Below, piece by piece: positions 1 through 64,000 of a DNA stretch of 64,000 nt. Both the position numbers and the translations under genes were made by a program. The stretch spans positions 51,152,001 through 51,216,000 of the forward strand of contig NC_086108.1 of the NCBI RefSeq assembly GCF_963921235.1. The letters run 5' to 3'. The DNA is from Mobula hypostoma (taxonomy: Eukaryota). Every line of letters begins with the position of its first letter. Positions within the stretch are counted from its first letter, which is position 1. Below the pieces are notes generated by a model, which was given only the letters and a program-made list of their open reading frames with translations, did no database searches and was not told the origin of the DNA.

Positions 1-1438
1 GAAGAAAAGTCTAGCCATGGGGGATAGCCGCTCCTACCTGTGAGTTGAGGGCCCCCACTGCAGTACCTATAAAAGTAAGTTAAAAAAAACTACATCTATT
101 ACACAGAAATGATTTCCCTGTTTATTCCTCCCATGTATATATTCTCATCTAGGTGGGGAAAAAGGAATGAATAAATGATTTTTTTTTTAAAAATTGAGTA
201 ATATAAAATCCACATTATAACATGTATTTCTCGAGATAGGTATATCATCGTCTATTTTTGCTTCCGTTTAGTTTATCAGCACTATGAAAGTTAGCCAAAC
301 CTTATGGCTCTTCTGGAGGAGGTGAGGGCTGCCCTCCGAGAACTGACTGTCTCTTCCTAAAATCTTTCTCTCGTCCTGTTCCCATCCCCTGCTTTCCAGG
401 TTCTCTTACTATTTCCCAAGCAGTTCGGGATTACTGCTCAGCCAGAGTTTCCCTTGGTCTGACCATGCTAATGGGCAGTCCTCTGTTCTTCATGTCTGTA
501 GTTGCCTCTTCCGCCGTCTGATATAGTCGTATCCCTTCTTGGTAAAAGACCCTCAAGTTTAGCAGGGTACGGGGTTTGGAATTTAATCTTTTCTTGCTTT
601 AATATTCGTTTTGCTTTGGAATACTCCTTCCATTTCTGTAGGACCACCAGGGGGTAATCATGATCGAAGTATATTAACTTCCTGTTCCAAAACACCCTCT
701 TCTTAACCCAGGCCCTTCGTAGAATCTCCGCCTTGCTCTTGAATTGAAGGAATCTAAGTACAATGGAGCACAGTTTACCTTCTCTGTCACCGGGAGACGC
801 TGGACAAGCGAACCGTGCGCCCTTTCAATTTCAATCTCCATAGTCTGAGGAATCTCCAGCGCTTCCCGCAGCAGCTTGTCTGCAAAGTCCGTCATCGACA
901 ATCCCTCCGCTCCTTCGGGAACATTATAAATCCTGATATTTTTCCATCGTGATCTTCCCTCCTGGTCAAGCAATTTACTTTCCTGTTGATTTAATATTTT
1001 TATCGTCTTACTTAGTATCTGTTCCACGTTTTGCACGAGATCTTCCATCTTCTCAATTCGAGTCTCTGCCACCGCTATTTTCTCATTGACATTGATGAGC
1101 TCTGACTTTATATCATTGAGTTGCTGCTTTATTTCTTTTTGGACTTCCCTTATCACTTCCAAAATCCTTATCATATTTGCTGCTTCGCCTGCACTAGGCC
1201 CAGCGTCAGCCTCGCCACCACACGCACGTGCAGGAGAGCCGCACGCTGTACCTCACTCTTCCATAGGCTCTTCAGTGGTGCTTTTTTTATCTCTATTCTT
1301 TCTCCCCATTCTTGCTCCCCTTATCAATTCAGGCATTTTCGAAAGATCTTATATTTGATGGATTAACTGAGTAAAATATGTGTTTTCCCAGCTATTGATT
1401 TAAGCTGCCATTCTGAACGATGACGTCACCGGAACCCC
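1..1438 (-). mobile_element. 5' portion of an L1/Tx1-clade LINE: 5'UTR, decayed ORF1 and inter-ORF region; continues off the left edge
   Basis: ORFs 674..1174 and 468..695 read as L1 ORF1p (coiled coil, then RWKNIRIYNVPEGAE, IERAH, FQTPYPAKL), with a stop and frameshifts. The element starts GGGGTTCCGGTGACGTCA. Confidence 0.85.
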
Positions 1439-3325
1439 TACAATCCCTGATTCTATGTCGCCCCTCGCAAGGGACTGAATTTCATTCCTCACCAACAGAG
1501 CCACCCCACCCCCTCTACCCACCTGTCCATACTTTGGATAGGATGTATTTCCCAGCCCCGTTCCCTCAAAGTTGCCATACAAGGTGACAGGGGGGTTAAG
1601 ATGTGTGGTGGATTGGTCTTAATCAGTTGGAGGATCAATTTCAAGAGCCGCAAGGCAGTATTGCAACTTTATAAAACTCTGGTTAGACCACACTTGGAAT
1701 ATGGTGTTCAGTTTGGGTCACCTCATTATAGGAATGATGTAGAAGCTTTAGAGGGGGTGCAGAGAAGATTTACCAGGATGCTGCATGAACTATAGAGAAT
1801 GTCTTATGAGGATAGGTTGAGCAAACTAGTGCTTTTCTCTTTGGAGTGAAAGAGGATGAGAAGTGACATAATAGAGCTGCATAAGACGATAAGAGGTGCA
1901 GATAGAGTTGGCAGCCGGACACACTTTCCCAGGGTAGAAATGGCTAACACAAGGGATCATAACTTTAAGGTACTTGGAAGGAAGCATGGGGGTGAATGTC
2001 CAAGGTAGTTAAAAATAAATAAATAAATAAATAAATAATATATATATATTTTTTTAAATTTTTTATTTTTTTTATTTTTTTTTACAAAGAATGTGTTAGT
2101 GCATGTGCTTCCACAGATGATGTTAGAGGTAGATACATTAGGGACATTTAAAAGCCTCTTAGATGGGTGAAAGAGAAATGAAGGGACATGTGGAAGGAAA
2201 TGATGAGATTAATCTTGTAGTAGGTTAGGGGATCGACACAACATCATGGGCCAAAAGGTCTGCATTGTACTGTGCTGTACTTCTCTATGTTTAAAGTTAA
2301 GTCACTTGGCATCCAAGATGAAGGAGTAAACTGAATTCAGCATTGACTTGCAGAAGACAGAGTGGTAGTAGATGGCTGTCTCTTTGAATGCAGACCTGAG
2401 CGTATTTGGTGATGGGTCAGTTTTTTTTTTAATATTAACAATTTAGATGAAAATGGGATAAACAGGACCAGAAGATAACAGCAGAATTAAAGGCACACTG
2501 GACAGTAAGCAAGGGAATCAAGGATTGCAGTAGGATCAGGATCAGCTAGAAAAATAAGTTGAAAAATGGCAGATAAAATTTAATACGGACAAGTACAAGG
2601 TGTTGCACCAGGATAGTATTTATACAGTAAATGGTAGGGCACTAAGGTGTGTGGTACAACAAAGGGACCTGGGAATACAGATCCATAATTCTTTGAAAGT
2701 GGCTTCACGGGTAGATAGGATCGTAGAGAGCTTTTGGCACATTGGCAGTCATAAATCAGAGTACTAAGTATATTTGAAGTTGTACAAATTTATGGTATTT
2801 TATGCAGTTCTGGTCACCTACCTGCAGGAAATATATCAATAAGCTTGAAAGAATGCTGAGAACATTTATAAATGTGTTGTGGGACTCAAGGACCTGAGTT
2901 ATAGATAAAGGTTGAATAGGCTAGGACTTTATTCCATGGAGCACAAGAGAATGAGGGTAGATCATGTAGAGACGTACAAAATTGAGGGGTAAAGGTAAGG
3001 TAAATATATGGAGGCTTTTTCTCCTGATGCAGGGTGAAACCAGAACTACAGATCATAGGCTTAGGGCAAAAGGAGAAATATTTAAGGGGAATCTTAGGGG
3101 GAACATCTTCAGACAATGATGCATGTGGAATGCGCTGCCAGCAGAGGTGGAAGATGTGAATTCAACTGTAACATTTAAGAGAGGTTTGGATAGATACATG
3201 AATGGTGGGGTTTGGAGGGCTATGGTCTGGGTGCAGGTAGTTTGGACGAGGCAGAAAATGAGACTGACATGGACAAAATGGGCCAATGGCCTGTTTCTGT
3301 GGTGTAGTGCTCCAAGACTCTGACA
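1439..3325 (+). mobile_element. Cluster of decayed CR1-type LINE fragments: short minus-strand endonuclease piece 1439-1560, two plus-strand 3' fragments ~1561-2290 and ~2335-3325
   Basis: GRGGGVALLVR (endonuclease); LYKTLVRPHLEYGVQF..PHY..DVEALE.VQRRFTRM and WNALP (CR1 ORF2 C-terminus). Confidence 0.85.
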
Positions 3326-3384
3326 CTTCTTGACTATTGAGAATCTATGGACTTTAGAAATATTCAAAGTATTAAGGACTAGCG

Positions 3385-5051
3385 AGGTCCTTACTCTTAA
3401 TAATTTCTCCTTTTGCTCCTCCCATTTCCTCCAAACTAAAGGTGTAGCTATGGGCACCCGTATGGGTCCTAGCTATGCCTGCCTTTTTGTTGGGTTTGTG
3501 GAACAATCTATGTTCCGTGCCTATTCTGGTATCTGTCCCCCACTTTTCCTTCGCTATATCGACGACTGCATTGGCGCTGCTTCCTGCACGCATGCAGAAC
3601 TCGTTGACTTTATTAACTTTGCCTCCAACTTTCACCCTGCCCTCAAGTTTACCTGGTCTATTTCCGACACCTCCCTCCCCTTTCTAGATCTTTCTGTCTC
3701 TGTCTCTGGAGACAGCTTATCCACTGATATCTACTATAAGCCTACTGACTCTCACAGCTATCTGGACTATTCCTCTTCTCACCCTGTCTCTTGCAAAAAC
3801 GCCATCCCCTTCTCGCAATTCCTCCGTCTCCGCCGCATCTGCTCTCAGGATGAGGCTTTTCATTCTAGGACGAGGGAGATGTCTTCATTTTTTAAAGAAA
3901 GGGGCTTCCCTTCCTCCACTATCAACTCTGCTCTTAAACGTATCTCCTCCATTTCACGTACATCTGCTCTCACTCCATCCTCCCACCACCCCACTAGGAA
4001 TAGGGTTCCCCTGGTCCTCACCTACCACCCCACCAGCCTCCGGGTCCAACATATTATTCTCCGTAACTTCCGCCACCTCCAACGGGATCCCACCACTAAG
4101 CACATCTTTCCCTCCCCGCCTCTCTCTGCATTCCGCAGGGATCGCTCCCTACACAACTCCCTTGTCCATTCGTCCCCCCATCCCTCCCCACTGATCTCCC
4201 TCCTGGCACTTATCCGTGTAAGCGGAACAAGTGCTACACATGCCCTTACACTTCCTCCCTTACCACCATTCAGGGCCCCAAACAGTCCTTCCAGATGAGG
4301 CATCACTTCACCTGTGAGTCGACTGGGGTGATATACTGCGTCCGGTGCTCCCGATGTGGCCTTTTATATATTGGTGAGACCCGACGCAGACTGGGAGATC
4401 GCTTTGCTGAACATCTACGCTCTGTCCGCCAGAGAAAGCAGGATCTCCCAGTGGCCACACATTTTAATTCCACATCCCATTCCCATTCTGACATGTCTAT
4501 CCACGGCCTCCACTACTGTAAAGATGAAGCCACACTCAGGTTGGAGGAACAACACCTTATATTCCGTCTGGGTAGCCTCCAACCTGATGACATGAACATT
4601 GACTTCTCTAACTTCCGCTAGGCCCCACCTCCCCCTCGTACCCCAGCTGTTACTCATTTTTATGCACACATTCTTTCTCTCACTCTCCTTTTTCTCCCTC
4701 TGTCCCTCTGAATATACCTCTTGCCCATCCTCTGGGTCACCCTCCCCCCCATCTTTCTTCCCGGACCTCCTGTCCCATGATCCTCTCGTATCCCCTTTTG
4801 CCTATCACCTGTCCAGCTCTCGGCTCTATCCCTCCCCCTCCTGTCTTCTCCTATCATTTTGCATCTCCCCCTCCCCCTCCAGCTTTCAAATCCCTTACTC
4901 ACTCTTCCTTCAGTTAGTCCTGACGAAGGGTCTCGGCCTGAAACGTCGACTGCGCCTCTTCCTATAGATGCTGCTTGGCCTGCTGCGTTCACCAGCAACT
5001 TTGATGTATGTTGCTTGAATTTCCAGCATCTGCAGAATTCCTGTTGTTTGC
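3385..5051 (+). mobile_element. Young 5'-truncated Penelope-like retroelement: RT C-terminal half, GIY-YIG endonuclease and 3' tail
   Basis: QTKGVAMGTRMGPSYA and LRYIDD RT motifs; VIYCVRCSRCGLLYIGETRRRLGDRFAEH GIY-YIG motif; stop at 4619-4621; apparently one frameshift near 4175. Confidence 0.93.
4916..4951 (+). ncRNA. Minimal type I hammerhead ribozyme motif in the PLE 3' tail
   Basis: AGTC-CTGACGA-AGG(GTCTCGG)CCT-GAAAC-GTC^GACT: stem I AGTC/GACT, CUGANGA box, stem II, GAAA box, GUC cleavage triplet. Confidence 0.8.
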
Positions 5052-6580
5052 ATATACTTCAAATTCCTCTTTTCATAACCCCATTGAATCAATCATATTA
5101 CTTCTCACTCATCTCAACACTACGGGTACTATCTGAGGTTCTGTAAACTTTCTTCTTAAGAGGACCCATTAACTCTGCGAAAATCAGGTTGGTGTGAGAT
5201 CTCAAGAGGGGAAGTTTCTGGAATGCCTATGAGATGGCTTTTTACAGCAGCTCAAGGTTGAGCTCACAAGGGGACCAGCTATTCTGGATTGGGTGATATG
5301 CAACGAACCAGAAATGATTTGAGAGCTTAAGGTAAAATAACTCTGAGGGGAAAAGCGATCATAATATCGAATTCACCCTGAAATTTGAGAAAGAGAAGCT
5401 AAAGTCAGATGTATCAGTATTATAATCTAGTAAAGGGAATTAGAGGCATTAGAGAGGAGGTGGACAAAATTGATTAGAAAAGAACACTGGCAAGGATATT
5501 GGCAGAGCAGGTGTAGCTGGAATTTCCAGAAGCAATTCAGAAGGCACAGGATATACACATCCCAAAGAGGAAGAAATATTCTAAAGGCAAGATGACATAA
5601 CCATGGCTAAGAAGAGAACATAAAAGCCAAACAGAGGGCATATAATAGAGCAAAAATTGGGGGAAGTTAGAGGATTGCGAAGCTTTTAAAAACCAACAGA
5701 AGGCAACTAAAACAGTCATTAAGGAAAAGATGGAATATGACAGCAAGCTAGCCAATAATATTAAAGAGGATACCAAAATTTTTTCAGATAGATAAAGTGT
5801 AAAAGAGAGGCGAGAGTGGATATCGGACCACTGGAAAACGATGCTGGAGAGGTAGCAATGGGGGACATGGAAATGACGGACAAACTAAATAAGTATTTTG
5901 CATCAGTCTTCACTGTGGAAGACACTAGCAGTATGCTGGAAGTTCAAGAGTGCCAGGGGTCAGAAGCGTGTGAAGTTGCCATTACTGGGGAGAAGGTTTT
6001 CAGGAAACTAAAAGGTCTGAAAGAGGGGTTGAAGAGATTGTGGAGGCATTAGTAATGACCTTTCATGAATCACTAGATTCTGGAATGGTGCTGGAAGACT
6101 GGAAAATTACAAATGCCACTCCACTCTTCAAGAAGGGGAGAGGAAGAAGAAAGGAAACTACAGGCTATTACTCTGACCTCAATGGCTCGTAAGATGTTGT
6201 AGTCAATTCTTAATGATGTGGTTTTGAGGACAGAATGACAGAATAGGTCTTTATCAGCTTGGTTTCCTCAAGGGAAAATCTTGCCTGCTAGAACTGTTGG
6301 AATTATTTGAAAAAAATAACAAGCAGGATAGACAAATGAGAATCAGTGGATGTTGGGTACTTGGATTTTCAGAAGGCCTTTGACAAGGTGCCACACATGA
6401 GGCTGTTTAACAAGTTAAAAGCTAATGGTATTACAGGAAAGATACCAGCATGGATGAAGCAGTGTCTAATTGGCAGGAGGCAAAGGGTGGGAATAAAGAC
6501 AGCCTTTTCTGGTTGGCTGCTGGTGACCAATGCGTTTCCACAGGGGTCTTTTTCTTGGGATTACTTCTTTTTGCAATATA

Positions 6581-8143
6581 CAATAACAAGAAAAAGTTTG
6601 TGAACTCTTTGCAATTACCTGGTTTTCTGCATTAATTACACATAAAGTGGGGTCTGATATCCATCTAAATCACAGTAATGGACAAACACAATCTGCCTAA
6701 ACTAGTAACACACAAACAATTGCACTTTTCCTGTCTTTATTGAACTCATTGTTTAATCATTCACAGCAGAGGCTGGAAAAGGTATGTGAACGTTTGTATT
6801 TAATAACTGGTAGAACCTCCTTTGGCAGCAATACTTCCATCAAATGTTTCTTGTGGATGCTGATCAGACTTGCACAACAGCGAGGAGGAATTTTAGACCA
6901 TTCCTCCAAACAAAACTGTTTCAGTTCATCAATATTTCTGGGATACTTTGCATGAACTGTCCTCTTCAGGTTATGCCACAGCATTTCAATTGGGCTATGG
7001 TCGCACTCTGACTTGGCTATTCCAAAATACAAATCTTCTTCTTTTTAAACTATTCTGTTGTTGATTTACTCTTCTGTTTTGAGTCATTGCTGCGTCATCC
7101 AACTTCTATCAAGCTTCAGGTGACAGACCGCTACCACACCTTGATGCAATTCTGAATTTATTGTTCCTTCAACGACTGCAAGCTGTCCAGGCCCTGAGGC
7201 AGCAAAGCAACCCCAATACATGATGCTCCTTCCACCATGCTTCAAAGTTGGGATGAGGTTTTGGTATTGGTGTGCAATGCTCTTTTCCCTCCAAACATAG
7301 CAGTGGGCCTTTCTGCCAAAAGCTCAACTTCTGTCTCATCTGTCCACAGAACATTGTCTCAGAAGCATTGTGGAACATTCAGGCGGTCCTTTGCAAACTT
7401 GAGATGTGCAGTAATTTTTTTTTGGGGAGAGCAGTGGTTTCCTGCATGTTGCCCTTCTATGAACACCATTCTTGATCAGTGTTTTACTTATAATGGACAC
7501 ATAAATAGAGAAATTACCAAGTTCTAGATGTTTCTGCAGGTCCTTTGCTGTTATCCTTGGGTTCTTTTACACCTCCTACAGCATTGCACAAGATGCGTAC
7601 TCCTAGGGAGAATAGCAACAGTACTGATTTACCTCTATTTGTAGGTAATTTCTCTTACTGTGGACTGATGAACTCTCAGCTCTTTAGAAATGATTTTGGA
7701 GCTTTTTCCAGTTTCATGCATCTTTACAATTCTTCTTGTAAGGTCCTCTGAAAGTTGTTTTGATCGATGCATGGTGCACATAAACAGATCTTTCTTGAGA
7801 AGAGCAGGTTCTGTCAGTTACCTGACTTTGTGTGGCTTTTTAATCGGACAGTGCACCTCTACAACCTACACCTCCAATCTCATCTCATTGATTGGAACAC
7901 CTGACTCCAAATGGCTTTTGCAAAAGACATTACCCCATAGGTTCACATAGTTTTTGAAACTAGCTTGTGATTGTTTAAATGGTGTATAGACGAGAAGTAG
8001 TACAATTGTTTGTGTGTTGTTAGCTTAGGCAGGTTGTGTTTGTCTATTATTGTCACTTAGATGAAGATCAGACCACATTTTATGAGTAATTAATGCAGTA
8101 AAACAGGAAATAGCAAAGAGTTCACAAACTTTTCTTGGAATCG
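6581..8143 (-). mobile_element. Near full-length decayed Tc1-family DNA transposon with long terminal inverted repeats
   Basis: TA on both sides; inverted termini CAAGAAAAAGTTTGTGAAC... / ...GTTCACAAACTTTTCTTG; transposase remnants (SPIEMLWHNLK, NIDELKQFCLEEWSKIP). Confidence 0.9.
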
Positions 8144-8295
8144 TATGTCAATGACTTTAGATGACAGAAATGATGGCTTTGTTGCAAAGTTTGTGGATGA
8201 TATGCAGATAGGTGGTCACGCAGGTAGTTTTGAGGAAGTAGAACTTGGTAGAAAAAAATAAAAGGGTAGATTATTTTCCAAATGGAGTGAAAATT

Positions 8296-8481
8296 CAAAA
8301 ATCTGAGGCACAAAGGGACTTGGGGAGCCCCTGTACAGGATTCGTTAAAGTTTAATATGCAGGTTGGGTCGATGGTGAGGAAGGCAAACAAAAATCTGAG
8401 GCACAAAGGAACTTGGGGGGTCCCTGTACAGGATTCACTAAAGGTTAATTTGCAGGTTGGGTCGATGGTGAGGAAGGCAAA
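8296..8481 (+). repeat. 93-bp tandem duplication inside the CR1 fragment
   Basis: CAAAAATCTGAGGCACAAAGG...GGTGAGGAAGGCAAA occurs twice head to tail with a few substitutions. Confidence 0.9.
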
Positions 8482-9290
8482 CATGATATTAGCATTCATT
8501 TGAAGAGGTCTAGAATAGCAAAGCAAGGATGTAATGTTGAGGCTTTATAAAGCACTGGTGAGGCCTCTCTTGGAAGTATTGTGAGAAGTTTTAGGCCCCT
8601 TATCTTTGAAAGGATGTGCTGGCTCTGGAGAGGGTTCAAAGGAGGTTCATGAAACTGATTCCAGGATTAAACAGTTTGTCATATGAAGACTGTTTGCTGG
8701 CTCTGGGCCTGTGTTCACTAGAATTCAGGGGTGACCTAATTGAATGGTGAAGGCCTCGATAGAGTGGATGCGGAGAGGATGTTTCCTATGGTGGGAGAGT
8801 CAAGGACCAGAAGAGACAACCTCAAAATAGAGGGACATCCTTTTAGAATGAGATGAGGAGGTATTTCTTTAGACAAAGAGGGGCGAACCTGTGGAATTTG
8901 TTGCCACAAGTGGCTGTGGAGGCCAAGTCGTTATGTAAATTTAAGGCAGAGGTTGATATATTCTTGATTGGTCAGGGCATGAAGGGGTATAGGAAGAAGG
9001 CAGGAGATTGGGGCTGAGAGGGAAAATGGATCAGCCATGATGAAATAGGGAGCAGATTTGATGGCCCAAATGCCCAAATTCTGCTCCTATATTTTATGGT
9101 CTTACGGTCTAATTGAATTGACAACAAACCTACTGAGCAGTAAGCCTGCCTGTCACTGTTACTTTGTACACGTAAATTTCAGAGTAAAAAATTGAAATTA
9201 TAACGGCACCCTCAGTCTATTTGCATCGATAACTATATGATTTTTTAAATAAACAATTACCAAAGTCAGATAAGGAAGTTAAATCTTTCA

Positions 9291-9464
<174 letters not shown>

Positions 9465-10334
9465 TTAAAAGAATAGCACATAAGTAACACATCATTTATT
9501 GGCAATGAAAAAAAATTAAAACAATTTTCTCTCCTGTAAATCTTTATAGTCTAAGAAATAAGTAACATTATCTGCAATTTTACTTTTCTAATGAAACTGT
9601 GATTACCAGCTGACTATATGAATCAATAATTATTTATCTAAACCCATCCCAATGGGAAACAAACTTGATTAGATAGGTCACGATTTTCAACCTGTGCGAT
9701 TGTAAATTCCATCTCTACCACAGGAAGTGAAAGTCAGCCGATGGGTTGATAAAAACTTCCACTTAAAAGCTTCAAAGAACTGAACAATTGAATATGAAAA
9801 AAGTAATAAAATCTATTTCTTTAAAAATGTTACTCAAGTTTTCTGGCATCAGCTACATCATCTTCCAAAAGACTACAAGAAATAAAGTCACATGGAAGAA
9901 CGTGCATTTTCTGTGATATACGATAAAGGCTGTGTCGCAGATTAGGAGTTCTGGTGAGCCCTCTTCTCTGAATCATTCCTACAAACCCAGTGTTCATACT
10001 CAGTATGATGCCTGGTTCCAAGCTCAGAAAGTGCCATGTTCAAAACAAAAAAAGGATGGAATTAGGGGATCTCAGCTACAATCCTGCAGAGTTCTGTAAT
10101 TTAACTCAGCATTTTTGCATTCCTATAGGTTATTAATACCCAATGAACATTTCTTCCAAGATACCTAAAACACAGTAAAGTGAGGCAAAACTGTTAAGGC
10201 AATACTCAATGACTGTACTCATGTGCAGGATACTGGATTGCGGGCGTTCCTCAACAAGAAAAGAGAAAACAAAATCAGGAAGAAGAAAGAGGCACATCAT
10301 TTTTCATAATAAGAGAAAAGCAAATTTTAAGATT

Positions 10335-11135
10335 TGAGCAACACACATAAAAGTTGCTGGTGAATGCAGCAGGCCAGGCAGTATCTCTAGGAAGAGGTGC
10401 AGTCGACGTTTCAGGCCGAGACCCTTCGTCAGGACTAACTGAAGGAAGAGTGAGTAAGGGATTTGAAAGTTGGAGGGGGAGGGGGAGATCCAAAATGATA
10501 GGAGAAGACAGGAGGGGGAGGGATGGAGCCAAGAGCTGGACAGGTGATTGGCAAAAGGGATACGAGAAGATCATGGGACAGGAGGTCCGGGAAGAAAAGC
10601 GGGGGGGACCCAGAGGACGGGCAAGGGGTATATTCAGAGGGACAGAGGGAGAAAAAGGAGAGTGACAGAAAGAATGTGTGTATAAAAATAAGTAACAGAT
10701 GGGGTACGAGGGGGAGGTGGGGCATTAGCGGAAGTTAGAGAAGTCGATGTTCATGCCATCAGGTTGGAGGCTACCCAGACGGAATATAAAGTGTTGTTCC
10801 TCCAACCTGAGTGTGGCTTCATCTTTACAATAGAGGAGGCCGTGGATAGACATGTCAGAATGGGAATGGGATGTGGAATTAAAATGTGTGGCTACTGGGA
10901 GATCCTGCATTCTCTGGCGGACAGAGCGTAGGTGTTCAGCAAAGCGGTCTCCCAGTCTGCGTCGGGTCTCGCCAATATATAAAAGGCCACATCGGGAGCA
11001 CCGGACGCAGTACATCACCCCAGCCGACTCACAGGTGAAGTGTTGCCTCACCTGGAAGGACTGTTTGGGGCCCTGAATGGTGGTAAGGGAGGAAGTGTAA
11101 GGGCACGTGTAGCACTTGTTCCGCTTACACGGATA
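10335..11135 (-). mobile_element. Second young Penelope-like copy (GIY-YIG domain and 3' tail only), same family as 3385-5051
   Basis: ORF 10725..11051 is almost identical to ORF 4295..4621; the tails are collinear. Confidence 0.93.
10401..10436 (-). ncRNA. Minimal type I hammerhead ribozyme motif, sense to the KIFAP3 pre-mRNA
   Basis: Exact reverse complement of 4916-4951. Confidence 0.8.
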
Positions 11136-12229
11136 AAATTTGATAAACTTTTAAACTCCAAACATTTGCAACAATAATAGACTAATTTGTAAAAATTAAT
11201 TCATACACTTTTTGGCACAGGAAGTCAGATTGCCCAGTCTCATATTTTGCGTTCATTCTGAAATAAAATAACGTGGATTAATTCAATCTATAATTAAGAT
11301 CAAATATAATAATAAAATATTTATATCAAGTAATCGGAATCCAAGCTCACAATCCAGTCTGCAATTGAGTGCAAACATAATTATTCATAAAATCCATAGT
11401 TGCAGCCTAGTTACTACAGTAACAAATTTAAGGCTCAAGCAAAACATGCCCCATTTAAATATACTTATTATCACTAGTTACTAACATAACAGCGAAGTAT
11501 TTGGATGTTGAGGCTATACTGAAGAAGCAGTGATAATTCTTCAAACAATTCCCATATTGAGTATCAGATACCACAGTCCCAGGCTGAAACCACTGTGTCT
11601 AGACTCCCTGGCACCTGACTTTACTTATTTACCAGGAATCAGAGGGTTTCTCTACACACAACATTCACACACCTTCCCCTTCAACATCTTTGAATGATTA
11701 CAGCCAAAAAAAAGACTTTCTACAAGATTCACTGTTCTAGCCAATCACTCTGGAACTTGCTGTCTGTATTGATTATCTTGTGAACTTCAGCAGATAACTT
11801 CATGTAAAGGCTGTTTTCGGAAGAAATCTTCAGTATCATTTCAATAATGAAAAAGAAAGAGATAATCAAAGGGAACCATCAGAATAATGGCATTCGTGCT
11901 GGTAAAGTCAAACCAGAAGTATGTTACTTAATCAGTTTAAGGCAATCTTTATATTATTATACAAGCACCCACATGCACTGAATTTGAATAACGATAATTC
12001 TGTGGCTTTTTGCACCAAAAATCAAATGACTTTTAGCAGCGTCATAGCAGAAATCAGTTCATTATCCTTGGATCTGAGAATACTTTTCCCCTAATGGCAG
12101 CCACTGCTGCCACTCTCCTCCATAATAATGTATACAGCTTTGAATATTGTGGGGAGGGGGGACCTACTGGGGGAAGCTGCAGTGCCTGGGTCTCTGGCAC
12201 CGAGTCTAGTGTTGTGGTTTTGGAGTTTG

Positions 12230-12545
12230 TTGATTAGACCTCAGGGTATGATTGTATTGAACACTAAGCTATAATCAATAAACAGCAGCATTACATAGGT
12301 ACTGCTATTGTCCAGGTGATCCAAGGCACAGTGGAGAGCCAATGAGATTGCATCTGCTGTAGTACTATTGTGGTGACAGGCAAATTGCAGCAAATCTGCG
12401 TCCTTGCTTACGCAGGCGTTGTTTCTGGCCAAGAACGACCTCTCAAAGGCACTTCATCACAGTACATGTCAGTGCAACGAAGCAACTGTCATTGAGACAG
12501 CTCACCCTGCTCTTCTTAGGCACCAGTATGATTCCCATTAACCGT
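12230..12545 (-). mobile_element. Rex1/Babar LINE RT fragment
   Basis: DLLQFAC..N.TTADAISLALH.ALDHLDN..TYV.LLFIDYS..FNTIIP. Confidence 0.8.
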
Positions 12546-12784
12546 GAATGAACTGGAAATGTCAATCGATGACAGCACATATAAAATCCCAAGGAATGGC
12601 TTCCCTATGTTGTACCTGGTTACTTGGGGCCAGTCCAGCCTTGTGGAAGTCTACAATACTGTCTGATTCACATTATATCAGAATGCACAAGGAAGAATTT
12701 CATTACCCTTGTTTACAAGAAAACGGAAATAAAAGATCTGAAACCTTCACTGTGAAGGATCAAGACCTTATCGACTGTTGAGAA

Positions 12785-13900
12785 TTGAACATAGAACAGT
12801 GCAGCATAGGATCAGTCCCTTTGCCCCACAATGTAGTGCCAAACTAATTGAATTTGTAATCTAATGCCCAACTAAAATAATTCCTTCTGCCTGTACAACG
12901 TCAATATTCTTCCATTTCCAAGAGGCTCTTAGATAGACATTAATGTATCTAAGAGCCTCTTGGACACTTCTAGCATATTTATTTCCACTGCCACCCATCA
13001 CTCTGTATAAAAAAAACTTACTGCCTTTCAATTTAAATGCACATCCTCTGGAATTAGACATTTCAACAGTTAGAAAAAGAGACTAGCTATCTACTCTATC
13101 TGTGCCTGTCATGATCATACAAGCCTCTATCAGATTTCCCCTCAACCTCCACTGCTCCAGAGAAAAAACACAAGTTTTCCAACTTCTCCTTAGCACATGC
13201 CTTCAGATCCAGACAGCATCCCAGCAAACTCCTTCTGCACTCTCTCCACAGCCTTGACATCCTTCTGATCATAGGAAGACCATAAATGAATGAAGTACTC
13301 CAGATGAAGTTTTATAAAGATGCAACTTTCAGTGCCTTGACTAATAAAGGATAGCATGTCCTTGCCTTTTTTACCATTCTAATACCTGTGCCACACTTCC
13401 AGTGAGTTATGGACTTAGACCCCAAGATCCCTCCGTGGATCAACACTGTGTATCAATGTTGTACTGTCTCTTTACATTTGATCTCCCAATGTGAAACACT
13501 TCACACTTGGCTGTGTTAAACTTCATTGCCATTTCTCTGCAACTGATCTATATCCCACTTAATTCATTACCAGTCTTCTAGGCTATCTACACCACCAACC
13601 TTTTGTATTGTCTGCTAACTTACGAACCACCCATCTAAGCTTTTATCCACTATCTTCTTCTATGGGCAAGCATTCTGAATCTAAACAGCACAATTCACAG
13701 TGGACCCCAGACACTTAATCTTCTGGATGAGCTGCCTATGAGAGACCTTACTAAAGTCCCATGTAAACAATATCCACTGCTCAACTTTCATCAACCATCA
13801 GCGTCACTTCTTCAAAAAGCTCAGTCAAGTTAGTAACCCATGATTTGCCCCGCACAAAGCCACGGTGATTGGTGCTCAATAGGCCATGATTTTCTAAATT
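12785..13900 (-). mobile_element. Decayed CR1-type LINE 3' fragment
   Basis: Resembles the reverse complement of the other CR1 3' ends in the window. Confidence 0.7.
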
Positions 13901-14627
13901 AAGCTGAATGTAACAGGCCCTCGATTCCATTTCTCATGTCATTCAAAAACAAAATATACAAAAATTACAGGAAACAAATCTGTACACAAAACCATTCAGT
14001 ATAATTTTCATTGTATTGAAGAAACTTATACATGTTGTTATATGGAATAAAAAGAGTCAATGATAGAACAGTAACAAAATTGTAAAAAAAATGTTTACTG
14101 GGGTGCATATTTTGTTAAAACAGAAATTAAAATGCCACTCAGGTTATAAAATGGAAGCGAAAAGAAATGGGCAGAACTAGACACTAAAAGTTGTGCTCAG
14201 GCGAACAGCCTAGATTTGATTAACCTGCCTTTCTCCCATTCAAATTCTGATAGTTCTGCCCCACGTTACAAGTTAGTTGTAAAGAACACGTAAAAGAAAT
14301 TCCATGTATTTTTAAAGTCAAAGCTGAACAAATAAGCACCCAGTCAAAAAGTACTCTCCAGCATGTGTCAAAGAGCAAAGCTAGTTGTGTGAAAACGTGG
14401 AGTCAGTTAGGTAAATCTAAGTCACAAATCTGTTTGTAACCGATGTAATTAGCAAGGTAGCATTAGACAATAAAAAAGTGCTACAAGTAACTGAAAGAAA
14501 TACAGGAATCACTCAGATAAAGCTTAAATATCTCTATTAAATCATGTTTTCCAAATTATCCACACATTTTAACATCTTAATTCTCAATTGACCACTATCA
14601 AATTTTAAAGATTAACTTACTAGCTTA

Positions 14628-14756
<129 letters not shown>

Positions 14757-15375
14757 TTAAAATAAGATTTTAAGGATATCACATCAAATTTTCAGGCTTC
14801 ATCTACCCATGTAAAATAAATAGAAAAATAATGTTCTTAAAAAGTGGCTACTGTAAATGGTATTATAATTGAAGGATATTATTCCAAAATTAGCCTGGAA
14901 AGCAAACTTCACCTATTTTAACACCATTCTGCTCAAACCTATCTTCCAGTTTCTCCCATACTAACTACCAAATCAAAAGTGTTCAAAGCTCTCACACTTT
15001 TTCCCATAGTCCAAGATAAACCAGGAGGCTGCCTCTACTACATTACTTCTTTACCATTACACACTCAAAGGATCTCCCCAAATTGCAGCTCCAAACTCTT
15101 ATCTCCCCGAGTGTCCCTTAGCTCTCTCATGAGTGTGGCTTATTTTGTCAACAAGAACAAGGTCCTCCTTCTTTATCCCACTGAGAATTCTGACATAAGA
15201 ATGTGTACTTCAGGAAGGGGAATTTAGGAGAACACAAACTAGTCTTCATTGAAGGGTCAGCAAGTTCCTGGGTGACAGCATCTAAAAAGCTCAATCCTGG
15301 CTCCAACATATTGATCCAATCATGATGAGGGCATACAGGAGCTCTACTTCATTAGGAGTTTGAGGATATTTGGTG

Positions 15376-16262
15376 CAGTTGCAAGAAGAGGTTTGTGAAC
15401 CCTTTGTGATTACCTGGTTTTCTATTAATTACTCATGAAATGTGGTCCGATCTTTACCGAAGTCACAATAATAGACAAACACAATCTACCCTGAACTAAT
15501 AACATACAAAAATTGTATTTTTCATGCCTGTATTGAACACATTGTTTTATCGTTCACAGTCCAGGATGGAAAAAGTATGTGAACCCTTGTATTTAATAAC
15601 TGGTAGAACCTCTTCCAGCAGCAATAACCTCCACCAAATGTTTCCTATGGCTGCTGATCAGACTTGTACAATGACGAGGAGGAACTTTGAACCATTCCTC
15701 CATATAAAATAGTTTCAGCTCATCAATATTTCTGGGCTACACTGCATGAACAGCCCTTTTCAGGTCATGCCAGCATCTCATTTGGGTTAAGGACTGGACT
15801 CTGACTTGGTCATACCAAAACACAAATTTTCTTTTTTAAACCATTCTGTTGTTGATTTACTCTTCTGTTTTGAATCATTGTCGCATCATCCAACTTCTAT
15901 TAAGCTTCAGGTAATGGACCACTACCCTGACATTTTCCTATAAAATGTCTTGATGCAATTTTGAATTCATTCTTCCCTCAACGATTGCAAGCTGTCCAGG
16001 CTCTGAGGCAGCAAAGCAGTCCCAAAATATGATGCTCCTTCCACCATGCTTCACAGCTGGGATGAGGTTTTGGTGTTAATGTGCTTGCCCTTTTCCCTCC
16101 AAACATCACAGTGTGCATTTCTGCCAAAAAGTTCAACTTTTGTCTCAACTGTCCACAGAATATTGTCCCAGCAGCACTGTGGAACATCCAGGTGGTCTTT
16201 TGTAAACTTGAGATGAGCAGCAATTTTTTTTTTTGGAGAGGAGTGGTTTCCTCAGTGGTGTC
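15376..16262 (-). mobile_element. Truncated Tc1 copy (one TIR plus transposase C-terminal half), same family as 6581-8143
   Basis: Begins CAGTTGCAAGAAGAGGTTTGTGAACCC and is collinear with 6581-7445. Confidence 0.88.
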
Positions 16263-16309
16263 TACGCTGATTTTGCTCACTTATAGTCCCTCAAAAGAAC
16301 ACAATAGCG

Positions 16310-16569
16310 TACAGGTACGCTAGATGAATTCCTCCATCAATAACAATTAGCAACTAATACAGTTTTATAGTACAGTAGCAGTATTGATAGTGCTCTAATC
16401 TGTTCTGTATTTCATTTAAGTACATAATTTATCACTCAGACAAGTGGTAGTTCATTTTCTTTTAATACATTTTGAACTATTTCCGTGAAACTGCGGCTAA
16501 TTGCAGCAGCAGTTTAATTTGGCCAAAATGTACTGGTCGCAATCTGTCCCAATTAACAGGAATCCATTG
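16310..16569. mobile_element. Terminal fragment of the Tigger/pogo-like non-autonomous element also seen at 50859-51963
   Basis: Shares GGCCAAAATGTAC...TCCCAAT...GGAATCCA(C/T)TG with 51915-51963. Confidence 0.6.
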
Positions 16570-16899
16570 AACTTGTTATTGCAATTTGTAGTTTTTTTGT
16601 GATGTATTACACTGCATTGCTTCCACAAAACAACAAATTTCATGACATACACCAGTGATAGCAAACCTGAAGCTGGTTGGTATGGTGGGATATCTGAAAT
16701 CGGAATATTCAATGTTCATATCAAATACAAATACCCAAGTCAAATACAAGATACTGCTCTTTGGCTTCATCATGGCAACAGAGAAAGGTAGATGACAAGT
16801 TGGTGTGGAAATGGGGAAACTGAGTAGAAATTATGCTCAAGACAGCTGTTACAGATTGAGAATGTGTGTTTGGCCAAAACTGTTGACTTGTCAACACTT

Positions 16900-17720
16900 C
16901 GTTTTGTGAATTTAGAGGAAGCCACACAGAACCACCAAATACAGTACTCGAGACATGGTTAAGGATATACAGGTGAATCTCTGCTTCACCTGGAAGCGTT
17001 GTTTAGATCTCTGGACAAGTATTGCCCTGCAATAGTTGCAAGGAAAAGTTCTAGGGGAACAGGGAGGGTGGGACAGAGGAATAGAGGGATAAGTAGACCG
17101 GGGTTCATAGCGTGGCTCCTGTGGAAAGCTGGAAATAGTCGCAGTATGGAGGCGGGGTGGGGGAAGAGAAAGTTGTGACTGGTGGTGGGGTTCTGATGGA
17201 ACTGCAGGAAATGGCGAAGGATGATATTCCAGATGCAGAGACTAGTGGGATGAACAGCAAGGACCACGGGTCTCTCAACTCGGTATGCGGGAGGGGGTGA
17301 TAGTGAAATGGAGAAAATGCAAGTAGAATCTCCAACCAAAGTAAAAAGGAATCAATGTTTTCTGAGAAAGGATAACATTTCAGAAGTCCTGGAATGGAAA
17401 GACTCATCTTTCTTCCCCACCCCACCACCCACCAATTCATTTCCACATTTTACCCACGAACCTCAGCCTCAACTTTCCTTCTGTCCTTCCTGGCTCCATC
17501 CACCAATCACCCACCACGTAACAGCCCATTTCTCACTCTTCTCTCATTTCTCTTTCCCAAAATGCCAACCACCCCTTTGAAATTTCCTCAAGCTTCAGAG
17601 ACAACACCACCACCAAATACACTATCTCCTTCTCTCCCCTTTCAAATTTTGAAAGGAACTCTTTGCATCTCCCTGGTTTGCTCTTCTATCTCCACCATCA
17701 CTCCCCAAGGAATGACATTT
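16900..17720. mobile_element. Old Penelope-like remnants in both orientations
   Basis: HPTSLCIWNIILRHFLQFHQNPTTSH (minus strand) is homologous to HPTSLRVQHIILRNFRHLQRDPTTKH in the young PLE. Confidence 0.65.
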
Positions 17721-17809
17721 TACCATGCATTCATTAACACATCTTTCAATCCAACATTCTGCATTCTTGTTCACAATAAACGAAAGGACTCTCTAGAGTG
17801 TTATAGAAT

Positions 17810-18360
17810 GGAGATTGTAGAGGTACAAGTACATAGTTCCTTGAAAGTGGTACCACAGGTAGAGAGGATGGAGAAGGCGGCCTAGCAATAAGGATGTCAT
17901 TCAGCTGGAATGGTTGCAGAAAAGATTAACAAGGATGTTGCTGGGACTGAAGAGCTTGAGCTCTGGAAACTGAACATACAGTGGCTTTTTGCCTGGAGTG
18001 TTGAAGGCTGACCTTACAGAGTTATTTAAAATCATGTAGCAATAGAGTCTTTTTCCTGGTGTAGGAGTGTCAAAAACCTGAGGGTAAAGATTTAAAGGAG
18101 GGAAAATTTAAATTGAACACGAAAGCAGCTCTTCCCCCCACCCCCCCACACCCACACAGAGGATGTAGAAGAAGCTGTCAGAAGTAGTAGTAGAGGCATG
18201 AACAATAATGATATTTAAAAGGCATTCATAGGTATGTGGATTGGAAAGGTTTGGAGAAATGTGGGTCAAATACAGGCATGTGAGTCTAGTTCAGGTTTGT
18301 AATTTGCTCAACATGGATGTTGGTTGTGAGGTATGCTTCCATGCTGTACAATTCTATCGC
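17810..18360 (+). mobile_element. Decayed CR1-type 3' fragment
   Basis: Similar to 2690-3325 and 34985-35800. Confidence 0.6.
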
Positions 18361-18714
18361 TCTTTGTGGTTTCTTCGCCATCAGAGAGACCAAAAGCAGA
18401 ACAGTTGACTGCTTTACAAGGCAGTTGTGTTCAGTCCCCGGAGGCATCCAAACTTTCCCTTGCCTGCCATTTTAATTGTCTATCCCAATTTGATCTATCT
18501 GTGACCTCATGCATTGTTATAATGATGCCTGGCCCACATTTTAGAAACAGCACCTCAGCTTCTAGCTAGGAACATTGCAACTTTCTGAAAACAACATTGA
18601 ATTCTTCAATTTCAGGTAACTCGCTTTCACTTTTTATCTCAATATTAGCCAGCTACCACCGGAAAGGTTGTACAGAAGCTAGAACTTCTACAGCACCAAC
18701 TCCCACCCCCCATC

Positions 18715-19315
18715 CTCACCACATTCTACAGAGGTTGTATTGAGAGCATCCTGAGCAGCTGCTTCACTGCCTGGTTCGGAAATTGCACCATCTCGGATCG
18801 CAAGACCCTGCAGCGGATAGTGAGGTCAGCTGAGGAGATCATCGGGGTCTCTCTTCCCGCCATTACAGACATTTACATTACACGCTGCATCCGTAAAGCA
18901 AGCAGCATTATTAAGGACCACACACACCCCTCATACAAGCTCTTCTCCCTCCTGCCATCTAGCAAAAGGCACCAAAGCGTTCGGGGTCTCATGACCAGAC
19001 TATGTAACAGTTTCTTCCCCCAAGCCATCAGACTCAATACCCAGAGCCTGAACTGACACCAACCTACTGTCCTCTACTGTGCCTACTGTCTTGTTTATTA
19101 TTTATTGTAATGCCTGCACTGTTTTGTGCACTTTATGCAGTCCTGGGTAGGTCTGTAGTCTAGTGTAGTTTTTGTGTTGTTTTACGTAGTTCAGTGTAGT
19201 CTTTGTATTGTTTCATGTAGCACCATGGTCCTGAAGAACGTTGTCTCGTTTTTACTGTGTACTGTACCAGTAGTTATGGTTTAAGTGACAATAAAAAGTG
19301 ATTTCACTTGACTTG
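18715..19315 (+). mobile_element. Rex1/Babar LINE 3' end with (ACTTG)n tail
   Basis: FYRGCIESILSSC..AWFGNC...LCNSFFPQAIR C-terminal domain; AATAAA followed by a short tandem tail. Confidence 0.82.
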
Positions 19316-20479
19316 AAGAACAGCTACTTTCCTTCAACTATTCAGTTTTTGAACCAACCAGCAAAACCCTAATCACTAACTTAGCAATACTACAGTGCAA
19401 CCACTGACTTCCTTGCATTAAAATGGACTTTTTTTGTTAAAGCTGTTCTATGTTTTCTTGTAAAAGTTGCGTATAATTCATGTTTGTTTTCCTTGTGAAT
19501 GTTGTTTAAAATGTACTATGTGCCTGTGATGCTGCTGCAAGTAGTTTTTCGTTACACCTACAGTATGCAGAAATATACTCGTGCATGTGACAACAATAAA
19601 CTCGAACTTAACACTGAAACTACTGAAGTACCAGGTTCACAGGCAAGGTTGTCACTTGCTGAATGCTTGTCATTGAGTGACCTTGTAATTCACTAACATA
19701 CAAAATTACCCAAGATATATTAAAAAAATTTAAATTCCTGTTTCATAATTCCTCAAGATACAGAAAGATATAAAAGGTCATACAGTCCATCATGTCTATG
19801 ACAGATTCAGAGTACATAAAATCGGTCCTTTTCCCAATTCCACACAACTAACTTAATTCAAGAATGAAAGAACAACAACTGCTCATGATTAAAAACAATT
19901 CAACTACATTACAGCAAATAAAAAAAGTCCATTAGCTTTTCTCTTGGTAGACAGCTTCTCCATTTAATGGGGCTGCTGTATTTGCACTGGGTTTTATCAA
20001 ACACAGGCTCAGTGGGCAGATTTCCCAGTTGCAGAATTGGGAAAGCTGCAGAAATTGATGCTTCCCTGTTGTTCTCCACAAGGAGTCTGCAGAATCAGCA
20101 TAGGTGGCCTGAGGCCATGCTCTGCTGTGTGGAAGGCTGCACTGAAGTATGTGTTCTGTATTGGGGGGTCTAGTTAAGGGCTTATTTGCTTACAGATCTG
20201 AGTGGATTTTACTGAATTACAATGAAGGTTGAAATGAAGTCACTCAGTGAAGATAGGATATTTTATAGCACTTGAATAGATGGCAGGGGAAAACTAATTT
20301 TAAGTGAGAAGTAAAAGAGATTAAACAAGGTGAAATACTCAAAAGATAAACACTAAAATGAGTGGGAAAACAAACCAAGATATGATGAGATACTAAGCAT
20401 CACATCACTGCCACAACATACAAGGTATAGCAATGATAGGCAATTGGGAACATATCATGAACAGCAAACTGACAGTGAC

Positions 20480-20700
20480 CAAGTAATATGAATTTTTGAT
20501 AAATATTGGCATAACACAGAAAACAATCTGCCAATATGGGATCTCTTACACCAGTCTGGGAATGCACTTATGGCCTCAATCTTATGTCTCATCCAAAAGG
20601 AAGCAATTCCTTTAATACTGCACTGGAGCTTTACCCTTGAAGAGACTATGAACCTACAACTATCTGACTCAATAGCAGAAGTGAAACCAGCTGGACTATG
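20480..20700 (-). mobile_element. Decayed DeuSINE/SacSINE1-like SINE
   Basis: Minus strand reads GAGTCAGATAGTTGTAGGTTCA...CTCCAGTGCAGTATT...TTTTGGATGAGACAT...GAGGCC...AAGAGATCCCAT, resembling the tRNA head plus Deu domain as recalled. Confidence 0.55.
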
Positions 20701-23700
20701 GTCTGCACAAACAAGGTAACAATAAAACATATTTAAAATATTAGAGAACTCCATTTAAAAAAACATGTAATACAATAACTTATGAAGGCATCCAATTCTC
20801 TTCAGATAATAGATTTTGCTGGGTGAAAGACTATATGAAATTGATTTGAATGTGCAGATCTTTGGACAATGATGCTTAAGTTTACAGCTTTTCACAAGTA
20901 ATGCACACTTCAAATTTAACAACCTATTTGTAAACTTTATCTTTTTTTAGGAAGTCTGCGCAAGAGACAGAAACTCAGGCAATATTTGCACATAGTCTAT
21001 TAAAACCATGTGTGTTTTGTCCAACACCAGGAGAAAAAAAAGCATCTCCACTTAATTGAGAAAACAGGAGGAAGCATAAATTTTACTGCCATCAATAACT
21101 TCAAGCAATCCTGATACAACTTTACTGCACCCCCACCAGCTGTGGCAGATGGTTTTAGTTAGGGTTTTTGCCACATCTGACCCCTGCTATTACCTCACTT
21201 CATTTGTAGAAAAAATGTATGATTGTTTATAAGCTGAATAGTAAAAGATTGGCCCTAAAAATAACAAGCAATGGTCTATTAAATCTAAAGAAGAACTACA
21301 GTAGCAATAAGGGCCTCTTTTATAGTAATCTGCAAGATTAATTGTCCCCCAAAGTCTGGTGAGGTAGTTAAGTCAGATACATAGATTTTGGCAGCAGTTA
21401 TGTTAACTAAAACAGACAAGAAAAGTATATCACACAAACAGCATTATAACATACTTAATATTAACTCTTAAGGGACAAAACAGCACAGAAGAGATACAAA
21501 TTTTGAAAATAAAAGTGATTAGCTTATTCCTCTGTCAGCTTCTTGGTTCTCCCTTCCTCTGGTGGATACAATGGGATGTTTTCCAGGGTTTATTATAAGT
21601 ATCATGTCTGCCACTCCATAACAGATATAGAAAACATGAACACGCTAGCATTGAGTGCTCTCTACATTAATTGAACTTTGAGAACAAGTGAATCTTCCTT
21701 ACAGAGGAATACAAGTGTAAAAGAAACTAGAAGCAAATTTCAAAATCAAGGTGGCTCTATGTTACAGTCTTCCCAGTTTCTCTTCACACTCTCTAACAAA
21801 GTCAGCTACAACTTCATTGTAAAATATACAGTGACTTTCTGCCAACTCAATGCAAAAGAGTAATCCTTTGCTTGCACTTAATGAAGCTTTAAGTTAGAAA
21901 AAAAAGTTATAATCATTAGTGACTCTATGTTAGCCAAGATGACACATTAAAACAATTTCACTTTAGAAAATTTAGACAGTATTATTTATCCCCTAGCATT
22001 GGCAAAATATGTCACCATGAAACAAACTTAAAAGCTAAAGGCTCTTAAATAAGTGCAATCAATTCATACAGTGTATAGTCAGAGTCAGAATTAGGTATAT
22101 TATCACTGACATACATGTCGTGAAATTTGTTCATAACAATATCAAATCTTATCAAATCTTACCAAGAACAATTACCATTTTACCAAGAATAAGTTGCACA
22201 AAGAATAATGTTGTGACTTAACACGACCTTGTGAATAACATTGCAATTGGATGTACATATACTCTTAAGTCAATAACTGATTTTTTAATTTTAATACTAA
22301 TATTTCAAAAGGCATGATATAGGTGATTAAAGTGCAGCAGATTTCTTGGATAATTACAAAGTAATAAACTGATAAGTAGAAACATTAAGATGAGAGATGT
22401 AAACACCTAACTGTGAAACAAAATAAGTAAGATGGACTCTACAGTTCTCATTGTTAGTTCAAAAACTATAAATGATGGGTACTGTGAGCTCTTTTTATTT
22501 GAAACTTCTCAACAGAAAAAAAAACTTCCACTTCAACTTTTTTTTTGCACTTTATGGTGAAGCTTCCATGTCAAGTAACACGAGGAAATAAGAGGAATAA
22601 TAATACATGTCCCCTGTACCTAATGCAAGTATTTCACAATGCAGGTACCTACTCCCAAATAAAGCATAAAATCGTCAAAAAGTTGGGGGGGGGTGCAGGG
22701 GCAACTCCTACATGAAAGCTTGTGCCTCTTTAACAGGAGTGAGAATTTCTGAGACAAACCCTAAAGGAGTAAAGAAAATACCAAGACAGTTTTTCAGGAG
22801 TAAAACTAAGCAGTTGATAAGCAGGTACTAATAAATAAGGAAAAGTAGAAACCAATTAACCATAAATATATTAATTCTGTGAAGATTAGAAAAGATTAAA
22901 AGATTAACTCATGAACGATATAACTATTAGCTATTTAAGTTGGTTCAATTCAGAAATCAACATAATTTGGAGATAAATTTACATGAAACTAATTCAGAAC
23001 CTATAAACTGAGTTGCAGCTTTGCTAACATTTCTGCTACAGTTTTGCAGTGCCCTGGTCTGGAAAATGCGAGAAACATCAGCTGGAATTCTACCATCCAA
23101 TTGCACCTGCAAATTATTCAGATGAAGTAAAGGATTATGGCTCTGTACTGAATGGTGACATTGGAGTAAATTGGTTTCAGTCTCAGAAATAAAAACCTTT
23201 AGAAAGCAGTACAAAAACACTTCCTAAATGTCACTTTTTGGGATCTTATTAGTCACAAAATTTTATGAGTCATGAAAGCTCAGCAATTTACAGAGGAATG
23301 ATTAATATTCACATTGAAGCATGCTTTTTCACCGAATGTAACTGAACACAAAGAAAATAATATAAAAAATGATGGAAATCCATAATCAGTATTGCGCAAA
23401 AGGGAGGGAACAGCTTTCAGCTGCTACCAACACTGCTAATTTTAAATATTTTTTCTGCTCTTTCAGATTCCAGGAATAATGCTTGTTTCTGGAAAAAAAA
23501 AGTACTGCATTAAACACTGAGGCATGAAATTTAGAATTTAAATAGAGAGAATTGTGTGATTTGAAAGGTGCAACAATAGCGATGAGAAGTAAAATGACAT
23601 ATAATTATATGCTTTCAGAGGAAGAAAATGGAACAGGCCTGGTATTTCCCACTGTTTGTTTGAAAAGGTATGATTTCATAGAAAACAGAAGCATTGCTGG

Positions 23701-24009
23701 CTTCCTAATCGTTTCAGTCTATGACTTGGATTCAGCTCCATAAGATGAATACAATTATTTGGATGGCTAAAAGGCATTGTAGAAATAAATGTTCTCACCC
23801 TGTCAACAAATTCCATTTATATACTTTTTAAAAAATTAATCCCATAAGAGGCTGCAAGGGAGAAATTGGAGCCCACTTGAGCATTGAAGTGATGCAAAAA
23901 AATGCTTTTTGAGAAAATCTTTAAAGCTAAAAAGAAGGATCTCTGGGGACAGATAAGAAGTCAGAAACCAATAGGGAAATTGAGAAACAAGGGAATTCAT
24001 ATGGTCCCA

Positions 24010-24850
24010 ACAAGAGAAAATTTGCATATTCTGGAAATCTGAGCAACACGCACAAAATGCTGGAGGAACTCAGCTAGCCAGGTAGCATCTATGGAAAAGA
24101 GTACAGTCGACGATTCTGACCAAAAAGAGCTGGGAAGTTGGTTGGTGAGAGACAGAAGGCTACGGAAGAAAGATAAAGGGGGGAGAAGAACCAGAGGGAG
24201 GCACTGGGCAGGCAAGAGGATAAGGTTTGAGAGGGAAAAGGGGATGGGGATATCCCACCACCAAGAAGATCTTCCCCGCCCCCCTTCCCCACTTTCTGCT
24301 TTCCGCAGGGATTGCTCCCTATGTGACTCCCTTGTCCACTCGTCCCTCCCCCACTGATCTCCCTCCTGGCACTCATCCTTGCAAGGGGAACAAGTACTAC
24401 ACCTGCCCCTACATTTTCTCCCTCACTACCATTCAGGGCCCTAAACAGTCCTTCCAGGTGAGGCAACACTTCACCTGTGAGTCTACTGGGGTCACCTACT
24501 GTATCTGGTGCTTCTGTGTGGCTGCCTGTATATCGGTAAGACTCAAGGTAGATTGAGAGACCACTTCATCAAACATCTATGCTCTGTCTGCCAGAACAAG
24601 TGGGATCTTTCAGTGACTACCCATTTTAATTACCATTCCAATACATCTATCCATGGCCTCCTCCACTGCTGTGATGTCGTGATGAGACTAACTTAGGTTA
24701 GAAGATCAACACCTTATATTCCATTTGGGTAGCCTCCGACCTGATGGCATGAACATTGACTTCTCAAACTTTTGGTAATGGCCCCCAACCCCTCCACCCC
24801 TCTCCATTTCCCATCCCCTTTTCTCTCTTCCAACTTATCTCAACTGATAC
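24010..24850 (+). mobile_element. Older Penelope-like copy: inverted tail segment (24010-~24245, minus) followed by a plus-strand GIY-YIG remnant
   Basis: TDLPPGTHPCKGNKYYTCPY...QGPKQSFQVRQHFTCESTGVTYC; the upstream segment is the reverse complement of the PLE tail, a typical PLE inverted arrangement. Confidence 0.85.
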
Positions 24851-24860
24851 TTTTTTTCCA

Positions 24861-24924
24861 TACCCTATGAATTTGAGCAACACACAAACAGCATCTTTTG
24901 TGTGTTGCTCAAATTCATAGGGTA
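24861..24924. repeat. Perfect 28-bp inverted repeat with an 8-nt spacer at the end of the PLE copy
   Basis: TACCCTATGAATTTGAGCAACACACAAA-cagcatct-TTTGTGTGTTGCTCAAATTCATAGGGTA. Confidence 0.95.
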
Positions 24925-25534
24925 ATTGTGCAAGGTAAAGGGATGTCTAAAGTTACCAAAGCTAATGGGAAAGTAAAAGAGATAGAATAGAACAAAGCTA
25001 TGCATGGATTTCCAAAAGAGAATGAAGATTCCAGGAAACAGAAAGTAAAAAAAAACTATAAATTAGAATGGTTTAGATAGCTGCAGTTGCTTATTTGCCT
25101 TTATGGTGCATTGAGATTAAAAGATGGGTACACTTCAAGTAATAACATATTGGAATTCATTTCCTCAGGAATAGGTACAAGGCGTAAGTGGATAGCAGTA
25201 AGACACTGAAAAAAAGACCTTTGAGGCACAGCTCAGATACCAGAAAACAGCCAAGTTAAGTTCAGTCTGATTCAGAAGACCTTGAACAAAATAAGTTATA
25301 TGATTGGTGACAAGAACACAGGGGATTTTTTTCTGGGTGGGGGCTTAAGGAAACACATGAAAGTTCTGAGGCAATGAACTGGAGAAACAGGCCAACATTG
25401 AATCCTTTCACATCTGAAAGGGAAAGACCAAAGGTTGAAAAAAAAGATCCTATCTGAATTCTATAGTACCACTGAAAATAAGAAATTTTCTTTCTCTAAA
25501 AGCTGTGCATATTCATCTATTTCTCTAGTACAGA

Positions 25535-26625
25535 TCATACTCCAAGTTCTAATCAAAAAGCTCTAAAACCTGGGCCTCTGCACCTCCCTCTACAATTTGA
25601 TCTTTAAATGCCTCACTGGGAGGCCAGTCTGTGCGGATCAGAAATAATATCTCCTACTCGCTGACAATCAACACAGGTACACCTCAAGGATGCATGCCTA
25701 GTCCATTGCTCTGCTCTCTCTACACCCCAACTGTGTGGCTAGGCACAGCTCAAACGGCATCTATACATTTGCCAATAACACAACCACTATTGACAGAAGT
25801 TCAGATGGTGACAAGATGGCGTAGAGGAGTTAGATAGATCAGTTAGTTGAGTAATATAGCAGCAACAACGTTGCACTCACGTCAGTAAGACCGAGGAATT
25901 GATTGTGGACCTCAGCAAGGGGAAGTTAAGGGAATACACACCAGTCCTCGTCAAGGGAACAGAAGTGGAAAGGGTGAGTAGTTTCAAGTTCAAAGATGTC
26001 AACATCTCTGAGGATACATCTTGGGCCCAACTTATTGATGCAATTACGAAGAAGGTATGACAGCAAACATATTTCATTAGGGATTTGAGGAGAATTTGTA
26101 TGTCACTGAAGAAACTCCCAAATTTCTACAGATATACTATGGAGAGCATTCTAACTGGTTGCATCACCGTCTGGTATGGAGTGGCCACTGCACAGGATCA
26201 GAAAAACCTGCAGAAAATTGTAAACTTAACCAACTCCATCATAGGCACCATCTTCCCCAGCATCCAGAACACCTTCAAAAGTTGATGCCTCAAAAAGGCG
26301 ACATCCATCATTAACATCCCCTCCTCACCCAGGACATGCCCTCTTCTCATTACTACCATCAAGGAGGTGGCACAGGAGCCTGAAAACACATACTCAAATG
26401 TTTCAGAAACAGCTTCTTTCTCTCCATCAGATTTCTGAATGGATAGTGAACCCAGGAATACTACCTCAGTATTTCCCCCCTCTCTTTTTGCACTACTTAT
26501 TATATTTATATATATACTTTGTATTGCAATTTATAGTTTTTATTACTATGAATTGCAATGTACTGCTGCAAAATAACAAATCTCAAGATATATGCAGTGA
26601 CATTAAACATGATATTGATTCTGAT
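25535..26625 (+). mobile_element. Rex1/Babar LINE 3' fragment
   Basis: LTINTGTPQGC..SPLL; NFYRYTMESILTGCITVWYG; GATTCT-type tail. Confidence 0.85.
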
Positions 26626-27878
26626 TTAGATGGAGACTGAGCAGAATAGCTACAAAATTCAATCTTTGAAGCCATATGTATGTAATGTATTCTCATTACA
26701 CACTTAAAGCTTGAAAGAGTGTTCTGACAAAATAGTATCACAAGTCAAAATCCTATACCAGAGATATTTTTGCATAAGGGTGCACTAAAGTTTCAACATT
26801 GTATTTAAAATGAAATAACATCCATTTGGAAACAATGACTGTGATCATGCCAAATAGAGGCTTTATTGGTGACTGGAAAAATCTCTCTGCCAAAAATGAG
26901 CTGAGGTGGAGTTGCTTATTCTTGCATTACATATTAACTGTAATAAATGGGTCATTGTTTTCCAACATGAAGCTCAGTTCTATAACAGAATGTCAAATGC
27001 ACGTGAAAATATAGCTTGAATATAATATATTGAGCTAATAGTATTTGTACTACCTACTATTTAGCTACTGATACATCAGTGTAGTGTTCAAAATAGCATC
27101 ATTAAGGTTATTATATTTTTAGCTATATTTACATGAATAAAGCTCTAATGGTAATAATAGCTGAGCCTGAAGTTTTAGGGTGCTGAAGAGCAAACCAGTT
27201 AATGTATCACACAAATCGTATAGCTGTTCTTCAGCAATTGAGTTAATAGCTATTGAAATAATGTGCAAAAATGTTAACCACCAGGGGTCACTGTTGAATC
27301 AGTTACCAAACCATAATTGGACAATACTTTTATATCTACCACCTTGTTTACCACCATCAATGAAAAATCCTGGAACTATCTTGGCTGTTGAGCTGGTTTA
27401 ACTAAACAGAGAGAAAAAAAATCAGAACTATTACAACACAAGCCACTAGCCAATCACACTTGTGCTCATCCTAATACGCAGGGTCAGTGGTGTAGTGTCA
27501 TAGAGTTGTACAACAACACAACACTGATCCACAATGTTCATGTTGACCATTAAGCACTTATCTATCTTAATGCTTCAGTGAAGATGGTGGCCAAGTCAGA
27601 TGCCCCCAATCCTGCAAGATTAATCTACCCACTTCAGTTGGGAAATCATTCCACACTAGGACCTAGCAGGAGAACACAGGCTGCCAACATCAAAGAGCAC
27701 CAGGAAGGCAATGGAAGGGGTCTGAAGGACTTGAAGCATGCTGCAGGCTTTGAGTACAGTGATTACTGGGAGTGGGCATGGGCAAGGGGTAGAGAACCCA
27801 TCCCCACATTAAGTAGGTGAGGCACAGTGGTTAATAGATAGTGTTAATCTTCAAAGTTCAAAATCTATTATCAAAGTC

Positions 27879-28310
27879 ACCCTTCTATATCGCAGACCTT
27901 CTAACCCCTTATTCTACTTCCAGGTCCCTCAGGTCGGCTGACTTGGGGGTCCGGGCTGTCCTGCGATCTAAATCTAAGTTCAGGGGTGATCGTGCCTTTG
28001 CTGTTGTAGCCCCTAGACTGTGGAACAGCAATCCCCTCCCTATCAGATCTGCCCCCTCCTTGACTCTTTTAAGTCCAGACTCAAAACTTACCTTTATTCA
28101 CTAGCATTTGAATCTTCTTAATGGGGCTGATTTTTGGCTTGTGCCTAGGCTCATGCGTTGTTTATTTTGTGCCTATAAGCTGTGTGCCTTGTTGTTTGTA
28201 TCTGTGTTTCTTGTATTTGTGATTTTAGCTACCTGTTATGGTTTGTACAGCACTTTGGTCAACATGGGTTGTTTTTAAATGTGCTTCGTAAATAAATTTG
28301 ACTTGACTTG
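27879..28310 (+). mobile_element. L2-type LINE 3' end with (GACTT)n tail
   Basis: PFYIADLLTPYSTSRSLRS...GDRAFAVVAPRLWNS.P..IR; AATAAA then TTTGACTTGACTTG. Confidence 0.8.
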
Positions 28311-28549
28311 ACCATATACTCTGAGATTCATTTTCTTGAAGGCATTCACAGTGCAAGAAATACAATAGAATCAATGAAAAACTAAACAACCAATGTGGAA
28401 AAGATCAATTTTGCAAATACAAAAAAAAGTAATAATTATAAGTAAATAAATAATGCTCAGACATGAATTGCAGTGTTCTTAAAAGAGAGTCTAGAAATTG
28501 TGGAGTCAGTTTAAAGTTAAGGTGATTGAGGTTATCCACTCCATACCAA

Positions 28550-29600
28550 CAGCAGCACTGTCTCCCGCACCATCCCCAACCTCATCAACTCTGGAGATCA
28601 CCCAATTCATAGTTCTTTCACCCTGCACTGCTCATTTCTACCTCCTAGCCTAGATGCACAAATCTGACTGTCTGGCTAAGACCACTGTCTGCCTTCCCGA
28701 CTGAACTCGTGCTCACACACTTCAACATTTTATCACCCTTGGTTTAATCCCTTCCCACCTACATTCACGATACTCCCGATGTTCTCAATCTCCTACAACT
28801 TTTAATTCCTTGGCCCTGACCAGCTCATTTTCACTATGGATGTCTAATCCCTATATATATCTAATCCCCATCAAGAAGGCCTTAAAGCTCCTGCTGCTTT
28901 CTCAGTCAAAAGAGCCAACCAGTTCCCCTCCAATACCACCCTCCTCCACATTGAAGATCTGATCCTCACCCTCAACAATTTCTCCTTCAGCTCCAACTTT
29001 CTCCAAACTCAAGGGGTAGCCCTAGGCACCCACAGCTATGCCTGTCTTTTCATTGTCTACGTGGAACAGTTCAAGTTCCAAATTTTCCCTGGTAATGCTC
29101 CCCAACTCTTCCTGTTCTACACTGATGACCGCATTGATGGTGCTTTTATGTATCCAAACAGAGCTCATCAATTTCATCATATTTGCCTTCAACTTACATG
29201 CCTTCAAATTCACTTGGCCCATTTCTGACACCTCTCTTCCCTTTCTCGATCTCTATCTTCTCCATCTTTGAAGGCAAACTGTCCACCGACATCTTTTATC
29301 AGCCTAAAGATTCCCATAATCATCCTGACTATGCCTGTTCCCACCCTGTCTTCTGTAAAAAAAAACACTATTCCCTTTTCTCAGTTCCTTCATCTCTGCT
29401 GTATGTGTTCCTTGGATGAGGCTTTCCTTTCTAAGACATCAGAGAGGTCCTCTTGCTTCAAAGAATGTGGCTTCTCTTCCTCCACCATTGACACTGCCCC
29501 TCACTCACATCTCCATTTCTCGGACATCTGCACACATCCAATCTTCCCGCCGCCTTAACAGGAACTGAGTTCCACTTGTCTTCACCTATCACCCCTTTGT
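28550..29600 (+). mobile_element. Decayed Penelope-like RT fragment
   Basis: Collinear with 3385-4030 (CTCAACAATTTCTCCTT, CAAACTCAAGGGGTAGC, FTWPISDTSLPFLDL). Confidence 0.85.
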
Positions 29601-29938
29601 TGCAAATTAAAATATGCTTGTATCAAATATTCCTCATTTCTGATACAAATCACTAACCTGAAACATTACCCGTTTCACAGCAAAGATACTGCCCGACTAG
29701 TCAAGTATTCCTAGGATTTTCTACTTCAATTCATGTACATTTTTTACAGCTGTTATGACACATTTATCTTGATATATCATCAATCATCCACTCCACCTTT
29801 TTCCTGAGTACATAATGAGAAATTAGCTGACTGGAAACAATGACTATGCCGGTACTTAGATTGAGATTCATCCCAGAAATTCATGATTCTAGTATTACTT
29901 GAATTGCCTTCCATATAACAGTGCAACTTTTTAAGTTA

Positions 29939-30145
<207 letters not shown>

Positions 30146-31117
30146 TCAAAAATGATTAATATTGTCCTCTTATTCTTGATGCAATGTTCCAAGTTTTGGT
30201 TGAAAAACAGAAAATCCTAAAATATTCAGAAGGTCAGGCAACACGTGTGGAATGAAACAGTTAACATTTCAGAACTGATCATCAAACTTAAACATTAAGT
30301 TTCTTCCTGCCAAGCAAAGAATTTCTTGCATTTATTATTTATTTCATTTCAGATTTCCAGCATCCTTAGCATTAAAATTTTTGCTGTCAGGTTTTGTCAG
30401 CACTTGAGGTTCTTCACACTGCCCAGTTAACAGTACACATCAGACTAATTTTTGCTATAATTTGCTAAACCTTCCAAGACTTCAAGGCAGCTTTTAATTA
30501 TAGAAACATAAATATTGTTTACTTGGATTATTTCACTAATACAGAAGAACAATAGTACCAGAAGATTGGACAAATTATACACCCTTAATTCTTGTTAATA
30601 ACCCGCTGCAAAGCTGTGGCATCTGAGATGGTGAAGTCAAGAATTCACTTCACAACATCAGCCTCCCACTGATCTTTCACGATAGCCCAGCTAGCAATCA
30701 AAATGTTTTTTTTAAAAGAGCTTGTATTTTCTTTTAAAAGAAAATGCAGCATACTTTTATTTTCAGGTTCCAGGATGTACCAATTTTCTGGATACACCAA
30801 GACACAACTTCAATCAAATAAAATGCAGTAGTTATTGTAGTCCTTTTACTCTATTTAATAATGTTTATTCCCATCGTTTAATGTTATGAAACATCCAACA
30901 AAATTCTCTTCAAAGAAAATATATGTAACCTTTTACCATTTCTTATTGCATACTTAAAAATTTATTTTACTCTGAAGGTACAAGTTTGAGAAAATAATTG
31001 CCATGTCATCTGATTCAATAACTCACAAGCATCTAATGTTTCACACTCAAATATCAAATGTTTTGAGGATAGAGGTGACAAAAAAAATGTATGGTTTTAA
31101 GGTAATGCGTCAAGTAT

Positions 31118-31310
31118 GCTGGCTGGTGATGTACTGGCATCCACACCGGACTTCAAGGCAAGTGGTCCCAGGTTCGAATCCAACTGGTTCCTTGCACCTT
31201 TTCCATCCATGCTGGGTTGAGCAATAAGCTAGCAACTCGGCCTCATAAAGAAAAACAGAAATGGCTTGGTTGCCGCCTGATGCGCCATAAGGCATAGAGA
31301 GGATCAACAA
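31118..31310 (+). mobile_element. tRNA-derived SINE with an RTE-like body
   Basis: B box GGTTCGAATCC; body GGGTTGAGC...GCTAGCAACTCGGCCTC.TAAA shared with 45499-45706. Confidence 0.7.
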
Positions 31311-34300
31311 TTAATCAAGTCATTATATGCAAAAAAAAAATCCTTTTTTGGTTATAATAAAAACAAAATTCAGTTGTGATTATCATGTGGAATTCATAAA
31401 ACAAGTCATAGGGTTTGGTAAAAATAAAATTAGTTTTCTACAGCATTAAACTCCACAAACAACAAATTATTAAGCATCCCACACTACAACCAATTAATTT
31501 TTGAATGTCAGTCAGGAATCTCAAGAATAGGAATCTCCACCCTGCCACCAGAATAAATGTTCTTAATGAGAAATAGCATGTGCTCAATCAATCAAGTAAT
31601 AACTTAAAGTAAGATATCATTTTATTAAACTGTCATTGTGAATGCTAGACTAGCTTCACTTGCATAGTTATGTCACATCACATCTTAGATTGTTAAAACT
31701 GAAATTTGAATAATGATAAGTGGGAACCCTGATTGACACAGCACTTGTTGGTCAAACTGAATGGAAGTTTAACTTCTAAAAAAATTAACTAAATTTAATT
31801 TTTATTATTTAGAATCTACACTCTTGACTACAGTGATAATATCTGTACTTCCTTATGTGATTCTTCATTAAATTAAACTACTTCTCTAACAAAAGTTACT
31901 ACTTAAGTTTTTTTAAACTGTTTTACTGAGACATATGCTGGTATAAATTTTCAGTAAAGCAGTTAAAATGGCACAAGTACAACAAAGTATTGTTGTGCCA
32001 CTAAGTGTTTTATACACCTCTCCATTAAGTTAACCTCTACTATCTATCCAGTCACGATTCCAACAAAATGAAACCATGATTTGATCATCCTATGTTGACA
32101 CATACCAAGGGTGCAGAATCCCTTGTAATTTAAAGGCTTTGACCGGCAGCCAGAAACTATATATAGTCAGATACATTTAACAGTGGCCATAAAAATTTAC
32201 ACCAAATGTAATTTTTAAATTTGCTGTATTAGTGTACACTAAGTAGATATTTACTCATCACCAAAAAGGAAGCAAGTAGCAGTTGAATGACTGAATTTGC
32301 AATAGCTGTGGATATACTGCATCTTACACTTAATCCAGCTTTACACTCTACAGTATGAAGCGTTATTATCTAAAAAGCTCAAAATAGCCAAATACACTTT
32401 CAGCTCTGAGGAAACAATTCCAAGTTAAATCATCTAGATCTAATGTGAATATCAATTTTCAATGGTATATCTTGTGCATAGAGCTCTGAATCCATGGATA
32501 ACTTTGGAAGAGTAAGTAAATTTCTCCTTCTAGGACCAGCTCAATTCTTTTCAGTAGAGGGGCAAATATGCCTATTTCTTTAAGAGAATGGAAATTCTGT
32601 TTAACTATATGAACTACCTACATTATGGTAGTTGAATTAGCATTACAGAACTGTAAATGTCTAAAAACCAATAATATACCAAAATTAAATTACTTCTTTG
32701 AAATAAAATTGTTCTATTTGATTTTGCCAATAATCTGTTTAAATGGAGGGATATCCATATTAAGAAAAATGATTACTGTATTAATAATTTTACTAAAGAG
32801 CAACTTTTCTGCAATGAAGCAACTATTAGATCCAAGCATAATTGTTTTTTTTTCTCAAATATACAGACAGATTTTCTTTTTTGCTGCTCTAAGAGAAAAC
32901 TGAGAAGGCAAGGAGACACTGCAGGCTAGAAAGGAGTTTTAAATAAAAGAGAACTTATTTTCTACCAACCAGCTACAATTTTAATACATACAATACCATA
33001 GCAGTCAGCTCTCTTCATTGAACACTTTATATATGATCTAATTAAAAGAGCTTTGGTGAGTTGCCCACTCTCAGCAAATTCATACCATGTGTACACAGGT
33101 GAGATGAAAAAGAAATTGAGAACTTGTGAGGACACCGCATATATGGGGGTCCATGTACAACTCATCTGGCTGTTAACGTGAAACATCTGCATGTCCAAAT
33201 CGCTTTTTCTGTAACTCATTTTCATCACCAAACAGTGCTTAATGCCTTTATAGGTTTTTCTTGATGCACAAGCATTAGGATAATGACAAAATGCGCTTAA
33301 GAAAAGATGGATTTAATTACAATAAGGTTAAGATTTAGCACATCATTATAAAACGTTTAAAGTCTTCAGACAGTCGCATGCAATCCCATACCAACTTTAA
33401 AATTTTAGTACCTCCAGGAAAACAAGTTGGATAACAATCAATTATATGTAATATGCTTGTAATGATAAACCTTACAAATATTTAATAGGAAAAGTACATT
33501 TAAGGCCCTTTGGTTAACATGCAATATATAAGATAGAATTGAAATTTACTATATTGGTAAAAAAAAATGAAAATGGATACAAAACTGAATGAAAATCTCT
33601 CATTCTGCAATTTGTCTGATACAGGTTCCATTTGGCAGCTGCATTTGGGGTATGACTAATTATATTGCCAGGTGATTAATTAACTTCCAGTAAAAAAAAA
33701 TGCAAATGGCCCATTTTCTTTTATTAAAAATTGTACAAAGTCAACTAAGTTTCCTTGATGGTTAAAAATCAAATGTAACAATACTACAACAACAACAAAG
33801 GAGATTACAAGTCATGTTTTCAGACAGACAACTGTCTTAATAATTTTCTCAACAATTATTCATTTACGTAAGAATGGCACCATTATTCAACACTAAACAA
33901 AACTGCATTCGGAAAGGTAGCAAGATTTGAAACAACTGTTCATGTTGCAGCTTTGATGAATGCCTCTGTTACTCACATCGGAATACTTCCAGGTGTGACT
34001 TTTCAAAGACTTCCAAAGCTGATTAACCAGTATGAGAAGCCTGGAAAATTTAGGAGTTACATTAACATGATATTTTCCTCCAAACCCCTACCAAAAAGTC
34101 TCATACATACTTATTTAAAATTCAAACAAAAATATAATACATATTAAGTATTTTAGATGGAGGAAAATCTTGTTGATATAACTCAATCCTTTCACTAAAA
34201 ATTTATGTAGAGCTATAGCTCAATATACTTTGAACAACAGTCCGAGTTTCATTAGCACAATGCCATAGTGGATCATACACTGCCCAGTGCAGCACAGATG

Positions 34301-34984
34301 CGCAAGATGTACAGCCAGGAAAGTCGCCAATCTGATTGAGAGTTTTGTTAAGCAACTTCTATCTAAAATAAATGAACTGGAATTGGCTTCACCATTTCAC
34401 TGGGTAAAAACGGACAGACTGGCCATAATCACCATTTGAATGTCTACCAGTGCAAATTGCTACTAGGTTCCACTCAACTTACAGTCGGATGGCACAATCC
34501 CCATCCACCATTTTCCACTCACGATCACAAAATCTCACAAAATGAAGTACTAGAGGATTGCAAGCAGCCAGAGATTAATCCCAGCAATTATGGGGTCATG
34601 AAGCAAGTTACGTCAGGTGTAATAGTGGGATATTATGGTTAAGTAATTGAGCAGTTTACCTAAGTTCTAAATCACTGATCCAGAGACCCAAATTGAACTC
34701 TACCAACTAGGCAAATAAAAAGTAGCTAGTCTCAGCAAACAGTAATCGTGTAAGTACCAAAACTAAGTCCTTTAGGGGGGATAAAATTTCATCTTTTTTG
34801 TCCTATATGAGACTCTAATGTACCAGTTGATTCTGAACAAGTAATTAGCAATAGACAACTTAGAAAAATCAGCATTGCCACCTAGTCCCACATCTTTCAA
34901 AGGAGTAAATACGATTTTGGAATCATCACCTTTTACAAATTTAAATTTCATATTGTTAAATAAATTCAAAAATCAATCACAATA

Positions 34985-35800
34985 GCTCCCTGAAAGTGGC
35001 AACACCTTGGAAAGGGCAGTAAAGAAGGCATATGCAATGCAGATGTTGATCAGAAACACTATAAAAGTTGGGTAGACATTTTGCAGCTGTATAAAATTTT
35101 GGTGACGTCACATTTGGAGTATTACAATTCTGGTCACCATATTACTAAGGCTTTGGAGAGGGTGTAGAAGAGTTTCAAAAATCAAAAACACAAGAAATTC
35201 TACAGATGCTGGAAACCTTGACCAACAACAACAGGAACTCAGCAAATCAGGCAGCATCTATGGAGAGAGGGAAAAAAAGTCAAAATTTCAGGCCTAGAGC
35301 CTTTATCAGCCCTAAACATCCACCATTTATTCACCTCCATAAATGCTGTGTGACTTGTTGAATTCCTCCAGTATTTTGTCTGTACTGCTGTAGAAGAGTT
35401 TCACCAGGATGTTGCCTGAATGAGACGGTATTAGGTATCAGGAGAGATTTTTTTGAAGCATGGGAGGGTGAAGGGTGATCTGATAAATATATAGTGTAGA
35501 CAGAGTTTTATTCATGGGTAAAAATGTTAACTACTTGCGGGCATAGGTTTAAGACAAGAGAGGGACGTGTTCAAGAAGGCAAGCTTTTTGCACAAAGTAG
35601 GTGCCTGGAATAAGCTGCTCGGGGAGAAGGTAGAAGCTAATATAAGAGCAATGGTTAAAAGGCATACAGAGAGACACATGAACAGTTAGGGAATAAAGGG
35701 ATATCAATTATGTGGAGGCAGCTGCGATTAGTTTAGTTTGGCATCATGGTCCATGCAGATATGATGGGCTGAAGGGCTTGCCCCCATGCTATATTGTTCT
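34985..35800 (+). mobile_element. Decayed CR1 3' fragment carrying a nested insertion at 35178-35388
   Basis: CR1 sequence GGCTTTGGAGAGGGTGTAGAAGAGTTTCA|CCAGGATGTTGCCTG is split by the insert. Confidence 0.8.
35178..35388. mobile_element. Older fold-back insertion of PLE tail sequence, 211 bp, with 15-bp target-site duplication
   Basis: TGTAGAAGAGTTTCA at 35163-35177 and 35389-35403. The left part is a minus-strand PLE tail and the right part a plus-strand PLE tail. Confidence 0.8.
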
Positions 35801-36833
35801 AACTCTGATAAACAGAAATTAAGATACTAATGCTGCTACCCATAAACATTTCCTTTCCTCATGCACCATCTTCAAAATCAATTAGATATCACTTATTGTA
35901 TGGCACTTCTATGATTTGATCTCAAACCTGTACCCAGGCAGCATGGGACAGCAACATACTTCACATTGCCATAAAACATGCTTAAATATGTGTATGACTT
36001 AAAAAAAACTTGATTTCTTTTTGCATTTGTCATGGTTCATCTGGTTAAGAGCAAAGCATTTACTCTTTACTTTCCATTGCTTTTAAACTTCCTCTTTATG
36101 TTACTTGTCAATGTTTCTTCATATTTTTCTGCTCTGCGTGGTCTAAAATTTAATTTGCTAAATGAATATTCACAAATCTGTTAAAGTCTCATGCTACATA
36201 GATTTTTTTTTTACTTTGTTTTAAGATTTGTAAATCCAGTGCCATCCTGTACATGAATTTTTAAAATCCTGTAAATCTTGTTTGCTAATGTAATCCAAAT
36301 GTTCAATAAATTAAAAGCCAATCAGTTCTATTTTGAGAAGGATGTAAAAGCAGAGGGACCTGAAGATTATACTCACATATATTTGAAACTGGCAGATCAA
36401 GCTACTAAGACAGTAACAAAAGAATATGGGATAAAATACTTGGCCAACTTGTTTTTTAAATCAAAAACTGGACTATTCTAAGAAAACATTTTGGTATGAG
36501 GAGTACCAGTAATTACATACAGTAATTCATTCTCAGTTACAGATGGGGCTAGTGTATGATTAGTGTAAACAGCCACTCCAGAGTCAGTGCAAACTCACTG
36601 GGCCTCAGGGCCTGATTCTGACCAACACGACTCAAATAAAATATTGCTGGAAAGGAAGACAGCTTTTGTTCATTACAAAATGCTTGAAAGAATGATTTTC
36701 ATGTTGAATCCCTTAATCAATCTGGTTTGCATATTTGCACAGTCACAAGGACATGTGAAAATTCTAACTTCAATGTAATCATATACCACTATTGTACTTT
36801 TAATTATCTGCTTGATGTACATAAATATTTTCA

Positions 36834-37043
<210 letters not shown>

Positions 37044-37491
37044 TTAAAAAAAACATTAGTTCAGAAAAACTGCACAAAAAGAATCTAAAGGCATTGTGTT
37101 ACTATAAATAATTCTGGCTTAAGTAAGTTATATAAACCAAATTATACTTGCTAACACATTTTAAAAAGAAATCATGCAAAACTAAAGCAGTAACACTAAA
37201 CATGAATAAACTCTCTCAAACAAAATTACCTATTAGATACTACTCATCTTAAAGTTAAATATATCAAAAAATATTTTCATTTGCTTAAATGAGAATTATT
37301 CAAAGCTCCCCCCAGAAACAGTCAAAAGAATTTCCTTTCTCCCCACAGTACAATCAATCACCCACTTACCACCCTCTCACCTCCCCCCAAGCCATCCCCT
37401 CCTGGATATCAACATTTGGAGTTACCTCAGTTCATGCTATACCAATTTGCTATTCTTGAGAAAATCATTGTGAAAATAAATACTTCAACTA

Positions 37492-37647
<156 letters not shown>

Positions 37648-38812
37648 TTAAGTTAAATGATAATTCTTTATGTTTAATAAACTTCAGTAATGCAAAACAT
37701 TGGACACAACTTTTTTTAAAAAGCTCTCTTTAAGAGGAAGAATGTTCAAGATAAACACTGACATTAAAGAAAAGAATCTCTTCTTACACGTTGTATGAAA
37801 AAATATTATTCAATTTCTTTGAACAGAAGCACTGCTACATTTTTTGCAGTAGGCAAATGATGGCCACTAGTTGAGAATGAACCGCAACACTGCACAAAAC
37901 CACAAGGTCACAATTTGACAGGAAGCTGCTAGTCCTAATATGTGCCCTCTTGGCAAGGCAGTTTGTTTCCATAATCACACATTTCTACTCTTCCCTCACT
38001 CATCTGCAGAAGAAACATTTATCCACATCTTTGTTAACTCCAACTTCAACTCTACTCTTTTGGACACATTTCCTCTTTGCTACCAATATAAACTTCCATT
38101 TAAAACTTAGTCAAGCATATCCTTACCCACATTTTGTCATTTATCCCCGACCTGTCTTAGTGACCCTCTACCAGTACTTCAATCTTAAAATTCTCCTTCA
38201 TACATTTAAAGCCTTCCTATAAAATACCTTCTATCTTTCCTCCAGCCAGCAAGCTTGAAAGTTCTTTTGTTTTCTCAGTCTGGCCTTTCATAATACACTA
38301 CAATGGTTAGGGAACATAGTGGAGCACATAATTTCTGAAAACTTGTGCAAGTCACCACAGTTAATTAGGAATAGAATTTTTTTTAGTGAATCTGTTATTT
38401 CCTTTAATTAAAAGCAGTGCTAAAGAGTCTATCGGGACATACTGGCAGTAATAGCACACTTCTGTGAGAAGCTCTCACAGATTCTCCTGGTAGAGCAACA
38501 GCAGCTGCCAATGGACATGATAGATATGTTGGCAAGTTCAAAAATTATGACCAATTTCAGTCACTTATCCTGATATGCAAGTGGTGGACATGTTCGCAAG
38601 GGTAACATTGACTACAGAATTATATTGATGAAAGGAGGAGGAATCCAGAGGTCCTTGAGCTCGTCCTCATTAGGGGATCGGAGGTGGAGGAGGTCAATAA
38701 TTTTAAATTCCTTGGCCTTATCATTTTAGTGGATCTTTCCTGGGACAAGTAAGTACAAATGCTATTACAAAGAAAGCATTGCAGCACCTCTACTTTCTTA
38801 GAATTTTGCATA

Positions 38813-41203
38813 AGTGCAGCTGGAAGTGGCAGCGGAGCCTCCCCCGTCACTTGGCCCGACCCGGAGCGTCTGATGACACGACCCGCCGATCGATCCCCGC
38901 GGGGTGCGTCCACCAACCTCAAAGAGCTGACAACAACACACTGCATCGATGGAAACCTGGAAAGATGCACTATTTACCGAGGAAGCGTGGGAAAAGAGCT
39001 GGGCTGCTGGTCAGATTGAAGCTGAGGGGCTTCAGGGTCCCTATGCCCACCATCCTACTAGCTAATGTGTAAGCCAAAGAGAACAAGGTGGATGATCTTA
39101 AAGGGAGACTCACCTACTGCAGGGGGATGCAGAACTGCTGTGTATTCTGTTTCACCGAGACCTGGCTCTCCCCTGCCATCCCCGACTGTGCCATCCAAAC
39201 CTGAGGGATTTTTGATCCATTGGATGGACCGCACGGCATCTTCGGGCAAGACAAGGGGAGGTGGTGCCGACTGATTAACACTGCGTGGTGCTCGGACACA
39301 GTGGCACCGACAAGCTCCTGCAGCCCGGACCTGGAACAGCTGTCGGTGAAGTGTCGTCCCTACTATCTGCCACGGGAATTCATCTCGGTCATACTGACAG
39401 CGGTCTACATCCCCTCCCAGGCGGACGTGGAGTGTGCTCTGAACATACCGTATGCCAACATCAGTGAACTTGAGACCAGGTATCCGGAGGCTTTGCTCAT
39501 TACAGCCAGGGACTTTAACCAGGCCAACCTCAGAAAGGTGCTGCCAAAGTTATACCAACATGTCTCCTGCCCCACTTGAGGCCCGAATATACTTAACCAC
39601 TACCACACAGCAGTCAAGGATGCCTACCGTTCCGTCCCACGACCTCACTTCGGAAAATCGGACCATCAGGCCGCACTTCTCCTCCCGGCTTACAAACAGA
39701 AAGTGAAGTGGGAGGTCACGGTGTCAAAAGTAGAGTCGCGTTGGACGGGGGAAACGGATGAGGTCCTCCGAGACTGCTTTGAATCGGTGGACTGGTTAGT
39801 ATTCAAGGACTCAGCAGCTAACCTCGATGAGTATGCCTCAGCTGTCACGGACTTTATTTGGAAATGCACGGAGGACTGTGTGTCTCGCAAGACAATCCAG
39901 GTATTCCCTAACCGGAAACCTTGGACGAATTATGAGGTCAAGTCCCTTTTAAAGGCTAGAGCTGCGGCTTTTAGGTCCGGGGATACCAGTCACTACACGG
40001 AATCCAGGCGTGAACTCCGGAAAGCCATTAAGGGCACCAAGAGGCAATATCGAGCCAAGTTGGAAGCCCAGGCTAACCAGAGGGATACCAATAGGCTATG
40101 GCAGGGTCTAAATGAGATCACTGGGCACAAAGAAAAGACTGGGAATATCAATAACTGTGGCGCTTCTCTTCCTGACGAACCAAACTTATTCTATGCAAGA
40201 TTCGAACAGAAGAGGAGCATCCCGCTCCCTCCGGATGAACCAGACCTGGTGGCATCAAGATTCATTGTCACCGAGGAGGACGTTAGAAGGGCCTTCCTGA
40301 AGATAAATCAAGGAACGCGACGGGCCCAGATGGCGTCCCAGGATGGGTTCTCCGGGCCTGTGCAAGTGAGCTAGCTGGAGTGTTCGCTGACATCTACAAA
40401 ATTTTCCCATATAAATAAATGGTAATTGCTTCTTCGCTTTACGACATTTCAGCTTACGAACCGTTTCATAGGAACGCTCTACCTTCGGATGGCGGGGGAA
40501 ACCTGTATCACAAATGACCTGACTTGGCCCAACCAAGCAGAGTTCACTGCCAAGAAGGCCCACCAGCGCCTTTAGTTCCTGAGAAAACTAAAGAAATTTG
40601 GCCTGTCCCCTAAAACCCTCACTAATTTTTATAGATGCACTGTAGAAAGCATTCTTTTAGGGTGCATCACAACCTGGTATGGAAGTTGTCCTGTCCAAGA
40701 CCGAAAGAAGCTGCAGAAGATCGTGAACACAGCGCAGCACATCACACAAACCAATCTTCCATCCGTGGACTCACTTTACACCGCACGCTGTCGGAGCAGT
40801 GCCACCAAGAAAATCAAGGACACGACCCACCCAGCCAACACACTTTTCATCCCTCTTCCCTCCGGGAGAAGGCTGAGGAGCTTGAAGACTCTCACGGCCA
40901 GATTTGGGAACAGCTTCTTTCCAACTGTGATAAGACTGCTGAACGGATCCTGACCCGGATCCGGGCCGTACCCTCCAAATATCTGGACCTACCTCTCGAT
41001 TTTTTTTGCACTACCTTACTTTCCATTATTCTATTTTCTATTTATGATTTATATTTAAATTTTTAATATTTACTGATTTTTACTATTTTTAATATTTAAT
41101 ATTTGTAATCCAGGGAGCGGAAAGTGCAGAATCAAATACCGCTGTGACGATTGTATGTTCTAGTATCAATTGTTTGGCGATAATAAAGTACAAAGTATAA
41201 AGT
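38813..41203 (+). mobile_element. Younger GC-rich Rex1/Babar LINE (endonuclease, linker, C-terminus, AAAGTA-type tail) nested in an older Rex1 fragment (~38620-38812 and 41204-41810); RT core deleted
   Basis: VKCRPYYLPREF..VILTAVYIP, DFNQANL, FPNRKPW, RFGNSFFPTVIRLLN; the older host element reads through across the insertion. Confidence 0.85.
40396..40505. mobile_element. Solo terminal fragment of the Tigger/pogo element found at 62758
   Basis: Near-exact reverse complement of 62758-~62867; ends ...GGGGGAAACCTG|TA. Confidence 0.9.
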
Positions 41204-42169
41204 ATGTCATCTAAAATTTCAACAGACTTTTATAGATACACAGTGGAGATTATACTGACTGGTTGCATTGTGGGCTGGTATGAAAACACCAATACCCATG
41301 AATGAAGAAGCCAAAAAGTAGTGATTATAGCCCAGTCCATCACAGAAAAAGCCCTAACTACCACTGAGCACATTTACAAGGAGTGCTGCCACAAGAAAGC
41401 AGTATCCATCAAAAAGAGCCTCCACCATCCAGGCCACGCTCTCTTCTTCTGTTGCCTTCAGGAAGGTGGTACAGGAGCCTCAGATCCAACACAACCCAGT
41501 TCAGAAACAGTTAATACCCTTCAACCATTAGGCTCCTTAACCAGATTAGATAGCTTCACTCACCCCAGCACCGAACAACCTGTGCATTCACTTTCAAGGA
41601 ATTACAATCTATGTTCTCAATACTTATTATTTTTTGTGCTTGCACAGTTTGCCTTCTTACGCACATTGGTTGTTTGGCCGTCTTTATTTGTGTGTAGTTT
41701 TTCATTGATTCTATTCTATTGTGTGTAGTTTTACATTGACTGTATCTACTGTGAATGCCTACAAGTACTTCACAGCCTTGTTAATAAATTTACTTTGAAC
41801 TTTAACTTTGAAATGATAACATCAAAAGCTCCAAGGAAGGGCAGTAAGAACGGAACAGCACAGCCAAACCTGAAAAGTGTAAGTATTGCTGCTGGCAATA
41901 GACACAGTTGCACATTAAGTATTAATCAATTTATTGGTGCCTCATACCACAAATAAAGTCTCTCTTCGGAACATAGCAAAGAGAGTTTTCAGAGCCAACA
42001 ACTTCAAAGATTCGAAATACAAGTTTGGAAAAAAACAGCCAGTAAATGTCGTCATACTATTGACACAAGCAATGAGGTGCAATCTTCAGACTGAGTGTTA
42101 AGGAATCATTTAGTGCACAGATTCACAAATTATAGGTGTGAAGCAAAAATGTTTAAAATGCTGAGCTAA

Positions 42170-42990
42170 ACCATTAATAGACCATGTAGAATAGCCTGTA
42201 CTGAATCAGAGTGTGGAAACTCCCTTTGTCTAAGCTAGTCCTATCAGCAAGCGCCTGGACAATAATTTTCTAATCCTTTCCTATCCATCCACCTGTTCAA
42301 CTGTATTTTAGAAAAATCTATTGCCTCAGCCATTTCCTCTGGCAACTCATTCCGTAAATATACCCCTCGTGTAAAAAAAAAAGTTGTCCTTCAAGTTCCT
42401 ATTAAATATTTCCCTTCTCACATTAAATCTAAAGCTTCTAGTTTTTGATTTCTCCATCCCTAGAAAAAGACTGAGTGCATTCATCCTATCCATGTCTCTC
42501 ATGATTTTATACACCTCTAAGGTCACCTCTCAATCTCCTAAGCTCCAAGGAATGAAGTTCTAGCCTGTCCATTGTTCCTTGTAACTCATCCCCTAAGTCC
42601 TGGCAATATCCTTGAAAATCTTGTCTGCACTCTTTCCAGCTTGATAACAGAGTAACCAATATTCAACACAATACTCTAAGTGCGACTTCACTAGCATCTT
42701 GTACAACTATACCATGACTTACCAACTTCTATATTCAGTGCTCTATGATTCATGAAAGGAAGCACACCAAACATCTTCTTTATCACTCTGTCTACCTGTG
42801 ACTCCACTTTCAGCTCCTGAACTTAAAGGTACTTGTTCTACAATTCTTCATAGGCCCTATTGTTCACAGTGAAAACCCTGCTGGGTTTGAGTTTACAAAA
42901 TAACATCTCGCATTTATCTGAACTAAATTCCATTTAGCAATCCTCAGCCCACTTACTCAGTGGATTCTGACAACCTTTCTTCACTGTCCA
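42170..42990 (-). mobile_element. Decayed CR1-type 3' fragment
   Basis: Reverse complement resembles 2560-3325. Confidence 0.7.
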
Positions 42991-43479
42991 TACCACCCAT
43001 ACATCTTCAAATCAATGAGATGATATTTAAAAATTTGAAGCAGCTTTACCAAAGCACAATTTTTAGAAGTATAAAACAAGTCCTCAGAGTGGTAATAACA
43101 ACAGTGCTGTCTTTTTCATGTTCACTTGATGCTGGTATTTCAAGTTGGTTTGATGGAAAACCAGTCACAGCGGCAAAGGAAGGGAACAAGATACTTGGGT
43201 GCAAAAGCCAAAAAGCTTTCAAATTAGTGTGATGGGAATCAGCCAGCCTCTAAATGTGTATTAAGGGTATCCCTGTACTTTATGTCCCAAGGTGAAGCAC
43301 ATCGCTAAAAGGTGCAAATTCATAAACAAAATAACTGCCAGCAAAGACAGAACTGCCCACTTGCATTGGACACTAGGGAACAGGGGTTTAGGACAATCCT
43401 GACGGTGACTCTGAAATCTAATAACAAGGATATGGAAACAAAAAACATTTATTGCACTCTAAGAATTTAGAAGATAAAA

Positions 43480-44540
43480 TAAAACTTTATTTATCCAGAA
43501 GGAAATTATTGTTGCAAGGTTGCTCAGTCAGAAGTATACACTTCAAAAAACAAAATGTAATCATTGAGATATGAAACAGAATACAAAATATGCATCAAAA
43601 AGTAATAGTGCGAAATACAGATGTGCAATGAAACCATATACTTATATACTTAAGGAGTAGGAGTTGTAGAGTCTTATAGCCACAGGGAAAAAGGATCTCC
43701 TGTGGTGTTCAGTGGTGAACCTCGGTGGACTCAGTCTGTTACTAAAGGTACTCCTCTGTTTGCCCAGTATGTCATGGAAGGAGTAAAAGGGATTGTCCAT
43801 AATGCTCCGTAGCTTCTGCAGCATCCTCCTCTCAGACACAGCACCAGAGAATCCAGTTCCGCCCCCAGAATAGAACCAGCCTTCCTAAACAGCTTACTGA
43901 TCTTATTGGCGTCAGCTGCTCTCACCTTGCTGCCCCAGCAGACTACAGTGTAGAATAGAATGCTGGTCACCACTGGGACAGGGAACATTTGCAGCATAGT
44001 ACTGCAGACATTGAATGATTGGAGCTTCCTCAGGAAGTACAGCTGGCTCTATCCCTTCTTGTACAGAGCCCCTGAATTTTTAGCCCAGTCCAGTTTATTG
44101 TCCAGATGAGTTCCCAGGTATTTGTAGTCCCGGACAACTTCCACATCTGTTCCCTTGATAGAAATGGGAATGCAGGGTGGTTTTACCTTCCTGAAGCCCA
44201 CCAGGAAGCTTTTGGCTTAGTGATGTTAAGCTGTAGGCGATTCAGCCCACACCACTCAACAAAGTTGTCCACCACTTTTCTGTACTCAGCCTCTTGACCC
44301 TGGCTGATACAGCCCATAACTGCCAAATAGTCCAAAAACTTCACAGGTGGCAGGACTCAGAGTTGTATCTGAAGTCAGAGGTGTAGACAGTGAACAGGAA
44401 GGGGAATAGGACAGTCTTCTGAGGTGCCTCGTGCTGCTAACCACAGTATCTGATATACAGCTCTGCAATCTCACAGACAGTGGCCTTCTGGACAGGGTAG
44501 TCTGTAATCCATGACCCTAGTGGAGCATCTATCTACATCT
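43480..44540 (-). mobile_element. Rex1/Babar-type LINE 3' fragment (different subfamily)
   Basis: VVTSILFYTVVCWGS..RAAD...ISKL.RKAGS.LG and T..HRRSFFPVAIRLYNS. Confidence 0.75.
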
Positions 44541-45498
44541 CCGTAAGCTTACTCAAAAAATATGATTCTCACAGAGCTGCCTGGCTCATCCAGATGGGTA
44601 TAAGCTCATTGAAGCAGGAAGATAATGGCATTCTCATGTGGTTGGTAAACAAACTGCAGGCGGTCCAGTGAAGGTGTTTTGATGGAGGTGTATCAGGACC
44701 AATACATACAAGGCCATCACTGTGACTGAGAAAGCACTGAGTCAGTCTGTCACTGGCCACAATGTGCACTGCAATCTCAATCACTTTCACTGAAGCAGTA
44801 TAGTGCTGGGTTGCAAGGTAGAATCTGAATAAACTACTTGGTAGCCATTAGGGACAGGTGGGTTAAATTATTCTGGCCCCACCCCAAAATACCAATATTG
44901 CAATGGGCAGAGAGTTCCACACTGCAGCTCCAATGAAGGAATAAGGAAAACAAAAGATTGATGGCTCTAATTCCATGAACTGAGACAACTTAAGAAATTA
45001 CCACCTGGGCTGCGGTAAAGGAAAGGTTAGTAGTTCCCTCTTCAAAGTTGGTGTGTATTATGGTATAGGCATTGAGGCAATTGCAAACAGAATTTGACAA
45101 AAGCCCGTCTGAGGAAGAACCTGATTTTAAACACAAACTAAACATATAAAGTCCTCCTAAGATGAGATAAGCTGGAAGTTGGATCAATGCATGTAAAAGT
45201 CCATTCTGTCAAAGAAATCAAAAGAAAACATGAAAAGGTGTAGTTGTACAACAAAGAATGGGAATAGGATATCCCCATGAGTGAGATGGTAATGCAAGCT
45301 GGTCATATCTAGAAAAAGGTACTTTCTGTGACACGAAACAATATTAAAAGCATTCTTCAAAAGACAAGGATCTGTAATACTTGAATATCTGACAGCAAGG
45401 ACCAAGTATTTGTCTGTTTTGATGACTGGTAACTAAAACAAACACTGCACTACAAGTGCAGAGAGAAACTAGAGCAGAGGCAAGCACATTAGTGAAAA

Positions 45499-45706
45499 GA
45501 AGAAGAAGAAAGCCCTGAACTCCTAGTGGAGTCATCGGGACGCTGTCATGACACCGTTTTTTTTTAAAGCAGGCTTTCTTATTTTTACGAGACCGAGTTG
45601 CTAGCTCGGTGCTCAACCCAGCACTGATGGAAAGCGTGCAAGGGAGCTGGCTGGATTCGAACTCGGGAGCCTTCGCTCCGAAGTCTGGCGCTGATGCCAC
45701 TACGCC
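45499..45706 (-). mobile_element. tRNA-derived SINE with RTE-like body, (TTC)n tail and ~16-bp TSD
   Basis: A box TGGCGTAGTGG, B box GTTCGAATCC; AGCACATTA(G/T)TGAAAA at 45483-45498 and 45707-45722. Confidence 0.85.
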
Positions 45707-46013
45707 AGCACATTATTGAAAAATAAGCCCAAAAAGACTAGAGTAGACAAGATAATCTGACCAGGCTGACAGATCCTATAAAGGTCAACAACTTTTTTCA
45801 TTTTAGTTACTTAGACTACTCAAAACAAGTAATGCTGATAAATGTCTTTAGTCTGCCTTAATAGCAGGAGACCAGAACACACAAGTTCCAGGATGACGGC
45901 AGTGCCTTTACAATATCCAGAAACAAGCAATGGCTGGCACTGACCATCAAACAGAGGCCATCTCATCTGCACAATGATGCACAATTTTTAAGAAGGTACT
46001 GAAAGGCTGAGAT

Positions 46014-46094
46014 CAGGGGCTTCCAACCTTTTTTTATGCCATGGACCAATACCATTAAGCAAGGGATCCACGGACCCCAGGTTGGGAACCTCTG
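46014..46094. mobile_element. 81-bp hAT/Charlie-like MITE
   Basis: Inverted ends CAGGGGCTTCCAACCT ... AGGTTGGGAACCTCTG; no clean 8-bp TSD remains. Confidence 0.7.
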
Positions 46095-47677
46095 GCCTAA
46101 TTCAAGCAGAGAGCAAACTGGGTGCATTAAGGGAAGACTGAATGACATGTGGAAAGGGTTCAAAGGTTTTGCAGATAACAGAATGGGCATAGATTTACTG
46201 ATCCACTAGTCTAGACGCAATGTATTTTTTTTTATTATTTAGAGAAAATAATAACAAAATATATTTACTGGGACCATAATTTTAAAGGAAAACTGTAGCA
46301 CAGGAAGTTGGATCAGATGAGACTTAGCTGCAGAGGTAACATACTCAAGTGGATACTTCATAAACGGATTGATGAATTTTAAAGTTGTGAAGACTAAGGG
46401 GCCAACTATTGGTATGTTTACATAAATTCCCAGTGCTGTATGAGCAGATTATGGCCCTCTAATTAACACTGTCATACAAGTATTAAATAATGGCTTCATT
46501 TTATATTAATAATTAACTGATGGCTTACATTTTTTATTACTTTTGTTAATAAGACACGGTTTAGTATTTGTAAGAATTACCTTCTAAAAAAATGAATGCA
46601 CCATATGGTATTACTGCAAGTCCATTACTGGACCATCCATATCTATTTGGTGAGACTGACTTCAGTAAAGAATATTTTGTTACCAGCTCTACCTGTTTAT
46701 TTTAGTTCATAAACCAAAATAATCTAGACACTTAATCTTATTCATTTTGTTACTAATCTTATTCTTATTTTGCCCCTTTCAGCTGCCAGGCTTCTAAGCT
46801 GCCTAAATGCCCACTAACTCTCACTGATTATCCATTTCCCTGTCCACTGTTAAGATGCTCCTTAAAATGTACATTATAGCTTGCATATGTCAAACCTTCC
46901 TTTGGATAACATTTTGACATTTTTCAATATAGTCAGCACCATAGCACTGCAAGCAGGTGCTAATTCAGATTTTGTTGTCTTTAAATCTCTCGGATTTAAG
47001 ATAGGTAAAATAGCAGCAACTGACATGGAAAAAGTGGAAATAGTAATAACTCTGGTGGGAAAAAAAGAAGAGGTCAAAGGCCATTTTATAGTGTTGGAGA
47101 CAACTGTCTGTAGAGAGGTATCAAACTTTGGTGTGGTAATCAAACATTCTGGAAAGATTTAATTTCAAGAGTTGGACTGAAGGAGAACACAGTACAAGTA
47201 ATTCAAAGCAGAAAGTGCTACAGGAATTTAAGGGAAATTTAAACTTAAGTTATCAAACATGACAGTGTGCTCAAAATGAAGGTTAAGTAAAAATAGATGA
47301 TCAAACTGGGGACTGTGTTTTACAAAAAAGGCAGAGATGAGATTGGCAGGAGAGGGTACCATTTTCTCCAGGCATACAAAACATTAAACAATTTGTAATT
47401 ATAATTTACTTATAGCTTTATATACAATAGGTTAGTAACAGCACAAAGTAAGAAACTTTTTTTTTAACTGGCTGATCCCTGAACAGCTAAAAGTAAAATT
47501 GGATGCTCATTTTTTCTTGTTTTCTTACTCAACTAAATTCAGCACATTTTTAGTTGTATTGAACTTCATTTCTAAATGGAGAAAAATATTGTAATGTTAG
47601 CACTGCTGCTGTGACAATTAGTTAGGAAACTCCAAGTTAAATGTGAAGAAACTGGTATTTGTTGTTAGATCTGGTTA

Positions 47678-47836
<159 letters not shown>

Positions 47837-47972
47837 TCAAGTCTAATGCAACAATGGTGTGTAATCAAATATAACAAAAATATTAATACAAATAAGCATC
47901 AACTGGATTAGTTAAGTTAAAAGGCAGTAAAACCATCTAATTTTCAAAATCTGACCTACCTACTGAAATCCA

Positions 47973-48320
47973 GTGGCACAGTGAACCTGCTGGTATTGCT
48001 GCTGTTTCACAGCTCCAGCAACCAGAGTTTGATTCTGATATCTGGTGCTGTATTTTGTGAAGTTTGCATTCTCCCTGGGTTTGACCCAGGACTCAGCATA
48101 TCCTCTCATCTCAAAAACGTGCAAGTTGTTAGGTTATCAGACTACACTAAATTACCCTTTGGACAGGTGGCAAATGTAAAAATCTATAATGTCTTAATAG
48201 GGACGTGAGAGAGAATAGATAGGTGTGAGGGAAATAATTTTGTGTGGGGGGGGTGAAATTACTCTAGTTCAGCATAGACTTAATGAGCCAAATGACTTCC
48301 CTCACTGCCATCAGGAAATA
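47973..48320 (+). mobile_element. Decayed V-SINE/HE1-like tRNA-derived SINE
   Basis: GTGGCACAGTG...TCACAGCTCCAGC.ACC...TTTGATTCTG...AGTTTGCATTCTCCC, with a CR1-like tail. Confidence 0.55.
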
Positions 48321-49659
48321 TATTACATACTGCAGTTCCAACTTTTTCCTTAAACACTGGTGTACAAAACCTCAATAGCAAAATTCATCTGCTGACCTTA
48401 ACTCAGTATTCATCTGAAGTAACTGACCCATCCATTGTTTGTAAAATGATTTTGACATTTTTTAAAATAAAGTTTTGCTAGGCAAATAAGCAACCCTCTA
48501 TCATAACAGACACTTGGCTGCAAGATGAACATAGCTGGGATCTAAATATTTCAAGTACTTGATACCATTTGTTGATGATAAACAACATAGTGCAGTATTG
48601 AAAAAGAAGCTTGGCTCATTAGTTCAGGAAAAAATAGCAAGGGTCAGAAAACACTAATGGCAGCATCCTCCTTCTAGCAGCTATGCTGTAGACGGAGTAA
48701 AAATGAAGAAAAGGCTCGAAGGTGCTAAGAAATGTTGAGGTTTGGGAGAATTTTAGAAATGATGAAAAATGTTGGCAGGAAGGGGTAAACCTGAGAATAA
48801 ACTAGCAATGAGGAATTGAAGAAAATTAGTATTGGCCAACTTTCTTCCCTCTTGTTAGTTCAAAATCATGGCCTTCCCTTCCGCTACACTTGAAGGTCTG
48901 TAATGATTCAAGAAGGTAGCTCACCTTCATCTTTTAAAGGACAATTAGGGATGGACAATTAAATGTTGGCAAGTACAAAACTGAAAAATTTGAGTCAATC
49001 TATTTCACTGCACAAAACAGAAAGGTAGAATGTTATTAATGGGAAACTGACCAAGAGAACAATCTCTGAAAAATCAGCATTTTCCAATCCAACCTCGTAT
49101 GCAGGTTACTGAAAGCTAACATTCAAGTTCAACAAGGACAGGGAAGGCAAATAGCCTTCATTACAAAAGGATTTTGTACCAGAATTAAGACATCTAACCC
49201 AATTATACTGGTTCTTACCAGCAGATGGTGAATCTTTCTGGATATTAAGGAAATCGGGGTATACAAGAGCAATGCAGTAAAATAGCAGTGAGAATGATCA
49301 GCAATGACCTTAATTTACAGCAAACCAGTGTGAAAGGGCTGAATTGACTATACCTGCTCTTAATTTTTTTTAAATTCCTATGCTCTAGTGACAAGTAGCC
49401 TCTATGGAAATGTAAATAGAGAAGACAAACAAAAGGGAGAAAAAAAAATGCTAAAACTGAGATTAAAACATAATTTTTGAAATTCCTGAATAAAAATATT
49501 CTTGAAATATCTTATGGGTTAGGCAGCAACTGTGCAGAGAACAAAACTAAGTTAATGTCACTGATTGATTACCTTCAATCAGAACTCGATAGTTCCAACT
49601 GTTTCTACGTGGGAGAACCCATAACAGTGTTGATCTACAGAGGGATCCAAAATGACAGT

Positions 49660-50440
49660 TGCTGAAAGTGGCCACTCAAATTAATGGGGTGGTAAAGAAG
49701 GTGTATGGCATTGGGCAACACAGTAGTGTAGAGATTAGCATAACGCTATCACAGTACCAGCAAACCAGGTTTAATTCTGCAGCTGTCTGTAAGGAGTTTG
49801 TATGATGCAAGGGTGTCATTAGGGCAGCGCAGGTCTGTCGGGACAGGAAAGTCAGTTATTATGCTGTATCCCTAAATGAAATAAAATGCTTGCCTTTTAT
49901 TAGTCGAGGTATTGAGTTCAAGAATTGGAAAATTATCTTGCAGCTTTGTAAAAACTCTTGTTAGGCCCATCTGAAGTATTGCAATTAGTTCTGGTCATTC
50001 CATTATAGGAAGGATGTGGAAGCTTTGAAGAAAGTGCAGAAGTAGTTTACCAGACCGCTGCCTAGTTTAGATTAGAGGGCATGTGCTAGGTTGGACAAAT
50101 TAGTGTTGTTTTCTCTTTGGACTGCGGAGACTGAGAGAAGACTTAACAGAAGTTTATAAAATTATGAGAGGTAGAGACAGCTATTATCTTTTTCCCAGGA
50201 TTGAACTGTCTAATACTGGAGGGCATGCACTTAAGGTGAAAGGAAAGTTGGTGCTGGGACTGAGCTGCCAGAGATGTAGTTTTGGCGAAAATGATAGAGC
50301 TGTTCAAGAGGCTCTTAGATAGGTACATGAATATGCAGCGCAGAAAGGTTATGGACCACGTGGAGGCAGGAAGAGATTAGGTGTCATTAGCTTCATTTGT
50401 TAACACAATATCATGGGCCTGTTCTTGTACTGTTCTATGA
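49660..50440 (+). mobile_element. Decayed CR1 3' fragment with a nested short SINE (~49712-49885)
   Basis: CR1 text GTGTATGGCAT|...|GCTTGCCTTTTATTAGTCGAGG is split by a SINE-like head. Confidence 0.7.
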
Positions 50441-50858
50441 GCTTAGGAGAAAAAAAAACAGCTTGGAAGAGCAACTTAAAGAACAGCTCCACTCAAGTCT
50501 ATGAGATAAGCTAAGTTTCCAGTTGCTGACAGTTTTAACTCCTCAATCAACTCTGACCTTTCTAGTCTCTTATGCTGTTCCATCAAACCTTTATGCGAGC
50601 CTGAGGACAGCATTTCATCTTGTACCTAATCACATAATAATCAACAGAACTCAACTATAAATTCAAATGTAGAAAGCCAATCTTTCCAGTAATTCTGATT
50701 AATTCTGAATCAAGGACATCAACCTGTAACAGTAGATCAGCTTTTTTCTCCAGAGATGCTCCATGACTTGTTAAATATTCCCAGCATCTACAGTTTTTAA
50801 TGCAAGAGCTTTTACAAAGTAAGACTTCAGAACTAAATATACCGTAAAAACATATATA

Positions 50859-51963
50859 CAGTGGATAACGGCTAATTGGGCCATCAGTTAATTGGGGCAG
50901 CTGCATATTTGGGACAACTCTTATAAATTTAAAAACTCTTACTAATTTAAAAAATTAATCAGGATGCCTTTCCTTTATTTGGGACATTATGCTGCTTATT
51001 TAGGACAGGAGACTGTTGCTGAACAGTTTAAAAATAATGCTAGTCGCATGCACTTGTGCAGCCGTTAACACACTACACCGGGCTTAAAGAGAACAGTCTT
51101 TAAATAGTGCCAGCTGCATGTGTTTATATTCAAAAAAGTCATTTTTGTCACAGATAGGTGGTGAGAAATAATCAGCACAACATTTCAAAACTGTTTTGCA
51201 CACTGTGGCTTCAAGCATTCAGAATTGGAAATGGCAGAAATGGGCGCAAGTGAAAATGAAATGATTTCACTACTTCAACAAGTTAGGAACTATGAAGAAT
51301 TTGAAGGAATTGACAATCATCTTAAACGTGATCTTTGGTCCCCATGGACACTCAGCTCTCATCTGTGGCTCCAAGTAGTTGTTTGCATGCGACAGCAGCC
51401 ACACCCCAGTACAATATTCAACAGACAGGCTAAACAAGGTGATGGTAGCCGGCAGGTCTCATAAGCCAGTGAAATGGGTCACACCTGTCTGAGCATGCAC
51501 AGCTCCTGCAATCTGGGCGGTTAAGGTCTATAGCGAAACCCCATGGTCAGTAAAGTGGTTCTGCAACACTATGTGGAGAGCGAAGTGCACGACGAAGCAC
51601 AGAAGTAGTCATGGTCGTCCACTGCAACCAGGGAAGGCCCCAGTCGTGACATCTACTTGTACCATTGGACCCAGAATTCTGAGGTTGAGAAAGTGGAAGT
51701 GCCTCAGTGCTTTTCCACTTTAAGAATTCTCCCGCACAGGTTTACTGTGGTCGGATATGACAGACAACCACCAGTAGTATTGGTCATGCTCCAATTTGTT
51801 CTTTATTTCGTCTAAAGATGTAATTTGTTACTCAGTTAAATGGTAGCTTGTCTTTTCTATACCTTTTTAACTAATCCCATGAAACTTTGGTTAATTGGGG
51901 CAGCCACTTGATTGGGCCAAAATGTACCAGTTCCAATGCATCCCAATCGTTTGGAATCCACTG
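50859..51963. mobile_element. Tigger/pogo-like non-autonomous DNA transposon with an unrelated GC-richer internal insert (~51327-51772)
   Basis: TA|CAGTGGAT... and ...ATCCACTG|TA termini, with repeated TAATTGGG motifs near both ends. Confidence 0.7.
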
Positions 51964-52964
51964 TATAATTGCTTTCACAATAAGACACCACAGCATACAA
52001 GGAATAATAAATAACTTAGGGTAAAAAGAGTCTGAAGAAATTAAAAATAAATCAGAGCAAAAGTACCAACCCAAGAAAAATTCCTTGGATTTAGAGCACG
52101 CATTCTAAGATTTTAAAAAGAGATGCCTGCAAAAACAGATGGTGATTTTCCAAAATCCATACTTTATAGAATTCTGAAAAGGACCCAATATAAAGGAAAA
52201 GTGCAAATGTTTGTACACCTCGTATGGAATTAGGGAAAGTATACAGGGAACTCAAAGTATGTAAGCCTTTGCTCAAAACCAGAATTTACAATGAATGAAC
52301 TGATAACAGAGCATTCGTAAAAGGTTAACGTGATTATATGAAATCAACAGTGTTACAAAGAGAAAATAATATTTAACAAATTCTATAGGGATGAAACTAA
52401 CTGGAGAAGACAGATGTTCAAGTCGATAGTGTATTTGCAGAAGTCAGTTGAAGAATACAGAATGTCTGAAAAAAGATTATTAAATATTGGTGGTTACAAA
52501 GACAAGGTGTGCTCATACAATTAATTTGAAGCTAACATGCAGATATGTAAAGTATTAATGGAAAGTTGGCCTTGATCGAGTACAAGACCATGGAAGTCTT
52601 ACTGCAACAGCACAGGAGTTGGGAGACACTCTACCTGCAATACTGCATATAGTTTTGATCTCCCTACTTAAGGACTAATACGTCTGTTCTAAAGCCTATG
52701 AATCTAGGTTCACAAGGTTGAATCATTTAATTAGGAAGTGGTCCAATGAGGAAAGCTTGAGCAGAACAGGACTGTGCTGCCTGGAGATTAGAAAAACACT
52801 TAAGGGAAGACACAAAATTATGAAGGAATCCAGAGTGAGGATGTTTCATTGTTAGCAGAATCTAAATCACAAGGGACCATGGAGTCAATCTATGGAGTTA
52901 GCGGTTTAAAACACACATGATAAAGAAATACATCTCTCAAGGTACTGAGAATGCTCAAAATTCT

Positions 52965-54900
52965 GAATCAGAACCCGGTTAATATCACTGCCGTATGTTA
53001 TGAAATTTGTTATTTCACGGCAGCAGTACATTGCAATACATAATAATAAAACTACAGATTACAATAAGTATATATTAAAAAATAAATGAAGTAATTAGCA
53101 CAAAAAGACAAAAAAAATAGCGAGGTAGTGTTCAAGGGTTCACTGTCCAGGAAATCTGATGGCGGATGGGAAGGAGCTGTTCGTGAAATGTTGAGTATGT
53201 GTTCAGCCTCCTGTACTCCCTCCTTTATGGTAGCAATGAGAAAAGGGCTAACCCTTCCTGAAGTTCATAATCAATTCCTTTGTCTTAATAATGTTGAGTG
53301 CAAGGTTTTCGTTGCAACACTACTTAACCAGCTGTTCTACCTTGTCCCCATGCGCTTCCTCGTCATCATCTGAGATTCTGTCAATAATAGTTGTGTCATC
53401 AGACAACTTATAGATGCAGTTTGAGTTGTGCCTAGCCACATAGCCATGGGTGTAGAGTAGAGCAGAGCAGTGGGCTAAGCACACATCCTTGAGGTGCAGT
53501 AGTGTTGATTGTCAGCAAGATGTTATTTCCGACCTGCACTGACTGTGGTCTCCCAGTGAGGAAGTCAAGGATTCAGTTGCAGGGTGGGATATAGAGACAC
53601 AGGTTTTGGAGCTTGTTTTGGAGCTTACTGAGGATATGATGGTGTTGAACACTAAGGTGTAATAAATAAACAGCAGCCTGATGTAGGTATTGCTATTGTC
53701 TAGGTCCAAGACCAACAGAAGAGCTAGTGAGGATGCATATGTTGTAGACCTATTGTGGCAATAGGCAAATTGCAGTAGGTCCAGGATCTTGCTTTGGAAG
53801 GAGTTGATTCTAACTATGACCAACCTCTCTAAGCATTTCAAATGCAAGAAGCCAATTAATTCTTACAAGACAAAACCTAACATCATAAATGGCTGTGATG
53901 CTTCACTCCCAGATGAGCACAATGCTTTTTATGCATACTTGAAAAGAGAGAATAAAACATGTGTGCTGTATCTGGTGACCATGTAATTTCTGATTCAGAG
54001 ACCAAAGTCAAACATCTTTCAAAAGGTTGAACCCTCTTAAAGCATCAGGCCCTGATGGTAGGGCATTGAGCTCATCAGGGAGTGAAGCATCACTGCTAGT
54101 CATTATGTTAGGTTTCAGCCTGCAAACCCTGCCAGAGCTGGTATGCATCCAGTTCCATCTCTAACTTCAATCGAAATTGTTTTCTCCCTCTTACAATAGC
54201 CTTCCATAAGTCATACCTGAACCTCCTCTATAGCTCTGATCACCAGTCTTAAATGCCACAGAGCTAGCTCTCAGCAGACTACACGTCTCCTGGATCATCC
54301 ACAGCTTTTGGTCGGGTATGTCCAGTATATTCTCGAAGGCACACACTCATCAATACAGGTCTTGATGAAGTCAGTGACAACTGTCATATATTAAACGCAA
54401 ACAACAGGAATTCTGCAGATGCTGGAAATTCAAGCAACATACATCAAAGTTGCTGGTGAACGCAGCAGGCCAAGCAGCATCTATAGGAAGAGGTGCAGTC
54501 GACGTTTCAGGTTAAGGGTCTTGGCCTGAAACGTCGACTGCACCTCTTCCTATAGATGCTGCTTGGCCTGCTGCGTTCACCAGCAACTTTGATGTATGTT
54601 ACTGTCATATATTAATTCACATTCAAAGATGAGATGGAACAGCATGATAAGTGTTCTTGATGGTGGTATAACAGTTTTCAAGTGTGCTGGCTCCTCTAGT
54701 TGTTCAGAGACTTCATCAAGCTGGCCTGAAATCTCCCACAATGATAAAGAAGGTATCAGGGTTTTCTGACTGCTGATCATGGTGCTCAGCTTCTCCAGTG
54801 CCAGCCAGATGCTGGCCTAAACTGGAATGTACACCGCTACCAGATTTACAGCAGAAAAGACCCTAAACAGATAAAACACCACTAGATGTTCCAGGTCGGG
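52965..54900 (-). mobile_element. Rearranged, decayed Rex1/Babar LINE (internal inversion ~53840-54070; hosts the fold-back insertion)
   Basis: KCLERLV...LDLLQFAYCHNRST...LDNSNTYIRLLFI.Y...FNTI on minus; DASLPDEHNAFYA on plus. Confidence 0.75.
54395..54600. mobile_element. Young fold-back insertion of PLE tail sequence, 206 bp, with perfect 76-bp inverted arms and 15-bp TSD
   Basis: Arms 54436-54511 and 54525-54600 are exact reverse complements; ACTGTCATATATTAA at 54380-54394 and 54601-54615; near-identical to 4937-5051. Confidence 0.92.
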
Positions 54901-55069
54901 GAACTCAGTGGTTAAAGGGTCAGGCAGCATCAGAGCAAATCAACAGTTGACATTGCAGGTCGAGACCCTTCAGTGTGCATAAAATAGCAGGAAAAGGCCA
55001 AAAAAGACTGGTTGGCCTATTCAACAAACCAAATACTCAAAACATGACTGAGAGATTTCACAAATATAT

Positions 55070-55495
55070 CTCCCTGAAAGCGGCTCTACAGGTTGATAGG
55101 GTGGTAAAGGGTGGCATTTATTAGTTAAGGAATTGAGTTAAAGATTTGAGAAGTTATGTTGCATCTTTATAAAACTAATTAGCCGCATCTGGAGCATTGC
55201 ATTCATTTTGGTTACCCCATTATAGGAAGGATATCAAGACTTTGGAGAGGGTGCAAAAGAGGTTTAACCAAGATGTTAGCTGGATTAGAGGGCACATGCT
55301 AAAAGGAAAGTATGGATAAACTTGGGTTATTTTCTCTGGAGTGGTGGAGGCTGAGATGAGTCTAATAGAATCTTATAAGATGATGAGAGGAAAAGATAAA
55401 GAGTGGAAAGCCAGCATCTTTTTCCCAAGGATGAAATGTCTAATAACAGAGATGAGAGAGAGTAAGTTCAAAGGAGATGAGTGGGTCAGTGAGTG
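55070..55495 (+). mobile_element. Decayed CR1 3' fragment
   Basis: Collinear with 1570-1990. Confidence 0.75.
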
Positions 55496-55552
55496 TGAAA
55501 TGGAGACACCTCTTTTTCCCTTATTAGGAAGGGGGAGAGGGTGGGGGGGAGG

Positions 55553-55627
55553 GGAGACACAGAGACAGAGAGAGACACAGAAAGAGACAGAGAGACAGAC
55601 AGAGAATGAGAGAGAGAGAGAGAGACA
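55553..55627 (+). repeat. (GA)n/(GACA)n low-complexity microsatellite
   Basis: Direct inspection. Confidence 0.85.
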
Positions 55628-57134
55628 AAAAGACAATGAATGAGTATGAATTACCGGGTGAACGAGTAGTCTTTGGGGTACTGCAAGTCTGTGTCTTTAT
55701 TGATTCTTTGTTGTACATTTGAGTGCTCAGTGGGGGGTGCTGATGCTTTTTCACTGGTGGGGGAGGGGGATTGTCACTTTGCTGCTGTGTGGGGGGGGAG
55801 CTGAGGGAGTGCTTTGGAGTTCTAACATTTAATTGTCATTCATTCTTTGGGGCACTTCTCTGTTTTCATGGATGTTTGCGAAGAAAAAGAATTTCAGGAT
55901 GTATATTGTATACATTTCTCCAACATTAAATGTACCTATTGAAAGCTATTGAATTTTTTTTTAAATCACTCAAAAGGTTTTAAAAATAGTCATAACATTG
56001 AGCAAAAAACAGAAGGATATGGACATTGTATAGGGAAAAAAGAATTAGCTTAGTTGGGCATTTGATCACTAATTTAATTAGTTCAGAATACTGAAATAAG
56101 GAAAAGATATCTGCATTTATACTTAAGAGAAAACAGCTTACAAATATTAACACAAATTTAAATATCACCTACCAATAGTGATCCGAAAGAAATCGCATTG
56201 CACTTATCATTTTATCTTATCATCTATAAAAACAAAGTCAAATATATACCTCATCCAAATGAGCGCTAAGATCACACCTCTAAAGATGATCCATACTCAA
56301 CTTTTAATTCAAAATCGGAAATGGAATTTGCTATGCATAAATTTGATTCATCAACAATGCATTAAATGATATTGACCCACGAATCTTATTTGAAACAAGT
56401 TCTTAAAGGAGCTAAGTGAAATGAATGATGAAAAAATCTGGAAGAGGAATTCAAGAACATGGGAGTTTGATATCCTTTAAGTTACGGCAGCGAGGATAAA
56501 AAGAACAGATGCATAAAGAGTAAGGAATTTAGTGTTCAGAGGAGCAATATCTAGATGTGAGGGTTAGAAGGACATTGATTTACTTATTTATTATGACACA
56601 GGAAGCCTTCTGACTAATCCAGTTTATGCCAGCAGAGAAATTCCCCTTCTCTATGTTTACTTGTGGCCCTGCAACTTAATGTCTCTTACATCAACTCCCC
56701 TTTTTCATTCTTTTGCCATCTCCCTAAGCAGTAATTTCCAATGGTCAATTAAACTACCAGTGATTAACCCATCATCAGACCCTAGTCCCAAGAGCCAGGA
56801 GGCTGCAGCACTAACAGCTGTACATCACTGTGCCATTCTGAAGAACTAAATAAACTTTTTTTAGGTTTATGATGTGATACAATAAAGTTCTTAACTGAAG
56901 ATGATGGCAACAAAAACCATCCACCCTTGGTTGCAAAGATTTTAGGTCAAATGATTTACAATTGTCAGCATTTTCCAGGGTTTTTAAAATTAAGTGATTT
57001 ATACTGTATATTGAGATAATTACATTCAAAAGTTCTGAAGTTTATAAGCAATATTTACTAAGAGTAAAATATTGGTATTGCTCATTCCAGAGTTCACAGA
57101 TACACTGTAACAATTTCACATGTAATCAATCTCA

Positions 57135-57302
<168 letters not shown>

Positions 57303-57540
57303 TTACAATGTAGACCCAAAATGTCAATCAATGCAGATGCAACTCAATAGGCAAAGTTTGTTAACCCTTTGCAATTACCTAGCTTTCTGCATTAATTACT
57401 CATAAAATATGGTTTGATCTTCAAACGCAATCTGCATAAATTCATAACACACTAACAATTGTACTTCTTCTCTTCAATACGGAGTACACCATTTAAACAA
57501 TCACAGTCTAGGTTCAAAAAAAGTATGTGTGCCTCTGGGG

Positions 57541-58716
57541 ATCTACTGACACTACCAGTCAACAGATGACGCAATAGCCACAACTCTACACATCATCCTT
57601 GCACATCTGGAGATGAGGGATGCTTATGTGAGAATGTGTTGTGGGACTACAGTTCAGCATTCAATACCACAATTCCCTCCAGGCTCAACAAGAAGCTCAG
57701 AGACCTCGGCCTTCACCCTGCCTCGTGTAGCTGGATCCTAGACTTCCTGTCAGATCACTGGCAGGTGGCAAGAGTGGGCTCCCTCACCTCTACTCATCTG
57801 ACTCTCAACTTGGGTGCCCCTCACAGCCGTGTACTAAGCCCCCTCCTTTACTCTCTGTATACCCATGACTGTGTCACCACCCATAGCTCCAATCTGCTAA
57901 TTAAATTTGATGACAACACTACACTGATTGGCCTAATCTCAAATAATAATGAAGCAACCTGCAGAGAAGAAGTCATCACCTTTGACACAGTGGTATCAAG
58001 AAAACCTCTCCCTCAATGTCACAAAAACAAAGAAGCTGGTTGTGGACTACAGGAGGAACAGAGATAGGTTAGCCCCTATTGACATCAATGGATCTGGAGT
58101 TGAGAGGGTGAACAGCTTTAAGTTCCCCGGCATAAACATCACCAAGGATCTCGTGGTCTGTACATACCAGCTATGTGGTGAAAAAGGCACAATAACACCT
58201 CCTTCACCTCAGACGGTTGAAGGAGTTTGGTATGGGCCCCCAATCCTAAGAGCTTTCTATAGGGGCACAATTGAGAGCATCCTGACTGGCTGCATCACTG
58301 CCTGGTATGGGAACTGTACTTCCCTCAATCGCAGGACTCTGCAGAGAGTGGTGTGGACAGCCCAGCATATCTGTAGATGTGAACTTCCCACTATTCAGGA
58401 CATTTACAAAGACAGATGTGTAAAAAGGGCCCAAAGGTTCACTGGGGACCTGAGTCACCCCAATCACAAACTGTTCCAGCTGCTACCATCTGGGAAACAG
58501 CACATAAAAGCCAGGACCAACAGGCTCCAGGACAGCTTCTTCCACCAGGCCATCAACTGATTAATTCATGCTGATACAATTGTATTTCTATGTTATATTG
58601 ACTGTCCTGTTGTACATACCATTATAAATGACTATAAATTGCACATATAGATGGAGATGTAACGTAAAGATTTTTACTCAAGTATATGAAAAATGTAAAT
58701 AAAAAATGTCAATTCA
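57541..58716 (+). mobile_element. Rex1/Babar LINE 3' fragment nested in Tc1
   Basis: DYSSAFNT.IPS.L...VLSPLLYSLYTHDC...IKF.D; FYRGTIESILTGCITAWYGNC. Confidence 0.88.
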
Positions 58717-58853
58717 ATGTCTTCTACAAAAGCTATCTGGAGGAGTCAGGTGTTTCAATCAATGAGATGAGATTGGAGGTGTAGGTTGTAGAGGTGCACT
58801 GTCCGATTAAAAAGCCACACAAAGTCAGGTAACTGACAGAACCTGCTCTTCTC

Positions 58854-60770
58854 TTTCTTTCTTTTTAAATCTTTTTATTGAGTAAGTATACAAAAAAGGT
58901 AAGCCATATAAACATTAATACAATGTTAAAGTATAATAAAATTCCAAAAGATAACAATACCAAAAAGAAAATACTACAAACAATGTAATTTAAGCATAAG
59001 AAACCAAAATAACATAATAGTATACTAGATTTTATATATATCAATGGAAAAAAAGAAAAAAAAAACCCCAAAAAAAAACCCACCGTGCAACTAACTAAAA
59101 GCAAAGCAAAGCAATGGGCTAACTTGAAACCAAACAGAGTTAAACTTAAAATCACGTCCTCAATCCCGACCTCCATTAAAACAGTGAAAAAAAACAAGAA
59201 GGGTAAATATTACATTAAATGAAAATATCGAATAAAAGGTCCCCAAATCTGTTCAAATTTAAATGAAGAATCATAAAGGTTACTTCTAATTTTCTCCAGA
59301 TTCAAACATAAAATCGTCTGAGAAAACCAAAAAAAGGTAGTTGGAGCATTAAGCTCTTTCCAATGTTGTAAAATACATCTTTTCGCCATTAAAGTAAGAA
59401 ATGCAATCATTCTACGGGCTGAAGGGGAAAGATTACTAGAAATTTTAGGTAGTCCAAAGATAGCAGTAATAGGGTGAGGAGAGATATCTATATTTAATAC
59501 CTTAGAAATAATATTGAAAATATCTCTCCAAAAAGTTTCCAAAGTAGGGCAAGACCAAAACATATGAGTTAAAGAGGCTATCTGCCCCGAACATCTATCA
59601 CAGAAAGGATTAATATGCGAGTAAAAACGCGCTAACTTATCTTTGGACATATGTGCTCTATGCACCACTTTAAATTGAATTAGGGAATGTTTAGCACAAA
59701 TAGAGGAAGTATTAACTAATTGTAAAATCTGCCCCCAATCATCCACAGAAATGGTAAGCCCCAATTCCTGTTCCCAATCTACCCTAATCTTATCAAATGG
59801 AGCTTTCCTGAGTTTCATAATAATATTATAAATCATAGCCGATGCACCTTTCTGACATGGATTAAGGTTAATTATCGAATCTAAAATATATATAGGAGGA
59901 AGCATTGGAAAGGAAGGAAGTATAGTACTTAGAAAATTTCTAACTTGTAAATATCTAAAAAAATGTATTCTTGATAGGTTATATTTATTAGATAATTGTT
60001 CAAAAGACATAAGGGAACCATCTAAAAATAAATCCAAAAACCGTAAAATACCCTTAGTCTTCCAAGTTTGAAAAGCGCGATCCGTAAAAGAGGGAGGAAA
60101 AAATGTTACCTAAAATAGGAATCACTAACCCGAATTGATTAAGATCAAAAAATTTTCTGAATTGAAACCAAATACGCAAAGCATATTTAACGATCGGGTT
60201 AGAGACCTGCTTAAGGCGTTTCGAATCAAAAGGAAGAGATGAACCTAAAATAGAACCAAGTGTATAACCCTGAACAGATTGTAATTCCAATGCTACCCAT
60301 TTAGGAATAGATAGTATATCCCGGTCAAGTAACCAAAATTTCATATGTCGAATATTAATAGCCCAATAATAAAATCTAAAGTTAGGTAATGCTAAACCTC
60401 CATCTCTCTTAGCTTTCTGTAAATGTATTTTACCCAGTCTCGGATTCTTATTCTGCCAAATAAATGAAGAAATTTTAGAGTCGACTTTATCAAAAAAAGA
60501 TTTAGGAACGAAAATTGGTAATGCCTGAAACACATATAAAAATTTTGGCAAAAAAAACATCTTAACTGCATTAATACGACCAATCAAAGTTAAATATAAA
60601 GGAAACCATTTAGATGAAAGTTGAGTAATATGGTCTATTAATGGTAAAAAGTTAGTCTTAAATAAATCTTTATGTTTACAAGTAATTTTAATCCCAAGAT
60701 ATGAAAGGTAATTATTAATCAATTTAAATGGAAATTTATAATATAAGGGAAGATGTTTATTAATCGGAAA
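58854..60770 (-). mobile_element. Young 5'-truncated L1-clade LINE (ORF2 C-terminal part, 3'UTR, A-rich tail) nested in Tc1 with a 10-bp TSD
   Basis: YLGIKIT, LTLIGRINAVKM, GGLALPNFRFYYWA and CCHC finger CDRC...LTHMFWSC; AATAAA plus A-rich tail; TGCTCTTCTC at 58844-58853 and 60771-60780. Confidence 0.93.
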
Positions 60771-62261
60771 TGCTCTTCTCAAGAAAGATCTGTTTATGTG
60801 CACCATGCATCGATCAAAACAACTTTCAGAGGACCTTACAAGAAGAATTATAGAGATGCATGAAACTGGAAAAAGCTCCAAAATCATTTTAAAGACCTGA
60901 GTCATCAGACCACAGTAAGAGAAATTGTCTACAAGTGGAGGAAACTCAGTATTGTTGCTACTCTCCCTAGGAGTGGGCATCCTGCGAAGATCACACCAAG
61001 AGCACAATGTGCGATGCTAAAGCAGAAGAAAATGAAACCCAAGAGTAACAGCAAAAGATCTGTAGAAATCTCTAGAACTTGCTAAATTCTCTGTTCAAGT
61101 ATCCATTCCAAAAAAACACTGCTGCATGTCTCAAATTTGCAAAAGTCCACCTGGGTGTTCCACAACACTTCTGGGACAATGTTCTGTGGACAGATGAGAC
61201 AAAAGTTGAACTTTCTGGCAGAAATGCACACCACTATGTTTGGAGGAAAGAGGGCTCTGTACACCAACACCAAAACCTCACCCCAATTGTGAAGCTGGTG
61301 GAAGGAACATCAAGGTTTGGGGCTGCTTTGTTGCCTCAGGGCCTTGAGAGAATATTGAATTCAAAATTGTATCAAGACATTTTACAGGACAATGTCAGGG
61401 AAGCAGTCTGTCACCTGAAGCTTAATAGAAGTTGGATGATGCAACAAACAATGATCCAAAACACAATAGTAAATGAACAGCAGAATGGAATGATTTAAAA
61501 AGAAGAAAGTTCAAAATTCATGTTTTGGAATGGCTAGGTCAGAGTCCAGAGCTTAGCCTAATTGAGATGCTGTGGCATGACCTGAAGACGGCTGCTCATG
61601 CAAGGTATCACAGAAATATTAGTGAACTGAAACAGTTTTGTATAGAGGAATGGTCAAAAATTCCTCCTCACTAGTCTGAGCAGCAGCTACAGAAATTGTT
61701 TGGTGGACGTTACTGTTGCAATAGGAGGTCCTACCAATTATTAAATACAAGGGTTCACATACTTTTTCCAGCCTGAGTTGTGAATAATTAAACAATGTGT
61801 TCAATAAAGACATGAAAAGTAAAACTGTTTGTGTGTTATTAGTTTAGGCAGGTTGTGTTTGTTTATTATTGTGACTTAGATGAAGATCAGACTATATTTT
61901 ATGAGTAATAATGCAGCAAAACCACGTAATTCCAAAGGGTTCACAAACTATTTCTTGCAACTATAAATTAATGTAAGAACAGAGAACCAAAAGTACAAAT
62001 ATATATTTAATGGCAATGTGAGGCAATTATAAAATTATGTCTCCAATGAAAGCTGTCTAAGTAATGCTAAGGTCCTCATTACTCATGATTTAACAGGTTG
62101 TTAGAATAGACTCCCAGAGTCTGCTGCTCTGCTTTCAGTTTGAGTGAATAGAGTGGAAGAAATTGCTTTTCTGTGGAGTTAAATAAAATGGATAAAGAAT
62201 AAATAAGAAATAGTAACTAGAGAGAGAACCTCAAGTGAGACAGATGAAGCTTTTCGAACTA

Positions 62262-62609
<348 letters not shown>

Positions 62610-62757
62610 CTAAAAGATACGGTAAAAGTTCAGGGTCTTGCGCCCATGATGTTGTGCTGAACTAATGAAATTAACAATCAAACCCCCAACTAAACTAATC
62701 ATCTTCCTGCACATTCATGTGACAATCTAAGAGCCTCTTGAATGCTTCTTGAATGTA

Positions 62758-64000
62758 CAGGTTTCCCCCGCCATTCGAAGGTAGAGCGTTCCTATGAAAC
62801 GGTTCGTAAGCTGGAATGTCGTAAAGCGAAGAAGCAATTACAATTTATTTATATGGGAAAATTTTGTGAGCGTTCGCAGACCCAAAATAACCTACCAAAT
62901 CATGCCAAATAACACATAAAACCTAAAATAACAGTAACATATAGTAAAAGCAGGAATATGATAAATACATAGCCTATATAAAATAGAAATACTTTTCCAC
63001 AATCATTACTGCACTGTTCTCTGTAGCAAAAATCTCACGCAAGCGCCGTCAGCAGAAAATCTCATGCAAGCGCTGTTGGCAAAAACACGGTGCAAGCGCT
63101 CTCAGTAACCTTTAAGCTATGAAGCTGCCAAATCATACCAAAGAAGACGTAAAAATACACGGTCTATATAAAGTAGAAATAATGTACATACAGTGTAGTA
63201 TCACTTACAGGAATTGGGAAGACACCTTGCCGAGCACACTGATGATGGTGTGTTAGGCTGAGTCGTCGCAGGTTGGGGTGGTGCAGTGGCTCCCACCCTC
63301 CAGGCCACCAACCGATACCGATCCATGAAGCACGCAGGGGTGCAGCGGTAGCCGGGAGGCACACAGCGCATCTTTAAGAAAAAAACCGAAACAAACATGC
63401 TAATTAATTAGGTGACACCCAGCATATAATTGTCGGGCAGTACCTAATTAATTAGCTTGTTTATTTCGGTTTTTTTCTTAAAGATGTGCTGTGTGCCTCC
63501 CGGCTACCACTGCATTCTCCACGAATCGGTATCTGTCTGTGGCCTGGGGGCTGGGGTGTCATCTCATCGTCATCTGTTTCCATTAGGGCAGGCAGGTCAT
63601 CTTCTATGTCTGCCCGCCTTGATGTCGAAGGTCGAGGTTCGTCGTCTGCTGTGGCTGATGTGGAAGGCTTGCTTGACTGCTGAGCCTCGCGCATTTTTCT
63701 ATCATACAGTTCTTTGTAAGGACTCAAACCATCTTGCAAATATCTCCTAAACCTATGTACCCTTTCAAACTTAAAGTCGTACTTTATCATTGCAGCGAAA
63801 ATCTCACGCAGTTGCTTCACGTTCAGTTCGCTACTGCATTTGGTTTTGATTGTTATCCTTTTTTCTTCCAATTGCATCAGCTCTTCATCTATCAGATCTT
63901 GGTCATGGGATGCCAAAACCTCTTCAACATCATCTTCATCAGCTTCCACGAGCCAAACTCACTTTGTCCTTACTTCGTTCACCATGATCGAAACGCTTAA
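62758..64000 (-). mobile_element. Tigger/pogo-family DNA transposon, 3' part; continues off the right edge
   Basis: TA|CAGGTTTCCCCCG terminus; acidic transposase C-terminus EADEDDVEEVLASHDQDLIDEELMQLEE (ORF 63461..63949). Confidence 0.8.
63341..63514. repeat. Internal 73-bp inverted repeat (4 mismatches, 28-nt spacer) in the Tigger-like element
   Basis: Arms 63341-63413 and 63442-63514 compared base by base. Confidence 0.9.

Follow-up and report, generated by a model that had tools for sequence, protein, structure and literature searches.

The 206-bp insert at 54395-54600 of the window, by which we mean the whole 64,000-nt stretch of Mobula hypostoma DNA analysed here, is an insertion of an EN+ Penelope-like element (PLE): its arms match a PLE, it is an inverted head-to-head 5′-truncated copy, it carries a tail at one end only and it lies within a target-site duplication (TSD). 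It adds one more example to an insertion pattern that is already known, being an ordinary PLE stub and not a new kind of element. With a probability of roughly 80%, we believe that a young and very abundant EN+ PLE of the Neptune/Nematis build left it behind in a single integration event and that it was dead on arrival. An earlier reading from the sequence alone had left the choice between a PLE integration product with extreme truncation and inversion and a self-propagating hairpin family. The 41-nt one-sided tail, the family-wide ends of the arms and the TSD support the first of these. The presence of the tail on one arm only is the most diagnostic feature of the insert, and it was overlooked in that reading.

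All the basic dimensions reported earlier were present when the insert was recomputed, namely a length of 206 bp, a perfect stem of 76 bp, a loop of 13 nt and an exact 15-bp direct repeat. The stem, the longest perfect one, pairs 54436-54511 with 54525-54600, and its arms are identical to each other at 76 of 76 positions. The repeat, ACTGTCATATATTAA, occupies 54380-54394 (plus strand, 80% A+T) and 54601-54615 (plus strand). It cannot be extended, and no further copy was found on either strand of the whole 64-kb window. The probability of such a 15-mer repeat by chance is about 2e-7 (composition-based, 11x11 registers), and in a control a repeat of at least 12 bp at a spacing of 211-231 occurred at 6 of 20000 random sites.

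From left to right, the insert begins with the PLE tail (54395-54435, minus strand), which matches copy A, a PLE of the same young subfamily, up to position 5051, the long 3′ end of the family. The reverse arm of the stem (54436-54511, minus strand) corresponds to copy A 4937-5012; its 5′ end falls within hammerhead stem II, on the 3′ strand. Two filler bases, TT, lie at the junction (54512-54513); they would be either untemplated or what a 9-nt deletion in the centre left of a once perfect palindrome. A part found only in the forward arm (54514-54524, plus strand; copy A 4926-4936) makes up most of the loop, and the forward arm of the stem (54525-54600, plus strand) runs to the short 3′ end of the family, without the tail. 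The arms are unequal, since the 41-nt 3′ extension of the reverse arm is absent from the forward arm; the reverse arm measures 117 nt with the tail and the forward arm 87 nt without it. Both arms had been described as near-identical to 4937-5051. This holds for the left arm, which is identical to that segment at 114 of 115 positions, but not for the right arm, which matches 4926-5012 (85/87) and lacks the last ~40 nt.

Copy A (3381-5051, plus strand), the reference for the arm comparison, is 5′-truncated and comprises the end of the reverse transcriptase (RT), a Cys linker, a GIY-YIG endonuclease, a 3′ UTR, a minimal hammerhead and the full tail, terminating at the long family end. GIY-YIG was recognised in its frame by Pfam (E 1.2e-05), and a CxxC lies between VIY and YIG of the endonuclease. 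An RT-like open frame contains AMG and YIDD, which we take to be RT motifs; this fragment has 0 Pfam and 0 PDB matches. The linker reads CKRNKCYTC (CX4CxxC). A CX2-5CxxC linker between RT and endonuclease is described for the Neptune and Nematis clades (PMC8557442), and the sequence points to a parent of the Neptune/Nematis build.

The minimal type I hammerhead of copy A (4916-4951) was mapped by hand to the description in PMC4209133. It consists of the 5′ strand of stem I (4916-4919), CUGACGA (4920-4926) followed by an extra A, stem II (4928-4939), GAAAC-GUC (4940-4947) and the 3′ strand of stem I (4948-4951). Rfam gave no match at gathering score in the 64-kb window and, in E-value mode on 4850-5100, two matches at chance level only. 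A chance-level match in the tail region (4993-5051) was to the UnaL2 LINE 3′ stem-loop (E 2.4). The fold of the copy A 3′ end was no more stable than those of shuffled sequences (z -0.99). In the predicted fold, the tail (4993-5051) forms two small stem-loops; the short family end is located in the stem of the first, and the base of the second coincides with the long end.

Only the 3′ half of this hammerhead is retained in the insert. The fold-back point had been placed within stem II, with CUGANGA lost from each arm. The break is indeed inside stem II in the reverse (left) arm, but the forward (right) arm keeps stem II complete and begins at the last base of CUGANGA. Thus 54514-54524 contains this last base, the extra A and the 5′ strand and loop of stem II, and GAAAC-GUC-GACU follows at 54528-54539. 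CUGANG and the 5′ strand of stem I are absent from both arms. Because CUGANG is lacking, neither arm is self-cleaving, and an active ribozyme was rejected as the core is absent. The arms extend beyond the hammerhead cut site by 11 and 22 nt; therefore, the template RNA was uncut.

Contigs of 4 of 24 public runs (X1, X5, X9 and X10) were compared with 53900-55100. X1 is from organism A (0.80 of words matched) and may be the assembly's own source sample. X5 is from organism B (0.53 of words matched), with a divergence of ~1.3-2% as judged by word share. The results refer to the portions listed, which were 15 of 462 joints, 24 of 2097 loose-end rows and 32 of 108220 pieces. Among the rows listed, X1 had loose ends at 54393, 54398 and 54399 (163, 130 and 154 contigs) and at 54603 (83 contigs), and X5 at 54393-54399 (142, 114, 137 and 147 contigs) and at 54603 (60 contigs). 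These clusters correspond to copy A 5049-5055 and 5015, a few bases from the two ends of the insert, and the sequences flanking the loose ends are diverse and A/T-rich. The family has two family-wide 3′ ends, one long and one short, and the insert shares both. The parent PLE is young and very abundant, and the genome is very PLE-rich. At 54473/54563 both arms have the base that is in the minority within the family, the other base accounting for ~70% of depth; this sharing fits one source locus.

The right junction is covered by X1 record 6 (54580-54726), which has no differences, is at flank depth and has 21 letters in the arm (the tool rule is 31). Among the pieces listed, none was a contig across the insert centre or the left junction, and none from organisms C and D spanned the insert site. 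X5 record 23 aligned from 54601, at the right TSD copy, with no differences, and its 58 preceding letters are not on the arm. These 58 letters extend back to 54322 and would overlap by 30 nt with X5 record 19, which covers the left flank. By this overlap arithmetic, organism B, a close relative, appears to have an empty site with a single 15-mer. Together with the exactness of the repeat, this apparent site bears out the earlier proposal that the 15-bp repeat is a TSD.

These features are best explained if the GIY-YIG endonuclease nicked both strands, 15 nt apart, in an A+T-rich target and uncleaved PLE RNA was then reverse-transcribed from both of the 3′ ends set free. The top-strand 3′ end, extended rightward from the far start site, would give the 117-nt reverse arm with the tail, and the bottom-strand 3′ end, extended leftward from the near start site, would give the 87-nt forward arm without it. 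Both reverse transcriptions would end early, close to the hammerhead. Head-to-head joining of the cDNAs would then add the two filler bases, and the TSD would result once the gaps were filled. We infer double priming of both target strands; the orientation of each arm is that of a cDNA extended from one TSD copy towards the centre. Such priming copies the same 76 nt two times, which needs two templates or the re-use of one. In L1 twin priming, which Ostertag and Kazazian are said to have described in 2001, both target strands reportedly prime cDNA, the products are joined head to head and a TSD results. The L1 cDNAs, however, reportedly copy different parts of one RNA, whereas the insert has the same 76 nt twice.

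A typical PLE unit contains pLTRs, an adjacent inverted pLTR, an optional 31-bp tail on one inverted pLTR and TSDs of 8-10 bp (PMC3846280). PLE integration has been generalised as giving an inverted 5′-truncated copy with a tail at one end and a TSD (PMC8557442), and inverted pLTRs and short 3′ extensions are named as peculiarities of PLEs (PMC8969392). Our insert shares with complex EN+ PLE insertions (PMC3846280; PMC8557442) the head-to-head inversion, the tail at one end, the TSD, the A+T-rich target and heavy 5′ truncation. It differs in that it has neither an ORF nor a direct pLTR and both halves are <120 nt. Its TSD is 15 bp, compared with 8-10 bp in the Adineta examples, and its tail is 41 nt, compared with 30-40 in published EN+ PLEs.

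Purified PLE protein nicks and extends both target strands and favours ATT/AT-rich DNA (PMC11167929). According to the same source, RT starts at two internal sites whose spacing equals the tail, unprocessed RNA is used, hammerhead cleavage is dispensable and the protein is a predicted dimer. The insert resembles PAc (Poseidon, Anolis; PMC11167929) in having 3′ ends ~40 nt apart, probable priming from both strands, an uncleaved template and an AT-rich target. However, PAc belongs to another clade, Poseidon, whereas the Cys linker here points to Neptune/Nematis, and the available portion of the PAc account describes no fold-back products. RNA to +172, beyond the named 111-118 start site, is required (PMC11167929). 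By analogy, an internal start of RT would leave the RNA further downstream uncopied, and the stub would lack the RNA needed by the protein. The insert is probably dead on arrival, unable to move again.

Minimal hammerheads that occur in pairs, one on each strand and separated by 100-700 bp, have been read as truncated PLEs (PMC4209133). The insert is likewise a short inverted pair from the PLE hammerhead region, but its two hammerheads are both incomplete, without CUGANG. It shares with non-LTR retrozymes (bioRxiv 10.64898/2026.07.22.740005) a short, non-coding sequence from the PLE hammerhead region; retrozymes, however, are head-to-tail with complete type I hammerheads, whereas the insert is inverted and has none complete. 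A retrozyme was rejected because no hammerhead is complete and the arrangement is not tandem. A DNA-transposon MITE was rejected because the arms are unequal retroelement 3′ ends and the inverted repeats are not terminal on the left. In a search of titles, with most subscription papers, Repbase and Dfam outside its scope, no paper dedicated to ORF-less fold-back PLE stubs was found.

The window holds further PLE copies. Copy B (10337-11136, minus strand) ends near the short family end. Copy C (~24008-24924) is a larger complex PLE in which a piece of the endonuclease in forward orientation comes after a long-tail reverse arm. It ends in a perfect 28-bp hairpin (24861-24888 and 24897-24924), whose arms include the short PLE end together with ~14 bp of flanking, non-PLE sequence in inverted form; this hairpin possibly represents an inverted target duplication. 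Around copies A, B and C no TSD of >8 bp was found, only unconvincing matches of 6-8 bp. Copy D (35163-35403) is an older mini fold-back, a 211-bp insert within an exact 15-bp repeat (35163-35177 and 35389-35403). It has the same build as the insert at 54395-54600, a long-tail reverse arm and a short forward arm, and differs from it in junction and in subfamily. The reverse arm of copy D retains the catalytic core, and its loop is in antisense. Diverged PLE coding fragments with 59-69% identity to copy A are located at 28963-29595, 17141-17408 and 18365-18618, and a diverged piece of the hammerhead region from an older PLE subfamily lies 300 bp to the right of the insert (54918-54996, minus strand). 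Other inverted repeats in the window are a MITE-like palindrome at 63292-63555 (73-bp arms at 95%, outer 50-bp arms at 78%), a 19-bp perfect inverted repeat with a 10-nt spacer at 12917-12964 and a 53-bp inverted repeat (87%) at 53873-54115, in old repeat-rich flank directly left of the insert.

We also examined how arms are joined in other copies. Among the 15 joints listed (462 in total), 14 connect a reverse arm to a forward arm; the 15th lies outside the arms and was dropped. We read the 14 as fold-back junctions of other genomic copies. All 14 differ from one another and none equals the junction of the insert. Their arm 5′ ends range from 4937 to 5019 for reverse arms and from 4926 or less to 4979 for forward arms. 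Depth is 100-190 at several listed junctions, compared with ~10 for single-copy flank, and four listed junctions are present in runs of at least two species. With such depth and such occurrence, some junctions may be multi-copy or recurrent. Junctions near that of the insert would score as small gaps and thus be hidden. One such junction, close to that of the insert but not identical with it, is in X5 record 22 (depth 14, with 5 other letters and 5 gaps). The exact junction of the insert had no match in metagenome contigs, and patterns of the family had none in viral or metagenome contigs, collections from which the host is evidently absent, so that these negatives carry no information.

A first alternative would add to double priming rather than replace it. 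The hammerhead region may be a preferred stall point of PLE RT, for example on templates paired through dimeric hammerheads, so that the modal product is ~200 bp. We consider this possible but doubtful. All four arm 5′ ends of the insert and copy D lie in or at the hammerhead, and minimal PLE hammerheads are described as built to work as dimers (PMC4209133). Within 4916-4951, however, only 2 reverse and 2 forward ends are found among the 14 listed joints, and never both in one joint, a count biased by 3 forward ends and 1 reverse end being cut off by the reference edge and by the hiding of near-by junctions.

It is less likely that the insert arose from one strand by snap-back, with a single round of TPRT from the far start, folding of the cDNA at copy A 4926, self-copying to the short end, resolution by the endonuclease and a later 9-nt deletion that left a 13-nt loop where the palindrome had been perfect. 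The arm identity of 76/76 would follow, and the filler TT is what the end of the reverse arm would be had it reached 4926, although a two-base match arises by chance in ~1/16 of cases. Self-priming has been proposed for head-to-head palindromes (PMC3846280), the tail has been ascribed to endonuclease resolution (PMC8557442) and the antisense loop of copy D is as snap-back predicts. In the insert, by contrast, the present loop is sense sequence missing from the reverse arm, and a second event is needed to account for it. Other listed junctions have arm 5′ ends up to at least 90 nt apart, which also speaks against snap-back, as does the account in PMC11167929 under which both ends are RT start sites.

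A broader proposal strikes us as improbable. Here fold-backs of ~200 bp would form a hammerhead-bounded product class, made when a PLE dimer primes both strands on hammerhead-paired RNAs and stalls; some of the hairpins would be re-mobilised as a non-autonomous family and would supply introns with long perfect dsRNA for small-RNA silencing of the parent. At slightly longer odds still is a non-autonomous hairpin family, itself transcribed and re-mobilised by PLE proteins. One 64-kb window does contain two elements of similar size (206 and 211 bp), both flanked by a 15-bp TSD and both joined within the hammerhead. The junction in X5 record 22 and the high depths among the joints listed could be read in the same way, and non-autonomous PLE derivatives are known (PMC8557442; bioRxiv 10.64898/2026.07.22.740005). 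Those derivatives, however, are head-to-tail. The insert has no promoter or direct pLTR, the required RNA past the RT start sites (PMC11167929) would, by analogy, be absent from the inserted copy and a perfect helix would lock 76 of 117 sense nucleotides. Since the 14 listed junctions all differ from each other and from that of the insert, and copy D has another junction and belongs to another subfamily, the earlier suggestion of a self-propagating family is not supported by the joints listed. A fold-back artefact of assembly or library, for which the lack of a listed contig across the centre might be cited, is scarcely credible and was rejected in view of the exact TSD, the tail on one arm, the family-wide ends, the read-derived contig over the right junction and the older, diverged twin (copy D) within the window.

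Seven minus-strand open frames match Pfam KAP; therefore, the host is a KIFAP3-like gene transcribed on the minus strand. The insert lies in its intron at 47837-57135 (minus strand), the low boundary of which is approximate, being set by where the next exon's open frame ends. The exons on either side cover Pfam KAP profile positions 162-195 and 195-237, which places the intron between positions 195 and 196 of the profile, and the insert is ~2.5 kb downstream of the splice donor at 57135. For the plus strand of the insert, the predicted fold has -169 kcal/mol (z = -24), a stability that none of 200 shuffles reached, and the minus strand folds too. Thus, the long perfect dsRNA stem foreseen in KIFAP3 pre-mRNA is predicted to form on either strand, and it might serve as a substrate for ADAR or for Drosha/Dicer, as the earlier reading suggested. 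There is no sign of function in this young, lineage-restricted, deep-intronic stub, which has very many similar copies.

The single insertion is a neutral-looking intronic stub and carries little weight alone. It is a usable presence/absence marker for two close species. The later steps of PLE integration are called unvalidated in PMC11167929 and undefined in PMC8557442, and as a class, minimal fold-backs are clean footprints of PLE integration.
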